Of a DNA stretch of 64,000 bases, positions 1 to 64,000 are shown in pieces; position 1 is the first letter of the stretch, and each line of letters begins with the position of its first letter. Under the pieces are notes generated by a model. It made no database searches and was not told where the DNA came from. It saw only the letters and a list, made by a program, of their open reading frames with translations. The translations under genes were made by a program, and so were the position numbers. Origin of the DNA: a bacterium (GTDB lineage Bacteria > Bacteroidota > Bacteroidia > Bacteroidales > FEN-979); NCBI GenBank assembly GCA_037141055.1, contig JBAXDH010000005.1, forward strand, positions 90 to 64,089. Reading direction: 5' to 3'.

Positions 1-58
1 AGTGAAAAGAGAAAAGTGAAAAACGAAAAGCGGGGTGGCTCCAGCTTTTCACTTTTCG
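1..58. repeat. GAAAA-rich short repeat units in direct and inverted orientation, cut by the window edge
   Basis: Read directly. 1-30 = AGTGAAAAG AGAAAAG TGAAAAA CGAAAAG. 45-58 (CTTTTCACTTTTCG) is the inverted copy, and 1-9 pairs perfectly with 45-53. The 15-mer AGTGAAAAGAGAAAA recurs on the minus strand at 19826-19840. Confidence 0.6.
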
Positions 59-840
59 TTCCATGCCCCGAAAAGCCCAAGGAATTCATCGAATATGTCA
101 CCGTTGGTTGCGATAATCTGTTTCCCGAAAACGTAATCCTCTGTTCCCCGGAAATCAGTCACAATTCCCCCGGCGTTTTTCACCAGCAACCCCCCGGCAT
201 TTACATCCCAGGGGCTCAGGCCATATTCGAAAAATCCATCGTACCTGCCGCATGCCGTGTAGGCCAGGTCGGCCGCGGCAGAGCCGAGGCGACGGGCGCC
301 GCGACTGTTTTGAAGCAGGTGCTTGAATATTGCCAGGTAATCATCCAGCCGGCCGTAATCATAATACGGAAAACCGGTGGCAAAAAGTGATTCGCTGATC
401 GAGGCTGTTCGCGACACGCGGATGATTTCCCCGTTAAGGAACGACGGGGCCGAATCCCATGTGTAAAAACATTCGTCGAGGTTGGGCTCATAGATGATGC
501 CGGCAACCGTTTCGTCATGGTGCATAAGCCCGATGCTGATGCAATATAACGGAACCCCGTGAATGAAGTTGGTCGTGCCGTCGAGCGGATCGACCACCCA
601 TGTGTACTCAGCGCGCTGAAGTGCCGGATTTTCTTCGGCAATGAAACCACTGCCGGGCAGCAAGGCTGACAACCGTTCCACGATGCGCCGCTCCGATTCC
701 TTGTCAACCCAGGTGACGTAATTGTGCAATCCTTTCGACTGGATATCCGTGGTTTTCAGCTTTGCGACCTCCGTTTTCAGAAATTCACCGACTTCACGGG
801 CGAGTTCGCAGACATTGCATGTAAGATTTTCGAGGTTCAT
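49..840 (-). CDS. Inositol monophosphatase family protein (SuhB-like)
   Basis: 263-aa ORF with the IMPase signature WVVDPLDGTTNFIHG and ATG at 840. Confidence 0.85.
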   Translation of the reverse strand: MNLENLTCNVCELAREVGEFLKTEVAKLKTTDIQSKGLHNYVTWVDKESERRIVERLSALLPGSGFIAEENPALQRAEYTWVVDPLDGTTNFIHGVPLYCISIGLMHHDETVAGIIYEPNLDECFYTWDSAPSFLNGEIIRVSRTASISESLFATGFPYYDYGRLDDYLAIFKHLLQNSRGARRLGSAAADLAYTACGRYDGFFEYGLSPWDVNAGGLLVKNAGGIVTDFRGTEDYVFGKQIIATNGDIFDEFLGLFGAWNEK

Positions 841-982
841 AGATAGTTCTGTTACTCAAGCAAAGTAACCGCTAAATGACGACTTTGCGAAATTTGAATT
901 ATTACGTTGGGCTGAAGCAGACTTCGACATAGAATTGCAGGCACTGGCGCGGCCTGAATCCTTTCCGTTGATCGATAGTAAA

Positions 983-2278
983 CTATACCGAAAATCCTGC
1001 CTCATCCAGGTCTTCAAGTCTGACCGGTCGCACCTGGTTCACAAATTCCGGGTTAAACGGTGTTCTCACTTTAATGTAGTTCTCTGAAAATCCATGCATG
1101 AACCCCTGTGAATTGTCCGATTCGAACAGAACATTCACCTCCCTGCCCTTATTTTCCAGGTAAAATCGATGTTTCTTTTCATCGGACAGTTTGTGAAGTG
1201 CGTCGCTGCGCTCTTTCTTTACTTTATCCGGGACCGGCGTATTCATCCTGGCAGCTAGGGTGTTGTCCCGCTTCGAATAGGTGAAAACGTGCAGGTACGA
1301 AATATCCAGCCAGCTGATGAAGTTGAAAGTGTCCAGGAAATCTTCGTCCGATTCTCCGGGGAACCCAACAATGACATCAGCAGCGATGCAGGCGAGTGGC
1401 ATCAGTTCCTTTATTTTTTCAACCCTGGATGCATAGAGTTCCCGCGTGTATTTGCGGTGCATCGCCCCGAGGATTTTGTTGCATCCCGATTGCAGCGGGA
1501 TGTGGAAATGCGGCAGGAAGTTATTCGAGGTTGCAACGAAATCAATGATCTCGTTCGATAGAAGGTCGGGCTCAATGGATGATATCCGTATCCTGTTCAA
1601 ACCCTGAACCTGGTCAAGCGCACAAATCAGCTGCAAAAAGGACTCCCCGTTGTGCCTGCCGAAATCCCCGATGTTAACCCCCGTCAATATGATTTCTCGG
1701 ACACCCTGGGCCACAATTTCCCTGGCATTTTTAACAGCATTTTCAACGGTATCGCTCCGGCTGCGGCCGCGTGCGAGCGGGATGGTGCAATAGGTGCAGT
1801 AATAATCGCACCCATCCTGGATTTTAAGAAAGGAACGGGTGCGGTCGCCATAGGAAAACGATGGAACAAAAATGTCGGGGCTGCTCTTCACCGTCTCACC
1901 AAGATTTTCGTGATAATCATGGGAGGAAAGGTCATTCAGTTTCTGCAGTTCCTCGAGCAGCCTGAATTTGGCCGTATGACCCAGAACAAGATCGACCCCT
2001 TCCATTTGTGCCAGTTCTCCCGGCTTCAGTTCTGAAAAACATCCGATAACAGCAATCTTTGCCCCGGGATTGATTTTATGCGCCTGCCGGATGGCTGCAC
2101 GGCATTTCTTCTCGGCAACGGTGGTCACAACACAGGTGCTGATGACATAAACATCGGCCGGATCGTGAAAATCCTTTACCTCGAACCCGTTTTCCTGGAA
2201 TTGACGCGACAGGGCCGATGCCTCGGCGAAATTTACTTTACAGCCAAAATGATGGAATGCAATGGATTTTGAATTCAT
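983..2278 (-). CDS. mtaB: tRNA methylthiotransferase, MtaB-like radical SAM enzyme
   Basis: Has an N-terminal MTTase region (FHHFGCKVNFAE), a radical-SAM CX3CX2C motif (CDYYCTYC) and a TRAM-like C-terminus. Start moved to the internal ATG at 2278 (MNSKSIAF). Confidence 0.8.
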   Translation of the reverse strand: MNSKSIAFHHFGCKVNFAEASALSRQFQENGFEVKDFHDPADVYVISTCVVTTVAEKKCRAAIRQAHKINPGAKIAVIGCFSELKPGELAQMEGVDLVLGHTAKFRLLEELQKLNDLSSHDYHENLGETVKSSPDIFVPSFSYGDRTRSFLKIQDGCDYYCTYCTIPLARGRSRSDTVENAVKNAREIVAQGVREIILTGVNIGDFGRHNGESFLQLICALDQVQGLNRIRISSIEPDLLSNEIIDFVATSNNFLPHFHIPLQSGCNKILGAMHRKYTRELYASRVEKIKELMPLACIAADVIVGFPGESDEDFLDTFNFISWLDISYLHVFTYSKRDNTLAARMNTPVPDKVKKERSDALHKLSDEKKHRFYLENKGREVNVLFESDNSQGFMHGFSENYIKVRTPFNPEFVNQVRPVRLEDLDEAGFSV

Positions 2279-2301
2279 CCGGCAAAAATACATGTTTTTC
2301 C

Positions 2302-3723
2302 CTACTTCACCGCCTCCGTGGCCGGAGCAATGGCTGGTGCCGGCTCCTCCGGAATGGTCACTTCTTTTTTTCTGCCCACGGCGATATTGATCCCGAACTG
2401 GATGGAAGAGTTATTGGTGCTGTGGTAGAAAACCAGGCCCGGCAAATTGTCCGAGACGGCATAAATCTGAACCGGCCCCAGGTTGATGCTCAGGCCGACG
2501 CCGATGTTGGTGTACTGGTTGTTGAAAAGATTGTAGGATACCATCAGCCCGAGGAGGCGCGGCAACTGGTAATAATAGGATACCGACAAAGCCGGGGAAA
2601 AGCGATGATTCCCGGATGTGGCATTGAGCAGGAGGTTGAACCGGTGGTGCTCATTTGGGGCATACGAGCCGCCCAGGTTGTACCTGACCGGAAGCCATGA
2701 AGTGTAATTTCCGGTGTAAGCCGTGTCGATGCGCACCAGGTCGAGGATGCTGTCAGTGAGTTTTTTTCCGAAGGTATCGAGGTTGCTCATCATCTCCACG
2801 AAGTCCTTCAGTGTCAATCCCTCAAAATTGAATTCCTTCCCCGGGCTGCTGCTTGAAAATGTCATAATGTCCGATTTCCAGGTGATAAACCCGATATCCG
2901 AAACGCTGGCGCTCAGACCGATCTTATCGTTGACCTGGTATGTAAGCCCGAAGTCAGCGCCAAAACCGTTGTTGCCCGGGAATACCAGTGAAGAAACGCG
3001 CTGGTCGAGGTAGTGCGGCAGATTGTTGATGCAGGAAGTCCTGATTTCAAAGTCGGACCGCATGCGAATCTCATAGGTGTTGGTGTCTGTGTAAACATAG
3101 AATTCCGATTTTTCGGTTGTGGCATTGATTCTTCCCGACAGGTATTTCAGCCTGGCTCCCCAACTCAGTTTACGCTTAAAGGCATAGCCCGAAAAAGAAA
3201 CTCCCCATTCATCATAAGCAGAGAAGTTTACGGATGGAGCAACGTTGACTTCCTGCCCGAAAATCATGGGGGCCGCGTTGCCGTACCAGAGCAGGTTGCC
3301 CAAATTCGCAGGGATGATGGCATGCTGGCTGAGCCGCTCACGCACGCTGAAACCAAGAAAAAACCTGCCATGCCCGACCTGTGTGCCGAATGATAACATT
3401 TCCACGTTGGAAAACTGCCAGAACTGGTCGTTTTTTGCTAATTTGTCCAGAAAATTCTCAACTTTGAATGTTACAGAATCGTATGAATCGCGTTCGATGA
3501 CATCATTGTACGAAAAGGGGTGGGCATATGCCGACTGCATCCCCGACAATACCGGGATGCCGATATAGAATTTCTGATCAGGAATGAATGCAGGGTTGAG
3601 GAATATCCGTTGGGGAATGATCTGCATGTTGTAAAGTCCAAGGTCGTGCTGTGCAAAAACCCCAGGCGTCAACTGGCTGGTCAAAAAGCAGACAAATGCG
3701 AAATAAAAGAGAACTTTTGTCAT
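2302..3723 (-). CDS. Putative outer-membrane beta-barrel protein, distantly PorP/SprF-like (possibly DUF5723-type)
   Basis: 473 aa with a signal peptide ending VFAQ. The N-terminal LYNMQ...FLNPAF motif resembles PorP/SprF N-termini, and amphipathic beta-strand patterning runs throughout. Family call is by eye only. Confidence 0.45.
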   Translation of the reverse strand: MTKVLFYFAFVCFLTSQLTPGVFAQHDLGLYNMQIIPQRIFLNPAFIPDQKFYIGIPVLSGMQSAYAHPFSYNDVIERDSYDSVTFKVENFLDKLAKNDQFWQFSNVEMLSFGTQVGHGRFFLGFSVRERLSQHAIIPANLGNLLWYGNAAPMIFGQEVNVAPSVNFSAYDEWGVSFSGYAFKRKLSWGARLKYLSGRINATTEKSEFYVYTDTNTYEIRMRSDFEIRTSCINNLPHYLDQRVSSLVFPGNNGFGADFGLTYQVNDKIGLSASVSDIGFITWKSDIMTFSSSSPGKEFNFEGLTLKDFVEMMSNLDTFGKKLTDSILDLVRIDTAYTGNYTSWLPVRYNLGGSYAPNEHHRFNLLLNATSGNHRFSPALSVSYYYQLPRLLGLMVSYNLFNNQYTNIGVGLSINLGPVQIYAVSDNLPGLVFYHSTNNSSIQFGINIAVGRKKEVTIPEEPAPAIAPATEAVK

Positions 3724-3744
3724 TTCAAGGCGATTAAACTCCTG

Positions 3745-5400
3745 CTAATTGTTGATTTCAAGGGGTATCTTCAGTTTCGCTCTTGCAGTAAATGTAAGCC
3801 GGAGCAACTGGTCGGCCCGGAGTTTGACATTGACCTGGCCATTATCAGAAGTATGAAGCACCGCCTTCACCAGTACTTTTTTTACGTTCGCCAGGTTGTG
3901 CATCCGGTCAGCTGTCAGGATGAAGGTGGTGTCCTTTGTGCCATACTGGCCCGGGTAGGGCAGGTGTGTGGCCGGATCAACCGGCGCTTCATTGATCATG
4001 ATGTTGTCCTTCCCGGTGAGGGAATCCGTTTTGTTATAGAATTCATCGGTGAAATAAACCTGCATCCGTGTGTTCATGGGCAGTCCGTTCACAATATATG
4101 TCCTGAAAGCAAGGTGTTCGAGTTCCTCCGGTTTGGAAATCGTCAGGTCGAATGTGTCCTGCAGTGTGAGGTTGTCAAAATGGCCGTAAAGAGGCAGTTT
4201 GACGCGCAGGTCCCCGTAAAACGAACTTGTGTCTGAAAAAAAGTTTACAGGCGTTCCCGACGGGTTTATAACGGCCTTGATCTGGAATGCAACGTTGTCG
4301 GGTTTCAGGTTGAAGAAATCGTTCATTGAATTTCCCGTGTTTGCATTGTTATAATACATCGGCGTAACAGTTGGCTTTGTGGCGGTGATCAAAGGGCTGG
4401 GCACGGAAAAGAAAGCCCCGGCACCAAGATTGCCGGCGATATCCATGGCGTTGCCGGAAGCATTGTTGATTGCGACAAGTTTTTCAATGGTCACATCAGC
4501 TGGTATGCCTATCGAGTTCACGATGGTCACCGATGCCTGGGGATCCACAAAATATACTTCACCCAGGGCAAAGGCATTGTTGAACACATCCACCCTCACG
4601 GTATCGTCCAGTTGCGGCAGGGTTTGATGACCCAGGAATCCCTCGAACCTTCCTATTGTATCAATCGCAACCTGGAAATCAGCGGCGATATGATCCCCGG
4701 AAACCGGCCGGGTCGATTTTCTTAAAAAACCCTCGACCTCGGCCTGCACGATGTTGGGAGCGGAAGACAGGTCGAGGAGAACTCCTGCTATGTCAATAAT
4801 GGTTTCTGCGGGACCCGAAACAAAAGGTCCGATGGGAAACGTAAACGGGGCTCCGTTTTTTGTTGCGTTCAGGATCCGTATTGTGAGATATCCGTCGTTG
4901 GCAAAGGTGTGTTGTGTCGTTACGCGGATTGCCCCATTTTTTACCAGTAATTTATCCACCCTGATGTCGGCGCTGCCGCCGGTAAGGTTGAACGTAAACG
5001 GTACCGGCGGTATAATAAGGTCACCTGTGCCGAGGGCAGCCTGTTCTTCCGCAGTGACCGGGTGTGAATAGGAGAACTCTACCGGCGTAATCCGGATGAG
5101 GTCGTTGGGCCTTACCCGGAAGGCGTTGTTGTTGTAATAATATAATATCGAGATCTCCCCGTTTTCATCAATGTAAAAGTGATCTTCGGTCCCGGTCTGG
5201 GTTAACGCATCTTTAAGGGTAAGGCTGTCGTGCACGAGCGGCAGCGCAAAATCGGGGTTCCACGACAGGTCCTTTACTTTGCTGAAGTCGAAATCCTTCC
5301 TGCAACTTTGAATCGTGAACATTATGATGAAAAAGGCCATGGTGATGCCTGTCAGTGATTGCAGCCCGGATCTTCGGTTTTCATTGTATGGATCATCCAT
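3745..5400 (-). CDS. Hypothetical lipoprotein, probably co-transcribed with the downstream beta-barrel gene
   Basis: 551 aa. The hydrophobic N-terminus ends in a lipobox-like IQSC. No catalytic motifs recognised. A 21-nt gap separates it from the 2302-3723 gene. Confidence 0.5.
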   Translation of the reverse strand: MDDPYNENRRSGLQSLTGITMAFFIIMFTIQSCRKDFDFSKVKDLSWNPDFALPLVHDSLTLKDALTQTGTEDHFYIDENGEISILYYYNNNAFRVRPNDLIRITPVEFSYSHPVTAEEQAALGTGDLIIPPVPFTFNLTGGSADIRVDKLLVKNGAIRVTTQHTFANDGYLTIRILNATKNGAPFTFPIGPFVSGPAETIIDIAGVLLDLSSAPNIVQAEVEGFLRKSTRPVSGDHIAADFQVAIDTIGRFEGFLGHQTLPQLDDTVRVDVFNNAFALGEVYFVDPQASVTIVNSIGIPADVTIEKLVAINNASGNAMDIAGNLGAGAFFSVPSPLITATKPTVTPMYYNNANTGNSMNDFFNLKPDNVAFQIKAVINPSGTPVNFFSDTSSFYGDLRVKLPLYGHFDNLTLQDTFDLTISKPEELEHLAFRTYIVNGLPMNTRMQVYFTDEFYNKTDSLTGKDNIMINEAPVDPATHLPYPGQYGTKDTTFILTADRMHNLANVKKVLVKAVLHTSDNGQVNVKLRADQLLRLTFTARAKLKIPLEINN

Positions 5401-5477
5401 GGCGTATATTGTTCAGGTGAATCTTATTCTTCAACTAAAGTACAACGATTAACCCCGGAAACCTAATAATGTTTAAG

Positions 5478-6371
5478 CTATCCGTTCCGGTACTGCTGCA
5501 GTCCGATTCCGCTTACGATCAGGATGAGCCCGGCCACCGTGGATGCCAGGATTGTTTCACCAACCGAAAAATGGATGATGATCAGTGAAATAAAGGGGGA
5601 TAAATAAATCAGGTTCGAAACCCTGGCCGTGGTTGTGGAATATTTCAGGGCGTAAAGCCACAGCACAAACGTAATTCCCATTTCAAACAGGCCGATATAG
5701 ATTCCCCCAAGAATCCCCTGCCGGCCAGGAAACGTCAATCCTCCCGACACGGCGATGGCAACAAGGGAATAAAGAAATCCGAAACAGAAGTTAAGAAAAA
5801 GTTTACTTACTGCTTCGCGGTGGTCCTTCACGTTGAAAATCCAGTAGAGTGCCCACAGAATTGCGCTGCCAACGGCCAGCAGCACTCCTGTGGTATGCTG
5901 AACACCGCTGCCGCCTGCGAATGTGAGAAGATCGCCCCGGCTGGAGATGAGGACAATGCCTGTAAAACTGATCGTGATGGCGATGATGCTTACCAGGCTT
6001 ATTTTTTGCTTCAGCATCGGGATCGAAAGCAATACCAGCACAAGCGGCCAGATGTAGTTGAGCGTCCCGGCTTCCTGCGCCTGCAGCAGATCGTAAGCTT
6101 TCAGCAGGACCGAATAATACAGGAAAGGGTTGAGCATGCCAAGGAACGCTGACCACAGCACATCCTTCCCTGTTAGTTTTCCCAGGAGGTTCAACTTTCC
6201 CTGAACCGCCATGATTGCGAACAATGCAAGGCACGCAACAAAGGCAGAGACGAACAGTAATTCCTGCGGACCGAGGTAGCGCAGGGATATCTTAAAAGCG
6301 GATCCGATGGTTGACCAGCAGGCAATTGCAGCAAATGCAAATAAATATGCTTTTTTCTGGGGTTTCATCAC
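5478..6371 (-). CDS. EamA/DMT-family transporter
   Basis: 297 aa with about 10 hydrophobic helices arranged as two EamA-like halves. Confidence 0.75.
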   Translation of the reverse strand: MMKPQKKAYLFAFAAIACWSTIGSAFKISLRYLGPQELLFVSAFVACLALFAIMAVQGKLNLLGKLTGKDVLWSAFLGMLNPFLYYSVLLKAYDLLQAQEAGTLNYIWPLVLVLLSIPMLKQKISLVSIIAITISFTGIVLISSRGDLLTFAGGSGVQHTTGVLLAVGSAILWALYWIFNVKDHREAVSKLFLNFCFGFLYSLVAIAVSGGLTFPGRQGILGGIYIGLFEMGITFVLWLYALKYSTTTARVSNLIYLSPFISLIIIHFSVGETILASTVAGLILIVSGIGLQQYRNG

Positions 6372-6433
6372 GTGGCGAAGGTACTTAAAGATTCGAAAAA
6401 TTTCCTAATTTTGCCCCCTAACCCGATAAACTT

Positions 6434-7378
6434 ATGAAAAAGCTTGCTGTTGTTGCCCTTGGAGGGAATGCTCTTTTGCGCGGAGATCAGAAAGGAACGA
6501 TTGATGAGCAAGAGGCCAATGCCTTTGCAACTGCCGAAAGTCTTATCAAACTTATCAAACGGGAATATAACATCGTGATCACCCATGGCAACGGTCCGCA
6601 GGTGGGCAACATCATGCTTGCCAATTCCGCCGGGTTTAAAATGTTCGGAATCCCCGAGATGCCTCTTGATATCTGTGTTGCCTATTCCCAGGGATTTATC
6701 GGCTACATCATCGAACAGCAGCTGAAAAACGTGCTGGAAATGCACGACATGGAGCGCGACATCATCACCATCACCACGCAGGTCCTGGTAAACAAGGATG
6801 ATCCCGCTTTTCAGAAACCAACAAAGCCTGTCGGGCCGTATTATACCAGGGAAGAAGCCGATGTGATGGAAAAAGAGACCAAATCCGTTTTCAGGGAGGA
6901 TCCCCGCGGCAGAGGCTGGAGGAAGGTTGTTGCTTCCCCGACGCCGCTGGTCATCATCAATAAAAAAACCATTGAATCAATTGCACGCGGCGGGCAAATC
7001 GCCATTGCAGTAGGGGGAGGCGGGATTCCCGTTTATTATGTCGAACCAAATAAACTGCAGGGCATCGATGCGGTCATTGACAAGGACCTTGCCTCTGCTT
7101 TGCTGGCTTCACAGATAAACGCGGATAAATTTTTCATTCTGACCGATGTCCCCAAAGTGTGCATCAACTTCAACACCCCGCAGGAGAAATCGCTTGACCG
7201 CCTCACTATCGCCCAGGCAAAAAGATACCTCGAAGAAGGCCAGTTCCCCGAGGGAAGCATGGGCCCTAAAGTTCGTGCAGCCATTCATTTTGTGGAGCGT
7301 TCCGGAAAGGACACGATTATCACGAAAACAACGATGCTTGGGATTGATAATGGCGGGACGAGGGTTACGCTGGTGTAA
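6434..7378 (+). CDS. arcC: Carbamate kinase
   Basis: 314 aa. N-terminus KLAVVALGGNALL plus ITHGNGPQVG, typical of the carbamate kinase / amino-acid kinase fold. Confidence 0.85.
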   Translation: MKKLAVVALGGNALLRGDQKGTIDEQEANAFATAESLIKLIKREYNIVITHGNGPQVGNIMLANSAGFKMFGIPEMPLDICVAYSQGFIGYIIEQQLKNVLEMHDMERDIITITTQVLVNKDDPAFQKPTKPVGPYYTREEADVMEKETKSVFREDPRGRGWRKVVASPTPLVIINKKTIESIARGGQIAIAVGGGGIPVYYVEPNKLQGIDAVIDKDLASALLASQINADKFFILTDVPKVCINFNTPQEKSLDRLTIAQAKRYLEEGQFPEGSMGPKVRAAIHFVERSGKDTIITKTTMLGIDNGGTRVTLV

Positions 7379-7625
7379 ACACCATCTTTTTCACTTCCAG
7401 CCCGTCAATTTTCAGCAGCTCATTTTCGAGTTTATAGAATTCCTCCATGCTGCCTGTAAGTTCCAGTATGATCAAACCGCTGCGGGAGCATAGGTTGTCC
7501 TTCACTTCATGAAGTCCAAGCCGTGTTTTGATGGTGCAGCCAAATTTTGTCAGAACCGCCTGAACTTCTGATACTTCTTTCACCCTGTTGGTGATATGAA
7601 TACCAAGGACCCAAATCTCTTTCAT
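7365..7625 (-). CDS. TM1266-like small ACT/NikR-C-fold protein (putative iron-only hydrogenase system regulator), copy 1
   Basis: 86 aa. The pattern IxVLGIxIxNR...V..VL..FG..IK.R.G is as recalled for the TM1266 family. Roughly half its positions are identical to the 9320-9577 paralog. hydG lies nearby. Confidence 0.55.
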   Translation of the reverse strand: MKEIWVLGIHITNRVKEVSEVQAVLTKFGCTIKTRLGLHEVKDNLCSRSGLIILELTGSMEEFYKLENELLKIDGLEVKKMVFTPA

Positions 7626-7629
7626 GGCA

Positions 7630-9309
7630 TTAATTCAAAGGAATATCTTGTTTTTTACCCATTAAATTCCGGAAAAGGATGGTGAAAGCAGTCCCGTTCT
7701 GGCGGGATATTTCTATACTTCCGTCCAGTTGTTCCACCAACAGCCTGACGATGAACATGCCCAGGGAATTTTCCGAATCCAGTGAAAACGAATCCGGCAA
7801 TCCTACACCATTATCCTTAATCGTCAGAGAGAACATTTCGCCCTTCACTTTTTGAAGGTGAACCTGGATTTCCCCATCCTGTTGGCGGGGGAAAGCATAT
7901 TTAAAAGCGTTTGTAAGCAATTCATTTGCAATAAGGCCCAGAGGCAGCGCAGTCTCTATGGTGACATCCGTTGGTTCCAGCGAAGTGACAAGGTTTACAC
8001 GGTGCCCGCTGAACGTGCCGGTGATGATTGTCGCAAGTGAATGCAGATATGTGTGCAGAGGTATGCGGTCAAGGTTCTCGGATTTGTATAAATGTTCATG
8101 GATCAGCGCCATGGAACGGATTCTCATTTCAATGTCACGGATGATGCGTCGCAGTTCGGGGTCGTTGTTGTTGCGCAGTTGAAGGTTGAGCAGGCTGATG
8201 ACGATGGCAAGGTTGTTTTTCACCCTGTGGTGGATTTCCCGCAACATAATCTCCTTCTGCTCTGCATTTTTCTGTTTCAGGACTTCCACCTCCCGTTCCT
8301 TGGAACGGTCGCGAAGAATGGTCATCACCTGGATTACCTCCTTATCTTTGAAGATGGGTACTTTGCGGATTTCCATAAAGATATCCGCGCCGTGGAACGA
8401 CATTTTATGCTCCGTCAGGAGCACCTCCCCGTGATCAAAAACATGCTGGAGTTCTTTAATCGTCGAATCAGTGGCGAACGGAAATATATCCAGGATGTGC
8501 TTCCCGACCACGTCAACAGGATGTCCGCTACCATGCTGTCCCTCATTTAGGGATGAATTGATGATCACGATGCTGAACTGGCGGTCAACCACATAAATCC
8601 AGTCCGGGATCGAATCAATAGTGTTATGGTACTGGATCTCCGAACGCTGAAATGCTTCCACAGCCTGTTTACGTTCCTGTATCTCCTGGAGGAGGTGGAG
8701 GTTGTTTTTCGATAGCGCCTTCTGGTGTAAAAAATTCTTCCAGTTAAGCGCTCTGAACATGTATGCCATCATGAATCCGATGGAATATATGGCAATTACA
8801 AAGAAAAGATTGTTGAAGAAGATGAAGGGTTTATTTGCAAGTGTATGGTTCAGAATGTTTGCAATGGCAAATGCAATGATTTGAAACAGCCCGATGATCA
8901 CAATTGTGAGGAAAGGCATTTTGTAAAAAACGAAAAGTCCGATGATGACGAGCATCACCCAGGCGTAATAATATTCCGAGCCTTTCTGCGAAAGGTCGGA
9001 GTTGACGCCGACATAAAATAAAGCCAGGCAGACAAAGGTGTTGAGGATGATATAGACAAGGTGCAACCACTTCTGGAGCGGTTTGATGTAAGTGATCAGG
9101 ATGGATAGAACCATTGCCGGGGAAATGATCCAGAATCTCATGTAGTACAGTTGCTCAGGAGAGTTGGGAAAAAAGATGGTATTGAAAACGGCAAAGCCGG
9201 AAAACATGACAAGGGTGAGGAGCAGCCCGATGCGCATGGCAGGCAGCGAAGATATCATGAAGAAATCCTGAAACTCTTTTTGTAAATCCTTTTCCGATTG
9301 ATTGCCCAT
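7630..9309 (-). CDS. Membrane-bound sensor histidine kinase (multi-TM sensor, PAS, HisKA_2, HATPase_c)
   Basis: Has about 6 N-terminal hydrophobic helices, a PAS-like segment, the H-box EIHHRVKNNL, and ATPase boxes ELLTNAFKYAF and DNGVGLP. Start trimmed to ATG 9309 (MGNQSEK) so it does not overlap the upstream gene. Confidence 0.8.
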   Translation of the reverse strand: MGNQSEKDLQKEFQDFFMISSLPAMRIGLLLTLVMFSGFAVFNTIFFPNSPEQLYYMRFWIISPAMVLSILITYIKPLQKWLHLVYIILNTFVCLALFYVGVNSDLSQKGSEYYYAWVMLVIIGLFVFYKMPFLTIVIIGLFQIIAFAIANILNHTLANKPFIFFNNLFFVIAIYSIGFMMAYMFRALNWKNFLHQKALSKNNLHLLQEIQERKQAVEAFQRSEIQYHNTIDSIPDWIYVVDRQFSIVIINSSLNEGQHGSGHPVDVVGKHILDIFPFATDSTIKELQHVFDHGEVLLTEHKMSFHGADIFMEIRKVPIFKDKEVIQVMTILRDRSKEREVEVLKQKNAEQKEIMLREIHHRVKNNLAIVISLLNLQLRNNNDPELRRIIRDIEMRIRSMALIHEHLYKSENLDRIPLHTYLHSLATIITGTFSGHRVNLVTSLEPTDVTIETALPLGLIANELLTNAFKYAFPRQQDGEIQVHLQKVKGEMFSLTIKDNGVGLPDSFSLDSENSLGMFIVRLLVEQLDGSIEISRQNGTAFTILFRNLMGKKQDIPLN

Positions 9310-9319
9310 GATGCTGTTA

Positions 9320-9577
9320 TTAAAGACCGAATACCATCCGTTGAATTTCGAGTCCGCCAATATTGCCAAGTTCCTCTTCGAGTTTATCGCATTCGGCCCG
9401 ACTGCCAGCAAGATGGAGGATCACAACACCGACGCGGCTGCAAACATCTTCGGTAACTTCATGAAAACCAAGCCTCGATTTGATGACATGGGCAAACCTG
9501 GATAGCGTTTGCTGCATCCGGCCTGCCTCTTTGATCCGATCTGTGATTAGCAACCCGACAATCCTGATTTCGTTCAT
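9320..9577 (-). CDS. TM1266-like small ACT/NikR-C-fold protein, copy 2
   Basis: 85 aa, paralog of 7365-7625 (MNEIRIVGLLITDRIKE...SRLGFHEV). A 12-nt gap separates it from the hydG stop. Confidence 0.55.
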   Translation of the reverse strand: MNEIRIVGLLITDRIKEAGRMQQTLSRFAHVIKSRLGFHEVTEDVCSRVGVVILHLAGSRAECDKLEEELGNIGGLEIQRMVFGL

Positions 9578-9589
9578 AATTCCTGATTT

Positions 9590-11020
9590 TCAATAATACA
9601 GGTCACGTTTTCCCGTCCTGATCTGGTCGATTCTTTCTGTTAGTTTTATTTTGAACGATTCGTCTTCAATCTCGTCCAGTTTCTCCTGAAGCAATTGATA
9701 TCCCTTGATTTTGGTTGCTTCAGGGGCATAATCTTCCAGGTATTCCACCATGGTCATCAGGGCGTTTGGCTGGCAATACCGTTTAATGAAACCCGGAACC
9801 GAAAACTCCATGAAGTGCTCGCCGGTTCTGCCCAGGCGGTAACATGCGGTGCAAAAGGATGGAATATATTTTTGTTCGATCAGGTCGTCCATGATCTCAT
9901 TGAGGCTCCGGCCATCGTTGATCTGGAACTGCTCCAGGTCGATATCCTGATCCTCGTTGGTTTTTTTTTTCGAGTAGCCGCCCATTTCAATGTTGGTGCC
10001 GCCGTCGATCTGAGAAACGCCAAACTGCAGTATCTCGTTGCGAATGATGGCAGGCTCCCTGGCTGTCAGAATGAGGCCGGTATAAGGTACTGCTAGACGT
10101 AAAATGGCAACAAGCCGGGTAAATTCATCGTTGCTGACAGCATGCGAATTGTCAACGTTCAGTTCCGATGCATACTGTATCCTGGGAAAGGAGATGGTAT
10201 GCGGCCCGACATTATACACAGCCTCGAAATGGTTTGTATGCCGCACCAGCCCGAGAACTTCGAATCGCCAGTCGTATAGTCCGAACAGGGCCCCGATTCC
10301 AACATCATCAATCCCTGCTTCCTGGGCGCGGTCAAGCGCCGTAAGTCTCCAGTCGAAGTTCCGTTTCTGCCCCCCGAGATGAACCTTCGCATACGTTTCC
10401 TGGTGGTACGTTTCCTGGAAAATCTGGTAGGTTCCGATTTTGGCATCCTTCACGATCCTGAACCCGTCAATGTCCATCGGCGCAGCATTGATGTTGACCC
10501 GCCGTATTTCGCCAGGGCCGCTCTTAACCGCGTAGACTGTCCTCACGGATTCAGCGATGAAATTGGCATCGTACTGGGGATGTTCGCCATAAACTAGGAT
10601 CAGCCGCTTCTGGCCGGAGTCCTCCAGCGCTTTTACCTGGGCAACCAGGTCATCCTTGTCGAGCGTGACCCGGCTGATCTTCTTGTTCGAAACCTTAAAT
10701 CCGCAATAGGAGCAGTTGTTGGTGCACAGGTTCCCGATGTACAACGGGGCAAACAGCACAATCCGCTGTCCGTATATTTTTTCCTTCAGCGCCCGTGCTC
10801 CCTGCTTGATCTCATCAATCAGTTCAGGATCCGTGGCACTCATCAATGCTGCTGTTTCTGCAAGGGTAAGCCGGTTTTTTTCAAGCGATTTGGCAATGAT
10901 ATCCCTGATCTGTTCTTTTGATGCGGAACTGCTGTTAATATATCCCCATAATTCATCGGAATCAATGAAGGGCTTCATCCTTTGATCCTTGATCTTTAAC
11001 TTTTCCGGCCTGAAAATCAT
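9590..11020 (-). CDS. hydG: [FeFe]-hydrogenase maturase HydG (radical SAM tyrosine lyase)
   Basis: 476 aa. Has radical-SAM CX3CX2C (CTNNCSYC) and the HydG-specific C-terminal CX2CX22C, counted in FCTACYRLGRTGEHFMEFSVPGFIKRYCQPN. ThiH lacks that C-terminal motif. An alternative ATG start exists at 10978. Confidence 0.8.
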   Translation of the reverse strand: MIFRPEKLKIKDQRMKPFIDSDELWGYINSSSASKEQIRDIIAKSLEKNRLTLAETAALMSATDPELIDEIKQGARALKEKIYGQRIVLFAPLYIGNLCTNNCSYCGFKVSNKKISRVTLDKDDLVAQVKALEDSGQKRLILVYGEHPQYDANFIAESVRTVYAVKSGPGEIRRVNINAAPMDIDGFRIVKDAKIGTYQIFQETYHQETYAKVHLGGQKRNFDWRLTALDRAQEAGIDDVGIGALFGLYDWRFEVLGLVRHTNHFEAVYNVGPHTISFPRIQYASELNVDNSHAVSNDEFTRLVAILRLAVPYTGLILTAREPAIIRNEILQFGVSQIDGGTNIEMGGYSKKKTNEDQDIDLEQFQINDGRSLNEIMDDLIEQKYIPSFCTACYRLGRTGEHFMEFSVPGFIKRYCQPNALMTMVEYLEDYAPEATKIKGYQLLQEKLDEIEDESFKIKLTERIDQIRTGKRDLYY

Positions 11021-11061
11021 AATAAAAAATAGATAGGCAAAGATACGGTAAATGCAGCAAA

Positions 11062-11949
11062 CTAAATCTTTTTCCTCGACCGTTCCGACAGGTATACCCC
11101 CCCGATGACCAGTGCCATGCCTGCTGCTTTTTGGATTGTAAACAATTCGGAAAGGATTAAATACGAGAAAAATGCGGTGAATACCGGGATGAGATTTGAA
11201 AAAATATTCGACTTGCTGATCCCGAGAAGCTTCACCGAATGTGCAAAAAAAACAAAAGCAACGGAAGAGGCCAGCACCGAAAGAAAAAGCATCGAGGTAA
11301 TGATCTCACCCGATAGCGGCACCGCAATTGCCGACTTCGCCTCAAACGCGAGGAAGAATGGCAGGAACAGGAAAATCCCGACAAGGTTCTGATTGGCCAC
11401 GAGCAGGAGAGCCGAGTATTTCAGGGTGAGTTTTTTCAACGTTACCGAATACAGCAATGCAGAAAGAACGGCGCCGAAGAGAAAAATAACTCCCCTGGTG
11501 TCGACTGCAAACGAAAGATCGCGGGATATTAGCATCACAAGCACACCGCTGAATGAAATCGCGATTCCGACAAAGTTGACCGGGGTTAGTTTTTCCCTGA
11601 AACTGAGGTACCCGATTAGCGGAGAAAAAACCGGGATGGTGGCGATGATGACTGCGGCAATGATAGGGGAGGAGAATTTTAATCCGTAGTTTTCCCCGAG
11701 GAAATACAGGAAAGGGTTGAACAGCGCACTTAACAGGACCAGTTTATAATCCCGGCGCTCGATTTTTTCTTTCCTGCCCATCAGGAAGATAAGTGCAAAT
11801 AGAATTGCAGAAGAGATGATAAGCCGGATAAAAATTATCGTGACCGGCTGGTACGAATGAAGCAACTGGGCACTCCAGATAAAGGAAAGCCCCCAGAAAA
11901 GCATGGCCGCAAGCGGGTAAAAATAAACAGGTATCCGGATTTTTTTCAA
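11062..11949 (-). CDS. EamA/DMT-family transporter
   Basis: 295 aa with about 10 hydrophobic helices in a two-EamA-repeat layout. Confidence 0.75.
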   Translation of the reverse strand: MKKIRIPVYFYPLAAMLFWGLSFIWSAQLLHSYQPVTIIFIRLIISSAILFALIFLMGRKEKIERRDYKLVLLSALFNPFLYFLGENYGLKFSSPIIAAVIIATIPVFSPLIGYLSFREKLTPVNFVGIAISFSGVLVMLISRDLSFAVDTRGVIFLFGAVLSALLYSVTLKKLTLKYSALLLVANQNLVGIFLFLPFFLAFEAKSAIAVPLSGEIITSMLFLSVLASSVAFVFFAHSVKLLGISKSNIFSNLIPVFTAFFSYLILSELFTIQKAAGMALVIGGVYLSERSRKKI

Positions 11950-12018
11950 AGTGCTGCAAAGGTAGCGGTTTGGGGTTAGTTACCAAAAACCTCGTATTTT
12001 CGTATGATCTGCGAAAAT

Positions 12019-12085
12019 CTGCGTGTAAATCCGCGAAAAATAGTTTTTACAAAAACTGTAACATTTCGAAAATCACGCAGTCCAT
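12019..12085. repeat. Loose GCGAAAAT-type short repeats upstream of the ECF sigma gene
   Basis: CTGCGAAAAT (12019-28), CTGCGTGTAAAT (12029-40), CCGCGAAAAAT (12041-51) and TTCGAAAATC (12076-85), read directly. Confidence 0.5.
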
Positions 12086-12103
12086 TGTCAAAAATCGGTT
12101 GAA

Positions 12104-12676
12104 TTGGAAGGTAAATACATCAATATTCATCAGGACCTTATCGATGCATGTCGAACGGGTGACCGGAATGCCCAGTTCAGGATATATAAACTCTATTACA
12201 AAGCCATGTATAACACCAGTTTAAGAATCGTCAACAACACTGCCGAAGCCGAGGATGTCATGCAGGAATCCTTCCTGGATGCCTTCCGGCGGTTGAACAG
12301 TTATACGGGCGAAGGCAGTTTTGGTGCATGGCTCAAGCGCATCGTGATCAACCGGTCACTCGACTATCTCCGGAAAGCAAAAGAAATGGTGTCATTTGAC
12401 GATGTGGAATACGAAATAGCGGATACGCGGGAAGGAAACACAGAAGAAGAAATACAATATCAGCTGGCCGAAGTCACAAAGGCGATTTCGCAGCTTCCTG
12501 ATAATTACCGGGTCGTTTTGTCACTTTTTTTACTCGAAGGGTACGATCACGAAGAGATCGCCCAGATACTGAACATCACCAACCAGCTATCGCGGACCCG
12601 CTATTCAAGGGCCAGGCAGAAACTGCTGGGCATGCTCACGAAAAATAATTTAACAAATACGTTTAGCGCTAATTAA
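12104..12676 (+). CDS. ECF-type RNA polymerase sigma-70 factor
   Basis: 190 aa with region 2 (DVMQESFLDAF, WLKRIVINRSLDYLRK) and a region 4 HTH (EGYDHEEIAQILNITNQLSRTRYSRARQKL). The start is TTG in the ORF track and is uncertain. Confidence 0.8.
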   Translation: MEGKYINIHQDLIDACRTGDRNAQFRIYKLYYKAMYNTSLRIVNNTAEAEDVMQESFLDAFRRLNSYTGEGSFGAWLKRIVINRSLDYLRKAKEMVSFDDVEYEIADTREGNTEEEIQYQLAEVTKAISQLPDNYRVVLSLFLLEGYDHEEIAQILNITNQLSRTRYSRARQKLLGMLTKNNLTNTFSAN

Positions 12677-12678
12677 CC

Positions 12679-13215
12679 ATGGCAGACCTGGAAAAATTCG
12701 TAAATGACCACCTGGAGGAGTTCGGTTCTTTCGAGCCAGCCCCGGGCCATTTTAAAAGATTTGAAGATCGGTTGCAATCAATGCCCGATCTGGCACCGGC
12801 AGTCCGAAACAGGTCGACCCTGCTCAAAATTGCCGCGGTGATTATCATGCTGATCGCGGTCAGCGTTTTTGTGTTCGACTTCGCAACCAGGGAAATCCGT
12901 GAGAAGTTTTCTGCTGCGGGAGAAGGAAAAGAATTGCCGGCCGAAATCAGGGAAGCAATTCAATATTATGACAATCAGACCAGTGCCCAACTCGCCACAT
13001 TTAACAAACTCACTGCAGCCAATCACGACGCCGGGGCTCTCAATGCCTCTGCCATCAGGAATTTGCAAAGTATTGACGCTTCAACCGAGGAATTGAAAAA
13101 TACGCTTTCCCAAAATCCGGGCAATGAACAAATCCTGGATGCAATTGTCAGGAACCAGCAAATGAAAGCCGCCATGCTGAACACAATGATTACGCAATTA
13201 TCTCCGAGAAAATAA
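12679..13215 (+). CDS. Putative anti-sigma factor (single-pass membrane protein)
   Basis: 178 aa. Begins 2 nt after the sigma gene stop and has one central TM helix (LLKIAAVIIMLIAVSVFVF). The call rests on position. Confidence 0.5.
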   Translation: MADLEKFVNDHLEEFGSFEPAPGHFKRFEDRLQSMPDLAPAVRNRSTLLKIAAVIIMLIAVSVFVFDFATREIREKFSAAGEGKELPAEIREAIQYYDNQTSAQLATFNKLTAANHDAGALNASAIRNLQSIDASTEELKNTLSQNPGNEQILDAIVRNQQMKAAMLNTMITQLSPRK

Positions 13216-13232
13216 AAGTTAACCATAAAGCC

Positions 13233-14285
13233 ATGAAAACAAGTTTAAAAATAGCATTTTTCATCCTGGTCCTCATCTTCCTGCTTGGAATAAAAGGAGC
13301 GAAAGCACACGACGATTTTTCCAGGGTGATCAAAAAGGAATTTGCCGTAAACCCCGATGCCCAGCTCACAGTTAATAACCGTTTTGGAAAGGTTCATTGC
13401 ACAAACTGGGATAAAAATTCAATTTCCATTGAAGTAACGGTCACGGTTTCAGCTGCCGACCAGGAAGAAGCTGAAAAAAAGTTCAAACGCATTGCGATTG
13501 ATTTTACCGACAGCCCTTCCCTGGTTACCGCCACTACCAGCATGCAGGAGATCCGGAATTCCGGGAGGGACAGGCTGTCGATTGATTACATGATCAGCAT
13601 GCCCGTTACAAACAGCCTTGATGTGACCAATAAATTCGGCGACATCTTTATCAACGAACTGCAGGGGAAAGCCAGGATCAACCTGGGATATGGCAACCTG
13701 GAAGCCAGGAAACTCGGGAACTCCGACAACCTGCTGGATATTAAATTCAGCAAAGCAAACGTAAACTGGATCAAAGGAGCCGTGCTGTCGTTGAAGTATT
13801 CTGACATGAAACTTGATTATGCCGGAAGCTTGCGCCTTGATTCAAAATATTCGGACCTTGATGCAGGGAAAATCATCATGCTCAACGTTTCGTTTGAAGG
13901 CGGCAGCCTGAACATGGAAAATTCATCAGCCGTTGACAGCAGGTCCAAGTTTTCAGACCTTGATATTCAGCGCATTGAACAAAGCCTGATCCTTGATATT
14001 CAATACGGCAACTGCGATGTTCACGAAATGCCGGCCGAGTTTACATCGGTGAATATCCGCAACAGGTATGGCGATGTTTCGATCGGCCTCAGCGAACAGG
14101 CAAAATACAGTCTCGAAGCCGACCTGAAATACTGCAAACTCGACTTCCCGGATGAAAAAGCCAAATTTTCGTATCGTTCGACATCTCCCACGGAAAATTC
14201 CTACAAAGGAACCATCGGCGGAACAGATGCTCCCGCGGGCAGGGTTGTTGTGCATAGTGAATATGGGAATGTCAGTCTGAAATAG
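13233..14285 (+). CDS. DUF4097-like beta-strand repeat protein (putative adhesin fold), secreted
   Basis: 350 aa with a signal peptide and repeated FGD(I/V)xI / YGNVSL strands. Confidence 0.55.
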   Translation: MKTSLKIAFFILVLIFLLGIKGAKAHDDFSRVIKKEFAVNPDAQLTVNNRFGKVHCTNWDKNSISIEVTVTVSAADQEEAEKKFKRIAIDFTDSPSLVTATTSMQEIRNSGRDRLSIDYMISMPVTNSLDVTNKFGDIFINELQGKARINLGYGNLEARKLGNSDNLLDIKFSKANVNWIKGAVLSLKYSDMKLDYAGSLRLDSKYSDLDAGKIIMLNVSFEGGSLNMENSSAVDSRSKFSDLDIQRIEQSLILDIQYGNCDVHEMPAEFTSVNIRNRYGDVSIGLSEQAKYSLEADLKYCKLDFPDEKAKFSYRSTSPTENSYKGTIGGTDAPAGRVVVHSEYGNVSLK

Positions 14286-14408
14286 GGCAAAATCCACGAT
14301 GCAAAATCAAAATGCAACATGCCTGTCCGCCCGTCCGCCCGTTCACCTGTCCGCAATTTTTTTTGTAACCAAAGCAATTTTATACGTCAAATCCTAAACC
14401 TTTTAACC

Positions 14409-15143
14409 ATGAAATCAATGAGAATATTTTCAATGTTTTTATTCGCCGGCCTTTTCATTGGCATGGCCAGTCTTTTCGCATCCTGCAACGTAACCGGCGG
14501 AGTTCACGGTAACGGGAACATCCAGAAAGAGACCCGTAAACTGTCCGGCTTTGAGGCACTCGAAGTTTCAGGAGCATTTGATATTATCCTTAAGCAGGGA
14601 GCAACCGAGGAAGTAATTGTTGAGGCTGATAACAACCTCCTCCCGCTCATTCGCACCGAGGTTGTTGGCGGTACCCTCACAATTGAAACACGTAAGCCCA
14701 TCAATCACGTGACGGTTATGAAAGTCTATGTAACCCTGAAAGACCTGAAACGGGTTGACGTGAGCGGCGCAGTTGATATCACCACCGACGGACGTATTAC
14801 CACGGACGAACTCAGCATCGATGCCTCCGGGGCCTCTGATTCGCAGCTTAACCTTGCTGTGAAAAAACTGAAACTGGAATGCAGTGGCGCGAGCAAAATA
14901 AAATTCTCCGGTTATTCCTCCGATGTAAACATGGAACTTTCCGGGGCATCAGACATCTTTGCATACGATTTCCTGGTGGAAACCTACGACATTGGAATAA
15001 GCGGTGCCGGGAATGCCCAGCTCAATGTTTCCAAAAAGCTCCGTGCTGATATTTCGGGCGCCGGAAGCGTGAAATACAAGGGTTCACCCGCCGAAGTTGA
15101 TCAGAGTATCTCTGGTGCAGGTTCTATCAGGAAGGTAGAATGA
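14409..15143 (+). CDS. DUF2807 / head GIN domain lipoprotein
   Basis: Start trimmed to ATG 14409 (MKSMRIF...LFASC lipobox). Has GNGNIxKETR..SGFEALEVSGAFDIIL and repeated SGA(S/G) strands typical of this family. Confidence 0.65.
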   Translation: MKSMRIFSMFLFAGLFIGMASLFASCNVTGGVHGNGNIQKETRKLSGFEALEVSGAFDIILKQGATEEVIVEADNNLLPLIRTEVVGGTLTIETRKPINHVTVMKVYVTLKDLKRVDVSGAVDITTDGRITTDELSIDASGASDSQLNLAVKKLKLECSGASKIKFSGYSSDVNMELSGASDIFAYDFLVETYDIGISGAGNAQLNVSKKLRADISGAGSVKYKGSPAEVDQSISGAGSIRKVE

Positions 15144-15168
15144 GATGTTCGTGTTTTATTAATTCCTT

Positions 15169-15915
15169 TCAGGATATAAATTCCCAGATGTTTTCCTTCG
15201 TCACTGTCGTGAATGTTGCATCCGGATATGTTTTCTGAAATTCTTTGGCCACTTTCGGTTTTCCCTGAGATTTGAGTTTAAATTCGACGGCGGTTAACAT
15301 GCCGCCTTCCTCCTCAATATAGTCTACCTCCTTCTGATCGTAAGTCCGCCAGAACCAACTATTGACAAAGTGCCGCCGGTTTAAATTGAACTTCATCCGT
15401 TCAACGATACAGAAATTTTCCCACAAGCCGCCTGAATCATTTCTGAGATTTAAAGGGTTGAAATTACGAATCAACGCGTTCCTTATTCCAAGATCATAGA
15501 AATAGACCTTCTGACCTTTGGCAATCTCTTTCCTGAGATTTCTGCTAAAAGACCGTAACCGGAAAATAACGAATGCTTTTTCAAGCAGTTCAATATATCG
15601 TTGTATGGTTGGAACAGTTTCACTCAACATTCGCGATAACTCATTCAGAGAAACTTCATTCCCGAGTTGAAGCGCAAGTGCACTCAACAGATTGACCAGA
15701 AGACTTGGGCGCTTGATTAATTCAAATTGAAGAATATCCTTGTACAGGTAGGTACTTGAAATCTGGCTCAACTCTTCAATGGCTTCGTCTTCTGATTTTC
15801 CATATACCTCAGGATAGAGCCCAAAGCGCATTATTAAATCCAGATCAGCAATCACGCTAATCTGGTCTTTAACGGAACGCAGTTCCCCAAGTATATAACT
15901 GCTTTTCAACAACAC
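15169..15915 (-). pseudogene. 5'-truncated DUF4143-type ATPase gene remnant (AAA domain missing)
   Basis: Only the winged-helix/DUF4143 C-terminal part is present. There is no Walker A, the ORF begins at GTG, and an in-frame TGA lies 7 codons upstream. Only 120 nt remain before the ligA stop. Confidence 0.5.
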
Positions 15916-15951
15916 CCTGAAGTTCTCGTCGGATCATCTGAATTTATATCA

Positions 15952-15987
15952 ATGACTTTAAAAATTTAAGCAAATTTATAAAGTCAT
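15952..15987 (-). terminator. Hairpin downstream of ligA (9-bp stem ATGACTTTA / TAAAGTCAT, 18-nt loop)
   Basis: Inverted repeat read directly. The large loop and weak T-tract make this a low-confidence terminator. Confidence 0.3.
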
Positions 15988-16035
15988 CTTTACGAAATCA
16001 AAATAAATATCTGCGACTGGCATTGTAAATGAAGC

Positions 16036-18989
<2,954 letters not shown>

Positions 18990-19018
18990 AGTAATCAATT
19001 TACGGTTAACGGTTTAAT

Positions 19019-19606
19019 TTATCCTGCCTGGATGAGCTTTTTTATTTCTTCAAGATGTTTCAGCTTATTCTGATTCCTCAGAAGGATTGCTGATTTTGTA
19101 AAGTACTGGTGATTCGTTAAAAAATTGACCTGAACGTCGAGCCATTCGGAAAGCGTGGTAGTTAAAACACCGTTCACCTGCCATTCGAGACGAAGTTTGA
19201 AAGAATTGATGTAAAAATCATCACGGCCGAGATAATCGAGGTCCGCATCGCAGATGATCTGCTCGAGAAGCGAATATGGCCGCTGGGGCAATTTTGTAAC
19301 CAGGATCAGTTCGGCTATCTCATCAATTTCAGCGGCAGAATAGCCAAATCCGGGCAGCGATTGCCTTGCCAGCGATGCGGAAGCGGATTCATGGTCTTTA
19401 TATTGAACGATCATTCCCGCATCATGGTACAGGGCTGCCGTTTCAAGCAGCAGTTGACCGTGAGGATCAATGTTTTCAAGAACTGTTAAACGCCTGGTGG
19501 CTTCCAGTACATCAAACGTATGTTCCGCACAATGATAACTCAATCCCGGGTTTAATTCGAGTCGCAGGCGATGAATGATATACTCGCTGGCTGATTTGAA
19601 ATCCAT
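19019..19606 (-). CDS. HD-domain metal-dependent phosphohydrolase
   Basis: 195 aa with H...HD motifs (CAEHTFDV, AALYHDAG). Confidence 0.7.
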   Translation of the reverse strand: MDFKSASEYIIHRLRLELNPGLSYHCAEHTFDVLEATRRLTVLENIDPHGQLLLETAALYHDAGMIVQYKDHESASASLARQSLPGFGYSAAEIDEIAELILVTKLPQRPYSLLEQIICDADLDYLGRDDFYINSFKLRLEWQVNGVLTTTLSEWLDVQVNFLTNHQYFTKSAILLRNQNKLKHLEEIKKLIQAG

Positions 19607-19690
19607 GCCATCATTGTTTTATTGATTAATCGTATTTCTACCAGTAGATCAGAATACAGCATGTATTACCGGGACCATGCGGAGCGCGGT

Positions 19691-19840
19691 ATTTTCACTA
19701 TTCGATTTTCTCCTTTCACTTACCGATGTTCGTATATCCTTGTTCACTACCCAACGAACAGTTGCCAGCGAAAAATTACCAGTTAAAAAGTAAAAGATAA
19801 AATTGAATAGTTTATGCTGCTCCGTTTTTCTCTTTTCACT
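19691..19840. repeat. Two GAAAA-type repeat patches inside a 330-nt intergenic region
   Basis: The minus strand reads AGTGAAAG GAGAAAAT CGAATA GTGAAAAT (19691-19720) and AGTGAAAAGAGAAAAACG (19823-19840). The second patch shares a 15-mer with positions 1-15. Confidence 0.6.
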
Positions 19841-19936
19841 CCAGGTATAAAAGTGATCAATCAATTGTTTTATGCTGTAAAATTATGAAAAAAAATCAGA
19901 TGCGGGAGGAGATGCAATAAAAAGGTAAAAGGAAGT

Positions 19937-20590
19937 TCAGCATGCCGCTTTGAGCTGATGGATAGTGAGAGCCGGATCAGGTGAAGCAAAAATGGTATTG
20001 CCGGCTACAAGAACGTCGCAACCGGCTCGAACCAGGATGGAGGCATTCTGAAGGTCAATTCCTCCGTCCACTTCGATCACCGTGCTGAGTTGACGGGAAG
20101 AAATAATTTGCTTTAATTCGGCAATTTTGCCGATGGTTCCCGGCATGAAAGATTGCCCGCCAAACCCCGGATTTACTGACATCAGCAGCACCATGTCCGC
20201 CTCGTCGATCACATCGGCGAGCACGCTGACAGGTGTTCCCGGGTTGATGACAATGCCAGCTTTCGCACCCAGGCTTTTGATGATTCTGAGGGCCTCCGCA
20301 GGATTTTTACAGGCTTCCATGTGAATGCTGATGATGTCGGCACCTGCTTTTTTAAACCGTTCAAGATACCTTTCCGGTTCAACGATCATCAAATGCACAT
20401 CAAGCACTTTCGCAGTTGCTTTCCTGATTTTTTCAATAATGGGAAATCCAAAAGAAATGTTGGGGACAAATAAACCATCCATGACATCCAGGTGAAACCA
20501 GTCGGCTTCACTTTGATTGAGCATCGCAATGTCCTTCTCCAGGTTCAGAAAATTGGCTGAAAGTAACGACGGTGCAACAAGATGAGACAT
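19937..20590 (-). CDS. rpe: Ribulose-phosphate 3-epimerase
   Basis: 217 aa with APSLLSANF, HLDVMDG and VNPGFGGQSF motifs. Confidence 0.92.
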   Translation of the reverse strand: MSHLVAPSLLSANFLNLEKDIAMLNQSEADWFHLDVMDGLFVPNISFGFPIIEKIRKATAKVLDVHLMIVEPERYLERFKKAGADIISIHMEACKNPAEALRIIKSLGAKAGIVINPGTPVSVLADVIDEADMVLLMSVNPGFGGQSFMPGTIGKIAELKQIISSRQLSTVIEVDGGIDLQNASILVRAGCDVLVAGNTIFASPDPALTIHQLKAAC

Positions 20591-20595
20591 ACATT

Positions 20596-21459
20596 CTATC
20601 CCAGGTAGGTTTTCAGGATTTTGCTCCTCGACGTATGCTTCAGCCTCCGTATCGCTTTTTCCTTGATTTGGCGGACGCGCTCGCGGGTAAGGTCAAATTT
20701 TTCACCGATTTCTTCGAGGGTCATCGGGTGGCTGCCGTTGAGTCCGAAATACAACCTGATCACATCGGCTTCGCGCTGCGTAAGGGTGGAAACGGCACGT
20801 TCGATCTCCTTTTTAAGCGATTCGTACAACAAACCATTATCGGGCGTGGTGTTCTCTTCGCTGCGAAGAACATCGTACATGGTGTTGTCTTCGTCCTGGA
20901 TCAGGGGTGCGTCCATGGAAACATGGCGACCTGAATTCCGCATCGACTCCTTCACCTCGTTTTCCGAAACTTCAAGCAACAACGCAATTTCACCGGCATT
21001 GGGTTCGCGCTCATATTGCTGCTCAAGCTGGGCGTAGGCTTTGTTGATTTTGTTGATTGATCCGATCTTATTCAGCGGTAAGCGTACGATCCTTGACTGT
21101 TCAGCAAGAGCCTGGAGGATCGACTGACGGATCCACCATACTGCATAGGAGATGAATTTAAAACCACGGGTTTCATCGAATCTTTGTGCAGCTTTGATCA
21201 GTCCGAGGTTACCCTCGTTGATGAGGTCAGGTAAGCTAAGTCCCTGGTTTTGATATTGTTTTGATACAGAAACTACGAATCTCAGGTTGGCCTTGGTGAG
21301 TTTCTCGAGCGCGGCCATATCCCCCTGCTTGATTCGCTGGGCAAGAGACACTTCCTCGTCTGCAGTGATAAGTTCCACTTTGCCGATCTCCTGGAGGTAT
21401 TTGTCCAGCGATGCGGTTTCGCGATTGGTAACCTGTTTGGTAATTTTTAACTGCCTCAT
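20596..21459 (-). CDS. rpoD: Primary RNA polymerase sigma factor (Bacteroidota short RpoD)
   Basis: Start set at ATG 21459 (MRQLKITKQ). Has regions 2-4 ([41 protein letters not shown]). Confidence 0.92.
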
Positions 21460-21528
21460 GCGAACCAAATTGTTTAGACCGTAAATACAGGTCGGTTTAC
21501 GTAAAAATTAACTGTAGGTTACATCAGA

Positions 21529-23781
21529 TTACCTTCTAGGTCCACGATAGTCGCCTCCGCCGCGACGGTCGCCTCCGCGATCATGTCCGCGGTCGCGGTC
21601 ACGGTCACGGTCATTTCCGCGATCGGGGCGGTCTGAACGTGGCTCAGGCGCCCTTTCAACGTAGCCTTCCGGCTTGGGAAGCAATGCCCTGCGCGAAAGT
21701 TTCAATTTTCCGGTTTTAGGATCAACTTCAATCAGTTTAACTTCAACTTCATCACCGACTTTCAGCGCATCCTCAACCTTTTCCAACCTTTTCCAATCTA
21801 TTTCGGAAATATGCAGCAGTCCGTCCTGGTTGGGAAGGATTTCAATGAATGCTCCGAATGACTGTATGTTCTTTACTTTTCCCCTGTATATCTCGCCAAC
21901 TTCGGCAACCGAAGCAATCCGCTTGATCTTTTCGATCACCTTGTCGCGGGCTTCCATGTTGTCGGCAACGATGTCGACAATGCCGAATTCACCAACTTCT
22001 TCAATCACGATGGTGGTTCCTGTTTCACGCTGCATTTCCTGGATTACTTTTCCACCGGGGCCGATGATCGCACCGATAAATTCTTTTGGAACCTTCATCT
22101 GGAAGATACGCGGTACGAACGGCTTGAAATCGGCGCGTGGTTCGGTGATGGTCTTCGCCATTTCCCCGAGGATGTGCATGCGTCCCTGGCGGGCCTGTGC
22201 AAGTGCTTCGCGAAGAATGTCGAACGACAAACCATCAACTTTGATGTCCATCTGGCAGGCGGTAATCCCGTCGCGGGTACCGCAAACCTTGAAGTCCATG
22301 TCGCCGAGGTGATCTTCGTCACCAAGAATATCGGACAAAACAACGTAACGCTTGTTGTCGGTGATAAGTCCCATGGCAATTCCCGAAACAGGCTTGGCGA
22401 TTTTCACACCTGCATCCATGAGTGCCATGGTTCCTGCGCAAACGGTTGCCATGGACGAACTGCCATTCGATTCGAGAATATCGGAAACGATGCGTATGGT
22501 GTATAAATTATCAGCACCCTGCGGGATCATGTTTTTCAATGCACGAAGTGCCAGGTTTCCATGGCCGATTTCACGGCGGCCCGTGCTGCGGATCGGTTTT
22601 ACTTCACCGGTTGCAAAGGACGGGAAGTTGTAATGCAGGATGAAATTGACCTTGCCTTCAATGATGGCGCCGTCAATGGCCTGCTGATCAAGTTTTGTTC
22701 CAAGGGTCACCGTTGTGAGCGACTGGGTTTCACCGCGGGTGAAGATGGCCGAACCATGTGCTGCCGGCAGGTAATCGATCTCTGTCCAGATCGGGCGGAT
22801 CTCATCAAGTTTGCGGCCGTCGAGCCTTTTGCGGTTATCCATGGTTGCATTGCGGATTGCCTCCTTTTCAACTTCATGGTAATAGCGGCCGATCAGATTT
22901 TTGTTTGCTTCCTTTTCCTCATCGGTCAGGGTGGCGATAAATTCTGCCTTTATGGCTTCAATGGTCTTTTTGCGTTCATGCTTGTTCGCATTTCCGCTGG
23001 TGGCCATTTCATAAACCTTCTGGTAGGTTTCTTTGTGAACCTTCTCCTTGAATTCAGGGTTGTTCGATTCGTGGCAATAAGTGCGTTTAACCTTCGATTT
23101 TTCGATCATGGAAGCCAGTTCGGTCTGTGCGTTGCACTGGTCCTTGATGGCTTCATGCGCCACGCGGATGGCTTCCACCATGTCATCCTCCGAAACTTCC
23201 TTCATTTCGCCTTCAACCATCAGGATGTTGTCGATGGATGCGGCTACAATCATGTCGATGTCGGCATCTGCCATTGCATCGATATTCGGATTGATGACAA
23301 ACTGTCCGTTAATCCTGGCAACCCTCACTTCGGAGATGGGACCGTTGAACGGGATGTCGCTTACCGCCAACGCGGCAGATGCTGCAAGGCAGGCAAGTGC
23401 ATCGGGCAATACGTTTTTATCGGCTGAGATCAGGGTAACCATTACCTGGACTTCAGCATGGAAGTCATCGGGGAAAAGCGGGCGGAGAGCCCTGTCAATC
23501 AATCTTGAGATGAGAATTTCGTAGTCGGAAGGCCGGGCTTCGCGCTTGAAAAAGCCACCCGGGAATCTGCCGGCAGCTGCATATTTTTCGCGATATTCAA
23601 CCGATAACGGCATGAAGTCGACGTTTTCTTTGGCGTCCTGGTTTGCTACAACGGTAGCAAGCAGCATGGTGTCGCCCATCTTTACAACGACAGCCCCGTC
23701 GGACTGTTTGGCGAGTTTGCCTGTTTCGAGTGTGATCTCCCGTCCATCGGGAAGGGTAAAAGTTTTTGTTATTCCATTCAT
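21529..23781 (-). CDS. pnp: Polyribonucleotide nucleotidyltransferase (PNPase) with an Arg/Asp/Gly-rich C-terminal tail
   Basis: 750 aa with two RNase PH domains plus KH and S1 domains. The tail is ...[36 protein letters not shown]. Confidence 0.95.
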
Positions 23782-23802
23782 GTTTGTCTCTTTCAGATAT
23801 TA

Positions 23803-23830
23803 AAAGAGGCAATTATAACATTGCCTCTTT
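23803..23830 (-). terminator. rpsO-pnp intergenic hairpin (terminator/attenuator or processing site)
   Basis: Perfect 11-bp stem AAAGAGGCAAT / ATTGCCTCTTT with a 6-nt loop. Followed on the minus strand by TAATAT. Confidence 0.5.
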
Positions 23831-23856
23831 CTTGATTTATAAAGAAAATGATTAAT

Positions 23857-24126
23857 TTATTTACGAATACCAAGTTTTTTGATGATATCACGGTAACGTT
23901 GAATTTCTTTGCTCTTCAGATAATCCAGTAACTTTCTGCGCTTGCCTACCATGATCACGAGTGAACGTTCTGTCACCATGTCTTTCTTGTTGATTTTCAA
24001 ATGCTCGGTAAGATGCTGGATTTTCATTGTAAACAGAGCCACCTGTGCCTCAGTGGAGCCGCTGTCAAATTCTGATTTTCCGTAGTCCTTAAATGCTTTC
24101 TTTTTTACTTCAGGTGCTAAATTCAT
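23857..24126 (-). CDS. rpsO: 30S ribosomal protein S15
   Basis: 89 aa with GSTEAQVALFT...HLKxNKKD...GKRRKLLDYL. Confidence 0.95.
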   Translation of the reverse strand: MNLAPEVKKKAFKDYGKSEFDSGSTEAQVALFTMKIQHLTEHLKINKKDMVTERSLVIMVGKRRKLLDYLKSKEIQRYRDIIKKLGIRK

Positions 24127-24176
24127 TGTTGTACGTGTTGTTTCTGATTAACTTAATAGGCCTTTTAAACGGGCTG

Positions 24177-24208
24177 CAAAATTATTCATTTCTTTTGATA
24201 TTACCAAA
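24177..24208 (-). promoter_or_regulatory. Candidate Bacteroidota-type promoter for rpsO
   Basis: The minus strand has TTTG (24208-24205), a 20-nt spacer, then TAATTTTG (24184-24177). This matches the -33 TTTG / -7 TAnnTTTG consensus, about 50 nt upstream of the ATG. Confidence 0.45.
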
Positions 24209-24269
24209 TAATTATTAGTATATCGATGAAATACCCGCAACGAATCATTTTCAGTGAACAAAAGGTCAG

Positions 24270-24998
24270 CTATTTGAGGTCGCTGGCTTTGGCCTGCTCG
24301 ATGATCACATCGTAGGTGTAGCCGGAACCGAAATCCCTGTTCAGGGCAACAATCCCCATGAAGGTGGCTTGCCTTCCAACTGCAACACTATCCATGGATG
24401 TGATGGTTACGTCAAATCTGTCTGAAAAGTCGGTGCCGTCCTGAATGTGAAACCAGTTTTTATTCATGATCTGGCTGTTGAATTTCACAACCACACCCCT
24501 GATGGTCACCGTTTTGCCGGCATACATCCCCGGGTTTTTATAGAGATCTGCAATGGTTATCCCGCCTTTGGGTGGGGTAACCGAGACTTCCGACCATCGT
24601 TTGATGTCTGGTTTTTTAGGAGTCAGTGGCGGCTGGTTTTCTGGCGGTGCGGTTGCCAGGGTGCTTTTGGGATCCTGTACAAAAAAGATGGAGGGGAAGG
24701 TGCGCCCCAGTTCCTTGCTTACAAAATTTTTCATCTCATATGCCTGGGCATAATAAACCGAATCTCCCGGCTTAGAGGCTGTTTTTACAACGGCTATCCA
24801 GAATTTGGCCCCGTTTTCCTCGACCTGCAGGTATGTGTAATTGCTCGTTTGAATGACCTCAGTGATCACGGTCCCGTGTGTTCCTGCGGGTAATACCGGC
24901 CCCTTGTTCTTCCCTCCGCTGCGGTAAAATATTGTCACGATGAAAAACGCTCCGAGGAGCAGCAAAACGACTGGAAATATAATTTTGTTCTTATTCAT
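24270..24998 (-). CDS. Hypothetical membrane-anchored/secreted protein with two OB-fold-like halves
   Basis: Start trimmed to ATG 24998 (MNKNKIIFPVVLLLLGAFF). Has an SNYTYLQVEENGAKFWIAV half and a KTVTIRGVVVKF...WFHIQDGT half. No family assigned with confidence. Confidence 0.35.
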   Translation of the reverse strand: MNKNKIIFPVVLLLLGAFFIVTIFYRSGGKNKGPVLPAGTHGTVITEVIQTSNYTYLQVEENGAKFWIAVVKTASKPGDSVYYAQAYEMKNFVSKELGRTFPSIFFVQDPKSTLATAPPENQPPLTPKKPDIKRWSEVSVTPPKGGITIADLYKNPGMYAGKTVTIRGVVVKFNSQIMNKNWFHIQDGTDFSDRFDVTITSMDSVAVGRQATFMGIVALNRDFGSGYTYDVIIEQAKASDLK

Positions 24999-25188
24999 AG
25001 ATAAAAGGGTTGTCCTGTTTTTTTTATTTTTCAGGGTGCAAAGATAAAAAATAATTTGGTACCAGCCGACAACAGGGGAAAGGCATTGCTGCCGCATAAC
25101 AGGGAGGCGGTTGGAGTCAGAAAGTTATACTGAATCTTGGCAGGTTTGCAATCGCAAAGCTGCTTTAATTCAGTCATACTGAGCGTTT

Positions 25189-25212
25189 GAGTTTGCTTTT
25201 CTTTGCAAACTC
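25189..25212 (-). terminator. Hairpin downstream of the beta-barrel gene (8-bp stem GAGTTTGC / GCAAACTC)
   Basis: Read directly. There is no clear T-tract, so this is a tentative operon end. Confidence 0.35.
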
Positions 25213-25242
25213 AGGCAGTCGAAGTATAATTGTGGCAAAGAG

Positions 25243-26877
25243 TTAGAATCGCTGGGTGATATTGATGTATACGCGGTTGAATATCTGGTTCCTGTCGAAT
25301 GTTCCTTCATAATAGACTCCGCAGGAGAGTTTTCTGAGTATTCGCCAGGTAAGATTGACTTCGGCCATGTTTTGAGACAGTTTCGATTCTCCGCTGTAAA
25401 ATTTGTAGCTGACGTAGCGGTAGCCCAATTCTCCCGAAAGTTTTCCCGGGACAAGGTCGCGGGAGATCCCAAGGCTGTATATATTACCCGACATGTAACC
25501 TGTTTCCAGTATGGTCGCGGAAATGGTTGCGGATGCCCGGATGCCCGGAATGTTGCTGTAGGTGATATAGCCGTACAGGTTTTTTGACGGGTGGGGGTCT
25601 TTTTTACTGCTGCGGTATCCGGCGTTTACACCAATGGATAAATTATTCACGGGCTGGTAAGTTACCTGCGCTGTAAAGCCCTGGACTGCTGCTGCTTCCA
25701 GCAGTTTGTCGACAATTGACTTGTAGGTTTCGTAATAGATTACATTTTGCCGCGTGCTGTAGGAAACGGTGAGTGACAATTGCCGGATCGGTTTATACCT
25801 GAGGGATACATATAAATTCGAAAGAACCGGCGAGTTGTTTTGTGTGTATGTCGTATCCTTGCTGACGGCTGTATCCATCTGGTTCATGGTTTTTTTATAC
25901 AGGTCGACTTCCACCGATCCGAAAAAGAACAAATTGCGGATGAGCGAATTCGTGTGCTGCAGGTAGGCAAACCTCCGGTCGGTGGATCCGCTGTTCGTTT
26001 GTTGGATAAAGGCAAGGGTTGTTTGCATATTCCCGTTTTTCGTCGACAGGTCATGACCTACATAACCTCCTAATTGCAAAAGGTTTGGATTGAAACTGTA
26101 ATTTTTGTAGTCAGGTCTCGTGCCGGCGATGAGGCCAATGGTGAATTTGCCTGCCCTCAGTTCATATTGAAGTCCGTCGATGGCCCCGACGTTGGAAATC
26201 CTCGGGTTTATTTTCCGGCCCAGCCAGAGGGTGTTGGATTTGTTGAATTCATAATTAAATGCCAGGCTGTAGATTTTCAGCCCATTGAACAGGTCATTCC
26301 GGATTTCGCTCCAGTTGTCAAGTTTGTGAGCAAATGAGATGTAGGTTTCAGCAGATAATTTCGTGTTTCCGATATTCTGAATCGCCATCGAAAACGTATA
26401 CCGCATGCGTTGCGAATTGGCTGTGATGTTGGAGAAATTCGAATAGGAAGCAAGGGAAATATTTCCGCTGACAATCTGCTTTAAGGCTTTTGCCCCGGGT
26501 TTTACCGGTGCAATCGTGTCCGCTGCCACAGGAACAGGCTGCGGTGCTTCCGTTGCCGTGGCGACCGGAGTTTGAGGGCTCAATAATTGTCTGGTTGAAA
26601 ATACCTGGTCGCCCACTGAAAGTTTGATGCCGGGAAATGGCACGCACACGCATGAAATTGAAGAAATATCACTGACGGCAACGGCAGGAATGCGAACACC
26701 GTTCTGAGTGATGAACAGCGTATCCCCGGCAGAAATGTTCTCTGTGGATTGAAATTTAACATAGATATTCTGCGAGGTCACATAGGACACCTTGCCTTCC
26801 CTGGCTTCCGGAAGGTTCTGACCTGCAAGAAAGGTCCACGAAAATATCAGCAGTATTGCTGGCAGCAGGATTTTCAT
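25243..26877 (-). CDS. Outer-membrane beta-barrel protein with an N-terminal soluble domain and Pro/Ala-rich linker (candidate porin of a porin-cytochrome complex)
   Basis: 544 aa with signal peptide MKILLPAILLIFSWTFLAGQ. An ~85-aa N-domain is followed by the linker SPQTPVATATEAPQPVPVAADTIAPVKPGA. About 410 aa of alternating amphipathic strands end in the OMP-type C-terminus ...YINITQRF. Confidence 0.6.
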   Translation of the reverse strand: MKILLPAILLIFSWTFLAGQNLPEAREGKVSYVTSQNIYVKFQSTENISAGDTLFITQNGVRIPAVAVSDISSISCVCVPFPGIKLSVGDQVFSTRQLLSPQTPVATATEAPQPVPVAADTIAPVKPGAKALKQIVSGNISLASYSNFSNITANSQRMRYTFSMAIQNIGNTKLSAETYISFAHKLDNWSEIRNDLFNGLKIYSLAFNYEFNKSNTLWLGRKINPRISNVGAIDGLQYELRAGKFTIGLIAGTRPDYKNYSFNPNLLQLGGYVGHDLSTKNGNMQTTLAFIQQTNSGSTDRRFAYLQHTNSLIRNLFFFGSVEVDLYKKTMNQMDTAVSKDTTYTQNNSPVLSNLYVSLRYKPIRQLSLTVSYSTRQNVIYYETYKSIVDKLLEAAAVQGFTAQVTYQPVNNLSIGVNAGYRSSKKDPHPSKNLYGYITYSNIPGIRASATISATILETGYMSGNIYSLGISRDLVPGKLSGELGYRYVSYKFYSGESKLSQNMAEVNLTWRILRKLSCGVYYEGTFDRNQIFNRVYINITQRF

Positions 26878-26887
26878 CGCGGTGGGT

Positions 26888-29059
26888 TTACTCTTTACGT
26901 TCCAATATGTTCATCATTTTACCCCCGGATCCCGTAGGATGGCAGTTGTAACAGGCAGCACTGTTATAGGAATACCCGCTGATACCCTGGTGCTTGCTGT
27001 TTGTTGAGGATTGGGGATGGCAGGAGGTTGTGCAGGTGAATACGGCATAATTTGCAGGATTTGTATGGCAGTCGGCACAGGTATTCCATTTCCCGTTGTG
27101 CCTTCCCGAATAAATCGGAAAGTACTGGCCGTCGTGGTTCCAGTTGGCCGGATTCCAAGCTGTTTGAGAATGGCAGTCGGCACATGTGGTCGGGAACTGT
27201 GCAGCCGCATGCCCCGGGTTCGTGGTCTGGTTGTAATTCGTCAGGTGGCAGCCGACACATGTGTTGGGAGTTGTATTGTAATTCCCGTTGTGGCAGGTGA
27301 TGCAGGGCACGGATATATGCGCCCCGGCCAGGACATAATAATTGTTGTGAATCGGGAAGGTGGCAGGTGTCCAGTTCGGGTTGGTTGTATGACAAGTATT
27401 GCATGTTGAAGGATAATTGCCTGCGGCGTGGCTCGGGTTGACCGATGTGTTGTAGTTCGGCATGTGACAACCTGCACATGTATTGGGTGTGTTCACATAA
27501 CTTCCCTGGTGGCAGGCAAAGCAATTGTTGGCGATGGCGGCATGAGCTCCCGTTAGCGGATAAACATTGTTATGATTAAAGTTCGATGGCGACCAGGCAA
27601 TCTGGGAGTGGCAGGTTTCGCATGTAGTCGGGAAGTTTGATGTAATATGGTTGGGATTTGTCGATGCATTGTATTTGTCGGCATGGCATCCGAAACAAAC
27701 TCTTGCAGTTGTGTTGGTGTAGGTACCATTGTGGCACTTTGCACAATCATTGGCAATCGGGAGATGTGCCCCCGCCAGTACATAATAATTATTGTGTATG
27801 GCAAACGATGCCGGTTTCCATGTCGGAAGCGTAGAGTGGCATGTTCCGCAATCAGTGGGAATGCTAATCGCAGCATGATTCGGATTTACCGATTGGTTAT
27901 AGTTTTGGGTATGACAATTATAGCACACCATTGAAGTGCCAGCATAACCTTGAGAATGACATTTGATGCATTCTGTAGTAAGATGCGCTCCTGTAAGTGG
28001 AAAAGGGGATGTGGCATGGTTAAATGTTCCTTCTTTTGAACCTGTGGGATGGCAGGCATAGCAGGCTGGGCTGTTATAAGCATAGCCTTGAACTTCTTTG
28101 TGACCATCATTCATGTCGGGTTGGTTGTGGGCATGGCAATCAATGCAGGTAAACTGCTGATAGCTGGCCGGGTTGTTGTGACATTCGGCACAGGTGTTCC
28201 AGGTTCCGAGATGTTTCCCTGAATAAATGGGGAATGATTTGGTGTCATGTGTCCGGTATTCGGCCGGTTTCCATCCGATTTCGGTGGTGTGGCAGTCATT
28301 GCAGGTCGTTGAAAAGCCAATGGAAGAGTGGTTTGGATTTACCGTACCATTGTAGTTTGCAAGGTGACAGGAAACACATTCCCGGGAAGTACTGGCATAA
28401 TTCGGTGTTTTATGACAATCCTGGCAGGCACTGTTTGCATGTCCCCTGGTAAGCGGGAAAAAATCATGGTTGATGCCGGCTCCCGTCCATGAACCGGAGG
28501 CCATGTTGTGGCAGTCAAGGCAGTTTTTCGAAAAGCCCCCTGCCGTGTGATTCGGGTTTGTCGTGGCCGTATAATCTTTTTGATGACAATCAATGCATTC
28601 AACGCCAAGCGGGCCAAAATACAGTCTGGATGCTGATGCATTTTTGTGACAGTCGAAACAATCTGCGTTAATATGTTTTCCGACCAGCGGGAACCGGCTT
28701 CGCTGGTGAATCTCCGTAATATTATTTATAACCCAGGATATTGGAGTATGGCACCTTCCGCAGTCGGGTCCCAGGGTTTGGTTGTGCATGTCGGTGTGGC
28801 AGGAAATGCACTGCTTTCCTGCTTTGCTAAACTCCAGCGACGTGTGGCACAACCTGCAGTTCACGGCCTTATGCTGCCCTGCGAGCGGGAATTTTGTCGT
28901 ATTATGATCAAACGACAGGACCTTCATGTCAATTTTCCACCCGGTGGTGGAATGGCAATCCATGCAGTTCACAGTGAAGTTGACTCCGTGCGGAGATTTC
29001 TGGGCAAACAGGCTTACAGAAAGTATCAGCGCCAATATTAATGATGACAGTTTTCGCAT
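26888..29059 (-). CDS. Multihaem c-type cytochrome with 28 predicted haem sites
   Basis: 723 aa with a signal peptide. I count 27 CxxCH plus one CxxxCH (CTTSCH), about one haem per 26 residues. It overlaps the upstream cytochrome gene by 22 nt. Confidence 0.9.
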   Translation of the reverse strand: MRKLSSLILALILSVSLFAQKSPHGVNFTVNCMDCHSTTGWKIDMKVLSFDHNTTKFPLAGQHKAVNCRLCHTSLEFSKAGKQCISCHTDMHNQTLGPDCGRCHTPISWVINNITEIHQRSRFPLVGKHINADCFDCHKNASASRLYFGPLGVECIDCHQKDYTATTNPNHTAGGFSKNCLDCHNMASGSWTGAGINHDFFPLTRGHANSACQDCHKTPNYASTSRECVSCHLANYNGTVNPNHSSIGFSTTCNDCHTTEIGWKPAEYRTHDTKSFPIYSGKHLGTWNTCAECHNNPASYQQFTCIDCHAHNQPDMNDGHKEVQGYAYNSPACYACHPTGSKEGTFNHATSPFPLTGAHLTTECIKCHSQGYAGTSMVCYNCHTQNYNQSVNPNHAAISIPTDCGTCHSTLPTWKPASFAIHNNYYVLAGAHLPIANDCAKCHNGTYTNTTARVCFGCHADKYNASTNPNHITSNFPTTCETCHSQIAWSPSNFNHNNVYPLTGAHAAIANNCFACHQGSYVNTPNTCAGCHMPNYNTSVNPSHAAGNYPSTCNTCHTTNPNWTPATFPIHNNYYVLAGAHISVPCITCHNGNYNTTPNTCVGCHLTNYNQTTNPGHAAAQFPTTCADCHSQTAWNPANWNHDGQYFPIYSGRHNGKWNTCADCHTNPANYAVFTCTTSCHPQSSTNSKHQGISGYSYNSAACYNCHPTGSGGKMMNILERKE

Positions 29060-30654
29060 TTGAATTCTTTTATTTTATAAAGTATAAAAGCTATTCCTTT
29101 ATCCTGTGCTGGTTTGTGACATTTCGCACAGGCAACATTTTTATGTTTTCCGTCCAGTGGAAAAAGAGTTTTACTATGATCAAATTTTGTGACGGGCTTG
29201 AAAGCATCAACGCCATGACAGGAAAAACAGTCGGTTTCCCCGTTTTTCTCAAACTGCCTTGCATGAATATCCGTATGACAACTGAAGCATGTTTTGGGCA
29301 ATCCGCTGAATTGCTGGGTTGGTTCAGCGCCTTCCGTTTTTTTGAAATGACAATCCCTGCATGTTTTTTTTGCATGCGCACCGGTAAGTTCGAAATTGGT
29401 TTTGGCATGATCAAAATTAACTTTGCTCCACCTTGCTTCACTGTGGCAACTTTCGCAACTGGATCCGGGATAATACTTGTCACTGATAAAATTCTGATGG
29501 TAATTTTTATGACAATCAATGCATTGTTTCCCGATCTCCCTGAAATGCCATGTTGTATCGGTTTTCGAGATTTGTTTTTTATGACATGCAAAACATGGCG
29601 TGGCAAGGTGTGCTCCCTTGAGCGGGAAAATACCCTCATTGTGCTGGGCAATGGTATAGTTGAATTCTTTAAATCCGTATACGGTATGGCATTGTGAGCA
29701 GTCGGGAGACACACCTTGTTTGGCAAACTGGTTTTTATGATAATCGGTGTGGCAGTCGGTGCACTTGTCAAATTTTAAAGCATTTGTAAGTTTAGTTTTA
29801 TGGCATTCGATGCAGGTGACTTTTAAATGTCTGCCATAAAGTTTGAAGTCAGTTTTGTCATGGTCGAAATTTTGTCCTCCCTTGATGATGCTGAATGATG
29901 ATCCAGTATGGCATTGTGTGCATACCTGGCCGAATTTGTTGTTATGCGCATCTTTATGGCAGCTGGTGCAGTTATCGAATTTGATGCCCTTGAATTCCTG
30001 GTATTTCAGATTGTTTTTAACGCCAATTTTATGACATGTAACACAAAGAACTTCCTGGTGTTTGCCGACCAGTTGAAATTTTGCTTTGTTGTGATCAAAT
30101 TTTGTAACCGGTTTGAAAGCTTCCTGATCATGACATTCAGCACAATTTGCTGAAAGTGTTTGCTGATGGTAATCCGTATGGCATGTTAAACAAGCGGGAT
30201 TCAATCCAAGATAGGTAAATGTCTTCTTTTTAATTTTTTGATCCGAAATGTGTTCGCGTTTATGGCAGTCTATGCACTTTTTCTTTGCATGGGCCCCGGT
30301 CAGTTTAAAACCGGTAAGGTCATGGTTGAACTTATCCTTGTCAAAACGTATGATCTGAAAGTTAAGCCCGTGGTGGTCGCTGTGACAGGAAACGCATTCT
30401 TTTCCTTTTACGTCTGAAGAAGAATGATACCCTTTTTGCAGGTCGGTTCGTGCTTTAAGTTCGGTATGGCATTCAAGACATTTTTGATTTGAAACCTTTT
30501 TTCCAAGGATGTGGCATTTTGTACAGTTCGTTATTCCCTCGAGACTGGTATGTGCTTTAGAAAGTTCGCCGGGCGAAATCTGTCCGAACCCGGATCGGGA
30601 AAACAGAACGACCAGTAAAAATGCAACCGAAATATGGTTGATGTTCAGTTTCAT
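29038..30654 (-). CDS. Multihaem c-type cytochrome with 20 predicted haem sites (c7/c3-like repeat modules)
   Basis: 538 aa with a signal peptide. I count 20 CxxCH. The module CxxCHTDxH...CxxCH...FDH...F.L.G.H...CxxCH recurs. Confidence 0.9.
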   Translation of the reverse strand: MKLNINHISVAFLLVVLFSRSGFGQISPGELSKAHTSLEGITNCTKCHILGKKVSNQKCLECHTELKARTDLQKGYHSSSDVKGKECVSCHSDHHGLNFQIIRFDKDKFNHDLTGFKLTGAHAKKKCIDCHKREHISDQKIKKKTFTYLGLNPACLTCHTDYHQQTLSANCAECHDQEAFKPVTKFDHNKAKFQLVGKHQEVLCVTCHKIGVKNNLKYQEFKGIKFDNCTSCHKDAHNNKFGQVCTQCHTGSSFSIIKGGQNFDHDKTDFKLYGRHLKVTCIECHKTKLTNALKFDKCTDCHTDYHKNQFAKQGVSPDCSQCHTVYGFKEFNYTIAQHNEGIFPLKGAHLATPCFACHKKQISKTDTTWHFREIGKQCIDCHKNYHQNFISDKYYPGSSCESCHSEARWSKVNFDHAKTNFELTGAHAKKTCRDCHFKKTEGAEPTQQFSGLPKTCFSCHTDIHARQFEKNGETDCFSCHGVDAFKPVTKFDHSKTLFPLDGKHKNVACAKCHKPAQDKGIAFILYKIKEFKCENCHH

Positions 30655-30662
30655 GATTTTTG

Positions 30663-31997
30663 TTACCTGTGCTTTAACACGGCATCACCAAATTTTTTGG
30701 TGATGAGGATTCCGATTTTTTGTAAAAACTGAATTGGAAGTTCTCCTCCGGCAAAAATATAGATGAGATCATTCTTGATTTTCAACTCGACCGGATCAGT
30801 TCCCACAGTTACAATGATATCGTCCTTTTCAATGCGGACGGGGTTTGTGTTAAACATGACCTTTAGAAGACCGCTGGCTACCGCCTCATTGATTTTTTCA
30901 TTATTCTTCGGTTTTATACGGCTGAAAGCATCGCCGCGGTAGGTGAGGGTTACCTTATTCAGATCGGCGAGGAGCAGGGCTGACTCAATGGCTGAATCAC
31001 CTCCGCCGACAACCATGATATCCTTTCCGGATATTTCTTCAGGTTCTAACAGCCGGTAAGCAACTTTTTCCATAGTTTCACCGGGGATGCCGAGTTTTCG
31101 GGGAGTTCCCCTGCGCCCAATGGAGAGTAATACTGCTGCAGTAGTGAATTGTTCTCCGGTAAGGGTTTCCACTCTGAAATGCCCGTTTTCCGGAACAATG
31201 GCTTCCACTTTTGAATTCTGCCTGATCACAATGGTGTGTTTGTCCAGAACGCTTGTCCAGAAATCAAGTAATTCGGTTTTGCTTGTCTCCGACAACTTCA
31301 CTTTTCCGTGGAGGGGAACATCCATAGCAGTGGTCATCACTATTTTTGACCGCGGAAACGTAAATACAGTGCCACCTAATGTGTCCTGCTCGAGTGTTAA
31401 AAACTTAAGATGATGTTTTTTTGCGTTCAGGGAGGCGGATATTCCGGCTGGGCCTGCTCCGATAATAATGAGGTCGTAGGAGGCTGAATGATTTTTCTTC
31501 AGCGATTTAACGATGTTGTCCACTGCCTGCCTGCCCTGTTCAACGGCATTCTTTATCAAACCCATCCCGCCAAGTTCTCCTGCAATGAAAATCCCCGGAA
31601 CATTGGTCTCAAAATGTTGGTTAACATGGGGTAAATCAACACCTCTTTTTTCCGTCCCGATGCAAAGTGAAATGGCCTGTGTCGGGCAGGCATGAAAACA
31701 TGCACCGTGGCCGATGCAATGGGAGGCATTGATCGTGGTCGCTTTGCCGTTCCTGATACCAAGGATGTCTTTTTCGGGGCAGGCAGAGATGCACGCCCCG
31801 GTTCTGATGCAGCTTCCTTCATCAACGACAGGGTGGAGAGAAACAGGTTCATACAAACCGTCGAGTTTAGCCTGAACGATCTTTTGTTCAACTTTTTTGG
31901 AATCGCGTGATTGTTTGCGCAGGTAAATAAAAATAATGATCAGGCAGAGACCGATCGCTACCGAGTAGATGACAATTTGTTCAAAAATCAGTTCCAT
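30663..31997 (-). CDS. Membrane-anchored ferredoxin-like / FAD-NAD(P)-dependent oxidoreductase (thioredoxin-reductase-like fold)
   Basis: 444 aa. One N-terminal TM helix is followed by RKQSRDSKK (cytoplasmic by the positive-inside rule). Has two degenerate Fe-S motifs CIRTGACISACP and CIGHGACFHACP, a GxGxxG (IIIGAGPAG) and a second dinucleotide motif VVGGGDSAIE. Confidence 0.75.
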   Translation of the reverse strand: MELIFEQIVIYSVAIGLCLIIIFIYLRKQSRDSKKVEQKIVQAKLDGLYEPVSLHPVVDEGSCIRTGACISACPEKDILGIRNGKATTINASHCIGHGACFHACPTQAISLCIGTEKRGVDLPHVNQHFETNVPGIFIAGELGGMGLIKNAVEQGRQAVDNIVKSLKKNHSASYDLIIIGAGPAGISASLNAKKHHLKFLTLEQDTLGGTVFTFPRSKIVMTTAMDVPLHGKVKLSETSKTELLDFWTSVLDKHTIVIRQNSKVEAIVPENGHFRVETLTGEQFTTAAVLLSIGRRGTPRKLGIPGETMEKVAYRLLEPEEISGKDIMVVGGGDSAIESALLLADLNKVTLTYRGDAFSRIKPKNNEKINEAVASGLLKVMFNTNPVRIEKDDIIVTVGTDPVELKIKNDLIYIFAGGELPIQFLQKIGILITKKFGDAVLKHR

Positions 31998-32000
31998 GAC

Positions 32001-32870
32001 TTAGAATATCCAACGATAACCAAAAATGATTGTAACCGCAACGTGAATAATCATGATGATCAGCATAAGAATGGCAAAAGGCAGATGTGCCACGTGCCAG
32101 TATTTAAACAGTTCCTGCATAATAACAAGCCGGTCGATCCTCCTGTTTAGTGAAATGTCACTCTTAACAAGGTTCAGGATTGCTTTCTGCTGCGGTTTGG
32201 TAATGTTGTTTTTCCTGAGAATTGTTTTTACGTTTCGGACTGTCTTTGCGTCTTCCCGGTATTTATTGAAAAAGCGTACAAAAAAGTTTCCCTGATATAA
32301 TTCGACTTTCTTTTTGGTCGAATCAACAATCACATTGTAGCTTTCGTCGTCAAGGGCAACAAGTTCCCGGATGGTGTCTCCGATGTTGCTCTTCATCTCC
32401 CTGACTTCATTTAAACTCAGTTCCCTGCCTTCTATTGTACGCGGTATCTGAATATATATAAATCTGCCTATGATGCCGCTCAGGAAAACCGCAACCATGC
32501 TCCAGAAACTGATAGCAACGAGTCCTCCGAATTTGAAAGAGGTATGAAAAAGGACCAGGATCGGTCCTAAGGAACAGAGGAAAATATGGAATTCAAGCCA
32601 GTGCTTGAGAATACCCACCCGTGTAAGTATCCTGAACCGTTTCCGGATCATGTAAAAGGAGACCCCGATGAGCATCAGGAATGAACCGATTATACCCAGC
32701 CCATGTCCCCAAACTCCGCTGGGTTTCAGTAGTATATAGTCAGGGTGAAAGAACCTGTCTTCAATTCCGAGCCTGTAGTATGGAAATCCGATGTAGGTTA
32801 TTGCAATCAGGGCTGCAGCGACAATGGAGGATAATATTAAGAGATATATGAAATGTGCAATTTTAGACAT
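32001..32870 (-). CDS. Five-TM membrane protein with two His-x13-His pairs (candidate di-haem b-type transmembrane electron carrier)
   Basis: 289 aa with 5 hydrophobic helices. H95/H109 lie in TM3 and H262/H276 in TM5, each pair 14 positions apart. A ~115-aa Lys/Arg-rich loop lies between TM4 and TM5. A 3-nt gap separates it from the flavoprotein gene. Confidence 0.5.
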   Translation of the reverse strand: MSKIAHFIYLLILSSIVAAALIAITYIGFPYYRLGIEDRFFHPDYILLKPSGVWGHGLGIIGSFLMLIGVSFYMIRKRFRILTRVGILKHWLEFHIFLCSLGPILVLFHTSFKFGGLVAISFWSMVAVFLSGIIGRFIYIQIPRTIEGRELSLNEVREMKSNIGDTIRELVALDDESYNVIVDSTKKKVELYQGNFFVRFFNKYREDAKTVRNVKTILRKNNITKPQQKAILNLVKSDISLNRRIDRLVIMQELFKYWHVAHLPFAILMLIIMIIHVAVTIIFGYRWIF

Positions 32871-32922
32871 GGGGTTTAATCAGGAATGTTTTTGCTACGA
32901 AAATCAGTGAAATTTAATTAAG

Positions 32923-32956
32923 CAAAATTAAGCAAAAGAGGGCTTAATTCTTCAAA
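32923..32956 (-). promoter_or_regulatory. Candidate promoter of the cytochrome operon
   Basis: The minus strand has TTTG (32956-32953), a 22-nt spacer, then TAATTTTG (32930-32923), about 50 nt upstream of the ATG at 32870. The -7 box lies inside a tandem ATTAAGCAAA x2 (32917-32936). Confidence 0.3.
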
Positions 32957-32999
32957 TTCATGCAATTGAGAATGATTCTAAATATTGACAATAAAGAGG

Positions 33000-33758
33000 T
33001 TAGCGAATGTTCAGGAAGATCCGCCGGGATAATTCAGCCTGGTGGATAAACATTTGCCTGCCGTTTTGTGTCCGGGCATGTGCTGCAATCCCACGCCTGA
33101 TGAATTCGGTTTCTTCCGGGTTGTAGATCAGGTCATACAAAAAGTGTTCATCTGAAAGGAATTCATAAGGTATTGGAGGGCAGTTGGCTGTGTCGGGATA
33201 CATGCCAAGCGGGGTGGTGTTGATGATGAGCGGGTGGTTTTTGATAACTTCACCGGTCAGTCCGGAATAGGAATAAATGCCTGGTCTGCCGTGGCTGCGG
33301 GAAACAAAATTGAACGGGATTTCCATGAGAGATAATGCACGGGCGATTGCCTTCGAAGCGCCGCCGGTGCCTAATACCAGGGCCGGACCGGGGGGAGGAT
33401 GAGCATTGAAGGACATTATGAACCCCGGGGTATCGGTGTTGAAGCCTTTTGTGAGGGTTTTCCCGCAATTGCGGGTGACTTTAATTGTATTTACCGCGCC
33501 GATTATCCTGGCTTCTTCATCCAGTTCGTCGAGATACGGAATGATGGATTCTTTATACGGGATGGTGACATTCAGACCCGAAAGGTCAGGGCTGCCGGCG
33601 AGAAGATCAGGGAATTGAGCTATATCTGAAAGAGGGAAAAGGCGGTATTCTTTATTGGTGTCGCCTGCTGCAAGGAATTTTTCGTTGTGATAAACGGCCG
33701 ATGATGAATGAGCCAGGGGATAACCGATCAACCCGAATAACTGATGTCCCTCCTCCAT
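33000..33758 (-). CDS. aroE: Shikimate 5-dehydrogenase
   Basis: 252 aa with LFGLIGYPLAHSSS, NVTIPYK and GTGGASKA motifs. Confidence 0.85.
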   Translation of the reverse strand: MEEGHQLFGLIGYPLAHSSSAVYHNEKFLAAGDTNKEYRLFPLSDIAQFPDLLAGSPDLSGLNVTIPYKESIIPYLDELDEEARIIGAVNTIKVTRNCGKTLTKGFNTDTPGFIMSFNAHPPPGPALVLGTGGASKAIARALSLMEIPFNFVSRSHGRPGIYSYSGLTGEVIKNHPLIINTTPLGMYPDTANCPPIPYEFLSDEHFLYDLIYNPEETEFIRRGIAAHARTQNGRQMFIHQAELSRRIFLNIR

Positions 33759-33764
33759 TTCAAT

Positions 33765-33804
33765 GTTTCACTATTTCACCATTTCGCTATTTCACTATTT
33801 CGCT
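33765..33804. repeat. Five tandem 8-mers (minus strand AGCGAAAT AGTGAAAT AGCGAAAT GGTGAAAT AGTGAAAC) filling the comA-aroE spacer
   Basis: Read directly. The array spans the comA stop (33803) to 6 nt before the aroE ATG (33758). The same unit recurs at 53771-53798. Confidence 0.85.
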
Positions 33805-34591
33805 ACTTTAGCTGGAACTTCTTATATTTTGCAGGCAGGAAGCTGAAGAAAGTATCCCCCCTCAAACCAAGGCGCAATGTTTCGAGCGGGATCAGTTCGG
33901 CAGGGGCAATATTTCCAAGGTTCACATTGGCGCCAAAATTTTTGATAAACCAAACCTGCTGTGCTTTTAATGGTGCTTCCCAAAGCAAGTTGGCGGCATC
34001 GATCTTTGCCAGGATTTTGTTTATAAGAGCAGTGTTGGCTTTCCCGGTTGAACCATAAATGCCCACAGTCCCACTCTCGCGTGCTTCGCCAATAACCTTG
34101 AACGAGCCTGCCTGCAACTCTTTTTGCATCATATCAATCCACCGGCCGGGAGCGATCAGGATGCCTGATTCCTTTGAACCAACTTCGGACAATACTGTGA
34201 AGTTTTTGGCCAATTTATGGATGTACTCGCACTTGACATCGTGATCCATGAGCATTGAACCGTCGGAAACCTCAACTGAATCGAGGCCAAGCCGGTCAAT
34301 ATACTTCAGGTAATCATCAAAAAGGTTGCGGATCACAAATGCTTCGAAGAGGGTTCCACCGGCATACACTTTGATATTTGCATCATGGTAGACTTTTACT
34401 TTCTCCTTCACCTTGTTGCCGACAACGGATGTTCCGAATCCGAGTTTGACAAAATCAGCAAGGTGACCTGCCGATTCAACAAAGTCTTCAGCCTCGCGCA
34501 CGCTGAGGCCTTTATCCATCACCATGGCGATTCCGTTTTGCCTTGGCTTGGCTGCACGGTCGGGCAGAAAGGGCAGGGTATGTTCAGTCAT
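33803..34591 (-). CDS. comA: (2R)-phospho-3-sulfolactate synthase (ComA family)
   Basis: 262 aa that aligns well by eye along its length to the Bacillus YitD/ComA sequence as I recall it (FVKLGFGTS, GGTLFE, LSEVGSK, EARESGT, LETLRLGLRGDTF). Confidence 0.85.
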   Translation of the reverse strand: MTEHTLPFLPDRAAKPRQNGIAMVMDKGLSVREAEDFVESAGHLADFVKLGFGTSVVGNKVKEKVKVYHDANIKVYAGGTLFEAFVIRNLFDDYLKYIDRLGLDSVEVSDGSMLMDHDVKCEYIHKLAKNFTVLSEVGSKESGILIAPGRWIDMMQKELQAGSFKVIGEARESGTVGIYGSTGKANTALINKILAKIDAANLLWEAPLKAQQVWFIKNFGANVNLGNIAPAELIPLETLRLGLRGDTFFSFLPAKYKKFQLK

Positions 34592-34600
34592 CCTGGTTGT

Positions 34601-36007
34601 TTACTTTTTAAACGATTGAATTATTTCAGCTATTCCGGCGTGGTTCGATGCTTCCGGGAATGTGGAAAACAGCCGGATATGTCCCTCCTGGTCCATGCTC
34701 ATGGCTTTCAGAAGGGTTTCAGCAGCCTGCTGCGACTTTCCCATCATGAAAAGGTAGTACGACATCCCGAAATAAAAATCAGCGTGTGTTTCATGGTGGT
34801 GCAATCCTTCCTGGAGAACGGCATATCCCGTTTCAAAATCTTTCTGATCGGCATAAACAACTGAGAGATCGAGCCATATGTCCGTGTCTTCGGGGTCGAG
34901 TTCAATAACTTTTCTGTAGGAAATGATGCCTTCACTGATCTGCGCGAGTTTGATCTGGATGTCGCCGAGAATGAACCAGTATTCCGGAATGGAAGGGGTA
35001 AGTTTGATGGCTTTTAAAATGTAAGGCAATGCCGACTGAGGTTTGCCAAGTTCGTCATGGGAGATACCCAGTCCGAGCCAGGCGTCGGCAAACTCCGGGT
35101 CGAGCCCGATTGCTTTGTTGTAATACTCGATGGACGCATCGAACTTCCTGAGTTTCTCATAACATTCCGCTATGTAATAATAAGTTACGGGTTCGGGGTC
35201 CTCGTAAAAAAAAGTTTCAACATAGGTCTCGATCGCTTTATCGAATTTGCCAATGTTGGCATAACAGTTTGCCTTGTTGAAATAAGCGGATGAAAAAGTG
35301 TCGTCAATGGCCAGCACATAATCATAGGCGTCGATGGCCTTTTCATAAAGGTCGATGTTGCTGTATGCGATTCCGAGGTTAAACCAGGCAGCGACGGAAT
35401 AAGGCTGCCGGTTGAGGAAATCATTGAGGAATTCGATGCTTCGGTCCGTTTGTTGCGAAACTTCGCAACAAAATGCAAATTCATACAGGGCCGCATCATT
35501 TTCCGGATTCATTTCCAGGGCCTTCAGTAAATATTCGATGGCCTTGTCATATTTGCCCATGTTTTCGTATTCAAAGGCAATGCTTGAAAATATGTCGTCG
35601 AGATAATCGGCTCCGTCGATGGCCTTTTTATACTCTTCAATGGCTTTTTCGGGTTTTTCAAGCTGGCTGTAAAGGTTCCCTTTTGCAAGATGAAGGTCGC
35701 TGTCTGAAGAATCGGCCTGCTCGATCTCTTTTAGGATCCGCAGGGCTTCATGATCTTTTTTTGCATTTACCTGGAATTGAGCCAGTTTAATCAAAATGGA
35801 TAAAGAGCCCGGATGCTGTTCCAGCGCCTGGTTTATGGTCTGAAATGCCTTCCGCTGTTCGTTTTTGAAGAAATAATACTCAATGATCTCTTCAAATTCG
35901 TCAACATCGAAGAAAAAATGCTGCTCCTGCAGGATCATTTTCTCAAACCGTCCGACTAGCGACAGCGTTTCACCGTCAAAATATGAATCAAAAGGCTCTT
36001 CCATCAA
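34601..36007 (-). CDS. Tetratricopeptide (TPR) repeat protein
   Basis: 468 aa with many 34-aa repeats containing A..Y..AL..(D/N)P. Confidence 0.7.
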   Translation of the reverse strand: MMEEPFDSYFDGETLSLVGRFEKMILQEQHFFFDVDEFEEIIEYYFFKNEQRKAFQTINQALEQHPGSLSILIKLAQFQVNAKKDHEALRILKEIEQADSSDSDLHLAKGNLYSQLEKPEKAIEEYKKAIDGADYLDDIFSSIAFEYENMGKYDKAIEYLLKALEMNPENDAALYEFAFCCEVSQQTDRSIEFLNDFLNRQPYSVAAWFNLGIAYSNIDLYEKAIDAYDYVLAIDDTFSSAYFNKANCYANIGKFDKAIETYVETFFYEDPEPVTYYYIAECYEKLRKFDASIEYYNKAIGLDPEFADAWLGLGISHDELGKPQSALPYILKAIKLTPSIPEYWFILGDIQIKLAQISEGIISYRKVIELDPEDTDIWLDLSVVYADQKDFETGYAVLQEGLHHHETHADFYFGMSYYLFMMGKSQQAAETLLKAMSMDQEGHIRLFSTFPEASNHAGIAEIIQSFKK

Positions 36008-36159
36008 ACAAATTAGATCATCGGGAAAGTGTACCCGGATGTTTCGGCAAAATTACGAAAAAATCGGATGTCGGAAAACGGGTTGATGCCGGGATTTCTT
36101 TTTTTTAACAGATACGGCAGATAAATTGGAAAACTTATACATTTGCCTGAAAATAAAGT

Positions 36160-37554
36160 ATGGCACTTATCAAATCTATATCAGGCATAAGGGGAACCAT
36201 TGGCGGAAAACCCGGTTTGGGCCTTACCCCGGCCGATCTTGTCCGTTTCACGGCTGCCTATGCAACATTTTTAAGCGAATCGCATCCGGGCGAAAAATTA
36301 TACGTTGTTGTAGGGCGCGATGCGCGGATTTCAGGTTCGATGGTGAACAATGTTGTTACCGGCACGCTGATGGGCATGGGGGTGAATGTCCTCGACATCG
36401 GCCTGACTACAACACCAACAGCTGAGATTGCCGTTGTGGAAGAGCATGCACACGGAGGGATCATCCTTACAGCCAGCCACAATCCGAAACAATGGAATGC
36501 GTTGAAATTGCTGAATCACAAAGGCGAATTTCTCTCCGCTGCAGATGGTGAGCGGGTCCTGGCAATATCTGAACAGGCCGGTTTTGTTTTTGCCGAAGTC
36601 AATGACCTGGGGTATTATAAAACGGATGACTCCTATATTCAGAAACATATCGACAAAGTGCTTGCGCTTCCGCTGGTTGATGTCGCGGCAATCAAACAGG
36701 CACACCTCAGGGTCGTGATTGATGCGGTAAACAGTACGGGCGGCATTGCGATTCCTGCATTGCTGAAGGCTCTCCAGGTGAATACAGTCGACCAGTTATA
36801 CTGCGATCCCACCGGCCATTTCCCACACAACCCTGAACCGCTGCCCGAGCATCTGGGAGATATTTGCGATGCAGTGGTTAAAAATCACGCCGACCTTGGC
36901 TTTGTTGTCGATCCGGATGTTGACCGGCTTGCCATCATCAACGAGATCGGGGAACCGTTTGGGGAAGAATACACACTTGTTGCAGTGGCAGATTACGTCC
37001 TGCAGCATGAGAAGGGCAACACGGTTTCGAATCTTTCGTCAACCCAGGCCCTGAAAATTGTAACTGAAAAAGCCGGCGGCGAATATTTTGCCTCTGCGGT
37101 TGGCGAGGTGAACGTCGTGGAGATGATGAAGGAAAAAGGCGCCGTGATTGGCGGTGAGGGCAATGGAGGTGTGATTTACCCGGAACTGCACTATGGCCGT
37201 GATGCACTTGTCGGCATTGCCCTGTTTTTAACCTGCCTGGTGAAATCCGGGAAAAAGTGTTCAGCCCTGCGGGATCAGTATCCCGACTTTTACATCTCGA
37301 AAAATAAGATTGAGTTTTCCCCGGAGATGGATATTCAGAAGATACTGGGAGCGATTATCGAAAAGTATAAATCGCACCCGATTTCCACCATCGATGGCAT
37401 CAAAATACATTTTGAAAATGAATGGGTGCACCTGCGCCGTTCGAATACGGAACCGATCGTCAGGATTTATGCTGAAAGCGACATGTTGATCAAGGCTGAC
37501 AACCTTGCTAAAAAAATAATCAACGACTTTAAGGATATTTTAAAAGACCTTTGA
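36160..37554 (+). CDS. glmM: Phosphoglucosamine mutase
   Basis: 464 aa with the phosphohexomutase active-site loop TASHNPKQWNALK, the metal loop DPDVDR and the sugar loop GGEGNGG. Confidence 0.85.
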   Translation: MALIKSISGIRGTIGGKPGLGLTPADLVRFTAAYATFLSESHPGEKLYVVVGRDARISGSMVNNVVTGTLMGMGVNVLDIGLTTTPTAEIAVVEEHAHGGIILTASHNPKQWNALKLLNHKGEFLSAADGERVLAISEQAGFVFAEVNDLGYYKTDDSYIQKHIDKVLALPLVDVAAIKQAHLRVVIDAVNSTGGIAIPALLKALQVNTVDQLYCDPTGHFPHNPEPLPEHLGDICDAVVKNHADLGFVVDPDVDRLAIINEIGEPFGEEYTLVAVADYVLQHEKGNTVSNLSSTQALKIVTEKAGGEYFASAVGEVNVVEMMKEKGAVIGGEGNGGVIYPELHYGRDALVGIALFLTCLVKSGKKCSALRDQYPDFYISKNKIEFSPEMDIQKILGAIIEKYKSHPISTIDGIKIHFENEWVHLRRSNTEPIVRIYAESDMLIKADNLAKKIINDFKDILKDL

Positions 37555-37558
37555 TCTT

Positions 37559-37786
37559 ATGCCCGGGAAAAAAGCAAAAAAAACGCGGAAGAAGCTTAAA
37601 TATAAAGTCATCACCATAAAAGTGACGGCCCGCCAGAAGAAATCACTGATGAACTTCAGCAAATCCCGCCGGACTACGCCGAACAAACTGATTAAAAAGG
37701 CGATCCGCCCGTTGCTGGAAAATTATGCGGGGCTGGAACCTGGAACTCAAACAGCAGCAAAGGCAAAACAGCTGGAACTTTTCTGA
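37559..37786 (+). CDS. Small basic hypothetical protein, possibly ribbon-helix-helix-like
   Basis: 75 aa. ATG lies 4 nt after the glmM stop. Has a Lys-rich N-terminus, then ITIKVTARQKKSL / TPNKLIKKAI, which resembles an RHH strand-helix. Weak evidence. Confidence 0.3.
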   Translation: MPGKKAKKTRKKLKYKVITIKVTARQKKSLMNFSKSRRTTPNKLIKKAIRPLLENYAGLEPGTQTAAKAKQLELF

Positions 37787-37795
37787 CGGCAGCGG

Positions 37796-38419
37796 TTATT
37801 TGCGTGACAATCCCGATTCGTAGGGAGTCCGGTTGATGATTGACCGCCCGAGGGTCACCTCATCAGTGTGTTCAAGTTCATCGCCGATAGAAACGCCCCG
37901 GGCGATTGTTGTCAGTTTCAGCGGATATAGTGAAAGCTTTCTGAATAAATAAAAATTTGTCGTATCCCCTTCGATGGTGGTTGGCAACGCCATGATTATT
38001 TCCCCTACGCCGCCGGCTGCAACCCGGGTGAGCAGTGAGTCGATGTGAAGATCGTGCGGGCCGATTCCATCCATGGGGGAGATGATGCCTCCCAAAACGT
38101 GATAAACGCCCGCAAACTGACCGGTGTTTTCAATGGCCATCACGTCGCGGATGTCCTCCACTACGCAAATGATCGCATGGTCGCGTTTGGGATTCGCACA
38201 GATGGCGCAAATTGCCTGGTCCGATATATTCCTGCATTCTGTGCAATAAATAATTTCATTGCGCATTTTAATGACGGCCGATCCAAGCGACTCGACTTCC
38301 TGGACGTTGCGTTTCAACAGGTGCAGCGCCATGCGCAGGGCTGTTTTACGGCCAATGCCTGGCAGTTTTGCAAGTTCGTTGACCGCTTGCTCCAGAAGTT
38401 TTGACGGATAGGTTTGCAA
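37796..38419 (-). CDS. recR: Recombination protein RecR
   Basis: 207 aa with HhH ([13 protein letters not shown]), a C4 zinc finger (CTECRN...CAIC) and a Toprim domain. The start codon is apparently TTG. Confidence 0.9.
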
Positions 38420-38432
38420 GTGAAATAATGAT

Positions 38433-38450
38433 TTACTTTTGCAAAAGTAA
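38433..38450. promoter_or_regulatory. Perfect 18-bp palindrome TTACTTTTGCAAAAGTAA in the divergent recR / MORN-protein spacer
   Basis: Read directly. It presents TTTG on both strands, so it may supply -33 elements for both divergent promoters or act as an operator. Confidence 0.35.
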
Positions 38451-38466
38451 TTTATTAAGGATTATA

Positions 38467-39195
38467 ATGCGAATCTCATTCTTCTTCCTTTTATTAGCTT
38501 TTACTGTTTCAGGGTTCGGACAGGATACGGTGAATATCACAGACAGCCGGGGCCACAGGCAGGGGTTCTGGCGTAAAAATGATTCATCCGGACATGTAAT
38601 TTACGAAGGACATTTCAGGGACGGCGTGCCTTCGGGAGTTTTCCGGTACTTCTACCCGGACGGCAAGCTGAAAACCCTTTCAACGCTGTCGAACCAGGGA
38701 AAGCGTGCCGTCACGGTTTCATACTTTCCCAACGGCACGAAAATGGCGGAAGGCAATTATCTGGATGAAAAAAAAGACAGTACCTGGCAATTTTTCAGCG
38801 AATACTCGGGCGCGCTTGTGTCCAGGGAAACTTATCTTTCCGGGCAGATCCACGGCTTTTCCAAAGTGTTTTACGAGGAAGGCGGATTGTCTGAACAACA
38901 GGAATATAAGAATGGTGCAAAGGATGGCCCCTGGGAACAGCATTATCCCGACGGCAAGCCGAAATTGCTGGGCACCTATAAAGACGGTAAACTGAACGGC
39001 CTGCTTAAAACTTTGTACAAATCCGGGCAGATAATGTATACCGGCATCTATGTTGACGGATACAAGGATAAAACCTGGCTCTATTACAATGAAAAAGGAG
39101 CCGTTACGAAAAAAGAGATATACAGGGGCGGGAAACTAATAAAGGTCGACCCTGAGGTTAAAGAGCCGTTACCTGTCGTTCCCGAAGGTCAGTAG
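38467..39195 (+). CDS. MORN-variant repeat (YwqK-like) secreted protein
   Basis: Start trimmed to ATG 38467 (MRISFFFLLLAF). Has repeated G..(D/E)G.w..yY.nGk units. Confidence 0.65.
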   Translation: MRISFFFLLLAFTVSGFGQDTVNITDSRGHRQGFWRKNDSSGHVIYEGHFRDGVPSGVFRYFYPDGKLKTLSTLSNQGKRAVTVSYFPNGTKMAEGNYLDEKKDSTWQFFSEYSGALVSRETYLSGQIHGFSKVFYEEGGLSEQQEYKNGAKDGPWEQHYPDGKPKLLGTYKDGKLNGLLKTLYKSGQIMYTGIYVDGYKDKTWLYYNEKGAVTKKEIYRGGKLIKVDPEVKEPLPVVPEGQ

Positions 39196-39295
39196 GCCTC
39201 CCTTCTCATATGTTTTATTTCCCATCGCTAACCTGATTTTTACCTGTTTGCCGGTTTTTTATTACATTTGTGTTTTATTGTGAATTTGTTAACAC

Positions 39296-39658
39296 GTGAA
39301 GAAAAAGACCCTGGTCCTTGGTGCAAGTACAAATCCTGAGCGATTCTCATACATGGCAGTGAGAAAGCTCAAATACGGCAACATCCCTGTGGTGGCCGTC
39401 GGCCTGAGGGAAGGAGAGATCAGCGGCGTAAGGATTGAAAAACCATTTCCGAAATTTGAGAATATTCATACGGTTACGGTTTATATAGGTCCGAAAAACC
39501 TGGTCGCCTATTACGATTATATCCTGGGGCTTCATCCCAAACGGGTGATTTTTAACCCTGGAACAGAAAATATGAATTTTGCAGCATCCCTCCAATCTGC
39601 GGGCATTGAGGTGGTTAATGCCTGTACGCTGATCATGGTTTCCAATCACCAGTACTGA
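39296..39658 (+). CDS. CoA-binding domain protein (YccU-like)
   Basis: 120 aa with a GTG start and KTLVLGASTNPERFSYMAV...IPVVAVG. Confidence 0.7.
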   Translation: MKKKTLVLGASTNPERFSYMAVRKLKYGNIPVVAVGLREGEISGVRIEKPFPKFENIHTVTVYIGPKNLVAYYDYILGLHPKRVIFNPGTENMNFAASLQSAGIEVVNACTLIMVSNHQY

Positions 39659-39768
39659 CCCCGGAGCAGGTTTGTGGACTGAATACTAAGTCGGGCGCCG
39701 CAGCGTTATCTCAAGTAGTCGAAGTATACGTTCCCCGAATCAAAGAAATTCTTATTTTTGCGGCAGCA

Positions 39769-40902
39769 TTGAACTCCCAGATGAAACACCTCCTTTTTCT
39801 CATATTTCTTTTCTGCGGTATGGTTGCGATCGGCCAGACTGTTGTGGTGAAACCAGCTGATACCATCGTTTGTTTTCGCGACAGCGTTGCTTTTACAACC
39901 GTTGTTACCGGTGCCGGTACAGCGAAAATCATCTACCGCTGGCAGAAAGGTGCTGTTGATCTTACGGGTCCCGGTGCGACCGATTCCATTTATGCGATCG
40001 TTCATGTAAAAGGCAGTGACACCGGGCTGTACCGGTGCATCATCTCTGTGCAGGGCATGGGGTCAGATACAAGCAATGAGGTCACTCTGAGGATGCACCC
40101 CCGAATGTACATCGATACATTGTACCGGTACAACCAGCTGGGGTGTGCAGGTGAATGCAAAGGTCAGTTCAAAACGCTCGTGTCAGGCGGAACAAAGTTT
40201 AAAGGTGAATCTCCGTACATTTACGAATGGGGAGGAGGTCATTCGCAGGATACAATCGTGTTCGGCCTTTGTCCCGGGCGCTACAGGATCAAAGTGACCG
40301 ATTCAATTGGTTGCCCGATCGACAGCGCCTATTTCGTAGACGTTTTAAAATCTCCCAAGGTTACTTTTGAAATCCTGCCCGACTCGGTGGTTTATCTTAC
40401 CAATCCGAACATCCAGGTAGTCTTCCCCGATTCAATGACCAAATACATTTCGAACTGGACCTGGGATTTCGGCGATTCTGTCAGGATACCGAACCTGAAC
40501 CCGGCGACACACACGTATCAGCGAACAGGAAGGTTTACCGTGAATCTCGGTTTTACAGATTTAAACGGTTGCGACACGGTTATTTCCAATTTAGTGACTG
40601 TTAAAATCGCCAAGCTTAAAATTCCCAATGTTTTTACGCCGAACGGTGATTTGGTCAACGACAAATTTGAAATCCAGATAGAGGGCGAGCCAAAGAGAGA
40701 TTTTCGCGAGGCATATCTTGGCAACGAATTACTGGTCTATGACAGGTGGGGCCGGAAAATGTTTGGTAAAACAGACTATAAAAGCGAGGACTGGGACGGC
40801 GAGAGACTTTCTGACGGCACCTATTTTTACATCCTTAAATTAATTGGACAATTCGGGGATGAAGTGAACAAAGGTTCCGTGACCATCCTTCGCGGGAATT
40901 AA
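39769..40902 (+). CDS. Secreted Ig/PKD-domain protein with a T9SS type B (gliding-motility-associated) C-terminal sorting domain
   Basis: 377 aa with a signal peptide and a PKD-like segment (WDFGDS...HTYQRTGRFTVNL). The C-terminus reads IPNVFTPNGDLVNDKFEI...YDRWGRKMF...WDG...DGTYFYILK. Confidence 0.75.
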   Translation: MNSQMKHLLFLIFLFCGMVAIGQTVVVKPADTIVCFRDSVAFTTVVTGAGTAKIIYRWQKGAVDLTGPGATDSIYAIVHVKGSDTGLYRCIISVQGMGSDTSNEVTLRMHPRMYIDTLYRYNQLGCAGECKGQFKTLVSGGTKFKGESPYIYEWGGGHSQDTIVFGLCPGRYRIKVTDSIGCPIDSAYFVDVLKSPKVTFEILPDSVVYLTNPNIQVVFPDSMTKYISNWTWDFGDSVRIPNLNPATHTYQRTGRFTVNLGFTDLNGCDTVISNLVTVKIAKLKIPNVFTPNGDLVNDKFEIQIEGEPKRDFREAYLGNELLVYDRWGRKMFGKTDYKSEDWDGERLSDGTYFYILKLIGQFGDEVNKGSVTILRGN

Positions 40903-40917
40903 TTTCAACAGGTCGGA

Positions 40918-42150
40918 TTACTTGAACAGCAATCCCATATAAAAGCCGGGCCGTGTAAGTTTTTTCCGGATGTCTTCATTCGTAAACATCGCCGACAGCA
41001 GTTCACCGAGTTCCTTATTTTTCCGGGCTTTATCCACAACCAGGTTAAACAGTTTTGAAGAACCCGCCAGGTATTGCATAACAGCCATGGTTCTGAATTC
41101 CTGTGAAAACCGCCGGTCGATCCGTGCATCATAGGTTTTCAGGGCATCGGCTGAAAAATCATCATCGTTGAAATTTTTCTCCAGGATGCCAGCTGCAATT
41201 TCTCCGCTTGCCATGGCGTTACCAATCCCTTCCCCGCTGAACGGGTCGACGAGGAAAGCGGCATCACCGAGCAGGAGATACCTGTTGCCGGACCGGTTTA
41301 AATGATAGGTGCCGAGGGGCAGGGTATGCGCTTCCGCCTTTCCCATGAGCCGTGCATTGCGAAACCGGGGTGCAATCAACGGGTCGTTCGCGATGATATC
41401 ATCCAGAACATGCGTCAGGTTTATGCGTTTCCTGCTGATTTGTTTTTGCATCATGCCGAACCCGGCATTGACCAGTCCGCCCGTGGACGGGAATATCCAG
41501 AAATAGCCAGGCAACAGTCTTTTCAGGAAAATAAGTTCGATGAAGTTCCCGGGATGAAGGCCTGAAACGTTTTCGAAGTAGCCCCTGATGCCTACACAAA
41601 AATGTTTTTTATCAATCGTTTCCTGCTGAAGAGATTTCCTGACGGCAGAGTGTATTCCGTCGGCACCTGCAATTACCTTCCCGCTGAATTCATTTTCCGC
41701 CGTTTTTGCAGAGATGCAGTCGGGGCGGGTCGTAATTTCTTCGATCCGTTCTCCCTGGAATATTGAAATGTTGGGATAGTCGTGCAGCCGGTCGAAAAGG
41801 AAAAGATCGAAGTCATTCCGGTTGCATACAAATCCCGGAGCCGGCTGATCAGATGCTATGTCCGACAAAAAAGGGATGTCGACCGCATGGTGGTTCGGGG
41901 CAATAAAACGGATGCCATATGATGGGATTTTACTGACATTCTGGAGGAAATCCTCATAAACACCGCCCGGTATCCGTTTCATGACATTCAGCACTTTTCC
42001 GCTCAACGCATCGCCGCAGATCTTATGCCTGGGAAACACATCTTTTTCGATAATACCGATCCGGTGCCCTTTTGGGGCAAGGTTGAGCGCCATTGTGCAG
42101 CCGGCCGGTCCTGCACCAGCTATGAGGATGTCAAATTCATATTCCGCCAT
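40918..42150 (-). CDS. Geranylgeranyl reductase family FAD-dependent oxidoreductase
   Basis: 410 aa with FDILIAGAGPAGCTMA, KICGDALS and LLGDAAFLVDPFSGEGIGNAM. Confidence 0.75.
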   Translation of the reverse strand: MAEYEFDILIAGAGPAGCTMALNLAPKGHRIGIIEKDVFPRHKICGDALSGKVLNVMKRIPGGVYEDFLQNVSKIPSYGIRFIAPNHHAVDIPFLSDIASDQPAPGFVCNRNDFDLFLFDRLHDYPNISIFQGERIEEITTRPDCISAKTAENEFSGKVIAGADGIHSAVRKSLQQETIDKKHFCVGIRGYFENVSGLHPGNFIELIFLKRLLPGYFWIFPSTGGLVNAGFGMMQKQISRKRINLTHVLDDIIANDPLIAPRFRNARLMGKAEAHTLPLGTYHLNRSGNRYLLLGDAAFLVDPFSGEGIGNAMASGEIAAGILEKNFNDDDFSADALKTYDARIDRRFSQEFRTMAVMQYLAGSSKLFNLVVDKARKNKELGELLSAMFTNEDIRKKLTRPGFYMGLLFK

Positions 42151-42240
42151 AAATATTCCGGTTGCGATTCTTTACAACAATTGCTGCAAACTTAGCAGAA
42201 TAATCCCGGATTTTATGCAATTTTGCTTAAACACTTTTTT

Positions 42241-42885
42241 ATGAGGAAGGAAGAACGTTTCAGGCTGGTGCTGGACTATTTTCTCCGGAATGTTCCGGTT
42301 GCCGAAACAGAACTGGCTTATACCGACCCGTATGAGTTGACGGTCGCGGTCATCCTGTCTGCGCAATGCACAGATAAACGGGTGAACATGATCACCCCTC
42401 CCTTTTTCAGGATGTTTCCCGATGTCAGGGCACTGGCTGCGGCTGATCCCGCTTCCGTATTTGAACTGATACGAAGCTGCTCCTATCCGAACAACAAGAC
42501 AAAGAACCTGGTTGCCATGGCCAATGTACTGGTGGATAAATATGAAGGAACACTGCCACCGGATGTCGAAGAAATGCAAAAAATACCGGGGATTGGCCGA
42601 AAAACTGCGAATGTGCTTGCTTCGGTTATTTTCAACAAACCGGCTCTTGCTGTTGATACGCATGTTTTCCGGGTCTCTGCAAGGATCGGTCTGACTACCG
42701 ATGCAAAAAATCCATTGCAGGCGGAGCGGCAACTTGTCAGGTATATCCCTGAAAACCTGAGAGCGATCGCCCACCACTGGCTGATCCTCCATGGACGTTA
42801 CGTTTGTACGGCACGCAAACCTTTGTGCGAAACCTGTGGGCTGCACGATTACTGCAAGTTTTTCCTGACGAAAAAGGCAACATGA
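42241..42885 (+). CDS. nth: Endonuclease III
   Basis: Has HhH-GPD ([12 protein letters not shown]...VDTHVFRV) and the Fe-S motif C-x6-C-x2-C-x5-C (CTARKPLCETCGLHDYC). Start set at ATG 42241. Confidence 0.9.
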   Translation: MRKEERFRLVLDYFLRNVPVAETELAYTDPYELTVAVILSAQCTDKRVNMITPPFFRMFPDVRALAAADPASVFELIRSCSYPNNKTKNLVAMANVLVDKYEGTLPPDVEEMQKIPGIGRKTANVLASVIFNKPALAVDTHVFRVSARIGLTTDAKNPLQAERQLVRYIPENLRAIAHHWLILHGRYVCTARKPLCETCGLHDYCKFFLTKKAT

Positions 42886-42987
42886 TGTTGTTGATAACTC
42901 GGGAATTGTTCCTGGTGCAATTGTGTGCATAATTTCTAATTTTGGGGTTGAATAATCAACCAATCATCGAATTTTAACTACCTGATT

Positions 42988-43452
42988 ATGGCACAATTAT
43001 CCGTTGGTGATATTGCCCCTGACATTCAGTCTGCGGATCAGAACGGCAATGAAATTTCATTGCAGGCATACAGGGGTAGTAAAGTGATTGTCTATTTCTA
43101 TCCGAAAGACAACACACCCGGGTGTACGGCCGAAGCATGCAATTTGAGGGATAACTATCAGGTTCTCATGGGAAAAGGCTTTAAAATTATTGGTGTAAGT
43201 GCCGATGACGAGAAGTCGCATAAAAATTTTTCTGAAAAATATGTATTACCTTTTGCCCTTATTCCCGATAAAGCAAAAAAAATCATCATGGATTATGGTG
43301 TGTGGGGCATGAAAAAACTTTACGGGAAGGAATATGAAGGGATCAACCGAATGACTTTCATCATCGATGAAAGCGGGGTGATCTCCCATATCTTCACAAA
43401 AGTGGACACCAAGAACCACACAGATCAGATCCTGAAAGCAACTAATCAGTAG
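42988..43452 (+). CDS. bcp: Thioredoxin-dependent thiol peroxidase (Bcp/PrxQ)
   Basis: 154 aa with [15 protein letters not shown], giving the peroxidatic and resolving Cys 5 residues apart. Confidence 0.9.
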
Positions 43453-43455
43453 TAA

Positions 43456-43476
43456 AGACGCGCCATAGGCGCGTCT
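43456..43476 (+). terminator. GC-rich hairpin after bcp (9-bp stem AGACGCGCC / GGCGCGTCT, 3-nt loop)
   Basis: Read directly. No T-tract follows. Confidence 0.4.
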
Positions 43477-43505
43477 CCACAGCTACAAAAAAGGAGGAAA
43501 AAATC

Positions 43506-44510
43506 ATGGCAACAGAAGTGAACAAGGAAAAAGTGAAAGCCCTGCAGCTTACACTGGACAAACTGGAGAAGACATACGGTAAAGGTACCATCATGCGGCT
43601 TGGCGACAGCGCCATCGAGGCAGTCGATGTAATCTCCACCGGATCCATCGGGCTCGATGCCGCACTGGGAATTGGCGGTCTGCCAAAGGGCCGTGTAATT
43701 GAAATCTATGGCCCCGAGTCATCGGGGAAAACAACGCTTGCATTGCATGCGATTGCGGAATCGCAGAAAGCCGGCGGCATTGCCGCATTCATTGATGCCG
43801 AACACGCCTTTGACCGGTTTTATGCGCAGAAACTTGGCGTGGATGTCGAGAACCTGCTCGTATCGCAGCCTGACAACGGTGAGCAGGCGCTTGAAATTAC
43901 TGAAAACCTCATCCGTTCCGGGGCCATCGACATCATTGTGATTGACTCGGTTGCCGCCCTTACGCCCAAAAGCGAAATAGAAGGGGAGATGGGCGATTCA
44001 AAAATGGGGCTTCAGGCCCGGCTCATGTCGCAGGCATTGCGAAAACTGACTGCCACTATCAGCAAAACAGCCACCTGCTGCATTTTCATCAATCAGCTCC
44101 GCGAGAAGATCGGCGTAATGTTTGGAAATCCGGAAACCACCACTGGAGGCAATGCGTTGAAATTTTATGCTTCCGTTCGCCTTGACATCAGGCGGCAGAC
44201 ACAGTTAAAAGAAGGGGATGAAGTGGTTGGTAACCATGTGAAAGTCAAAGTTGTCAAAAACAAGGTAGCGCCGCCATTCCGCAAGGCCGAATTTGATATT
44301 ATCTTCGGGGAAGGGATTTCCAAACCCTTTGAAATCATTGACCTGGCAACGGAGTTGAACGTGATTAAAAAAAGCGGCTCATGGTTCAGCTACGGCGATA
44401 CGAAGCTGGGACAGGGCCGGGATGCCGTGAAAAAAATTCTGCAGGATAATCCTGAACTTGCAGACGAACTTGAAGGAAAAATCAGGGCTGTATTGAACAC
44501 CCATGTGTAA
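43506..44510 (+). CDS. recA: Recombinase RecA
   Basis: 334 aa with Walker [10 protein letters not shown] and the FIDAEHA and [29 protein letters not shown] motifs. Confidence 0.97.
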
Positions 44511-44514
44511 ACGG

Positions 44515-45540
44515 ATGAAAAACCTGGTCTTTTGTCTTTTGCTTTGCGTAATCGGATTATCTTCCTGCCGGAGCGGCGGGAAGACATCCGGTGATCAAAT
44601 GCAGGGCGGTGATACGACACGAATGAAACTCGAAGTTCTCAATCAGCAGATTGAGAGTGATGTGTCAAACCCCGAACTTTATAACCGGAGAGCCAAATTC
44701 TACCTGTTCGACCACCAGTTTGACAAAGCCCTGAAGGATGTTCATAAAGCCATTTCAATCAATCCGGGGAATTCGGTTTATTATGTGACGCTTTCCGACA
44801 TCTACCTGTTGATGGGCAAACCCGATGACAGCAGGGATGCACTTAACAAGGCTGTCAGCACAAGCCCGGGCGATACCGAAGCATTGCTAAAATTGTCAAA
44901 GCTGTACCTGATTGTCAAAGATTACAAGAACTGTTACATCACCGTGAGGAAACTCCTGGAACTGGACAACGGGAATGCTACGGCCTACTTCACCAGGGCC
45001 ATCGGTTTGCTTGAGCAGGGCGACACCATTCACGCTGTTGACGATCTGAAACAGGCAGTTGACAAGAACCAGGAATATTACGATGCCTATGTTCAGCTTG
45101 GCGAGCTCTATGCCGTAAAGAAGGATCCCGTGGCGGAACTGTACCTGAAAAATGCGTTGAAACTGCGCCCGAAAAGCAGGGAGGCGCTTTATATGCTTGG
45201 ATTGCACTACCAGGAGACAGGAAAATATCCCCAGGCACTGGCCACCTATCAGATTCTTGCAAAGGCAGATACATCATTCAGGGAGGCTTCCTATAACCAG
45301 GGATATATTTACCTTGTTTACCTCAAAGATTTCCCGAAGGCGGCTCAGTTTTTCAGCGAGTCGATTCAAAAGGACCCGGGTTATTATGAAGCATATTTCA
45401 ACCGTGGATATGCGTATGAACTTGCAGGAGATTACAAAAAGGCCTATGACGACTACCAGAAGTCATTGAAAATAAAAGTTAACTACGATAAGGCTGTTGA
45501 AGGTCTCAACCGGCTAGACCGGAATCGGAGTAAAAAGTAA
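44515..45540 (+). CDS. TPR-repeat lipoprotein
   Basis: Start set at ATG 44515 (MKNLVFCLLLCVIGLSSC lipobox), followed by multiple TPR units. Confidence 0.65.
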   Translation: MKNLVFCLLLCVIGLSSCRSGGKTSGDQMQGGDTTRMKLEVLNQQIESDVSNPELYNRRAKFYLFDHQFDKALKDVHKAISINPGNSVYYVTLSDIYLLMGKPDDSRDALNKAVSTSPGDTEALLKLSKLYLIVKDYKNCYITVRKLLELDNGNATAYFTRAIGLLEQGDTIHAVDDLKQAVDKNQEYYDAYVQLGELYAVKKDPVAELYLKNALKLRPKSREALYMLGLHYQETGKYPQALATYQILAKADTSFREASYNQGYIYLVYLKDFPKAAQFFSESIQKDPGYYEAYFNRGYAYELAGDYKKAYDDYQKSLKIKVNYDKAVEGLNRLDRNRSKK

Positions 45541-45553
45541 GATTCCTGCCCGT

Positions 45554-46099
45554 TTAAAATACGATGCCGTTCTCTTCCGGGTACTGAATGCAGTGAATTG
45601 CCGGCAGTGCATTCAGCAGGCGGTAACCATAGCGGGTTTCGAACAGCCGTTTGCATTCGCGGACTGCATTTTCCTTAAAAGACTTCAGCGGGTTCTGGTA
45701 CAGCAGCAAAAAGTCTTTCAGATCCTGGTATATATCAGTGTACGACTCGGCCAGGCTTCCTTTTACGGGATCATTGTGACTCTTTTCATGCTGATCAACA
45801 AAAAAGAAGTGGTCGGATTCTCCGAATTTATTGTAGAGCACATTGAACATTGCCTCCCATTGTTCTTCGTTTACGTAATGTTCAACAGCATCCTCATCCT
45901 CCACTTCAACGTCGGGGAGAAGTGCACTTTTTAAATAGATGAGCGGGGAAATTTTCTGCAAAAAATTCAACAGTTCTTCCACCGAATAATTTTCGGCTTT
46001 CTCCATGAAAAGGCAGTATTCATTGGCCAGGGTGAGCATTTCAAGAACCTTGCGTGAATATACAGGGTCATCGCCGGAAGGCAGTTTTTCTTCAGTCAT
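45554..46099 (-). CDS. DUF5063-like protein
   Basis: 181 aa. The pattern ANEYCLFMEKA...ISPLIYLKSALLP...LAESYTDIYQDLKDF matches my recollection of DUF5063. By eye only. Confidence 0.5.
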   Translation of the reverse strand: MTEEKLPSGDDPVYSRKVLEMLTLANEYCLFMEKAENYSVEELLNFLQKISPLIYLKSALLPDVEVEDEDAVEHYVNEEQWEAMFNVLYNKFGESDHFFFVDQHEKSHNDPVKGSLAESYTDIYQDLKDFLLLYQNPLKSFKENAVRECKRLFETRYGYRLLNALPAIHCIQYPEENGIVF

Positions 46100-46106
46100 T
46101 AATGGC

Positions 46107-47843
46107 TTATTTTAGCTTCATGGAGGTTATGATCCCTGCGATTTTTTCATCCAGGCGCTTTTCAGTCTGCCCGAATTCATCGATGTTGCGAAGTCTCTCA
46201 CGCACCCCGAAATAGAATTTGATCTTTGGTTCGGTCCCTGAAGGCCGTACGCTGATAATGCTTCCGTCTTCAAGCAAAAATTGCAGGACATTCGATTTTG
46301 GAAGATTGATCGGTGTTTCCAGTCCCGTTTCAACCACCTTTTCTTTTAGCAGCAGGTAATCCTTGATTCGGACTACTTTGGAATTGTTGACCACTACCGG
46401 TGGATTTGCCCGGTAATCGACCATCATTTGCTGGATCTCCTCCGCCCCGGTCTTGCCTTTGCGGGTAACAGAAATCAGGCCTTCCTTGAAGAAACCATAC
46501 TTTTGGTAAATTTCCAGGAGAAGGTCAAACAGCGATTTTCCCGAATCGGCCATCCATGCAGCTGTTTCGGCAATCAGCGCGCAGGCGCTGATTGCATCCT
46601 TGTCGCGCACAAAATCGCCGATCAGGTAACCGTAACTTTCCTCGCCGCCAACGATATAGGTCTTTTTTCCTTCATGCTGCCTGATGACATCCGCAATGAA
46701 TTTAAACCCGGTGAGGCACTCGAAATATTCAACGCCAAAGGATTCTGCAATTTCCGATAAAAGTTTGGTCGTTACAATCGTGGAAACAATAAACTCATTC
46801 CCCTTCAGTTTGCCGAGTTCTTTCCACCTGCTGAGGATGTAGTAAAATATCAGTGCGGCGGTCTGGTTACCATTCAGCAGGACCATCTCATTGTTGTGAT
46901 TTCTTACGGCGATACCAACTCGGTCGGCATCCGGGTCGGTGGCCATAACCAGGTCTGCGTGCAACTCCCCGGCAAGCTTTATGGCCATATCGAGCGCATC
47001 ATGTTCTTCAGGGTTAGGTGAATGGACGGTTGGGAAGTTACCGTCGGCAATTGCCTGTTCCCTGACCATGTGAATGTTTTCAAAGCCGAACCGTGATAAA
47101 ATGTCGGGCACAAGTTTGCGGCCGCAGCCGTGGAGAGGCGTATAGACAATCTTCAGGTCTTTCTGGCGCCTGATGACATCCGGGGAGAGGGACAGCGCAT
47201 GAATCCGGTCGAGATATTCAACGTCGATTTCGGCGCCGATGCTGATGATGTTTGCCTTAACTCCGGCCCATTTTACATCATCGATGGAAGTGATCTTCTG
47301 AACTTCCATGATGACATTTTCATCATGGGGGGCAATCATCTGGGCGCCATCGTCCCAGTATGCCTTATACCCGTTGTATTCCTTCGGGTTGTGCGAAGCG
47401 GTGACCATGACTCCGCTCTGGCAGCCGAGTTTTCTTATGGCGAAGGAAAGTTCAGGGGTAGGGCGGAGGTCGTCGAACAGGAAAACCATGAATCCATTCG
47501 CCGAAAGCACTTCAGCTACGATCCGTGCAAAATATTTGCTGTTGTTCCTGCTGTCGTGGGAAATGGCCATTTTTACAGGATTGAGCGCAGGGAACATCTT
47601 TTTAAGGTAATTGGCAAGTCCCTGGGTGGCCATTCCAACCGTGTACTTATTCATCCTGTTTGTCCCGACTCCCATGATACCCCGAAGGCCGCCGGTGCCG
47701 AATTCGAGGTCGCGGTAAAATGAATCGGTCAGTTCAACAGTGTTTGTCTCCAGTAAGGATTTTACCGCAGTTTTCGTTTCATCATCAAAACTGCCGTTCA
47801 GCCAGGTATTTGCACGGTCTAAAATATGCTTTTCAATCTCCAT
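46107..47843 (-). CDS. Phospho-sugar mutase (phosphoglucomutase/phosphomannomutase family)
   Basis: 578 aa with the active-site loop TASHNPKEYNGYK and the metal loop DPDADR. Confidence 0.85.
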   Translation of the reverse strand: MEIEKHILDRANTWLNGSFDDETKTAVKSLLETNTVELTDSFYRDLEFGTGGLRGIMGVGTNRMNKYTVGMATQGLANYLKKMFPALNPVKMAISHDSRNNSKYFARIVAEVLSANGFMVFLFDDLRPTPELSFAIRKLGCQSGVMVTASHNPKEYNGYKAYWDDGAQMIAPHDENVIMEVQKITSIDDVKWAGVKANIISIGAEIDVEYLDRIHALSLSPDVIRRQKDLKIVYTPLHGCGRKLVPDILSRFGFENIHMVREQAIADGNFPTVHSPNPEEHDALDMAIKLAGELHADLVMATDPDADRVGIAVRNHNNEMVLLNGNQTAALIFYYILSRWKELGKLKGNEFIVSTIVTTKLLSEIAESFGVEYFECLTGFKFIADVIRQHEGKKTYIVGGEESYGYLIGDFVRDKDAISACALIAETAAWMADSGKSLFDLLLEIYQKYGFFKEGLISVTRKGKTGAEEIQQMMVDYRANPPVVVNNSKVVRIKDYLLLKEKVVETGLETPINLPKSNVLQFLLEDGSIISVRPSGTEPKIKFYFGVRERLRNIDEFGQTEKRLDEKIAGIITSMKLK

Positions 47844-47879
47844 GTCATCAGCTTTTAATCACAAAATAAAAATCGTAAA

Positions 47880-48740
47880 TTATGCTTTCATCCGGGCAAG
47901 GCACGCCTGCAAACTGTCTCTCCAGTATGGAATTTCCAGCTGAAACCGTTGTTTTATCTTTGTCTTGTTGAAAACACTGTAAAATGGCCGTGCTGCCGGC
48001 AGTGGGTAGTCCTTTGTTTCAATGGGGCTGATTTTGCAGTCAATGCCGCTTAATTCAATAATTGCCACTGCAAAATCATACCAGCTTGCAACGCCTTCGT
48101 TTGAGTAATGAAATACCTCCACTCCATCAGATTGCGGCAGGCGTGGCAGTACGTCGAGAATGGCTTTTGCGAGATCACGGGCATAGGTCGGGGAACCTGC
48201 CTGGTCGAAAACCACATTCAGTTTCCCACGTTCTTTCCCGTATTTCATCATTGTTTTGACAAAATTACTGCCAAACTCCGAGTAAAGCCAGGATGTTCTC
48301 AGGATGAAGGCCCTTTTTGCATATGATTGCACCTGCTGTTCACCGGCATGTTTGCTTTTGGCGTACAGTGAAACAGGATTTGTCGGGTCCTCCTCCGTAT
48401 AGGGTCTGTAGCCCTTGCCATTGAATACATAATCCGTGGAAATGTGGACAAGAAAAGAGTTGTATTTTGCCGCCACCCGTGCGAGATTACCGACAGATGT
48501 AGCGTTTATCAGAAAAGCAAGGTTGTCTTCCTGTTCAGCTTTATCGACCGCAGTGTATGCTGCACAATTGATGATTGCGGCAGGTTTTTCCTTCCTGACC
48601 ATTTCCTCAATGTCAGATTCGCTCGTAATATCGAGTTCGGCAATATCGGTAAAAATAAATGTGTAATCCGGATAACCGGCGGCGAGCATTCTCAGTTCAT
48701 TGCCAAGCTGGCCATTGGAGCCGGTAACAAGAATTTTCAT
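47880..48740 (-). CDS. rfbD: dTDP-4-dehydrorhamnose reductase
   Basis: 286 aa with the MKILVTGSNGQLG Rossmann motif and the STDYVF and YAKSK catalytic motifs. Confidence 0.85.
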   Translation of the reverse strand: MKILVTGSNGQLGNELRMLAAGYPDYTFIFTDIAELDITSESDIEEMVRKEKPAAIINCAAYTAVDKAEQEDNLAFLINATSVGNLARVAAKYNSFLVHISTDYVFNGKGYRPYTEEDPTNPVSLYAKSKHAGEQQVQSYAKRAFILRTSWLYSEFGSNFVKTMMKYGKERGKLNVVFDQAGSPTYARDLAKAILDVLPRLPQSDGVEVFHYSNEGVASWYDFAVAIIELSGIDCKISPIETKDYPLPAARPFYSVFNKTKIKQRFQLEIPYWRDSLQACLARMKA

Positions 48741-48761
48741 ACGTGGTGGAATATGTATTGA

Positions 48762-49700
48762 TCAGATGACTGACTTGAAGTATTCAATGGTTTTGACCAG
48801 TCCTTCATCCAGCATGATTTTTGGTTCCCAACCAAGCTCTTTCTTTGCGAGCGAAATGTTAGGCTGCCGCTGTGTTGGATCATCCGCGGGAAGCGGCATA
48901 TGTATTATTTTAGAATTCGAGCCGGTCAGCTTAATTACTTTCTCTGCGAGTTCGAGCATGGTGAACTCATTCGGATTCCCGATGTTTACCGGACCGGTGA
49001 AATCTTCCCTTGAGTTCATCAGTCGGATCATCCCTTCCAGAAGATCGTCGACATAACAGAAACTTCTCGACTGTGATCCGTCGCCATACATGGTGATATC
49101 CTGGCCCTTCAAAGCCTGGACAATAAAGTTAGAAACAACGCGGCCATCGTTGGGATGCATCCGGGGACCGTAAGTGTTGAAAATTCGCATAATCTTTATG
49201 CGAACATTATTTTGCTGGTGATAGTTTACAAAAAGTGTTTCGGCAATGCGCTTCCCTTCATCGTAGCACGACCTGATCCCGATCGGGTTTACATGACCCC
49301 AGTAGGATTCAACCTGCGGATGCACTTCCGGATCACCGTAAACCTCGCTTGTGGAGGCCTGCAGGATGCGTGCTTTGATGCGCTTTGCAAGCCCGAGCAT
49401 GTTGATGGCCCCCATCACCGATGTTTTCACTGTTTTAATGGCATTGTACTGGTAGTGGATGGGTGATGCCGGGCATGCAAGATTGTAAATCTCATCAACT
49501 TCGATAAAGAAAGGCATGGTTACATCGTGGCGTATCAGTTCGAAATAAGGATTGCTCAGCAAGTGAACCACGTTTTTTTTCTGGCCTGTGAAATAGTTGT
49601 CAAGGCATACGACTTCATTCCCTTCCCGAAGCAATCGTTCACAGAGATGCGATCCGAGAAAACCCGCACCGCCGGTAACTAAAATTTTTTTCTTTATCAT
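48762..49700 (-). CDS. UDP-glucuronate decarboxylase (UDP-xylose synthase)
   Basis: 312 aa with [30 protein letters not shown] and YDEGKR. Confidence 0.85.
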
Positions 49701-49814
49701 GGTTCCCGGTTTATAAATTTACCTCGAAGGCACCAGGATGCAATTTTCGATGATCATTTATTTCATCATTGCGTCTTCTCGGCTTCGCGGCGATTAAAAG
49801 TCTGTGAACAGCAA

Positions 49815-51140
49815 CTATTTTGTTGTATCGACCCCGATGCAGTAATAGGCGAACCCTTTACGTTTCATTTCAGCGATCTCGTATATATTCCTGCCGTCAA
49901 AGATAACATGGCCTTTCAGCAGTTTCTTGATGATGTTGAAATTGGGAAATTTGAATTCGGGCCATTCAGTCACCAGCATCAGGCAGTCTGCATCAATCAG
50001 TGCATCGTACTGGTCGGGAGCATAGTAAATTTTCTCTCCGAGGATGCGCTGGGTTTCATGAATGGCGACCGGGTCGTATGCTTTAACTTTCACACCGGCA
50101 TCAAGCAGTTTTTTGATGATGACGAGCGATGGTGCTTCCCGCATGTCGTCGGTTTGCGGCTTAAATGAGAGTCCCCAAATTGCGACTGTCTTGCCTGCAA
50201 GGTCTCCGCCAAAATGCCTTACCATTTTATTGAAAAGTACCGATTTCTGATCGTCGTTTACCGCTTCAACGGCTTTCAGCACCCGCAGGCTGTATTTGTA
50301 ATCTTCCGCAGTGTGAATCAATGCTTTAACATCTTTAGGAAAACAAGAGCCACCGTATCCGACACCCGGATAGATGAATTTGTTGCCGATGCGCGAATCT
50401 GATCCGATTCCTTTTCTCACCATGTTGATGTCGGCACCTACAATTTCACACAGGTTGGCGACATCGTTCATGAAACTGATTTTGGTGGCAAGCATTGAAT
50501 TTGCTGCATATTTCGTCATTTCCGCGGATGTAATGTCCATGAAAATGATCGGATGCCCGTTTAACGTGAACGGACGGTAGAGTTCTTTCATCAGTTCCTC
50601 TGCGCGGGGGGAATCGCAACCGACAACGATACGGTCGGGTTTCAGGAAATCATCGATTGCAGCTCCTTCTTTGAGAAATTCGGGATTGGAGGCTACGTCG
50701 AACTCAATGCTCACGCCACGCTTATCCAACTCATCCTGAACTGCCTTCCTTACTTTTTCGGCCGTTCCGACAGGTACCGTGCTTTTTGTGACGATCAGCA
50801 GGTAATTTTTCATGTTTTTACCGCAATCGCGTGCCACGCTGAGAACATACTGAAGGTCCGCGCTTCCGTCTTCATCCGGCGGAGTGCCGACAGCGCTGAA
50901 AATCACCTCACAATCATCGAGCGCCTCAGCGATGTTTGTCGTGAACCGTATACGGTCTTTTTTCATATTCCTGTGAACCATGTCTTCAAGTCCGGGTTCA
51001 TATATAGGAATAATGCCTTTTTTCAGATTTTCAATTTTTTTCTGGTCGATGTCAACACAGGTGACTTCGATCCCAACTTCTGCAAAACAAGTACCGGTGA
51101 CTAATCCAACGTACCCGGATCCTACAATTGCAACTTTCAT
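49815..51140 (-). CDS. ugd: UDP-glucose 6-dehydrogenase
   Basis: 441 aa with [16 protein letters not shown] and the catalytic region [10 protein letters not shown]. Confidence 0.9.
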
Positions 51141-51369
51141 GGTGTTGTGTTTTTTGAGTGTTGTAAACGATTGAACAAATATATTAATTATATAGCAAGG
51201 CTAAAGCGTTTTTCTTTAATTGCATGATATTTCACACAAAGAAAACCTAATTCTTTCGTTTTTTTTATCTGAGGGGGAGTTGGAAATCCTTACCGGAATA
51301 CATCTGATTTTCGCGTAGATGGTTGCCTTGCAAAAACGGCGGAGAATGTTGGTTTTTGTGATTCTTCAA

Positions 51370-52173
51370 TCAGATATTCAGCCGTATTTGAATTGCCTGG
51401 ATGTCATTGCGCAGTTGTTTAACGGTTTCCACAAGGTGGTAATTCTCCGAATTGACATTTTCAGGTATTGTCGGGCTGATATAATGAACAAATTGCCATA
51501 TTTCGCGGATATCCTGGATGTTGATCTCATACGGATCATAGAGCGGGTTCAGTGAATGCAGCACCAGTTTACCCTCTGTTTTGATCCTGTTTTCAATCAC
51601 TTTGAACACAATGCCATCTTCAGAGGTCAGGATGATGTATGCATCACGGTCGCGAAGCGTTGACCAGTCCTGGATGAAAACGCCCGTAACCCATGATCCA
51701 TGGGGAATGGGCAGCATCGAATCACCGTTTACCTGGAAGGTTCTGTATTTTTTCTGCCGGGATAAAAATGGCAGCCGGAAGGTTGGCAGGATGCTGATGT
51801 ATTCAGGATCTGCAAATCCCCCGGTATACCCGGCTTTTGCCTTTTCCGAAACGAGTTCGATGTTGTCTTCATTGTCTGAGCCTACCGTCGTGGTGAGGAT
51901 GCGAAGGTTTGAACCCTTGATGAAGACATCGTAGCCCCTTTCGAGTTGCCGGAACTGACTTTCCGGAATTTTAGCCAGGTCGACCCTTATGAGCGTATCG
52001 ATGGCGACATTGTAGTATTTGGAGAAAGCAATCAGGGCATCAAATCCCGGCTGAGCGATGTTATTCTCATAGCCGCTCAGGGTGGAACGCTTCATGTTCA
52101 GTGAAACGGCGACATCGTCCTGGGTGCGTCCGCGCCGTTTTCGTAAAAATTTTATGTTGCTGCTGAAAAACAT
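51370..52173 (-). CDS. CI/XRE-type HTH + S24 peptidase repressor (non-canonical LexA-like)
   Basis: 267 aa with an N-terminal XRE HTH (LRKRRGRTQDDVAVSLNMKRSTLSGYENN) and a C-terminal S24 domain with GDSM (VNGDSMLP). Divergent from a dinB-containing unit. Confidence 0.7.
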   Translation of the reverse strand: MFFSSNIKFLRKRRGRTQDDVAVSLNMKRSTLSGYENNIAQPGFDALIAFSKYYNVAIDTLIRVDLAKIPESQFRQLERGYDVFIKGSNLRILTTTVGSDNEDNIELVSEKAKAGYTGGFADPEYISILPTFRLPFLSRQKKYRTFQVNGDSMLPIPHGSWVTGVFIQDWSTLRDRDAYIILTSEDGIVFKVIENRIKTEGKLVLHSLNPLYDPYEINIQDIREIWQFVHYISPTIPENVNSENYHLVETVKQLRNDIQAIQIRLNI

Positions 52174-52196
52174 TTTTTTTGCGTTTTGAAAAATAA

Positions 52197-52228
52197 TGAT
52201 TATATTATCGTCGGAGAAATGATTAGAA
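52197..52228 (+). promoter_or_regulatory. Candidate SOS-type operator, copy A (TGATTATATT-N3-GTCG-N4-AATGATTAGAA)
   Basis: The three conserved blocks (10 + 4 + 11 nt) are identical to those at 55697-55728. It lies 24 nt upstream of the repressor ATG and upstream of the ORF6N-dinB unit. Contains the direct repeat AATGATTA-N15-AATGATTA. Confidence 0.45.
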
Positions 52229-52340
52229 ACATGGCAAATATAATAAAAACAATCACCAGAATGCCGGAATGACGAAATTGTTGATAAAAATTGCCTGTTT
52301 GTGATATTACCTTTTGGTCCTGAGTCGGATTAAGCAGGAA

Positions 52341-52592
52341 ATGAATATGAAAAACGCGACTGAAATAAGGGAGGAGATCATTTCGCAGATTTATGTTATC
52401 CGTGGAAGGAAGGTGATGCTCGACAATGATCTGGCGAGGATTTACGGAGTGACGACAGCAAGGCTAAATCAACAGGTCAGAAGAAATATAGATCGTTTTC
52501 CGGCAGACTTTATGTTTGAACTTTCCCTGGAGGAGTATCGGAACTTGATGTTGCAAATTGCAACATCAAGTTCGCAAACCATTGATAACTAG
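52341..52592 (+). CDS. ORF6N-domain protein, short and possibly 3'-truncated
   Basis: IRGRKVMLDNDLARIYGVTTARLNQQVRRNIDRFPADFMFEL matches the ORF6N/KilA-N-like domain. The ORF ends soon after the domain (…IATSSSQTIDN). Confidence 0.5.
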   Translation: MNMKNATEIREEIISQIYVIRGRKVMLDNDLARIYGVTTARLNQQVRRNIDRFPADFMFELSLEEYRNLMLQIATSSSQTIDN

Positions 52593-52618
52593 TTTTGTTG
52601 CGTTACTCTTCTTAATAT

Positions 52619-53788
52619 ATGCCGACTCTTATCCGCAACATAATCCATCTCGACCTCGACACCTTCTTCGTGTCGGTGGAGCGACTTCTCCGCCCGGAAC
52701 TGGCAGGAAAGCCGGTAATCATCGGCGGTACCTCCGACCGCGGGGTGGTGGCGAGTTGCAGCTATGAGGCACGGAAGTTCGGTATCCATTCGGCCATGCC
52801 TATGAAGATGGCGCGGGCGCTATGCGGCGATGCGATCCTCGTGCGGGGCGATATGGAATTGTATTCGAAGTATTCGGACACGGTTACCGAAATCATCGCC
52901 GAAAAGGCTCCGGTGTATGAAAAAGCCTCCATCGACGAGCATTATCTTGATCTTACCGGGATGGACCGTTTCTTTGGTCTTCAGAAATGGAGCCATGAGC
53001 TGCGTGAAAGCATTATTAAAAACACCGGGTTGCCCATTTCCTTCGGCTTGTCGGTGAACAAGACCGTTTCAAAAATTGCCACCGGGGAAGCCAAGCCCAA
53101 CGGGGAACTGTTCGTGGAACGCGATGCCGTACAGCCCTTCCTCTCGCCGCTCTCCATCCGCAAAATTCCGGGAATAGGAGAGAAAACATACCGGCTGCTC
53201 CGTTCCATGGGGGTGGTAACGATCGATACCCTGAGCCACATCCCGGTTGGCATGATGGAACAGGTGATGGGAAAGAACGGCATCGTGATATGGGAGAAGG
53301 CCAACGGCATCGACCGCACACCTGTTTATCCTTACCACGAGGCCAAATCGGTGAGTACCGAAAATACCTTTGAACAGGACAGCATCGACATCATCAGGAT
53401 GAAGGAGATCCTGGTGAAAATGGTGGAAAAGATCTCGTTCGAGTTGCGCGACAAGCAGAAACTCACAGCCTGTATCACCGTGAAGATCCGCTATTCGAAC
53501 TTCGACACCCATACGCTGCAGAAACAGCTTCCCTATACGGCTTTCGATCATCAGCTCATCCCGGTGGCAAAGGAACTCTTCGACCGTCTTTACCAGCGCC
53601 GCATGCTGATCCGCCTCATCGGGGTGCGCTTCAGCAGCCTCATATCGGGAAACCCGCAACTCAACATGTTTGACGACAATGTGGAGATGGTGAACCTGTA
53701 CCAGGCCCTCGACCGCATCCGGCGGAAATACGGGCAGAAGATCGTGACGAGGGGAGTTGCTGTAAAAAATAGCGAAATAGCGAAATAG
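52619..53788 (+). CDS. dinB: Y-family DNA polymerase IV
   Basis: 389 aa with catalytic motifs intact (HLDLDTFFVSVE, CSYEARKFG, SIDEHYLD), so it is not an inactive ImuB. Confidence 0.85.
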   Translation: MPTLIRNIIHLDLDTFFVSVERLLRPELAGKPVIIGGTSDRGVVASCSYEARKFGIHSAMPMKMARALCGDAILVRGDMELYSKYSDTVTEIIAEKAPVYEKASIDEHYLDLTGMDRFFGLQKWSHELRESIIKNTGLPISFGLSVNKTVSKIATGEAKPNGELFVERDAVQPFLSPLSIRKIPGIGEKTYRLLRSMGVVTIDTLSHIPVGMMEQVMGKNGIVIWEKANGIDRTPVYPYHEAKSVSTENTFEQDSIDIIRMKEILVKMVEKISFELRDKQKLTACITVKIRYSNFDTHTLQKQLPYTAFDHQLIPVAKELFDRLYQRRMLIRLIGVRFSSLISGNPQLNMFDDNVEMVNLYQALDRIRRKYGQKIVTRGVAVKNSEIAK

Positions 53789-53798
53789 CGAAATGGTG
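53771..53798. repeat. AGCGAAAT x3 + GGTG tandem 8-mer array spanning the dinB stop codon
   Basis: Read directly. It encodes the last residues of DinB (…NSEIAK*). The unit and the AGCGAAATGGTG junction match the minus strand of 33765-33804. Confidence 0.85.
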
Positions 53799-53945
53799 GG
53801 TATCTCAATTGAAATGCTCAAGGTCATCGGATAGTCATATAATCAGCTACATGAAAATAGGTGTTTGCCCTACAAGCTTTTTCTGAACGACCTACATCTC
53901 CTAAAGAATTTCATTCTTAAATTGATCGCCATAAAAAGTAAAGCT

Positions 53946-55592
53946 ATGAAGCGACTGATAACACTAATAATTTTGACGGTCATTGTTTCTACAACATATT
54001 GTCAACTGCCCAATGGCAGTATTGCTCCTGATTTCACCCTGAAGGATATCGACGGGAATACGCGGCATCTTTACGACTATCTTGATTCGGGGAAAGTGGT
54101 GGTCATCGACTTCTTCGAAGTCCTTTGCGGCCCATGCTGGATTTACCATGAAACACACGCTCTCGCCCATGCATTCAATGTCTGGGGGCCTCAGGGAACC
54201 AACCAGCTGATGGTGTTCGAAGTGGAAGGAATCAAGAGTTCGGTTAATCAGATCAAGGGATTGGCAAACCCCACCAAGGGAAACTGGACAGATGGCGAGC
54301 CATTTCCGTTTATTGCCACCTGTGCTCCGAATGGCGACAAAATAGTAAAGGATTACACGATCAATTTTTTTCCGACGGTGTACATGATCTGCCGCGACAG
54401 GCGTATTAAACTTATCGGTACAGCAGACACAGCAATGATTCATGCACGGCTTGGCCAATGCCCGGTAACCCCTGCTGACAGCCTTTTTCTGGACCTGTTG
54501 AGTATTGACTCGATTATGCCGGTAACACAATCAAAGACAGTTCACCCCATCCTTCAATTTCAGAATTATGGCACAAACCTTATTACCAGTGCTAAAATCA
54601 GCGCAACCATTGATAATCTTTCACCTGTATCACTAACATGGTCAGGAAATCTGAAAACTTATGATGCACTTCATTTCGACGGAAATATATTCTCTCAGGT
54701 TACAGACGGTTCCCACATCATCAGGTATCTTGTTACTGAACTGAATGGACAAACGACCGGTTTTAAACAGGACACCATCAGCATACGCTTCACCAGCGAC
54801 CAGGTCCCTTTCCCCGTGCCATTCACGCAGAATTTTACCGATCCGGTTTTTCCATATAATAAATGGACGATAAACAATGCCTATAAAAATGTTCCGACCT
54901 GGGAACGCGCTGAACTTGGATATGCCAACTCTTTAAGAATTCCTTACTTTAACATACTTCCCGATTATACCAGTGAACTATACATGCCATGCCTTTCATT
55001 TGCAGGGAATGACAAGCCCTGCATGCGCTTTGATCTTTCCTGCACCCATAATAACTCAGTGATACGCCAGGGTGGTTATGACCTGATAGAATTCGATTAT
55101 TCACTCAACTGCGGAAATACATGGCAACTGATGGCACAGATATCTTCCCTTGACCATCAGACGGCTCCGGATGATTCCACCTATTTTATCCCGACGGAAA
55201 CCCAATGGAAACCTATGTACATCGATCTCACAAAAATTGCCGGGAGAGAGTCTGTGCTGGTAAGGCTCGCAACCAGTCCTGCATATGGAAACAATATGTA
55301 CCTGCGTAACATCCGTTTTGATAATACAGCCGGCATCAATGATGAGGCAATATCGCCGGGAATTCATGTTTACCCGGTTCCGGCAACGGATGTGCTGTAT
55401 TTGAAATTATCCAGGGCAGTGAATATCTCTGTGATTGAACTGTTTGATATAACAGGGGCCGTGGTGCTCCGGATGGCCAATCCTGCGGGCAGGGAAATTG
55501 CAATCCCGATTGCGCAAGTCTCACGTGGCCTTTATTTTTTGCGCATTCTCAGCGATGGGTACATTTCAGTACGAAAAGTTCAGGTCGAATAA
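53946..55592 (+). CDS. Secreted thioredoxin-fold (TlpA/redoxin-like, CGPC) protein with a T9SS type A C-terminal sorting domain
   Basis: Start trimmed to ATG 53946 (MKRLITLIILTV). Has APDFTLKDIDGN...VVVIDFFEVLCGPCW and a C-terminal beta-sandwich tail …VYPVPATDVLYLKL…GLYFLRILSDGYISVRKVQVE. Confidence 0.7.
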   Translation: MKRLITLIILTVIVSTTYCQLPNGSIAPDFTLKDIDGNTRHLYDYLDSGKVVVIDFFEVLCGPCWIYHETHALAHAFNVWGPQGTNQLMVFEVEGIKSSVNQIKGLANPTKGNWTDGEPFPFIATCAPNGDKIVKDYTINFFPTVYMICRDRRIKLIGTADTAMIHARLGQCPVTPADSLFLDLLSIDSIMPVTQSKTVHPILQFQNYGTNLITSAKISATIDNLSPVSLTWSGNLKTYDALHFDGNIFSQVTDGSHIIRYLVTELNGQTTGFKQDTISIRFTSDQVPFPVPFTQNFTDPVFPYNKWTINNAYKNVPTWERAELGYANSLRIPYFNILPDYTSELYMPCLSFAGNDKPCMRFDLSCTHNNSVIRQGGYDLIEFDYSLNCGNTWQLMAQISSLDHQTAPDDSTYFIPTETQWKPMYIDLTKIAGRESVLVRLATSPAYGNNMYLRNIRFDNTAGINDEAISPGIHVYPVPATDVLYLKLSRAVNISVIELFDITGAVVLRMANPAGREIAIPIAQVSRGLYFLRILSDGYISVRKVQVE

Positions 55593-55696
55593 TATCCGGC
55601 TTCAGTAACCTCCTGTCGTCAGGCTGTCATTTTTTTTCATGAATTTGCAGGGAAAATGGCAGTTTGTTTGATTTCATTTTCCTTTTTGTGATTTAT

Positions 55697-55728
55697 TGAT
55701 TATATTGTAGTCGTTACAATGATTAGAA
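55697..55728 (+). promoter_or_regulatory. Candidate SOS-type operator, copy B, 42 nt upstream of dnaE2
   Basis: TGATTATATT-GTA-GTCG-TTAC-AATGATTAGAA. Same blocks and spacing as 52197-52228. The flanking TTTTG, 9 nt upstream, is also shared. Confidence 0.45.
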
Positions 55729-55769
55729 TATAGTCAAAACCTGTTTCCTGGTTATTTCGCCTTTTCACC

Positions 55770-58700
55770 ATGTTTCTCAATTGCCACTCCTACTATTCCC
55801 TCCGCTATGGAACGATCTCCATCGAAAACCTCGTGGAGGAGGCGGTGAAAAATCATGTTACGGCCCTGGCGCTTACCGACATCAATAATTCCACCGGCAT
55901 CATGGAGTTTGTTGCCGCATGCAGGGAAAAAGGAATCAAACCCCTCGCGGGGATCGAGTTCAGGCGCGACGACCGGTTGCTTTACACCGGGCTGGCAAGG
56001 AACAATGAAGGTTTTCGTGAACTGAACGAATTTCTGAGCCGCCATAACCTGGGGGACATGCTTTTGCCGGACAGGCCTCCGGAGATGGAGGATGTATTTG
56101 TGATCTACCCGCTAGCCTCGCATACCTGCCTCCGCTCCAGGGGGAGAGGGGGTGCCGGAGGCGGGGTTGATGTAGTTGGTATCCGCCCCGCCGATCTCAA
56201 TCCTTTGATCCTTTCCCGCCACCGCGACCTGGTTTCCCATATGGTACTCATGGCACCGGTCACCTTCAGGAACAGTAAAGAGTACGAATTGCACCGTAAT
56301 TTCAGGGCCGTCGGCCACAATGTATTGCTGAGCCGGCTGGAACCTCACCAGGTGGCTGCCCCAGGCGAGGTAATGTTTCATGCAGATGAATTAAGGGATA
56401 TCTGCCGCGATTTTCCCGAAATTCTGCGCAACACCGAAAAGCTGACCGAAACATGTTCCATCGATTTTGACTTCAAAGCCTGCAAGAACAAGAAAACCTT
56501 TACAGGCGACCGCTATGATGACCTCATCCTGCTTGAAAAGCTGGCCATGGACGGGCTTCAGTACCGGTATGGCAAAGGGCATGGCGAGGCAAGGCGCCGC
56601 ATCCGCCATGAACTGGATATTATTGACAAAATGGGTTTTGCCGCTTATTTCCTCATCACCTGGGACATCATCCGGTATTCGATGTCCCGCGGCTTTTATC
56701 ATGTCGGCCGGGGGAGCGGTGCCAACAGCATCGTGGCTTATTGCCTGCGCATCACCGATGTGGATCCCATTGAACTCGACCTTTACTTTGAGCGGTTTAT
56801 CAATCCCAAACGAACCTCACCGCCCGATTTCGACATCGATTACTCCTGGAAGGAGCGTGACGAGGTGCTCGACTATATCTTTAAACGCTATGGCCATGAG
56901 CATACCGCCTTGCTCGGTGCCATGTCGACATTCCGTGATAAATCCATTTACCGTGAACTGGGGAAGGTTCACGGCCTGCCAAAGGGTGAGATCGACGCCT
57001 TCCTGAAGCATCCGGAGGAGGCGATTCATAAAAATCACATCATCCGGAAGATCAGTGAACTTGGCGAGATGATGGCCGACTTTCCCAACATCCGCAGCAT
57101 TCATGCCGGCGGGGTGCTGATTTCCGAGGAACCTATCACCTGTTACACGGCGCTCGACCTGCCACCGAAGGGTTTTCCGACAACGCAGTTTGACATGTAT
57201 GTGGCGGAGGATATCGGCTTCGAGAAACTTGACATCCTCAGCCAGCGGGGCATCGGCCACATCTATGAGGCGGCGGAACTCGTGAAAAAGAACAGGGGGA
57301 TCAACGTGGATGTGCACCAGGTTCGGGCATTCCAGGAAGATGAAATGGTGAAGGAGCAGTTGCGCAATGCCCGCACGATCGGCTGCTTTTACGTGGAAAG
57401 TCCCGCCATGCGCGGACTGCTGAAAAAACTGCATTGCGACAATTACCGCACCCTCGTGGCGGCCAGTTCGATCATCCGCCCCGGCGTTGCACGTTCGGGG
57501 ATGATGAAAGAGTATATTTTCAGGTTCCATAATCCCGGTAAGTTTAAATATCTCCACCCGGTGATGGAGGAGCAGCTGAAGGAAACGTTCGGAGTGATGG
57601 TGTACCAGGAGGATGTGCTCAAGATATGTCACCACTTTGCCGGCCTCGACCTGGCCGATGCCGATGTGCTTCGCCGCGCCATGAGCGGAAAATACCGGTC
57701 GAAGAAAGAACTTCAGCGCATCGTCGATAAGTTTTTTGAAAACTGCCGGAATTTTGGTTATCCCGAAGAGGTTACAAAGGAGGTGTGGCGGCAGATTGAA
57801 TCGTTTGCAGGCTATTCCTTCTCCAAGGCTCATTCAGCCTCCTATGCCGTGGAAAGCTACCAGAGCCTTTACCTCAAGGCCCATTACCCGCTCGAATTCA
57901 TCACCGGGGTGATCAACAACTTCGGTGGGTTCTATTCATCCTGGGTCTATTTTAATGAGGCGAAAGTGTCGGGAGCGAACCTGCATGTGCCCTGCGTCAA
58001 CCGGAGTGAATACAAGACCAGTATCAAAGGGAATGATATTTTCCTTGGATTCATCCATGTGGCAGGGCTGGAGTCGGAAACAGGGAAAGCGATTGATGAT
58101 TTACGATTTACGACCCCACCCCCGGCCCCTCCCCAAACGGGGATGGGAGAGCGATCCTACGCAAGTATGGAGGATTTTATTCAGCGTGTTCCGGTCACAC
58201 TCGACCAACTCATCATTCTTATCAGGGTGGGTGCTTTTCGCTTTACCGGCAAACCAAAGGCTTCGCTGTTGTGGGAGGCGCATATGCTGCTGGGAAAAAA
58301 TCAGGCGGCAGCCGGCAGTCGGCAGTTTGCAGTTCGAACAAGCGAAATTGACCAGGGAATCGAAAATCGTAAATCTGAAATTCAATCGTCAATCGTCAAT
58401 CGTCCAATCGAAAATTTGTTCCCCTTTAAGACTGATCTTAAGAAATTCGTGCTTCCTGCGCTTGAACAGAATATTATCGCAGATGTTTACGACGAGATTG
58501 AACTGCTTGGCTTTCCAGTCTCATACAGTTATTTCGACCTGCTGGAGACAAAGTTCCGGGGCGACATCCTGGCGCACGAAATGGCTTCTCATGTCGGGAA
58601 GACCATTCGGATGCTGGGACTGCTGGTTACAATAAAATATGTACGTACCGTGAGGCGGGAGTGGATGCATTTCGGCACTTTCATCGATGTCAACGGGCAT

Positions 58701-58862
58701 TTCTTCGACACCGTTCACTTTCCGAAAGCCGTCACGCTGTATCCTTTTCGCGGCGACGGTGTTTATCTTGTCAAAGGAAAGATTGTTGAAGAGTTTGGAT
58801 TTCCCAGCATGAACGTGGAGAAAATGGCGAAGATGCCGCTGCAGCCTGATCCCCGGGGATGA
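55770..58862 (+). CDS. dnaE2: Error-prone DNA polymerase III alpha-like subunit (DnaE2-type)
   Basis: 1030 aa with an N-terminal PHP domain (CHSYYSLRYG), a Pol III alpha core (YFLITWDII, GRGSGANS, DFDIDY) and an OB-fold C-terminus. Shorter than replicative DnaE and next to dinB and a LexA-like gene. Confidence 0.8.
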   Translation: MFLNCHSYYSLRYGTISIENLVEEAVKNHVTALALTDINNSTGIMEFVAACREKGIKPLAGIEFRRDDRLLYTGLARNNEGFRELNEFLSRHNLGDMLLPDRPPEMEDVFVIYPLASHTCLRSRGRGGAGGGVDVVGIRPADLNPLILSRHRDLVSHMVLMAPVTFRNSKEYELHRNFRAVGHNVLLSRLEPHQVAAPGEVMFHADELRDICRDFPEILRNTEKLTETCSIDFDFKACKNKKTFTGDRYDDLILLEKLAMDGLQYRYGKGHGEARRRIRHELDIIDKMGFAAYFLITWDIIRYSMSRGFYHVGRGSGANSIVAYCLRITDVDPIELDLYFERFINPKRTSPPDFDIDYSWKERDEVLDYIFKRYGHEHTALLGAMSTFRDKSIYRELGKVHGLPKGEIDAFLKHPEEAIHKNHIIRKISELGEMMADFPNIRSIHAGGVLISEEPITCYTALDLPPKGFPTTQFDMYVAEDIGFEKLDILSQRGIGHIYEAAELVKKNRGINVDVHQVRAFQEDEMVKEQLRNARTIGCFYVESPAMRGLLKKLHCDNYRTLVAASSIIRPGVARSGMMKEYIFRFHNPGKFKYLHPVMEEQLKETFGVMVYQEDVLKICHHFAGLDLADADVLRRAMSGKYRSKKELQRIVDKFFENCRNFGYPEEVTKEVWRQIESFAGYSFSKAHSASYAVESYQSLYLKAHYPLEFITGVINNFGGFYSSWVYFNEAKVSGANLHVPCVNRSEYKTSIKGNDIFLGFIHVAGLESETGKAIDDLRFTTPPPAPPQTGMGERSYASMEDFIQRVPVTLDQLIILIRVGAFRFTGKPKASLLWEAHMLLGKNQAAAGSRQFAVRTSEIDQGIENRKSEIQSSIVNRPIENLFPFKTDLKKFVLPALEQNIIADVYDEIELLGFPVSYSYFDLLETKFRGDILAHEMASHVGKTIRMLGLLVTIKYVRTVRREWMHFGTFIDVNGHFFDTVHFPKAVTLYPFRGDGVYLVKGKIVEEFGFPSMNVEKMAKMPLQPDPRG
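58358..58415. repeat. In-frame simple-sequence patch inside dnaE2 (AATCGAAAAT … TCAATCG x3 … AATCGAAAAT)
   Basis: Read directly. It encodes GIENRKSEIQSSIVNRPIEN. ATCGTAAATC here is inverted relative to GATTTACGATTTACGA at 58098-58113. Confidence 0.7.
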
Positions 58863-58933
58863 AAAACGTTCCAAAACAAACCTTCCAGGTTTTTAAAACC
58901 TGGAAGGTGCAGATAATCAAAAGTATAGGATGA

Positions 58934-60070
58934 TTAATTGATCGCAAACGGATGTGAAGTGACCACGTCAATATTCCGCTGAATCAGCTTGTGGATGTTC
59001 TTCAGATATGGCTTTTCATCCGCTGAACAAAATGAGAGGGCAGATCCGGTCTCACCGGCGCGGCCTGTCCTGCCGATGCGGTGCACATAAGTTTCAGCCT
59101 GCTCCGGGATCTCGTAATTGATGACATGCGTAAGTTTATCCACATCAATGCCCCTTGAAGCGACATCGGTCGCAACCAGTACGCGGATGCTCCGGCTCTT
59201 GAAATCTTTCAGGGCTTTGTCGCGCGCACTCTGCGACTTGTTGCCATGGATGGCCTGCGCCTTGATCCCGTTGCGGATAAGATCCTTCACAACTTTGTCG
59301 GCGCCATGCTTCGTACGGGTGAAAATCAATACGTTTTTAACAGATTCGTTTTCTAAAATATGCGTTAAAAGAAGCTTTTTGTTTTCTTTCTTTACGTGAT
59401 AAACCGATTGAGATACCAATACCGGAGGTGCGGTATTGGGCGACATGTTGAGAGAGACCGGGTTGTGAAGCAGTGATGCAGCCAGTTTCCTGATCTCTTC
59501 GGGCGCAGTTGCCGAAAAAAGCATTGTTTGCCTTTTTGCCGGGAGCTTCGCAGTAATTTTCCTGATGTCGTTGATAAATCCCATGTCGAGCATCCGGTCG
59601 GCTTCATCCAGCACAAGGTATTCCACCCTGTTAAGATGGACAAATCCCTGGTTCATCAGGTCGAGCAAACGGCCGGGAGCGGCAACGATAATATCCACTC
59701 CCTTTTGCAGGGCCTGGGTCTGTGCTTTTTGTGAAATGCCTCCATAAATGGTTACAAGCCGGATGTCGAGTCCTTTGCCGTAACTGGTAATTTCTTCGCT
59801 GATCTGGGCCACCAGCTCGCGTGTCGGGGCAAGGATCAATGTTCTTACTTCCCTGCGTGTATTGCGGTCTTTTTCTGTTTCGAGCAGTTGAAGAATCGGC
59901 AGTGCGAAGGCAGCAGTCTTGCCTGTGCCAGTTTGTGCGCATCCGAAAATATCTTTACCCTGTAAAATTACCGGGATCGCTTTTTCCTGGATTGGTGTCG
60001 GGATCAGGTACCCTTTTTTACTGACAGCCGTTAATAAAGGCTGGATTAAATTCAAACTTTCAAAAGTCAT
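58934..60070 (-). CDS. DEAD-box ATP-dependent RNA helicase (RhlE-like)
   Basis: 378 aa with Q motif TPIQEKAIP, motif I AQTGTGKT, DEAD, SAT and HRIGRTGR. Confidence 0.9.
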   Translation of the reverse strand: MTFESLNLIQPLLTAVSKKGYLIPTPIQEKAIPVILQGKDIFGCAQTGTGKTAAFALPILQLLETEKDRNTRREVRTLILAPTRELVAQISEEITSYGKGLDIRLVTIYGGISQKAQTQALQKGVDIIVAAPGRLLDLMNQGFVHLNRVEYLVLDEADRMLDMGFINDIRKITAKLPAKRQTMLFSATAPEEIRKLAASLLHNPVSLNMSPNTAPPVLVSQSVYHVKKENKKLLLTHILENESVKNVLIFTRTKHGADKVVKDLIRNGIKAQAIHGNKSQSARDKALKDFKSRSIRVLVATDVASRGIDVDKLTHVINYEIPEQAETYVHRIGRTGRAGETGSALSFCSADEKPYLKNIHKLIQRNIDVVTSHPFAIN

Positions 60071-60252
60071 TTAGTTGTTGTTAATGTAAATATAATTGAT
60101 TATTCCGGTCACATACCTGCAAAGCAGTTATAACCGGGGTGCATTAAAAAAGTGTACGTTGGGCTGAATTGTAAAAGTGGGAGGATTACATACAGATTGA
60201 GATACAATCTTTCAAATGGGACTGCAAAGATACAAATAATATTGAGATGGAT

Positions 60253-60292
60253 GCAAAATAATCCTGGTAACCAATTTCAGGTTACATTCAGG
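60253..60292 (-). terminator. Hairpin overlapping the STAS gene stop, followed by a T-rich tract
   Basis: The minus strand reads CCTGAATGTAACC-TGAAATT-GGTTACCAGG then ATTATTTTGC. Confidence 0.4.
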
Positions 60293-60588
60293 ATCTCATC
60301 CAGCCCGGATATTTTAAAAGTTTTCTTGATAAACGGCTGACAATGAGCAATGGAGAAATGTCCGGAACCGGCCTGCTTTGCAACACTAACGCAGATGCGG
60401 ATGAAAGAGGAAGAAATATATTCAACATCACGAAGGTCAAATACGATATTATCTTCAGGCAAACCGTCTTTGGCAGGCAGGTTCAGCTGGACTATTTCAC
60501 TTAATTTCTGAACGGCCAGTGTGTCGAGCCTCCCGGCGAAGATTGCCGTCAAGATTTTTTCATCGGGTTTATAATCAAAAGTTACCAT
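60277..60588 (-). CDS. STAS-domain protein (anti-sigma-antagonist-like)
   Basis: 103 aa. FAGRLDTLAVQKL...IVFDLRDVEYISSSFIRI...FKISGLDEIL fits the SpoIIAA/STAS pattern. Confidence 0.6.
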   Translation of the reverse strand: MVTFDYKPDEKILTAIFAGRLDTLAVQKLSEIVQLNLPAKDGLPEDNIVFDLRDVEYISSSFIRICVSVAKQAGSGHFSIAHCQPFIKKTFKISGLDEILNVT

Positions 60589-60598
60589 GGTTTGCAGG

Positions 60599-62032
60599 TT
60601 AATGATTTTTATAATAATCTTTCATGATGTTATCGGTATCCAACGTTTCGTCATAATACGTGCCCTGATCGTGGCTGAACCACATCTCATTTGGCTTCCG
60701 CCGGCTTACACGCTGAATATTGATCAGGTTCTTCGCGGTTATATTTTCCGTGGTGATGTTTTTTCCGCCGGTTCCGCAGCCCAGGGTGAGCGAAGGGGGC
60801 AGGTGATTGTAAAAGTAACCCACTGCACCCTGCGAAGTGGGGGTGTTGACCAGGATCCGCCCGGCATTCAGCAGTTCGGCGTATTCCATGATCCGTGCTT
60901 CATCGTTGGCATAAATGCAGGCGCTGTGTCCGATCCCGCCGAGGTAGTTCAGGTCGATGCACATGTTTATTGCAGTGTTGTAATCTGCGGCGGAATAAAA
61001 TGCCAGGATGGGAGCGAGCACTTCAACTGAAAGCGGGTGATCATGCCCGATGCCGTCAAGTTTTGCCAGAAGGATCCTCGTTCCGTCCGGAACGCTTATT
61101 CCCGCCTTGGCGGCAATTACCGAAACCGGCTGCCCGACAATGAACGGACTCATGCTCATTGTTTCTGCGACAATTGCGATCTTCTGAACTTTCTCAGTCT
61201 CCTCCGGATTCAGGAAATAACAATGCTGGTTTTCGAACTCTTTCCGCACCTGCTGCTCGATGCTGCTCACAACAACGATGGCCTGTTCGCTCGCACATAT
61301 GGTACCGTTGTCGAATGTTTTGGATGAGATGATGTTTTGTACCGCGAAAGGGATGTCAGCGCTTTCATCGATAAAAACAGGCACATTGCCCGGACCCACA
61401 CCGATGGCAGGGTTACCTGAACTGTAAGCAGCCTTCACCAGCCCTGTTCCTCCGGTCGCAAGGATGAGTGCAATTTTAGGATGGCTCATGATTATATGCG
61501 TAAATTCCCTGCTGCCGGAAGAGATCATCTGGATGCAATCTTCGGGCGCACCTGCTTCAAGCGCGGCCTCATAGCAGATCCTGACGGTCTCGGCGCATGA
61601 TTTTGAGGCTCCGCGGTGGGCGCTGATGATGATCGGGTTCCTGGATTTCAGGCAGATCAGTATTTTAAACATCGTGGTTGAAGTGGGGTTCGTCACCGGT
61701 ATAACGGCAAGGATAGGCCCCAGCGGCTGGGCAATTTCCGTAATGCCTGTCCCAGGGTTTGAAGAAATCACCCCTACGGTTTTTTCATTCCGGATGCTTT
61801 CGTAAACCAATTGGGTTGCCAGTACGTTTTTGATCACCTTGTGCTCCCAGATTCCCATCCCGGTCTCCTCCTGCGCCATTTTTGCAAGTTTCACCCGGTT
61901 TTTGAATCCGGCTTTGAAAACGGATTCTACAATCAGGTCGGTTTGTTCCTGGTTGTATTGGTGATACTCCGCAGCGGCCAGTTGTGCCCTGTCAAGTATG
62001 TCATTGGCTTTTTCGAGAAGATTGTCAGACAT
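60599..62032 (-). CDS. CoA-acylating aldehyde dehydrogenase (stand-alone AdhE N-terminal-type ALDH)
   Basis: 477 aa. PVTNPTST, ATGGTGLVKAAYSSGNPAIGVGPGN and FDNGTICASEQ (catalytic Cys) are typical of acetaldehyde dehydrogenase (acetylating). Confidence 0.8.
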   Translation of the reverse strand: MSDNLLEKANDILDRAQLAAAEYHQYNQEQTDLIVESVFKAGFKNRVKLAKMAQEETGMGIWEHKVIKNVLATQLVYESIRNEKTVGVISSNPGTGITEIAQPLGPILAVIPVTNPTSTTMFKILICLKSRNPIIISAHRGASKSCAETVRICYEAALEAGAPEDCIQMISSGSREFTHIIMSHPKIALILATGGTGLVKAAYSSGNPAIGVGPGNVPVFIDESADIPFAVQNIISSKTFDNGTICASEQAIVVVSSIEQQVRKEFENQHCYFLNPEETEKVQKIAIVAETMSMSPFIVGQPVSVIAAKAGISVPDGTRILLAKLDGIGHDHPLSVEVLAPILAFYSAADYNTAINMCIDLNYLGGIGHSACIYANDEARIMEYAELLNAGRILVNTPTSQGAVGYFYNHLPPSLTLGCGTGGKNITTENITAKNLINIQRVSRRKPNEMWFSHDQGTYYDETLDTDNIMKDYYKNH

Positions 62033-62075
62033 GAAATTTAAAATTTATTATTACGAAGTAAATGTACAAAATATG

Positions 62076-63734
62076 TTATAATCCCAACACAGTGGTTCCC
62101 TGCTCGTAGATGATGTCGAGCGGAATATTTGCCGTTCTCAGCCTTTCAATATCAGATTGCAAAACATCTTTAATCTTTCCATTGGTTTCAAGATACGCGC
62201 CGGCCCCGGGATAATCACCGTCACCTTCAAATTTAAGCACCATTGCAGCCCATTTGTTCATTGCTTGGCGGGTTTTCACGAAGTTTACCATATAGGTTCC
62301 GCCGGCGCTGCGTTCAAATGCCCCGTTGTCTGCGAAGAAGTTGAAACACATCATGTTGGCTTTTCCATGGGCACTTGCGGCACCGAAGCGCACCGACCTG
62401 ATCAGGCCGGCCATGTAAGTCACGTAACAATCTTCGGCAGTTATATCCTTAACTTCACCTTTTGCAATAAGCTGGGTAGTCATGAAAAGCCCAAGGATAT
62501 CGGCTTTCGCTTCCTCGAAGGAAGAATACTTCTCTTTCAGTGCTGCACGTACATTTCCTTTCCCGGTGATGGTGTTCTTGATCCCGAGGCCGTGTGCCAC
62601 TTCATGGAACATCACGTTGGAGAAAAATGCGTCGAACCTTACGTTTTTTCTCTGGACTGAATCTATGAGCACGTTTGCGATCGGGAGCAGGATATAATCA
62701 AACTTTGCGCGCATGGCGTTTTTAAGCTGGAGCCGGCGGGAACCTTTCGCCAGTTGCACTTTCTCGTCATTCGGAAGGTTGATGGCAATGGTTTTGCTGA
62801 CTTTATTCGAATTTCCCGAAACGAATACCACATCGTAGGCGTTGAGGTCTGAATCGGTTCCGGGTTTTTCCTGCTTGTATTTTGCATCCACCGGGAGATT
62901 TTTCTGCAGTTCGGGCAGGAAGGAGGCGAATTTTGCAAGTTTCCTGCTCCATTCCTGGTCTTTCACCAGCAGGGCGCCTTCGTAGGCAGTTTTATATCCG
63001 AAGAGTTCGTCCTCGTAGTTTTCAATCGGGCCGATGACAAAATCAAGGGTATTGTTTTTCATCTCCATCCAGGCCATGTCGCTGGCAAAATAATCGTCGG
63101 TAAGGAATGCCTGCGCCCTGAGGCCCAGGTATTTTTTCAAGCCCGGATCTTCTGCCAGTGCGGATGCCTGCCGCAATAATTCTGCAGCCCTGGTGATTTT
63201 GTCCTTGTATGCTTCATGGTACCAGACTGCTTTCAGCGATTTGTCGTCATTTCTTCTGATCAAAGTGTACTGGCTGGTCTTGTCGGGGTTGTTCCATTTC
63301 TCAAACTCTTCTTTTGTCATGTCTGCCGGGTAGAACTTTGCGCCGGCCTGCTTTTCTCCGAACCCTGGAATGAAAGGCTTGTTGCCGTTCAACCGCTCCC
63401 ATGGGCCATAGTTGATTTCCGCAAATTGCCGCATGAGCGAATCCTTTACGGTGTCCATGAAGGCGATTTTATCCCCCAGTGTCTGTTCCCAGTACAATCC
63501 GTCGATAATTCCTGCAACCTCGATCAGGATTGGAATCATCTGCTTTTCTTTGGCGGTAAGTTTGGATATGTCGGTGGTGAGTTTTACCGAAACATACTCG
63601 CTGATCTTTGCTTTGACCAATGAATCCTGGGGACTGAGATTTTTTTTGTCATCCCCCGGCTGCCTGTTGCACCCGCCAAGGATAAGAATGAATGATGCAG
63701 CTATGACCAGCACCAGGTTTGTTTTTTGTGACAT
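62076..63734 (-). CDS. Zinc metallopeptidase lipoprotein, M49 (DPP III)-like with an HExxH variant motif
   Basis: 552 aa with lipobox LILGGC, then FHEVAHGLG followed by EEAKADILG. Resembles the two M49 zinc motifs with a pentapeptide first motif. By eye only. Confidence 0.5.
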   Translation of the reverse strand: MSQKTNLVLVIAASFILILGGCNRQPGDDKKNLSPQDSLVKAKISEYVSVKLTTDISKLTAKEKQMIPILIEVAGIIDGLYWEQTLGDKIAFMDTVKDSLMRQFAEINYGPWERLNGNKPFIPGFGEKQAGAKFYPADMTKEEFEKWNNPDKTSQYTLIRRNDDKSLKAVWYHEAYKDKITRAAELLRQASALAEDPGLKKYLGLRAQAFLTDDYFASDMAWMEMKNNTLDFVIGPIENYEDELFGYKTAYEGALLVKDQEWSRKLAKFASFLPELQKNLPVDAKYKQEKPGTDSDLNAYDVVFVSGNSNKVSKTIAINLPNDEKVQLAKGSRRLQLKNAMRAKFDYILLPIANVLIDSVQRKNVRFDAFFSNVMFHEVAHGLGIKNTITGKGNVRAALKEKYSSFEEAKADILGLFMTTQLIAKGEVKDITAEDCYVTYMAGLIRSVRFGAASAHGKANMMCFNFFADNGAFERSAGGTYMVNFVKTRQAMNKWAAMVLKFEGDGDYPGAGAYLETNGKIKDVLQSDIERLRTANIPLDIIYEQGTTVLGL

Positions 63735-63799
63735 GGAGGTGTTATTTTATTGCATGCGAAGGTAAAAAAAAATGGAATGTAATTTTTCATCTGGCATGC

Positions 63800-63830
63800 T
63801 TGATTCCATAAGTAATTTTATATAAATTTG
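63800..63830 (+). promoter_or_regulatory. Candidate promoter for the SPFH gene
   Basis: TTG (63800-02), a 20-nt spacer, then TAAATTTG (63823-30), 54 nt upstream of the ATG. Confidence 0.35.
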
Positions 63831-63883
63831 ACACAAAATATTTACGGGAATAACCTTAACTCAAAACCTTAATCCAAATCGCC

Positions 63884-64000
63884 ATGAACAATGTTATTAT
63901 TCTGATCATCGCCGGGGCAGTCGGGTTGCTCTTTTTCTCAGGTATCCGGATCGTTCGCCCGACCCACCGCGGACTGATTGAACGTTTTGGCAAGTATAAC
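63884..64000 (+). CDS. SPFH/band-7 (stomatin/HflK-like) protein, 5' part only (runs off the window)
   Basis: MNNVIILIIAGAVGLLFFSGIRIVRPTHRGLIERFGKYN: an N-terminal TM helix followed by the typical SPFH entry motif. Confidence 0.6.
   Translation, partial: MNNVIILIIAGAVGLLFFSGIRIVRPTHRGLIERFGKYN

Follow-up and report, generated by a model that had tools for sequence, protein, structure and literature searches.

Organization of the cytochrome operon

The window, the 64,000-nucleotide stretch of DNA analyzed here, comes from an uncultured Bacteroidales bacterium and carries two multiheme cytochrome (MHC) genes within a five-gene operon, which raises the question of what kind of electron path these genes encode. 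The operon most likely specifies a whole-envelope electron conduit of the PCC3 type. The five ORFs (g1 to g5) lie on the minus strand with spacings of 3, 8, −22, and 10 nt, the negative value being a 22-nt overlap between g3 and g4, and the coordinates, strand, and spacing given in a previous sequence-only reading of this DNA are all verified. The features of the locus are as follows.

g1, 32001..32870, minus strand: 289 aa; inner-membrane protein, putative diheme b cytochrome of the PCC3/PCC4 IMP type
g2, 30663..31997, minus strand: 444 aa; TM-anchored Fe-S flavoprotein, predicted to face the cytoplasm
g3, 29038..30654, minus strand: 538 aa; signal peptide, 20 heme motifs
g4, 26888..29059, minus strand: 723 aa; signal peptide, 28 heme motifs
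g5, 25243..26877, minus strand: 544 aa; outer-membrane protein, modeled barrel of ~22 strands
g6, 24270..24998, minus strand: 242-aa accessory protein (275 aa by the longest ORF)
Candidate operon promoter of the Bacteroidetes type, 32923..32956, minus strand: read from the sequence
Candidate g6 promoter −7 motif TATCTTTG, 25039..25046, minus strand: read from the sequence

The Bacteroidetes sigma-A promoter consensus consists of TTTG at −33 and TAnnTTTG at −7. The candidate operon promoter has TTTG at 32956-32953 and TAATTTTG at 32930-32923, with the g1 ATG 53 nt further.

PCC3 clusters of Proteobacteria, exemplified by Slit_1446-1449 of Sideroxydans lithotrophicus, encode an inner-membrane protein (IMP), a periplasmic MHC with ~21 hemes, a large and variable extracellular MHC, and a porin (He et al. 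2017, PMC5566968). The same order is found in the window cluster, in which g3 to g5 correspond to the PCC3 components by description rather than by sequence. In addition, the window cluster has an obligatory fifth gene, g2, between the IMP and the cytochromes, whereas no flavoprotein is reported for the four-gene proteobacterial clusters. The sequence-only reading considered the architecture to be undescribed, which is overstated, since PCC3 clusters with the same IMP motifs were presented by He et al. (PMC5566968). The conduit itself is of a kind predicted in 2017, although PCC3 was still termed "functionally unverified" in a 2025 preprint, and the new element, as judged from its domains, is the obligatory NAD(P)H-type flavoprotein. 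No description of a ferredoxin/FNR-like flavoprotein as an obligatory partner of such a conduit was found in the literature.

The inner-membrane protein and its putative flavoprotein partner

Five hydrophobic helices are predicted in g1, as previously noted, but the two His-x13-His pairs of the earlier description are in fact three (42/56, 95/109, and 262/276), of which only the last two are conserved. These form the motifs W91-x3-H95-x13-H109 on TM3 and W258-x3-H262-x13-H276 on TM5, while TM4 carries S131-G-x-x-G135 and is separated from TM5 by a basic loop of ~110 residues. The five TM helices and all of these motifs agree with the PCC3/PCC4 IMP, a protein of ~300 aa with five TM helices, SGxxG on TM4, and W-x3-H-x13-H on TM3 and TM5 (PMC5566968). 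Among 105 diverse g1 relatives (30 to 57% identity), H95 is conserved in 99%, H109 in 100%, H262 in 91%, and H276 in 94%, so the TM3/TM5 pairs hold up in homologues. The positive-inside topology of g1 places one His pair at each membrane face, and the protein putatively binds two b hemes.

The family to which g1 belongs is less apparent. The PCC3 IMP has been likened to FRD/NOX proteins (He et al. 2017, PMC5566968), and in NOX/FRE enzymes and in MsrQ plus Fre, the ligands of two b hemes are His pairs on TM3 and TM5 that are 13 residues apart, the spacing also seen in g1 (PMC5676040). The electrons in these systems also come across the membrane from a cytoplasmic NAD(P)H flavoenzyme, the same concept as in g1-g2. 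Fre, the flavin reductase that serves MsrQ, is a protein of its own. However, g1 has five TM helices instead of the six of NOX/FRE-type enzymes, and the acceptor is a multiheme chain, in contrast to O2, Fe-chelates, or MsrP. g1 itself has no Pfam match, its relatives give weak, subthreshold matches to DUF4405, Ferric_reduct, and Ni_hydr_CYTB, and hhalign comparisons of g1 with Escherichia coli MsrQ and with YodB were negative. AF2 models g1 poorly (pLDDT 65), and neither Foldseek nor PDB profile searches found a match for it. Membership of g1 in the FRD/NOX family is thus not demonstrable.

The g2 product has a single predicted N-terminal TM helix followed by a basic stretch, and it carries neither a Tat nor a Sec signal, on which basis it is predicted to be cytoplasmic. 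It carries two Fe-S motifs of the ferredoxin type, C63-x2-T66-x2-C69-x3-C73-P and C94-x2-H97-x2-C100-x3-C104-P, ahead of a TrxR/YpdA-like module binding FAD and NAD(P) that has no redox-active CxxC. The TM prediction and the Pfam matches (Pyr_redox_3, 7e-42; Fer4_10, 5e-10) agree with the domains recognized from the sequence earlier. The six motif cysteines and His97 are invariant in 80 of 80 sequences. Position 66 is mostly Thr (72 sequences), with Ser in 5 and Cys in 3. A redox-active disulfide is not expected in g2, since its cysteines are confined to the Fe-S motifs, the TM helix, and position 112. The YpdA-like NCBIfam model scores 155 bits, under its cutoff of 339.9, and the closest solved structures are those of YpdA/Bdr and of TrxR-type FNRs. 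By these matches, g2 combines a ferredoxin domain with a TrxR-type FNR/YpdA-like module in one chain and has a two-Rossmann fold plus Fe-S clusters in place of the FNR fold of NOX.

Relatives on gammaproteobacterial plasmids bear on the relationship between the two proteins. By hhalign, the IMP homolog of the Alteromonas plasmid pAM1A3 aligns with the profile of the g1 family (99.1%, 1.7e-18). On Alteromonas and Methylophaga plasmids, the IMP gene is preceded by a gene for a FAD_binding_6 + NAD_binding_1 + 2Fe-2S flavoprotein, with a predicted TM anchor in Alteromonas, and followed by a gene for a small multiheme cytochrome, which has 7 CxxCH motifs in Alteromonas. This FNR-type flavoprotein is not homologous to g2, yet it adjoins a g1-type membrane protein. 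Such a swap is difficult to account for if the flavoprotein is not the membrane protein's direct redox partner. The split NOX-like module proposed in the sequence-only reading therefore gains support by analogy from the plasmid partner swap, but not in its FRD/NOX membership or in the fold of g2.

Pfam and NCBIfam reveal no CymA/NapC-, ImcH-, or CbcL-type protein in the cluster, as had been claimed, and the flavoprotein may let the conduit bypass the quinone pool. An unlikely alternative retains the outer PCC3 part and makes g1 a quinone-reactive cytochrome b, that is, a menaquinol:cytochrome c oxidoreductase, with g2 feeding or poising a local quinone pool like the dedicated Ndh2 in Listeria EET or having an accessory redox role. 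The PCC3 IMP was indeed proposed to be quinone reactive, and it was compared with the cytochromes b of two quinone-reactive enzymes, the bc1 complex and NiFe hydrogenase (PMC5566968). The weak matches of g1 relatives to Ni_hydr_CYTB and DUF4405 are as frequent as those to Ferric_reduct, and the four-gene proteobacterial clusters include no flavoprotein gene. A 2025 paper on the FRD-type protein MsrQ reportedly describes an unexpected ubiquinone cofactor, as its title states (PMC12525009). Against a quinone-reactive g1 stand the position of g2 beside g1 in 76 of 77 loci, a pairing that survives gene reshuffling, and the nonhomologous NAD-binding Fe-S flavoprotein at the same position in the gammaproteobacterial relatives. 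In addition, two Fe-S clusters, one with an invariant His, suit protein-to-protein transfer over quinone reduction.

Multiheme cytochromes and the outer-membrane barrel

The heme counts reported previously are exact, with 20 CxxCH motifs in g3 and 27 CxxCH plus one CxxxCH (CTTSCH, residue 676) in g4. The two proteins contain 45 and 57 His residues, respectively, which are enough for bis-His ligation of every heme. g3 matches Pfam Cytochrome_C7 (5e-21) and, weakly, the DmsE/MtrA family (55 bits; cutoff, 192). Both cytochromes weakly match the HmcA model, and both match the MtrC/MtrF domain II/IV model below the family cutoffs. The two differ in their variability. Twenty hemes are present in 67 of 72 g3 homologs, whereas g4, built of ~74-aa three-heme repeats with a motif spacing cycle of ~15/25/33 residues, has homologs with 13 to 64 hemes, in a 3n+1 count in 59 of 62. 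Even in a sister strain with an identical g1, g4 has 695 aa, compared with 723 aa here. This contrast fits the periplasmic/extracellular pair of PCC3, in which the extracellular MHC is likewise large and repetitive, with 10 to 63 hemes. g3 is the conserved member and probably extends across the periplasm into the barrel, like the PCC3 periplasmic MHC or MtrA, and g4 is the variable member, probably a distal or extracellular wire. Neither a lipobox nor a T9SS C-terminal domain was found in g4 by sequence and Pfam, which counts against placing it at the cell surface.

g5 consists of a signal peptide, a small conserved N-terminal beta domain (residues 27 to 94), a disordered Pro/Ala/Thr linker (97 to 128), and a barrel (135 to 543). 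The AF2 model (mean pLDDT, 74.5) contains 22 long beta strands within residues 135 to 543, above the limit of 16 set in the sequence-only reading, and the C terminus ends in Phe (...TQRF), as stated there. The best Foldseek matches are the large outer-membrane barrels FimD, OccK/OpdK, and PfeA (E values down to 1e-9; TM-scores, 0.35 to 0.49), while Pfam and NCBIfam searches gave no match and hence none to any porin family.

MtrCAB of Shewanella and the Omb/Oma/Omc and Ext systems of Geobacter share the logic of a periplasmic MHC that sits in an outer-membrane barrel and touches an outer cytochrome. The MtrB barrel has 26 strands, compared with ~22 modeled in g5. The heme numbers of the window cluster are 2 to 6 times larger than those of the Shewanella and Geobacter systems, and g4 is not a lipoprotein.

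Distribution and gene order

The survey covers 80 Bacteroidota loci, 49 of which are sufficiently long loci from Bacteroidota species genomes. The order g1-g2-g3-g4-g5 is complete in 48 of these 49, with g5 as the final gene of the cluster in 48, and this recurrence of the same families in the same order indicates that the five-gene arrangement is not due to chance. The five families recur, sometimes rearranged, in Marinimicrobia, Krumholzibacteria, and other FCB lineages, so the co-occurrence anticipated earlier extends across genomes and phyla. The order is g1-MHC-MHC-barrel-g2 in Krumholzibacteria and g2-g1, followed by an unrelated minus-strand gene and an MHC, in an unclassified bacterium; Marinimicrobia, an FCB-group MAG, and further lineages have the same families with extra genes. 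The carriers, by their record titles, are Bacteroidales, Marinilabiliales, and Lentimicrobiaceae-type MAGs, and they were obtained from anoxic lake water, groundwater, sediments, and digesters. The FCB hosts, which we take to be organotrophs, differ from the iron oxidizers that carry proteobacterial PCC3.

A "gigantic" porin-multiheme cluster with adjacent 61- and 20-heme cytochromes, without synteny to characterized PCC modules, has been described in a Lentimicrobium MAG (Nat Commun 2026, PMC13013709). The same combination, a 20-heme partner and a 61-heme g4 homolog (L071), occurs in the surveyed family, and several loci are labeled Lentimicrobiaceae, a family of carbohydrate fermenters in the account given there. 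We infer from this match of descriptions, not of sequences, that the Lentimicrobium cluster belongs to the surveyed family; the passages on that cluster mention neither an inner-membrane protein nor a flavoprotein (PMC13013709).

Some loci point elsewhere. One MAG (L026) has g1-g2 in the same chromosomal context with the cytochromes and barrel gone, and an Ignavibacteriaceae IMP homolog stands alone, directly after two TonB-dependent receptor genes; both count against a dedicated conduit. Another g1-g2 pair has a divergent TonB-dependent receptor gene upstream. The cluster is also found on plasmid pEMTOL02 of the cultured Emticicia oligotrophica, presumably an aerobe. The loci with TonB-dependent receptors and the Emticicia plasmid would suit a nonrespiratory role, either as an extracellular reductase that acquires metals by assimilatory reduction of ferric iron or siderophores, as yeast FRE does, or in detoxification or redox homeostasis, and eukaryotic FRD-type proteins do act in iron assimilation. 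Such a role seems improbable for this cluster, as its at least 48 hemes, its dedicated porin, and g4 homologs with up to 64 hemes far exceed the needs of chelate reduction. Moreover, a homolog survey and gene tables, with unsystematic screening of neighbors, showed no iron transporter as a conserved neighbor of the cluster among the 80 Bacteroidota loci. Nor did the loci examined show a link to a soluble-substrate reductase, the kind of linkage named in the sequence-only reading as contrary evidence.

Proposed path and direction of electron flow

The preferred reading, to which we assign a probability of roughly 55%, is a PCC3-type conduit across the whole envelope with outward flow. The FAD of g2 would be reduced by NAD(P)H or another donor of similarly low potential and pass the electrons to the two Fe-S clusters of g2. 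From there, through contact of g2 with g1, they would reach two stacked b hemes, with H95/H262 on the cytoplasmic side and H109/H276 on the periplasmic side, which would carry them to the periplasmic face. The 20-heme g3 would bridge the periplasm and enter the ~22-strand barrel of g5, and g4, a modular three-heme chain of species-dependent length, would form the distal, probably surface-exposed end, in contact with Fe(III)/Mn(IV) minerals, humic substances, or a partner cell. Flow would most probably be outward, and the conduit would then act as an electron sink through which a fermentative or anaerobic Bacteroidales cell could regenerate its NAD(P)+ without the quinone pool.

The direction of flow is not set by the sequence, as recognized in the sequence-only reading, and electrons might instead be taken up, with Fe(II), reduced humics, a cathode, or a syntroph as their source, and pass inward via g4, g3, and g1 to g2, which would reduce NAD(P)+ or a ferredoxin-like acceptor. 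Fe(II)-oxidizing Proteobacteria are the organisms in which PCC3 was first described, and there it is a candidate iron oxidase for which such uptake has been hypothesized; TrxR-type FNRs are reversible enzymes. Inward flow is nevertheless disfavored by established bioenergetics and appears quite improbable, since electrons moving in oppose the membrane potential, transfer from Fe(II) or humics to NAD(P)+ is steeply uphill, and the cluster has no energy-coupling subunit. Its carriers, moreover, are carbohydrate fermenters in the case of the Lentimicrobiaceae and, we assume, organotrophs otherwise. In the Tmc and Hmc transmembrane redox complexes of sulfate reducers, redox reactions of the periplasm and the cytoplasm are linked through a periplasmic MHC, a cytochrome b in the membrane, and an Fe-S protein in the cytoplasm, and electrons presumably move inward to sulfite reduction. 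These complexes have HdrD/HdrE-type subunits and neither a flavoprotein nor an outer-membrane porin, and no subunit homology with the window cluster was found past generic cytochrome c3 repeats.

The accessory gene g6

The likely start of g6 is ATG 24998, the same as the start called on a sister contig. The gap of 145 nt between g5 and g6 given in the sequence-only reading applies only to the longest ORF (start 25097); from ATG 24998, the interval is 244 nt and contains a TAnnTTTG motif of the Bacteroidetes type. This motif, TATCTTTG, lies 41 nt ahead of ATG 24998, within the longer 275-aa ORF. A minus-strand scan of the g5-g6 interval gave no intrinsic-terminator-like site, and g6 is probably under its own promoter. 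Its product has a TM anchor, a GW/SH3-like domain with a weak Pfam GW match, and an OB-like domain. No g6 lies beside the cluster in OY762227.1. A g6 homolog is located within 10 kb of the cluster in 28 of 80 loci, either downstream, divergent upstream, or upstream on the same strand, and the homolog in Emticicia, annotated as a "GW dipeptide domain-containing protein," directly follows the barrel gene.

Organization of the cluster

The window encodes a compact five-gene cluster (g1 to g5) and a downstream gene (g6), together with candidate promoter motifs:

32001-32870, minus strand: g1, five-TM inner-membrane protein (IMP), 289 aa
30663-31997, minus strand: g2, TM-anchored Fe-S flavoprotein, 444 aa
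29038-30654, minus strand: g3, 20-haem cytochrome, 538 aa
26888-29059, minus strand: g4, 28-haem cytochrome, 723 aa
25243-26877, minus strand: g5, outer-membrane barrel, 544 aa
24270-25097 as the longest ORF, 24270-24998 from the probable ATG, minus strand: g6, accessory gene
32923-32956, minus strand: candidate Bacteroidetes-type promoter motifs (TTTG ... TAnnTTTG) upstream of g1
25039-25046, minus strand: candidate -7-type motif TATCTTTG (TAnnTTTG), 41 nt upstream of ATG 24998 and inside the longer g6 ORF

An ORF check reproduced what an earlier, sequence-only reading had given for the coordinates of all six ORFs, the g1-to-g5 spacings of 3, 8, -22, and 10 nt, and the haem motif counts, which are exactly 20 CxxCH in g3 and 27 CxxCH plus CTTSCH in g4. 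No CxxCH-rich protein other than these two is encoded in the 64-kb window, and the cluster is flanked by housekeeping genes (aroE-like, comA, and a TPR protein gene upstream; rpsO and pnp downstream). A sigma-70 promoter scan, with a model ill-suited to Bacteroidota, gave no excess over the shuffled expectation. Known conduits are thought to begin at quinol dehydrogenases. As that reading had proposed for the cluster, none of its six proteins matches the CymA/NapC-NirT, ImcH, or CbcL families, the best hit among quinol-dehydrogenase families being NrfH at E=0.017 and 15 bits (cut-off, 134).

Conservation and spread

More than 7,000 relatives of g1 are present in a 5.8-billion-protein collection, in which those with names are all "hypothetical protein" entries from Bacteroidota metagenome-assembled genomes (MAGs), and g1 has 2,792 cluster representatives at 50% identity (E<=1e-3). 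The system is very widespread, with IMP relatives in at least 573 genomes in a scan of one genome per GTDB species. Synteny was surveyed in the best 80 loci, all from Bacteroidota MAGs of lakes, groundwater, sediments, and reactors. Among these best 80, g2 directly follows g1 in 76 of the 77 loci with enough sequence, and the order g1-g2-g3-g4-g5 is complete in 48 of the 49 that are long enough, g5 being the last cluster gene in those 48. The sole exception (L024, 12217-18055, an MFD-series MAG) has all of its genes fragmented; its g2 to g5 are split into many short ORFs, which could be explained by assembly indel errors or a decaying cluster.

The g1-g2 pair is also kept in three more lineages, two of which retain the cytochromes and a ~550-aa protein. 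The Marinimicrobia order is g1-g2-(170 aa)-MHC-MHC-(266 aa)-527-aa protein, MHC denoting a multihaem cytochrome, and an FCB-group MAG shows a Marinimicrobia-like pattern with a T9SS-tailed cytochrome upstream. The order in Krumholzibacteria is shuffled to g1-MHC-MHC-529-aa protein-g2, and in an unclassified bacterium g2-g1 is followed by an unrelated minus-strand gene and then an MHC. With 48 of 49 loci in order and further examples beyond the Bacteroidota, the five families clearly co-occur across genomes, as the sequence-only reading would have them do. The non-Bacteroidota clusters contain extra conserved small genes (L083, 12192-12704 and 17284-18084; L089, 15822-16622; L095, 11970-12800), namely, a gene of ~170 aa that follows g2 in Marinimicrobia and one of 266-276 aa that separates the large cytochrome from the barrel. 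The L095 protein of the latter type has no Pfam match, and the Marinimicrobia one shows a faint Cytochrome_C7 match.

In the loci examined, a catalytic subunit is never adjacent to the cluster, and the interpretation of the cluster as a soluble-substrate reductase was rejected. Homologs of the IMP adjoin TonB-dependent receptor genes in Ignavibacteriaceae (L087/L088, 5011-10876) and in L096 (6820-9864), and one of them has no flavoprotein or cytochrome nearby, which suggests that the IMP family may also serve outside porin-cytochrome conduits. These neighbors, found in two lineages, hint that the system might be an assimilatory or protective extracellular reductase, a reading that we nevertheless hold to be improbable. 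One Bacteroidota MAG (L026, 8973-11256) has the upstream synteny of the window (TPR protein, ComA, shikimate dehydrogenase, g1, and g2), with a GH2 glycosidase gene after g2 where the cytochromes and barrel would be. The missing genes may have been deleted or lost through mis-assembly, or g1-g2 may here be a module that stands alone.

Comparison with PCC3 and other porin-cytochrome systems

He et al. (2017, PMC5566968) defined the PCC3 porin-cytochrome clusters of Proteobacteria as comprising a porin, one MHC that is extracellular, another that is periplasmic, and an IMP. The MHC predicted to be extracellular has a median of 34 haems and up to 63, and the periplasmic one has a median of 21 (range, 21 to 27). 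The IMP is described as ~300 aa long and as having five TM helices, of which TM4 bears SGxxG and TM3 and TM5 each bear W-x3-H-x13-H (PMC5566968), and this signature is fully present in g1. The size-conserved periplasmic MHC of ~21 haems corresponds to g3, whose 20 haems are invariant in 67 of 72 homologs, and the repetitive, variable second MHC corresponds in haem number and repeats to g4, which has 28 haems in three-haem modules and 13 to 64 haems in its homologs. By the published description of PCC3, g3 and g4 thus match in these features its conserved periplasmic and variable, predicted extracellular pair. The porin gene of PCC3 has its counterpart in g5, a modelled 22-strand barrel encoded last. 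In Sideroxydans ES-1, the PCC3 order is IMP, periplasmic cytochrome, extracellular cytochrome, and porin (Slit_1446-1449), which, compared by description, is the order in the window minus the inserted g2. An Fe-S flavoprotein like g2 was not reported in PCC3 by He et al. (PMC5566968), who noted, apart from "another redox protein" close to shorter IMPs, just an Fe-S gene in subgroup II of PCC4. A 2025 preprint still lists PCC3 as "functionally unverified."

The architecture minus g2 has already been described as PCC3. The sequence-only reading regarded the whole as uncharacterised; the other four parts are known from description (He et al. 2017, PMC5566968), and our literature search turned up no earlier account of a flavoprotein partner, nor any that places the cluster in Emticicia, Marinimicrobia, or Bacteroidales. 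Judged from its published description (PMC13013709), the porin-MHC cluster of a Lentimicrobium MAG belongs to the surveyed family. MtrCAB/MtoAB systems combine a TIGR03508 decahaem cytochrome with an MtrB/PioB porin, whereas g3 scores below the cut-off of the DmsE/MtrA-family model TIGR03508 (55 bits; cut-off, 192) and g5 has no Pfam or NCBIfam match, MtrB/PioB porins included.

Inner-membrane protein

The g1 protein has five hydrophobic helices, with the motifs W91-x3-H95-x13-H109 on TM3, S131GIIG135 on TM4, and W258-x3-H262-x13-H276 on TM5. Two H-x13-H pairs had been counted in the sequence-only reading; three are present, and it is the pairs on TM3 and TM5 that are conserved among 105 full-length relatives with 30 to 57% identity.

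Conservation of g1 histidines among 105 full-length relatives
H42, 50%
H56, 66%
H95, 99%
H109, 100%
H262, 91%
H276, 94%

On the positive-inside rule, the RKRFR stretch after TM2 and the basic 110-residue TM4-TM5 loop would put H95 and H262 close to the cytoplasm and H109 and H276 close to the periplasm. This predicted geometry is as needed for two b haems stacked across the membrane. He et al. likened the PCC3 IMP to the ferric reductase domain (FRD) of NOX/FRE and proposed that it is a quinone-active cytochrome b (PMC5566968). FRD enzymes ligate two b haems by two His pairs ~13 residues apart on TM3 and TM5, and g1 shares these motif positions, which are conserved and would be its putative haem ligands.

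Membership of g1 in the FRD/NOX family is not demonstrable. The protein has no match in Pfam (at E<=0.1) or NCBIfam, and among 29 distant relatives all matches are below cut-offs (DUF4405 in 18, Ferric_reduct in 11, and Ni_hydr_CYTB in 7), the best to Ferric_reduct (PF01794) being 2.6e-4. Alignment of the g1 family by hhalign was negative with both E. coli MsrQ (probability, 0.6%) and the cytochrome b561 YodB, and accordingly no FRD or b561 family membership is claimed. The AF2 model of g1 (mean pLDDT, 65) is too poor for a fold search, Foldseek of this model against the PDB gave nothing below E=0.2, and the g1-family profile gave only chance matches, to the helical loop, among PDB sequences.

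Two leads for fused proteins were discarded. P0318 (418 aa) contains half of g1 and half of g2 with unrelated joining sequence, which we attribute to a frameshift or a chimeric gene call rather than to a Rosetta-stone fusion; P0284 has just a DUF6572-like N-terminal extension.

Fe-S flavoprotein and its replacement in Gammaproteobacteria

The g2 protein has a single N-terminal hydrophobic helix followed by a basic stretch, and it matches Pyr_redox_3 (7e-42, 144 bits, above the cut-off) and 4Fe-4S ferredoxin models in Pfam. It is predicted to be anchored by this helix, to face the cytoplasm, and to join a ferredoxin domain with two clusters to a TrxR/YpdA-like FAD/NAD(P) module. Its score against TIGR04018 (YpdA) is 155 bits (cut-off, 339.9), and its nearest solved structures are YpdA/Bdr (7a76/7a7b) and TrxR-type ferredoxin-NADP reductases (3ab1/2zbw/5ygq), to which g2 adds the N-terminal TM helix and the ferredoxin domain. 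No CxxC or Cys pair occurs in g2 outside the Fe-S motifs, and for want of such a redox-active pair a role as a thiol-disulfide reductase was rejected. Of the two Fe-S motifs (residues 63-104), the second is always C-x2-H-x2-C-x3-CP, with His97 in 80 of 80 sequences; as the second ligand of the first, most Bacteroidota have Thr or Ser, and other phyla have Cys. This pattern suggests that the cluster where electrons leave the flavoprotein is His-ligated or of the 3Fe-4S type.

In NOX, FRE, and MsrQ systems, the FAD/NAD(P)H domain has the FNR fold, whereas that of g2 is Pyr_redox_3/TrxR-like. An FNR-fold partner (FAD_binding_6 and NAD_binding_1, weak NAD_binding_6) occurs only beside gammaproteobacterial homologs of g1, which are shorter IMPs on plasmids of Alteromonas macleodii, Methylophaga, and Legionella; hhalign shows the Alteromonas plasmid IMP to be a homolog of the g1 family (99.1%; E, 1.7e-18). 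In the plasmids of Alteromonas and Methylophaga, the gene before the IMP encodes a 612-644-aa protein that combines FAD_binding_6 and NAD_binding_1 with a 2Fe-2S domain at its C terminus and that has a predicted TM anchor in Alteromonas; the gene after the IMP encodes a small multihaem cytochrome, which in Alteromonas has 7 CxxCH. The same slot beside one IMP family is thus filled by two unrelated NAD(P)H-type Fe-S flavoproteins, which is most simply explained if the flavoprotein serves the putative di-haem IMP as its redox partner on the cytoplasmic side. In E. coli MsrQ/Fre, which is NOX-like and split, a protein of its own acts as the flavin reductase. The idea of a split NOX in the window gains from the flavoprotein swap as a statement about function and is not demonstrable as a statement about FRD/NOX family membership.

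Given an NAD(P)H-type partner that is conserved in one form or the other, we think it unlikely that g1 is a quinone-reactive cytochrome b, as its PCC3-type signature would imply under the proposal of He et al. The three-gene flavoprotein-IMP-cytochrome module is found in L093 (Alteromonas macleodii pAM1A3, 62150-68648) and L092 (Methylophaga plasmid). In Alteromonas, it is followed by a gene for a 407-aa polytopic membrane protein and by NiFe-hydrogenase structural and maturation genes, and a link of the module to hydrogenase is possible.

Multihaem cytochromes

Pfam and NCBIfam identify cytochrome c7/c3 repeats in g3 and g4, whose 45 and 57 His residues, respectively, are enough for bis-His ligation of every haem. 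The signal peptide of g3 points to a periplasmic location. In g4, an ordinary signal peptide is present, and neither a lipobox cysteine nor a T9SS C-terminal domain was detected, a weak point of its proposed position outside the cell. The haem count of g4 equals 3n+1 in 59 of 62 complete homologs (13, 16, 19, 22, 25, 28, 31, 37, 40, 49, 55, 58, 61, and 64; loci L003-L082), and in the g4 of the window the motif spacing recurs at ~15/25/33 residues in ~74-aa units, indicating that this cytochrome evolves by gain and loss of ~74-aa three-haem modules. A sister-strain contig (ERZ1426841) with a 100% identical g1 encodes a g4 of 695 aa in place of 723 aa, so that even strains this closely related differ in how long the distal cytochrome is.

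Outer-membrane barrel and accessory protein

The AF2 model of g5 (mean pLDDT, 74.5) consists of a signal peptide, a small conserved beta domain (27-94), a disordered Pro/Ala/Thr linker (97-128), and 22 long strands from residue 135 to the C-terminal Phe, above the ~16 strands that the sequence-only reading had set as the minimum. Such a barrel would in principle be large enough to hold a haem wire. Foldseek of the model returned generic large outer-membrane barrels only (FimD usher, OccK porins, and the TonB-dependent receptor PfeA; TM-scores, 0.35 to 0.49). The strongly conserved N-terminal beta domain of ~70 residues, borne on its Pro/Ala/Thr-rich linker (residues 27-128 together), might be a plug or a cytochrome docking domain.

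The g6 product has GW/SH3-like and OB-like domains and is an accessory, non-redox, membrane-anchored protein whose link to the system is real but facultative. Of the 80 loci, 28 have a homolog no more than 10 kb from the cluster, and three arrangements occur, with the gene downstream, upstream and divergent, or upstream and on the same strand. The g6 start is probably ATG 24998. The TAnnTTTG motif before this start would fit g6 being transcribed separately; between g5 and g6, the scan picked up no terminator-like site on the minus strand.

Proposed electron path and its implications

Comparative evidence supports well a conduit with a predicted NAD(P)H-linked inner-membrane module. Electrons would pass from NAD(P)H to the FAD and two Fe-S clusters of g2, through the two b haems of g1 to the 20 haems of g3, and then through the g5 barrel to the 28 haems of g4 and an extracellular acceptor. 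By established bioenergetics, outward transfer with protons released inside would be electrically downhill and conserve no energy, which would suit an electron sink for fermenters. We tentatively propose, with a probability of about 0.4, a quinone-independent, NAD(P)H-driven conduit spanning the whole envelope and found FCB-wide, in which a split NOX-like g1-g2 module is wired to g3, a porin, and an extendable nanowire of three-haem repeats, and by which fermentative Bacteroidota and their relatives, needing no respiratory chain, may pass reducing equivalents to minerals, humics, electrodes, or partner cells. The same proteins would operate inward in electron uptake, the role that PCC3 is assumed to have in iron oxidisers. 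However, electrons moving in to NAD(P)+ would have to climb both the redox and the membrane potential, and no coupling subunit is encoded, which makes this direction very unlikely.

If the outward, NAD(P)H-driven mechanism is true, very common anaerobic heterotrophs living in lake hypolimnia, sediments, groundwater, and digesters would be able to discharge electrons from NAD(P)H directly to the outside, and fermentation, the reduction of iron and humics, and electron transfer between species would have to be budgeted differently in these habitats. It would also represent a different solution for the inner-membrane step of extracellular electron transfer and suggest a function for the PCC3/PCC4 IMP, unexplained since 2017. 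The g4 homologs, in three-haem steps from 13 to 64, provide a natural series for studies of wire-length tuning.

A complete cluster on an Emticicia plasmid

The cultured strain Emticicia oligotrophica DSM 17448, presumably an aerobe, carries a complete cluster on its 100-kb plasmid pEMTOL02 (L091, NC_018749.1 78197-90781), which makes the hypothesis directly testable. The order is ccsA-g1-g2-g3-g4-g5 and then a g6 homolog. The gene directly before the cluster is a fused cytochrome c biogenesis gene annotated ccsA, and the g6 homolog directly after the barrel gene (L091, 18713-19483) is annotated as a "GW dipeptide domain-containing protein." The location of the whole cluster on a plasmid suggests horizontal mobility. 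A tblastn search of g5 and g3 against plasmids recovered no proteobacterial PCC3 locus and only Emticicia, plus unrelated short cytochromes in sphingomonads.

Follow-up and report, generated by a model that had tools for sequence, protein, structure and literature searches.

A predicted di-haem membrane protein heads a conserved flavoprotein and multihaem cytochrome operon in Bacteroidota

A Tight Operon of Electron-Transfer Genes

The window analysed here, a stretch of 64,000 nucleotides from a member of the Bacteroidales (contig JBAXDH010000005.1), carries on its minus strand an open reading frame for an inner-membrane protein (IMP), with an ATG start and a length of 289 aa. This gene heads a tight operon in which it is followed by genes for a flavoprotein, a 20-haem cytochrome c, a 27-haem cytochrome c and a probable barrel protein, the gaps being 3, 8, -22 and 10 nt in that order; the flavoprotein thus starts 3 nt past the IMP stop codon, and the two cytochrome genes overlap by 22 nt. 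The genes and the Fe-S domain of the flavoprotein are as follows.

32001..32870, minus strand: IMP, predicted di-haem b protein of the PCC3/PCC4 type, 289 aa, five transmembrane (TM) helices (from the reading frame and its motifs)
30663..31997, minus strand: partner flavoprotein, 444 aa, with an N-terminal TM anchor, a ferredoxin-like Fe-S domain and a TrxR/YpdA-like FAD/NAD(P)H domain (Pfam)
31653..31835, minus strand: Fe-S domain of the flavoprotein, C63xxT66xxC69xxxC73P and C94xxH97xxC100xxxC104P (two three-Cys motifs)
29038..30654, minus strand: multihaem cytochrome c, 538 aa, 20 CxxCH, signal peptide (motif count; Pfam Cytochrome_C7/c3/MtrC-like)
26888..29059, minus strand: multihaem cytochrome c, 723 aa, 27 CxxCH and one CxxxCH, signal peptide (motif count)
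25243..26877, minus strand: probable outer-membrane beta-barrel ("porin"), 544 aa (signal peptide, barrel-like features)
24270..25097, minus strand: accessory membrane-anchored protein, 275 aa, a relative of a "GW dipeptide domain" protein (homology)

The flavoprotein matches Pyr_redox_3 (7e-42) and Fer4_10 (5e-10) in Pfam, and its TrxR/YpdA-like domain is devoid of CxxC. Its nearest solved relatives are the NADPH-dependent YpdA/Bdr proteins and the TrxR-type ferredoxin-NADP reductases. Across 76 orthologues the six Cys and His97 of the Fe-S motifs are invariant, and position 66 is either Thr or Ser. The 544-aa protein has a signal peptide, a C-terminus ending in ...ITQRF and 24 alternating-hydrophobic 9-mers, and it obtained no Pfam match; it is homologous to the last gene of the corresponding modules in Emticicia (E 1e-111) and in the Gemmatimonadota (E 6e-12), and is probably the outer-membrane barrel of a conduit. 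Neither apbE nor a flavinylated partner is found in the operon of the window. Scans for sigma-70 promoters and terminators were uninformative for this Bacteroidota operon.

Topology and Histidine Geometry of the Membrane Protein

Hydropathy and two AlphaFold2 models agree on the five hydrophobic helices proposed for this reading frame in an earlier note on the locus, placing them at residues ~3–33, 53–78, 88–109, 117–141 and 255–283. The models themselves are moderate, with pTM values of 0.58 and 0.69. Histidines occur at positions 6, 42, 56, 90, 95, 109, 259, 262 and 276, and a c-haem motif is absent. A recount of the positions returned the same arrangement as the earlier note: H56 lies in TM2, H95 and H109 (codons 32586–32588 and 32544–32546) in TM3, and H262 and H276 in TM5, the latter two encoded by CAT at 32085–32087 and CAC at 32043–32045. 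Both pairs are spaced i/i+14, that is, HX13H.

The distribution of charges among 81 relatives supports an N-in/C-out topology by the positive-inside rule. Loop 2 has on average 5.3 K+R versus 0.1 D+E, the insert between TM4 and TM5 has 20 K+R versus 13 D+E, and the periplasmic loops are near-neutral. Both the RKRFRILTR loop (residues 76–84) and the long TM4-TM5 loop had been assigned to the cytoplasm, and these charges bear the assignment out, with the insert measured at 113 aa:

32109..32447, minus strand: cytoplasmic helical insert between TM4 and TM5, residues 142–254, 113 aa (rich in K+R, poorly conserved)

The same pattern sets the histidines of both pairs at matching depths and supports a location of H95 and H262 in the cytoplasmic leaflet and of H109 and H276 in the outer leaflet. 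The suggestion that the long loop docks the Fe-S flavoprotein found no support: its consensus reads mostly "x" and its pLDDT is 56–68, making it the least conserved and the least confidently modelled part of the protein. The insert is shorter (~85 aa) in proteobacterial relatives.

Conserved Motifs on Four Helices

One search returned more than 7,300 homologues of the IMP, every one of them annotated as "hypothetical", and clustering at 50% identity divides the family into 2,792 groups. We aligned 81 full-length relatives, which are 29–57% identical, with a mean column identity of 32%. The conserved motifs on TM2 to TM5 are listed below.

32664..32708, minus strand: TM2 glycine face G55/G59/G62 (outer half) and, beyond it on TM2, Y73 (inner end) (conservation)
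32544..32600, minus strand: TM3 motif W91-x3-H95-x13-H109; G102 sits halfway, on the His-bearing face of the helix (conservation)
32466..32480, minus strand: TM4 motif S131-G132-x-x-G135 (SGXXG), a small-residue face in the cytoplasmic half (conservation)
32043..32099, minus strand: TM5 motif W258-(H259)-x2-H262-x13-H276; M269 sits halfway, on the His-bearing face (conservation)

Only seven columns of the whole alignment are invariant, and H109, H262 and H276 are among them, H95 being kept in 99%. The four histidines proposed in the earlier note as ligands are therefore retained in 99–100% of homologues at 29–57% identity, and they remain invariant once Gemmatimonadota sequences of only 23–29% identity join the alignment; such a pattern is far beyond chance, and the lack of conservation that the earlier note had named as a refuting observation is not seen. 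On TM3, W91 is conserved in 91%, G102 in 93% and H109 in 100% of the relatives. W258 on TM5 is invariant and H259 is present in 93%, and each of the two tryptophans lies four residues ahead of the first histidine of its pair. The TM4 motif, S131-G132-I-I-G135 in the window protein, is conserved at 99%, 99% and 100% for S131, G132 and G135, respectively, and reads SGFVG in the proteobacterial relatives. G59 and Y73 of TM2 are invariant, with G62 at 95% and G55 at 88%. On the cytoplasmic side, R76-K77-R78 and a stretch at the end of TM4 (R136/Y139/P143/G148/E150) are conserved.

A conserved face is significant in each of TM2 to TM5, strongest in TM2, and TM1 has none. The TM3 histidines lie 16–56 degrees off the conservation moment of their helix, or 27–67 degrees when the histidines are left out of the calculation (permutation p=0.0005), and those of TM5 lie 11–29 degrees off theirs. 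Histidines facing the lipid had been named beforehand as an observation that would speak against haem ligation; by conservation moment, all four instead lie on the conserved sides of TM3 and TM5, and since they do so they probably face inward. The glycine face of TM2 may serve as a packing surface for the outer haem.

Family Assignment

Scans against Pfam and NCBIfam returned nothing for the window IMP. Among all PDB sequences, neither phmmer nor either of two profile searches (one run with the cytoplasmic insert removed) retrieved a di-haem protein, with E values up to 10 admitted. Matches below threshold do recur across the family and fall on the His-bearing helices. DUF4405 (PF14358) is hit weakly by 54 of the 81 members on the His helix TM5 (best E 1.6e-5 over the 81); the best individually scanned member scores 25.2 bits (E 2.3e-5) against a gathering threshold of 26.7 bits, and this is as close as any family member comes to a Pfam gathering score. 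Ferric_reduct (PF01794) is hit by 32 of 81 over TM2-TM3 (best E 2.6e-4), with a best score of 17.8 bits among ten members scanned singly and a threshold of 28 bits, and Ni_hydr_CYTB (PF01292) by 20 of 81, on TM5 as for DUF4405, at best with 18.9 bits for a threshold of 30.1.

Profile alignment by hhalign of the IMP family with single E. coli sequences of MsrQ, CybB and YodB was not significant (probability <1%; 0.1% for CybB and YodB). The non-significant alignments to MsrQ and CybB fell on the TM5 His pair. A Foldseek search of the two moderate models against the PDB likewise yielded nothing significant, the best E values of 0.37–0.48 going to helical proteins of no relation; for cytochrome b561 (4o7g) the E value was 1.9 and the TM scores 0.19–0.24. 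An all-helical TM bundle with a long helical insert is a weak case for the method. F-BAR domains, chemoreceptor domains and helices of ABC transporters headed the Foldseek list, and the long insert probably accounts for these matches. A bc1-type cytochrome b and the NarI/FdnI-type subunits were set aside, as they offer no sequence signal and differ in helix count and partners.

The protein had been described in the earlier note as having no obvious family. This holds for Pfam, NCBIfam and the PDB; it does not hold in view of the recurrent sub-threshold matches to two-haem families and of a published signature that the protein fits exactly. He et al. (2017; PMC5566968) described the IMP of the PCC3 and PCC4 porin-cytochrome clusters as a protein of ~300 aa that crosses the membrane in five helices, with the motif WX3HX13H on both TM3 and TM5 and the motif SGXXG on TM4; they predicted that it holds two b haems and proposed a link to quinone. 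The window protein has 289 aa and five helices, W91-x3-H95-x13-H109 and W258-x3-H262-x13-H276 (conserved at 91–100%), and SGXXG on TM4 (conserved at 99–100%); large multihaem cytochromes and a porin complete the operon as they do the clusters, the porin fold being itself predicted. By motif signature, the window protein thus appears to be a PCC3/PCC4 IMP exactly, with homology computed to one class, the trio-type IMP, only. The same authors also describe trios of "MHC + IMP + redox protein" (PMC5566968), and a proteobacterial, plasmid-borne IMP of this trio type aligns with the window family with an hhalign probability of 99.7% (E 1.9e-25).

The likeness to PCC3 extends to the two very large multihaem cytochromes, with 20 and 27 haems in the window and 21–27 and 10–35 in PCC3. 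The PCC3 clusters, however, are described as four genes without a flavoprotein, whereas in the window operon a TrxR-like Fe-S flavoprotein is the invariant second gene. The described PCC3/PCC4 clusters are mostly proteobacterial, and Bacteroidota, Ignavibacteria and Gemmatimonadota are absent from the text and supplementary lists of that study (PMC5566968). PCC3 was still termed functionally unverified in literature of 2023 and 2025, and in the open-access literature we found no description of an operon of the type seen here in the FCB group (Bacteroidota, Ignavibacteria/Chlorobiota and Gemmatimonadota), whose carriers amount to at least 582 species genomes.

Conservation of Gene Order across Phyla

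The flavoprotein gene lies directly downstream of the IMP gene in all 80 genome loci compared, and the two also adjoin in all seven of the more distant contexts. The 20-haem cytochrome is present in 76 of the 80 loci, the 27-haem cytochrome in 75 and the barrel candidate in 58; the accessory 275-aa protein is found in only 18, and the flanking aroE and comA are kept in only six. This order is common to the Bacteroidota, the Ignavibacteria (38–47% identity) and the Gemmatimonadota (23–29% identity). In two loci the pair of IMP and flavoprotein occurs without the downstream cytochromes. The module lies 3' of ccsA in Emticicia, and a gene for a CcmH/CycH-like TPR protein is found within the module of the Ignavibacteria. 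An apparent fusion of the IMP with the C-terminus of the flavoprotein (P0198) looks like a frameshift or an assembly chimera and was excluded as evidence.

The proteobacterial plasmid-borne relative and that of Alteromonas have another NAD(P)H flavoprotein as partner (FAD_binding_6, NAD_binding_1, 2Fe-2S), together with a multihaem cytochrome c, for which seven CxxCH were counted in Alteromonas; the gene for the membrane protein lies between these two. Relatives in Qipengyuania, Acetobacter and Legionella show the same order, as judged from annotation only. This FNR-type FAD/NAD partner weakly matches the ferric-reductase NAD-binding domain, and the proteobacterial IMP relatives are housed in copper and heavy-metal islands. 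The presence of two unrelated NAD(P)H/Fe-S partners beside the same membrane protein argues for an input of cytoplasmic NAD(P)H.

A Candidate Route from NAD(P)H to the Outside

Paired HX13H motifs on parallel helices with Gly-rich partner helices are a signature of the four-helix bundles of cytochrome b and FRD. The four invariant histidines of the IMP most likely hold two b-type haems, as far as motif, conservation and topology can indicate. TM2 to TM5 would form the four-helix bundle with TM1 at its periphery, H95 and H262 would ligate an inner haem in the cytoplasmic leaflet, and H109 and H276 an outer haem in the outer leaflet. The iron-iron separation would be ~21 Å, because 14 residues rise by 1.5 Å each, and room for the porphyrins could be provided by the Gly/Ser faces of TM2 and TM4 (G59/G62 and S131/G132/G135).

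We regard it as probable, if well short of assured, that the IMP is the subunit carrying electrons across the inner membrane in a PCC3-type conduit of five genes for extracellular electron transfer (EET), which exports cytoplasmic reducing power. The N-terminal TM helix of the flavoprotein would tether its Fe-S domain to the surface of the membrane, and electrons would pass from NAD(P)H via FAD and the Fe-S clusters to the inner and then the outer haem b. From there they would reach the 20-haem and 27-haem c-type cytochromes, the putative outer-membrane barrel and finally an acceptor such as Fe(III), Mn(IV) or humics. The wire would amount to a NOX-like NAD(P)H-to-outside route in separate subunits, in which the quinone pool may be bypassed. 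Electron export from NAD(P)H would conserve no energy at that step, for which reason a role as redox sink is our assumption.

Three other readings of the locus have to be weighed. The di-haem IMP might trade electrons with the menaquinone pool, in the functional manner of CymA, CbcL and ImcH from other bacteria, with the flavoprotein feeding the pool or acting separately. To our knowledge, every characterised Gram-negative EET pathway begins at the quinol pool, via quinol dehydrogenases, and this common start favours a quinone link. It is moreover the published model for the PCC3/PCC4 motif class (PMC5566968), and the proteobacterial PCC3 clusters were reported without a flavoprotein. We nevertheless consider it rather unlikely here, given the anchored NAD(P)H-type Fe-S flavoprotein beside the IMP in 80/80 loci and 7/7 distant contexts, the second, unrelated class of NAD(P)H flavoprotein with the proteobacterial relatives, and the lack of a known quinone-site motif for the IMP family. 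Less probable still is that the wire runs in reverse, the cytochromes and barrel taking electrons from Fe(II) minerals, reduced humics, Fe(0) or a partner cell and passing them via the IMP to the flavoprotein. It was in Fe(II) oxidisers that PCC3 first came to light, with uptake considered a possible role in these organisms, and Sideroxydans CL21 cells oxidising iron raised the expression of the inner-membrane component from one of the PCC3 copies; by established bioenergetics, however, transfer to flavin/NAD(P)+ at about -320 mV would be uphill against both the Fe(II) potential and the membrane potential, and the operon is without an energy-coupling subunit.

The histidines might also bind another metal or serve elsewhere, in a metal transporter or sensor, or in the supply of reductant for the maturation of large cytochromes c. 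Consistent with this are the zero significant matches to solved haem proteins in the PDB profile and Foldseek searches, the ccsA gene before the Emticicia module and the CcmH/CycH-like gene of the Ignavibacteria, and the copper and heavy-metal islands of the proteobacterial relatives. Parallel helices that each carry an HX13H pair, at matching depths and with preceding Trp and Gly-rich partners, are nonetheless the signature of a di-haem bundle, as He et al. (2017) also argued, and all conserved neighbours are electron-transfer proteins, so that we judge this reading very improbable.

Building on the export of reducing power as the preferred reading, we tentatively propose a broader one that we would not yet call probable, although it is a serious possibility. 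In the FCB group, the anchored NAD(P)H flavoprotein with its unusual three-Cys Fe-S motifs might reduce the di-haem wire directly and so create a quinone-independent, NOX-like respiratory short-circuit, an electron sink for largely fermentative anaerobes. [quoted passage not shown]

Comparison with Known Systems

One parallel in role is the ferric-reductase superfamily (PF01794: NOX, FRE, STEAP, MsrQ/YedZ), in which TM3 and TM5 bear bis-His pairs, at the positions of the His pairs of the IMP, and a cytoplasmic NAD(P)H/flavin module supplies the electrons that cross the membrane, as we propose for the IMP. The IMP differs in having five TM helices rather than six, HX13H on both helices, a separate dehydrogenase of TrxR-like fold with Fe-S clusters in between, and a multihaem cytochrome as the proposed acceptor instead of O2, an Fe-chelate or MsrP. 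The bc1/b6f cytochrome b, whose stacked haem pair is established knowledge, shares HX13H on two parallel helices and Gly on two non-ligand helices; the IMP has no sequence match to it, no recognisable Qo/Qi signatures, five rather than eight TM helices and other partners. CymA, CbcL, ImcH and CbcBA occupy the same pathway position, between membrane metabolism and periplasmic multihaem cytochromes, but these are quinol dehydrogenases with c-type or HydC/FdnI-type b haems, whereas the IMP pairs with an NAD(P)H-type flavoprotein. The DUF4405, FezC and PepSY-TM (FoxB) cytochromes resemble the IMP in their small size, bacterial origin and membrane location and in four conserved histidines at the centre, and DUF4405 and FezC proteins were shown by experiment to bind haem b (PMC11334425). 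DUF4405 proteins are described as having six TM helices and are linked to ApbE flavinylation, in contrast to the five TM helices of the IMP, whose matches to them are short (~23 residues) and below threshold.

If the proposed route is correct, flavin, Fe-S clusters and two b haems would link NAD(P)H directly to multihaem cytochromes, a membrane exit different from the quinol dehydrogenases, and five genes would hold a complete path from cytoplasm to mineral. Fermentative Bacteroidota and Ignavibacteria, abundant in sediments, sludge and aquifers, would then have a means by which they could dump electrons on iron minerals or humics. A flavoprotein, a five-TM di-haem protein and a periplasmic multihaem cytochrome would then represent a general and uncharacterised export of reducing power, centred on a very large family that is wholly "hypothetical" and covered by no Pfam model. 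The PCC3-type IMP has been no more than a prediction since 2017, to which the window operon adds a defined candidate for the electron donor. As a cultured, plasmid-borne example exists in Emticicia oligotrophica DSM 17448 (IMP WP_015031196.1), the prediction is directly testable; in Emticicia, the gene after the module encodes a protein 37% identical (E 1e-40) to the accessory 275-aa protein of the window.

A Five-Helix Membrane Protein at the Head of a Redox Operon

A compact operon on the minus strand, with the following features, starts with the gene for the window protein, a putative di-haem b inner-membrane protein (IMP).

Features of the operon and the gene that follows it
32001-32870 (-), IMP: ORF with ATG start, 289 codons
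30663-31997 (-), flavoprotein, 444 aa, starting 3 nt downstream of the IMP gene: N-terminal TM helix, ferredoxin-like Fe-S domain, TrxR/YpdA-like FAD/NAD(P)H domain
31653-31835 (-), Fe-S region of the flavoprotein (residues 55-115): two ferredoxin-type motifs, each with three Cys only
29038-30654 (-), cytochrome c, 538 aa, next after the flavoprotein: 20 CxxCH
26888-29059 (-), cytochrome c, 723 aa, after the 538-aa cytochrome: 27 CxxCH and one CxxxCH
25243-26877 (-), probable barrel, 544 aa, after the 723-aa cytochrome: signal peptide, many alternating-hydrophobic stretches, C-terminal Phe
24270-25097 (-), GW-domain-like membrane-anchored protein, 275 aa, after a 145-nt gap following the barrel gene

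Hydropathy and two AlphaFold2 models agree on five TM helices in the IMP (approximately residues 3-33, 53-78, 88-109, 117-141, and 255-283), with a 113-residue helical insert separating TM4 and TM5. The histidines lie at positions 6, 42, 56, 90, 95, 109, 259, 262, and 276; H95 and H109 fall in TM3, H262 (CAT, 32085-32087) and H276 (CAC, 32043-32045) in TM5, and both pairs are spaced i/i+14 within the motifs W91-x3-H95-x13-H109 and W258-x3-H262-x13-H276, accompanied by S131-G-x-x-G135. The helix count and the placement of the pairs, together with the ORF and codon check, thus confirm what an earlier note had read from the sequence alone.

The length, the helix count, and both motif types are exactly the signature of the "conserved inner membrane protein" in the putative porin-cytochrome clusters PCC3 and PCC4, described as approximately 300 aa with five TM helices, SGXXG on TM4 and WX3HX13H on TM3 and TM5 (He et al. 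2017; PMC5566968). The authors drew on parallels with the ferric-reductase domain and cytochrome b to argue for two b haems, and proposed contact with the quinone pool (PMC5566968); PCC3 was still termed functionally unverified in publications of 2023 and 2025. As the window protein bears this signature, the di-haem proposal of the earlier note is sound but not new, and its statement that the protein has no obvious family stands for the curated databases and not for the literature. The finding of the paired histidines is real and biologically meaningful, and its di-haem interpretation is essentially the published prediction for the protein class.

Conservation and Topology of the Histidine Pairs

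More than 7,300 relatives were found in a collection of 5.8 billion proteins, all unnamed or "hypothetical" and none with a precomputed Pfam domain; 2,792 relatives were found among the 50%-identity cluster representatives. We aligned 81 full-length representatives (29-57% identical to the window protein; mean column identity 32%), and seven columns are invariant across the entire alignment. Three of the four paired histidines (H109, H262, and H276) never vary and H95 is retained in 99% of the sequences, the result that the earlier note had looked to from such an alignment, and all four stay invariant after adding Gemmatimonadota sequences of 23-29% identity. H56 and H259 are kept in close relatives and substituted in distant ones, and are therefore not universal ligands.

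The helical conservation moment of each helix (100 degrees per residue, permutation test) revealed a significantly conserved face on TM2 (p = 0.0000), TM3 (p = 0.0005), TM4 (p = 0.03), and TM5 (p = 0.0000), and none on TM1 (p = 0.22). The four histidines lie 11-67 degrees off the conserved face even with the histidines omitted from the calculation, which at the sequence level points away from the lipid-facing placement that would have spoken against haem ligation. The ligand helices TM3 and TM5 share the conserved stripe W-x3-H-x6-(G102 or M269)-x6-H; the conserved face of TM2 presents small residues in its outer half (G55/G59/G62), that of TM4 in its inner half (S131/G132/G135), and the cytoplasmic helix ends carry conserved Y73, R136, and Y139. 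The small-residue faces of TM2 and TM4 parallel the conserved glycines carried by the non-ligand helices of cytochrome b. TM2-TM5 would thus be arranged as expected of a four-helix di-haem bundle, with TM1 peripheral.

Across the family, loop 2 contains 5.3 K+R versus 0.1 D+E and the long insert 20 K+R, a positive-inside pattern that indicates an N-in, C-out topology and agrees with the cytoplasmic placement of both loops in the earlier note. TM3 and TM5 would consequently be parallel, H95 and H262 lying level with each other toward the cytoplasm and H109 and H276 likewise toward the outside. Docking of the flavoprotein by the long cytoplasmic loop, also suggested in the earlier note, is unsupported, because the insert is the least conserved and least confidently modelled region; the conserved cytoplasmic residues are instead R76-K77-R78 and R136/Y139/P143/G148/E150.

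Relationship to Known Two-Haem Families

The window protein has no match in Pfam or NCBIfam, and searches of PDB sequences with it and with two family profiles returned no di-haem protein. The AlphaFold2 models are of moderate confidence (pLDDT 76 and pTM 0.58; pLDDT 80 and pTM 0.69 with Gemmatimonadota sequences added), and for both of them Foldseek gave no significant match in the PDB: the best hits were F-BAR and chemoreceptor helices (E 0.37-0.48), and the di-haem cytochrome b561 (4o7g) was listed at E 1.9 only. DUF4405, Ferric_reduct, and Ni_hydr_CYTB are two-haem membrane cytochromes. Members scanned singly gave sub-threshold matches to DUF4405 in 54 of 81 cases (best E 1.6e-5), to Ferric_reduct in 32, and to Ni_hydr_CYTB in 20, with no member reaching a gathering score (best among those singly scanned 25.2 bits, cut-off 26.7). 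Among ten members scanned for match position, DUF4405 and b561 matches fell mostly on TM5 and Ferric_reduct matches on TM2-TM3. Comparison of the family profile with single Escherichia coli MsrQ, CybB, and YodB sequences by hhalign was not significant. Binding of haem b has been demonstrated experimentally for a DUF4405 protein and FezC (PMC11334425). The family belongs to no current Pfam family and, judged by these profiles, any relationship to the two-haem clan is remote and unproven.

The Operon and Its Distribution

The genes for the 20-haem and 27-haem cytochromes overlap by 22 nt (29038-29059) and the remaining operon junctions measure 3-10 nt, which suggests translational coupling of all five genes. 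The nearest solved relatives of the flavoprotein are NADPH-dependent YpdA/Bdr and TrxR-type ferredoxin-NADP reductases; its TrxR/YpdA-like domain lacks the redox CxxC. Throughout the 76 orthologues examined, Thr/Ser takes the place of the usual second Cys in the first Fe-S motif (C63xxT66xxC69xxxC73P), and an invariant His takes it in the other (C94xxH97xxC100xxxC104P), suggesting [3Fe-4S] and/or His-ligated [4Fe-4S] clusters rather than a standard 2x[4Fe-4S] domain. The 544-aa protein has no Pfam match and is taken as a probable outer-membrane barrel.

A scan of one genome per species identified at least 582 genomes with a relative of the window protein. In the best 80 of these loci (56-85% identical), the flavoprotein gene lies directly downstream in 80/80; the first cytochrome accompanies it in 76, the second in 75, and the barrel in 58, many of the barrel's absences being contig ends; the flanking aroE and comA are retained in just six. 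The 275-aa protein, 37% identical to a "GW dipeptide domain" protein at the same position in Emticicia, occurs in only 18 of the 80 related loci. At two Bacteroidota loci, L014 (11256-18082) and L072 (5244-11421), the IMP-flavoprotein pair is followed by no multihaem cytochrome or barrel gene, which marks the pair as the conserved core; its partners may reside at other loci, or loss of the conduit may have occurred.

The operon order recurs at far more distant relatives in Ignavibacteria and Gemmatimonadota, and homology across these groups and the Bacteroidota extends to the barrel-like protein. The Ignavibacteria order sometimes includes an extra CcmH/CycH-like TPR gene: L081 (10893-11486) and L095 (9885-10490) encode a TPR protein of approximately 200 aa with a weak CcmH/CycH-like match between the IMP and flavoprotein genes. 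At L083 (12317-15563) and L096 (11191-15484) small reverse-strand ORFs are called publicly, and the forward strand encodes cytochromes with 20-40 CxxCH. Such Cys/His-rich repetitive genes apparently defeat the gene caller, so that these conduits may be under-counted in automated surveys.

Bacteroidota, Ignavibacteria, and Gemmatimonadota are absent from the text and supplementary lists of He et al. (PMC5566968), and we found no description of the FCB version of the cluster in the open-access literature. New here are the FCB-wide version of the conduit, the TrxR-like Fe-S flavoprotein that invariably belongs to it, and the case that these make for direct NAD(P)H input.

Plasmid-Borne Relatives

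A tblastn search of plasmids located a complete module on pEMTOL02, a 100-kb plasmid of Emticicia oligotrophica DSM 17448 (record 78197-90781; IMP 52% identical to the window protein). Directly after ccsA follow the IMP (WP_015031196.1), the flavoprotein, two "cytochrome c3 family" proteins (635 and 1001 aa), a 538-aa hypothetical protein, and a GW-domain protein. As a cultured isolate with the entire module, this strain is a ready experimental system for the conduit.

Shorter relatives (approximately 242-253 aa) occur on plasmids of Methylophaga, Alteromonas, Qipengyuania, Acetobacter, and Legionella; the family profile matches the one from Methylophaga over TM2-TM5 with the four histidines in register (hhalign probability 99.7%, E 1.9e-25). 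In all five plasmids the gene upstream is annotated as a "2Fe-2S iron-sulfur cluster-binding protein", and a short ORF lies downstream, annotated as cytochrome c in three of them (seven CxxCH in Alteromonas). For Alteromonas and Methylophaga, the two plasmids scanned, Pfam assigns FAD_binding_6, NAD_binding_1, and a C-terminal 2Fe-2S domain to the upstream protein, which by these domains is an FNR-type NAD(P)H dehydrogenase; that of Alteromonas has a TM helix N-terminal to this module. Shorter two-HX13H proteins next to 7- to 10-haem cytochromes and a 600-700 aa "another redox protein" have been described (PMC5566968). The proteobacterial three-gene sets often stand beside copper/heavy-metal resistance genes (copA/copB-like multicopper oxidase, P-type ATPase, DUF411, DUF2933), and that of Alteromonas beside a [NiFe]-hydrogenase cluster, suggesting that the plasmid set supplies electrons for periplasmic metal handling.

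The Putative Electron Donor

The same membrane protein thus has membrane-anchored NAD(P)H/flavin/Fe-S proteins of two unrelated classes as neighbours, and this is the strongest available argument that the cytoplasmic partner of the IMP would be a flavoprotein that oxidises NAD(P)H, instead of or in addition to the quinone pool. The published quinone-coupled cytochrome b (PMC5566968) fits the proteobacterial PCC3, which has no flavoprotein, but leaves the invariant flavoprotein partner unexplained, and we consider it rather improbable here. That the conduit instead takes up electrons from outside seems improbable: PCC3 does occur in iron oxidisers, yet flow toward a flavin/NAD(P) couple is energetically unfavourable without a coupling device. 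The motif geometry and the all-redox neighbourhood make a non-haem role of the histidines, or one in cytochrome maturation, unlikely.

From the observed motifs, conservation, helix faces, topology signal, operon structure and conservation, and partner domains, we infer an electron path from NAD(P)H to an external acceptor via the predicted b haems. NAD(P)H would reduce the FAD of the flavoprotein, and electrons would cross its Fe-S clusters, held at the membrane surface by the N-terminal anchor, to a b haem ligated by H95/H262 and then to a second, ligated by H109/H276 and approximately 21 A farther out; from there they would enter the 20-haem and 27-haem cytochromes and exit via the barrel. 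The scheme resembles an NADPH oxidase whose parts reside on separate polypeptides, to which Fe-S clusters have been added and in which a cytochrome wire accepts the electrons. Export of NAD(P)H electrons would itself build no proton-motive force, and the conduit is therefore likely a redox sink for fermentative or facultative anaerobes.

Other Features of the Window and Relatives

A ComA ((2R)-phospho-3-sulfolactate synthase) homologue (33803-34591, minus strand) lies two genes upstream of the operon and a protein with a T9SS C-terminal sorting domain (53865-55592, plus strand) farther along the window; both are consistent with origin from a Bacteroidota chromosome and have nothing to do with the histidine-pair finding. 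Among the relative proteins, P0164 has an N-terminal extension of approximately 245 aa with a weak DUF6572 match, and P0268 one with a zinc-ribbon; P0198, an apparent chimera of IMP, CxxCH fragment, and flavoprotein C-terminus, is probably a frameshift or assembly artefact.

Follow-up and report, generated by a model that had tools for sequence, protein, structure and literature searches.

A 40-bp module that occurs twice in the 64,000-nt window (the whole stretch of DNA that was analysed) is, with a probability of roughly 0.8, the operator-promoter of the adjacent HTH_3-S24 repressor and would place dinB and dnaE2 under SOS-like control. The evidence consists of the architecture of the sequence, its conservation, its exclusive tie to these genes in flanking DNA, the homology of the protein and its cleavage residues. 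The features concerned were as follows.

51370 to 52173, minus strand: repressor gene of non-canonical LexA type, 267 aa (Pfam HTH_3, E = 7e-12; Peptidase_S24, E = 6e-8)
52197 to 52236, plus strand: putative operator/promoter module A, position-weight-matrix score 50.0 bits
52197-52213: site A1, TGATTA-TATTA-TCGTCG
52220-52236: site A2, TGATTA-GAAAC-ATGGCA, separated from A1 by a 6-bp spacer
52231 to 52272, plus strand: remnant of what was once the 5' end of dinB (ATGGCAAATATAATAAAA...), today a 13-codon ORF
52235 to 52242, minus strand: candidate -7 box (TAnnTTTG; minus-strand reading TATATTTG) of the repressor promoter, overlapping the right edge of A2
52250 to 52642, plus strand: lineage-specific insertion of about 390 bp, with a truncated ORF6N-domain gene and the start codon that dinB now uses (52619)
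52619 to 53788, plus strand: dinB, DNA polymerase IV (Y-family), 389 aa (Pfam IMS, E = 2e-46)
53865 to 55592, plus strand: thioredoxin-like secreted protein with a T9SS sorting tail (Por_Secre_tail, E = 5e-9; weak AhpC-TSA match)
55697 to 55736, plus strand: putative operator/promoter module B, position-weight-matrix score 45.3 bits, ending 33 nt short of the dnaE2 ATG
55697-55713: site B1, TGATTA-TATTG-TAGTCG
55720-55736: site B2, TGATTA-GAATA-TAGTCA, separated from B1 by a 6-bp spacer
55770 to 58862, plus strand: dnaE2-like second Pol III alpha (C-family), 1030 aa (Pfam PHP, DNA_pol3_alpha, finger and HHH_6)

Two copies of a repeat in the window

The 32-nt repeat from which the analysis set out was found as copy A at 52197-52228 (TGATTATATTATCGTCGGAGAAATGATTAGAA) and copy B at 55697-55728 (TGATTATATTGTAGTCGTTACAATGATTAGAA). 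The preliminary description had recognised the shared sequence correctly but counted 25 identical positions in three blocks, while our recount gave 26 of 32 in four blocks of 10, 1, 4 and 11 bases. Both copies contain the internal repeat (A/T)TGATTA-N15-AATGATTA, and the TTTTG previously noticed upstream was seen to end 9 nt ahead of either copy (52184-52188; 55684-55688). A degenerate pattern allowing up to 3 mismatches had exactly two matches in the window and none in any of 100 dinucleotide-preserving shuffles, indicating that two copies are far beyond chance.

Copy A begins 23 nt from the start codon of the repressor gene (reverse complement CAT at 52171-52173) and lies upstream of the ORF6N-dinB genes, so that its earlier placement between these divergent units agrees with the coordinates. 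Copy B sits in front of dnaE2 as described before, with a measured distance to the ATG (55770) of 41 nt instead of 42 nt. A position-weight-matrix scan detected no site in the recA upstream spacer, as had been claimed, and none in the recR region, for which a weak resemblance had been noted earlier.

The module as a pair of imperfect palindromes

Conservation in relatives showed that the full element extends 8 nt further rightward than the original repeat and is 40 bp long (52197-52236 and 55697-55736). It is composed of two imperfect 17-bp palindromes with the consensus TGATTA-N5-TAATCA and a 6-bp gap, which sets their centres 23 bp apart. The B1 and B2 17-mers were the best single-site matches in the window (19.9 and 20.7 bits). 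Among 78 distinct modules, the left TGATTA hexamer was exact in 70 and the right in 66; G2 and C16 were complementary in all 78 and G25 and C39 in 76, and T12 and T15 were also strongly conserved. Right half-sites were mostly TAATCG, TAGTCG or TAATCA, the last being commonest in site 2. Good palindromes were present in copy B and in most dnaE2 and SRAP modules. Module A has poor right half-sites (TCGTCG and ATGGCA) that are degenerate in this lineage, so that support for the dyad reading comes chiefly from relatives and from copy B.

The element had initially been regarded as a direct repeat. Its hexamers were upheld as two well-kept left half-sites, but tandem imperfect palindromes fit the architecture better. 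It is unlikely that the repressor reads (A/T)TGATTA-N15-AATGATTA head to tail with the right half-sites irrelevant, a reading favoured by the TGATTA hexamers being by far the best conserved parts and by the weak right halves of copy A. Against it are the invariant C16 and nearly invariant C39 with their pairing to G2 and G25, the conservation of T12 and T15, the frequency of TAATCA as site 2 right half, and the quality of the palindromes in copy B and in most dnaE2 and SRAP modules. Additionally, EMSA of homologous regulators demonstrated that both dyads of a 4-N5-4 palindrome and the length of its spacer are required (PMC8565304).

Conservation and gene associations in relatives

Of 81 species-level loci, 71, corresponding to about 70 species, carried the module with a score of at least 30 bits, and it was always oriented toward dinB or dnaE2. 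A search of relatives for the pattern had been suggested as a check, and it found the module kept beside the orthologous repressor and dinB in these species, mostly with 19-33 nt between it and the start codon of the repressor. Within 1.3 Mb of flanking DNA, the module was confined to the gap that separates the repressor gene from dinB and to the region in front of dnaE2. A second module preceded dnaE2 (1-75 nt upstream) in nine of ten loci where dnaE2 was more than 1 kb from dinB, in comparison to one of the 37 loci in which dinB and dnaE2 were closer or in one operon (Fisher p = 7e-8).

Metagenomes were scanned with the DNA pattern alone, blind to genes, and 100 modules scoring 28 bits or higher were read in module orientation. 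The first recognised downstream gene was dinB for 61 modules, dnaE2 for 11 and SRAP for eight, while 15 further modules adjoined a divergent repressor gene and had another gene or nothing identifiable downstream. SRAP peptidase genes, which are established SOS members in this phylum, had the same module in front in relatives. The earlier proposal of a narrow mutagenesis regulon holds for this window, in which recA has no site.

Half-sites of the form TGACTA/TAACTA were present in only two genomes, which were also the only two whose predicted recognition helix reads KRSTLNNYEN in place of KRSTLSGYEN, a covariation that represents a single evolutionary event in two related genomes.

Conservation was equal in dyads and spacers (TATTG and the A-rich run) and module orientation was fixed, so part of this conservation must reflect a promoter rather than an operator. 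The box TAnnTTTG at 52235..52242 is what we take to be a candidate Bacteroidota -7 element, and of 80 modules, 51 had its complement CAAAnnTA starting at module position 39 and another 19 had it at position -8. It could be argued from the orientation relative to the downstream gene, the conserved spacers, the TAnnTTTG-like box and TTTG elements at fixed positions, and the frequent abutment or overlap of the module with the start codon that the module chiefly serves as a conserved promoter (of an alternative sigma factor, for instance) or as a binding site for another regulator, and that it is not a target of the neighbouring S24 protein. We consider this improbable, given the tight linkage of the module to the repressor gene across relatives, the coincidence of recognition-helix and half-site changes, the identity of the targets as classic SOS genes, and a dyad-N5-dyad arrangement that is the layout of the family's proven operators (PMC8565304). 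Operator and promoter roles are also compatible and probably overlap here.

The repressor as a non-canonical LexA

The repressor has an N-terminal HTH_3 domain of XRE/CI type (residues 7-60) and a C-terminal Peptidase_S24 domain (residues 111-222). A114-G115 (KAKAGY), S152 (GDSM) and K191 (VFKV) were invariant in 25 homologues, where Ala114-Gly115 is the predicted cleavage bond and Ser152/Lys191 the predicted catalytic dyad. BLAST alignment of the C-terminal domain with P. actiniarum WP_025606010.1 gave 47% identity (E = 1e-49) and stopped at residue 237, and the identity of this domain to S. agarivorans WP_075324850.1 was 36% (E = 3e-23); both reference sequences were taken from Data S5 of Sanchez-Osuna et al. 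2021 (PMC8565304). Sequence comparison clearly places the protein among the homologues of the Bacteroidetes non-canonical LexA proteins that were validated by experiment, in agreement with its previous assignment as a CI/XRE-S24 repressor. In that family a penta-helical HTH of the PF01381 type (HTH_3) takes the place of the LexA winged helix. Canonical LexA (COG1974) was rejected, as there was no match to LexA_DNA_bind (PF01726), only to HTH_3, HTH_31 and HTH_19, and none to an NCBIfam LexA model.

The AlphaFold model was poor overall (mean pLDDT 49.9) with a helical N-terminal domain (block-mean pLDDT 88-92 over residues 1-40) and a helix predicted at residues 240-264, after the S24 core, where pLDDT was mostly below 50; members of the family carry an additional alpha-helical segment at this end. 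The nearest solved relative by sequence was the N-terminal domain of ICEBs1 ImmR, and a PDB search with the repressor matched no lambda CI chain.

Polymerase genes and lineage-specific insertions

DinB scored 289.8 bits against NCBIfam DNA polymerase IV PRK02406 (cut-off 256), and its catalytic motifs LDLD (residue 11) and SIDE (residue 104) are intact. The ATG of the remnant at 52231 corresponds to the dinB start codon in relative loci L007, L008 and L011 (MANIVKNIIHLDLD), and homology with L007 breaks off at 52249 and returns at 52643. The ORF6N gene between these points (52314 or 52341 to 52592) matched Pfam ORF6N with E = 6e-25 over 64 of 86 profile positions. Relatives whose repressors are 93% identical lacked the insertion, and judged by these comparisons the ORF6N gene was inserted recently and is missing from close relatives.

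The dnaE2-like protein fell below both NCBIfam cut-offs (530 versus 1002 for DnaE; 455 versus 939 for error-prone DnaE2, NF004225), and its gene was syntenic with dinB in most relatives. In the window it is parted from dinB by 1984 bp occupied by the secreted-protein gene, which had no homologue at this position in 80 relatives. The best explanation is that this unrelated inserted gene has severed the dnaE2-like gene from dinB.

Least probable is that the locus is a prophage or mobile-element immunity region whose CI-type repressor has operators of its own and is no chromosomal SOS regulator; the CI/XRE-type N-terminal domain with ImmR as nearest solved relative, the adjoining ORF6N gene, a phage-typical kind of gene, and the module-like sequence carried by one phage family point that way, but against it stand housekeeping neighbours (UDP-glucose dehydrogenase, recA, a DEAD-box helicase and others) with no phage genes, a best viral relative only 34% identical among 2.9 million viral contigs, the steady repressor-dinB-dnaE2 synteny over about 80 species and the recent arrival of the ORF6N gene.

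Comparison with known systems

Sanchez-Osuna et al. (NAR 2021) described a Bacteroidetes non-canonical LexA family with dyad-N5-dyad operators, and in their tree Draconibacterium and Prolixibacteraceae, to which this organism is related, are labelled with two CTAA-N5-TTAG-group regulators (PMC8565304). The published motifs CTAA-N5-TTAG and GGA-N5-TCC were absent here, the former with 0 matches in the window. Table S10 of that study lists a computed dyad, ACTA-TAATT-TAGT, upstream of a Draconibacterium sp. M1 regulator (PMC8565304), which is near-identical to the dyad of this module. In common with the P. actiniarum group (CTAA-N5-TTAG), the present system has HTH_3 and S24 domains, an Ala-Gly bond, a Ser/Lys dyad and a palindromic operator with a 5-bp spacer, as well as apparent autoregulation and putative control of SRAP and of dinB along with a paralogue of Pol III alpha. 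It differs in its dyad, (TG)ATTA-N5-TAAT(CA), in the obligatory pairing of sites at a fixed 6-bp gap, and in recA being no target in the window. The predicted regulon so far comprises the repressor gene, dinB and dnaE2, with SRAP in relatives.

[quoted passage not shown] This family member has a diverged dyad-N5-dyad site and the same local layout, but its dyad is different, a single site is reported instead of a conserved tandem pair, and it is one of several Weeksellaceae paralogues.

Lambda CI likewise joins a CI-type helical HTH to an S24 domain and is inactivated by RecA-stimulated self-cleavage. The lambda OR and OL regions consist of tandem 17-bp imperfect palindromes with short AT-rich spacers, one half-site being nearer consensus in each. 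Unlike lambda CI, the present protein would regulate chromosomal polymerase genes instead of a phage immunity switch, there is no close sequence similarity, and cooperative binding is suggested here by geometry only.

The imuA-imuB-dnaE2 cassette of Proteobacteria and Actinobacteria is a damage-inducible operon regulated by LexA, and in it, too, an S24 repressor governs a Y-family polymerase homologue together with a second Pol III alpha. Here there is no imuA and the repressor is not a winged-helix LexA. The locus was not classified as such a cassette, as it has no imuA-like gene, its Y-family protein keeps the catalytic motifs and passes PRK02406, unlike the inactive ImuB, and its alpha subunit scores 455 bits against the DnaE2 cut-off of 939.

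Proposed mechanism and significance

For DNA binding and its cooperativity, the location of the promoters, repressor cleavage and induction by damage, we infer the following. Dimers of the 267-aa HTH_3-S24 protein would each occupy one palindrome, with cooperative binding probable from the fixed spacing, and the bound dimers would overlie overlapping promoters of the repressor gene and the polymerase genes. Upon DNA damage, RecA-ssDNA filaments would stimulate self-cleavage at Ala114-Gly115 via the Ser152/Lys191 dyad, repression would be lifted, and translesion and mutagenic polymerases would be made. The original suggestion of an operator with autoregulation and dinB-dnaE2 control thereby receives strong comparative support from conservation, the dnaE2 distance rule, homology and the joint change of helix and half-site.

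In summary, on the comparative evidence this module is an operator variant, particular to its lineage, of a system already described. The kind of system has been known since 2021, and what is new is confined to its recognition sequence and paired layout.

Repeats and genes of the mutagenesis cassette

The two repeats that the preliminary description had placed at 52197–52228 and 55697–55728 are both present, but they agree at 26 of 32 positions rather than at the 25 of 32 originally counted. Their shared pattern occurred exactly twice in the 64 kb, even when three mismatches were allowed, and was absent from dinucleotide-preserving shuffles, and the gene calls previously made for the cassette proved correct. 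Each repeat belongs to a 40-bp module, the probable operator of the repressor, and the copy upstream of dnaE2 (module B) is a better palindrome than the copy between the divergent repressor gene and the ORF6N-dinB genes (module A).

Features of the cassette
51370–52173, minus strand: repressor gene, 267 aa, HTH_3 and Peptidase_S24 domains
52197–52236: module A, right halves degenerate (TCGTCG, ATGGCA)
52235–52242, repressor strand (minus): candidate −7 box of the repressor promoter, consensus match only
52314–52592, plus strand: ORF6N fragment
52619–53788, plus strand: dinB, Y-family polymerase
53865–55592, plus strand: thioredoxin-like protein with T9SS sorting tail
55697–55736: module B, TGATTA-TATTG-TAGTCG and TGATTA-GAATA-TAGTCA
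55770–58862, plus strand: dnaE2-like Pol III alpha paralogue

No further operator sites were detected in the 64-kb window. In agreement with the earlier reading, recA (43506–44510) had no site, and the resemblance near recR, already regarded as weak, fell below the scan thresholds of both the 40-bp and the 17-bp matrices. Solitary 17-bp matches elsewhere in the window were discarded, the best of which (47309–47325; TGATGA-N5-TCATCA) lies inside a gene coding for 578 aa. The window contained no SRAP gene and no match to CTAA-N5-TTAG, a motif of the non-canonical LexA family. An Rfam scan of 50500–59500 matched no family, which makes a known RNA element unlikely there, and a scan for sigma-70 promoters and terminators, using a model unsuited to Bacteroidota promoters, returned counts at shuffle level. 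A perfect GC-rich hairpin without a T-run (GACGCGCC-ATAG-GGCGCGTC, 43457–43476) is located between the redoxin gene and recA.

Organization of the 40-bp module

The comparison set consisted of 80 species-level loci encoding repressor relatives (62–93% identical) in metagenome-assembled genomes (MAGs) labelled Bacteroidales, Prolixibacteraceae, Draconibacterium and Lentimicrobiaceae, where Prolixibacteraceae are placed in Marinilabiliales by NCBI. Synteny was strong across these loci, with the repressor gene and dinB transcribed divergently and, in most cases, a dnaE2-like gene after dinB. Alignment of the DNA upstream of the repressor genes identified a conserved 40-bp block with the majority consensus TGATTATATTGTA(A/G)TCG-N-AAAAA-TGATTAAAAA-N-TAATCA.

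Column counts from 78 distinct modules resolved this block into two 17-bp units, TGATTA-N5-T(A/C)(A/G)TC(A/G), with 6 bp between them. The left half-sites were near-invariant. Among the right halves, C16 was invariant and paired with G2 in 78/78 modules, C39 was nearly so and paired with G25 in 76/78, and unit 2 most often had TAATCA, the exact complement of TGATTA, as its right half. The direct repeat proposed earlier thus corresponds to the two strong left half-sites, which stand, of an architecture that is instead two tandem imperfect palindromes. A site bound head-to-tail as a direct repeat is improbable, given that C16, C39, T12 and T15 are conserved and that a dyad requirement has been proven in the repressor's family.

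In the window, an insertion of approximately 390 bp between operator and dinB (52250–52642) carries the truncated ORF6N gene and is absent from relatives whose repressors are 93% identical; the start codon of the ancestral dinB persists at 52231 as a 13-codon ORF (52231–52272), with the present start at 52619. ORF6N homologues were found elsewhere in the cassette in 12 other loci, mostly between dinB and dnaE2, which makes ORF6N a recurrent passenger or accessory gene of the cassette. The 575-aa protein encoded at 53865–55592 joins a weak AhpC/thioredoxin-like N-terminal region to a T9SS C-terminal sorting domain, and no homologue of its gene was found between dinB and dnaE2 in the 80 related loci. 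Tandem arrays with an 8-nt period, composed of three to nine copies of GAAATAGC or GGTGAAAT, or of the complement ATTTCGCC, fill the leader between module and dinB or dnaE2 start codon, and were located downstream of modules in eight relatives (L009, L012, L016, L017, L028, L031, L033, L036). Such arrays accompanied at least 8 of 80 modules in comparison to 9 of 400 random 200-nt windows with an array of any period; two units (ATTTCGCC TTTTCACC) also lie at 55752–55767, just before the dnaE2 ATG.

Distribution of the module among relatives

A 40-bp matrix was scanned over both strands of 81 loci (1.3 Mb) at a threshold of at least 30 bits. Matches were confined to two settings, the repressor-dinB region (or DNA preceding dinB) and the stretch directly in front of dnaE2, and every match was oriented like the downstream polymerase gene, so that the pattern is indeed kept at orthologous repressor-dinB genes and at some dnaE2 genes in relatives, a check that the preliminary description had proposed. 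Where the dinB-dnaE2 gap exceeded 1 kb, dnaE2 had a separate module in 9/10 loci, 1–75 nt from its start codon, in comparison to 1/16 loci with gaps of 151–1000 bp, often containing an ORF6N gene, and 0/21 loci with gaps of 150 bp or less (Fisher's exact p = 7e-8 for gaps >1 kb against all shorter gaps). In the window the two genes are 1984 bp apart through the unrelated T9SS-sorted gene, and copy B provides the module.

A gene-blind scan of metagenome contigs with the exact pattern returned 120 loci, and in 100 of these the module reached 28 bits or more. In the direction in which each of these 100 modules points, the first gene recognised was dinB in 61, dnaE2 in 11 and SRAP in 8 (PF02586, E = 7e-40), and 15 modules adjoined a divergent repressor gene, with a different gene or no identifiable one on their downstream side. 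The module was associated exclusively with the repressor gene, dinB, dnaE2 and SRAP. At SRAP genes the last base of the module is the A of the ATG. In relatives, SRAP probably belongs to the regulon as well; SOS genes described in the phylum Bacteroidota include SRAP, dinB and the pair of dinB with Pol III alpha. SRAP genes beginning at this base were found on eight metagenome contigs (L100, L117, L118, L122, L133, L175, L186, L205) and one viral contig (L213), with no repressor gene nearby.

Two further settings were observed. In six metagenome loci (L109, L153, L161, L181, L192, L204) from a clade with a 276-aa repressor, the first gene downstream of the module was of the PF05635 type, a four-helix bundle of the 23S-rRNA-intervening-sequence kind. 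One phage family (L206–L229, about 20 viral contigs, and L185) carried TGATTA-TATTT-ACGTCG-TGGAAT-TGATTA-GTTTA-TTAGCA (21.6 bits), located after a terminator-like hairpin and before two genes, one for a small membrane protein and one for a product of 178 aa. The sequence may be a phage promoter placed under the control of the host SOS repressor; a lone chance match passed down in this phage family is an equally good explanation.

The repressor and its family

Reference sequences were those of the alignment published with Sanchez-Osuna et al. 2021 (PMC8565304). The C-terminal domain of the repressor was 47% identical (E = 1e-49) to the regulator of P. actiniarum, which binds CTAA-N5-TTAG, and 36% identical to that of S. 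agarivorans, which binds GGA-N5-TCC (PMC8565304). The cleavage residues are intact, as Ala114-Gly115, Ser152 (GDSM) and Lys191 were invariant among 25 homologues. The repressor belongs to the established non-canonical LexA family, and its local scheme of autoregulation and repression of translesion polymerases is likewise a known one. A profile search of the PDB with the repressor returned XRE-type N-terminal domains only and no S24 structure, and the AlphaFold2 model built from the 25-sequence alignment was poor (mean pLDDT 49.9), with confidence confined to the N-terminal domain.

Gel-shift assays in this family have shown a need for both dyads and for a spacer of exactly 5 bp, targets of validated regulators are induced by mitomycin C, and diverged dyads occur in paralogues, e.g. 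TTAC-N5-GTAA beside an error-prone polymerase gene in Elizabethkingia (PMC8565304). The published tree assigns two CTAA-group regulators each to Draconibacterium and one Prolixibacteraceae genome, and Table S10 of the same work lists ACTA-TAATT-TAGT, a computed dyad, upstream of a Draconibacterium sp. M1 regulator (PMC8565304), which is essentially the dyad found here. Relatives of the present group were assigned to the CTAA-N5-TTAG class, and the present site is not described there (Sanchez-Osuna et al. 2021, PMC8565304). Our full-text search for TGATTA/TAATCA with LexA, and for later papers on Bacteroidota LexA motifs, found nothing relevant.

In comparison to described non-canonical LexA proteins, the predicted recognition sequence here is (TG)ATTA-N5-TAAT(CA), the putative sites form an obligatory tandem pair, and the regulon appears small within the 64 kb of genome seen. 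The cassette also differs from imuA-imuB-dnaE2, as imuA is lacking, the Y-family protein has intact catalytic motifs and scores above the cut-off of a Pol IV model, and the alpha subunit scores under the DnaE2 model cut-off. Only loci L048 and L050 have TGACTA/TAACTA half-sites in place of TGATTA, and only these have the predicted recognition helix KRSTLNNYEN in place of KRSTLSGYEN, which makes this substitution, S33N/G34N, a candidate specificity-determining change. As a single event, the covariation is suggestive of a pairing between repressor and module.

Possible mode of regulation

The conserved spacers and orientation indicate that the module may also carry promoter information. The Bacteroidota-type −7 box is TAnnTTTG. 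On the repressor strand a perfect TAnnTTTG started at module position 39 in 51/80 modules and lay just left of the module in 19 others; on the polymerase strand TTTG was found 18–19 nt upstream of the module in 39/80, and TATATTG inside unit 1 may, by consensus, be a −7 element. A pure promoter, or a site of some other regulator, is likewise improbable and would leave both the dyad symmetry and the linkage to the repressor gene unexplained. A prophage immunity region was excluded by the housekeeping neighbours, the stable synteny across relatives and the lack of a close repressor homologue in 2.9 million viral contigs (best 34% identical).

For a tandem-palindrome operator of the repressor, one dimer would bind each 17-bp unit. 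Phage lambda operators are arranged in tandem, and the similarly fixed 6-bp gap suggests that binding would be pairwise cooperative, with centres 23 bp apart. With operator and promoters probably overlapping, bound repressor would block both divergent promoters, and RecA-stimulated self-cleavage would free them. We tentatively propose, with a probability of about 0.3, that a lambda-CI-like mode was kept or re-invented, in which two cooperating dimers occupy 17-bp operators that always come as a pair, with 6 bp between them, within face-to-face promoters. This would form a sharp switch dedicated to dinB, dnaE2 and SRAP, with recA-type general SOS genes under another regulator or unregulated, and a gene orphaned by rearrangement of the operon would receive a copy of the entire 40-bp module.

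In summary, a precise candidate operator can now be assigned to the non-canonical LexA of a large and mainly uncultured part of the class Bacteroidia, which includes MAGs of Prolixibacteraceae, Draconibacterium and Lentimicrobiaceae. Motifs of SOS repressors are known to turn over rapidly, and the present one is a further example. The general understanding of the SOS response is left unchanged; the operator is of modest specialist interest, and its practical use is in annotating regulons of Bacteroidota MAGs. The distribution suggests a small regulon centred on mutagenesis, comprising dinB, the dnaE2-like polymerase and SRAP. The second module that accompanies separation of dnaE2 from dinB represents a clean natural experiment, which indicates that selection keeps both polymerases under control of the putative repressor.
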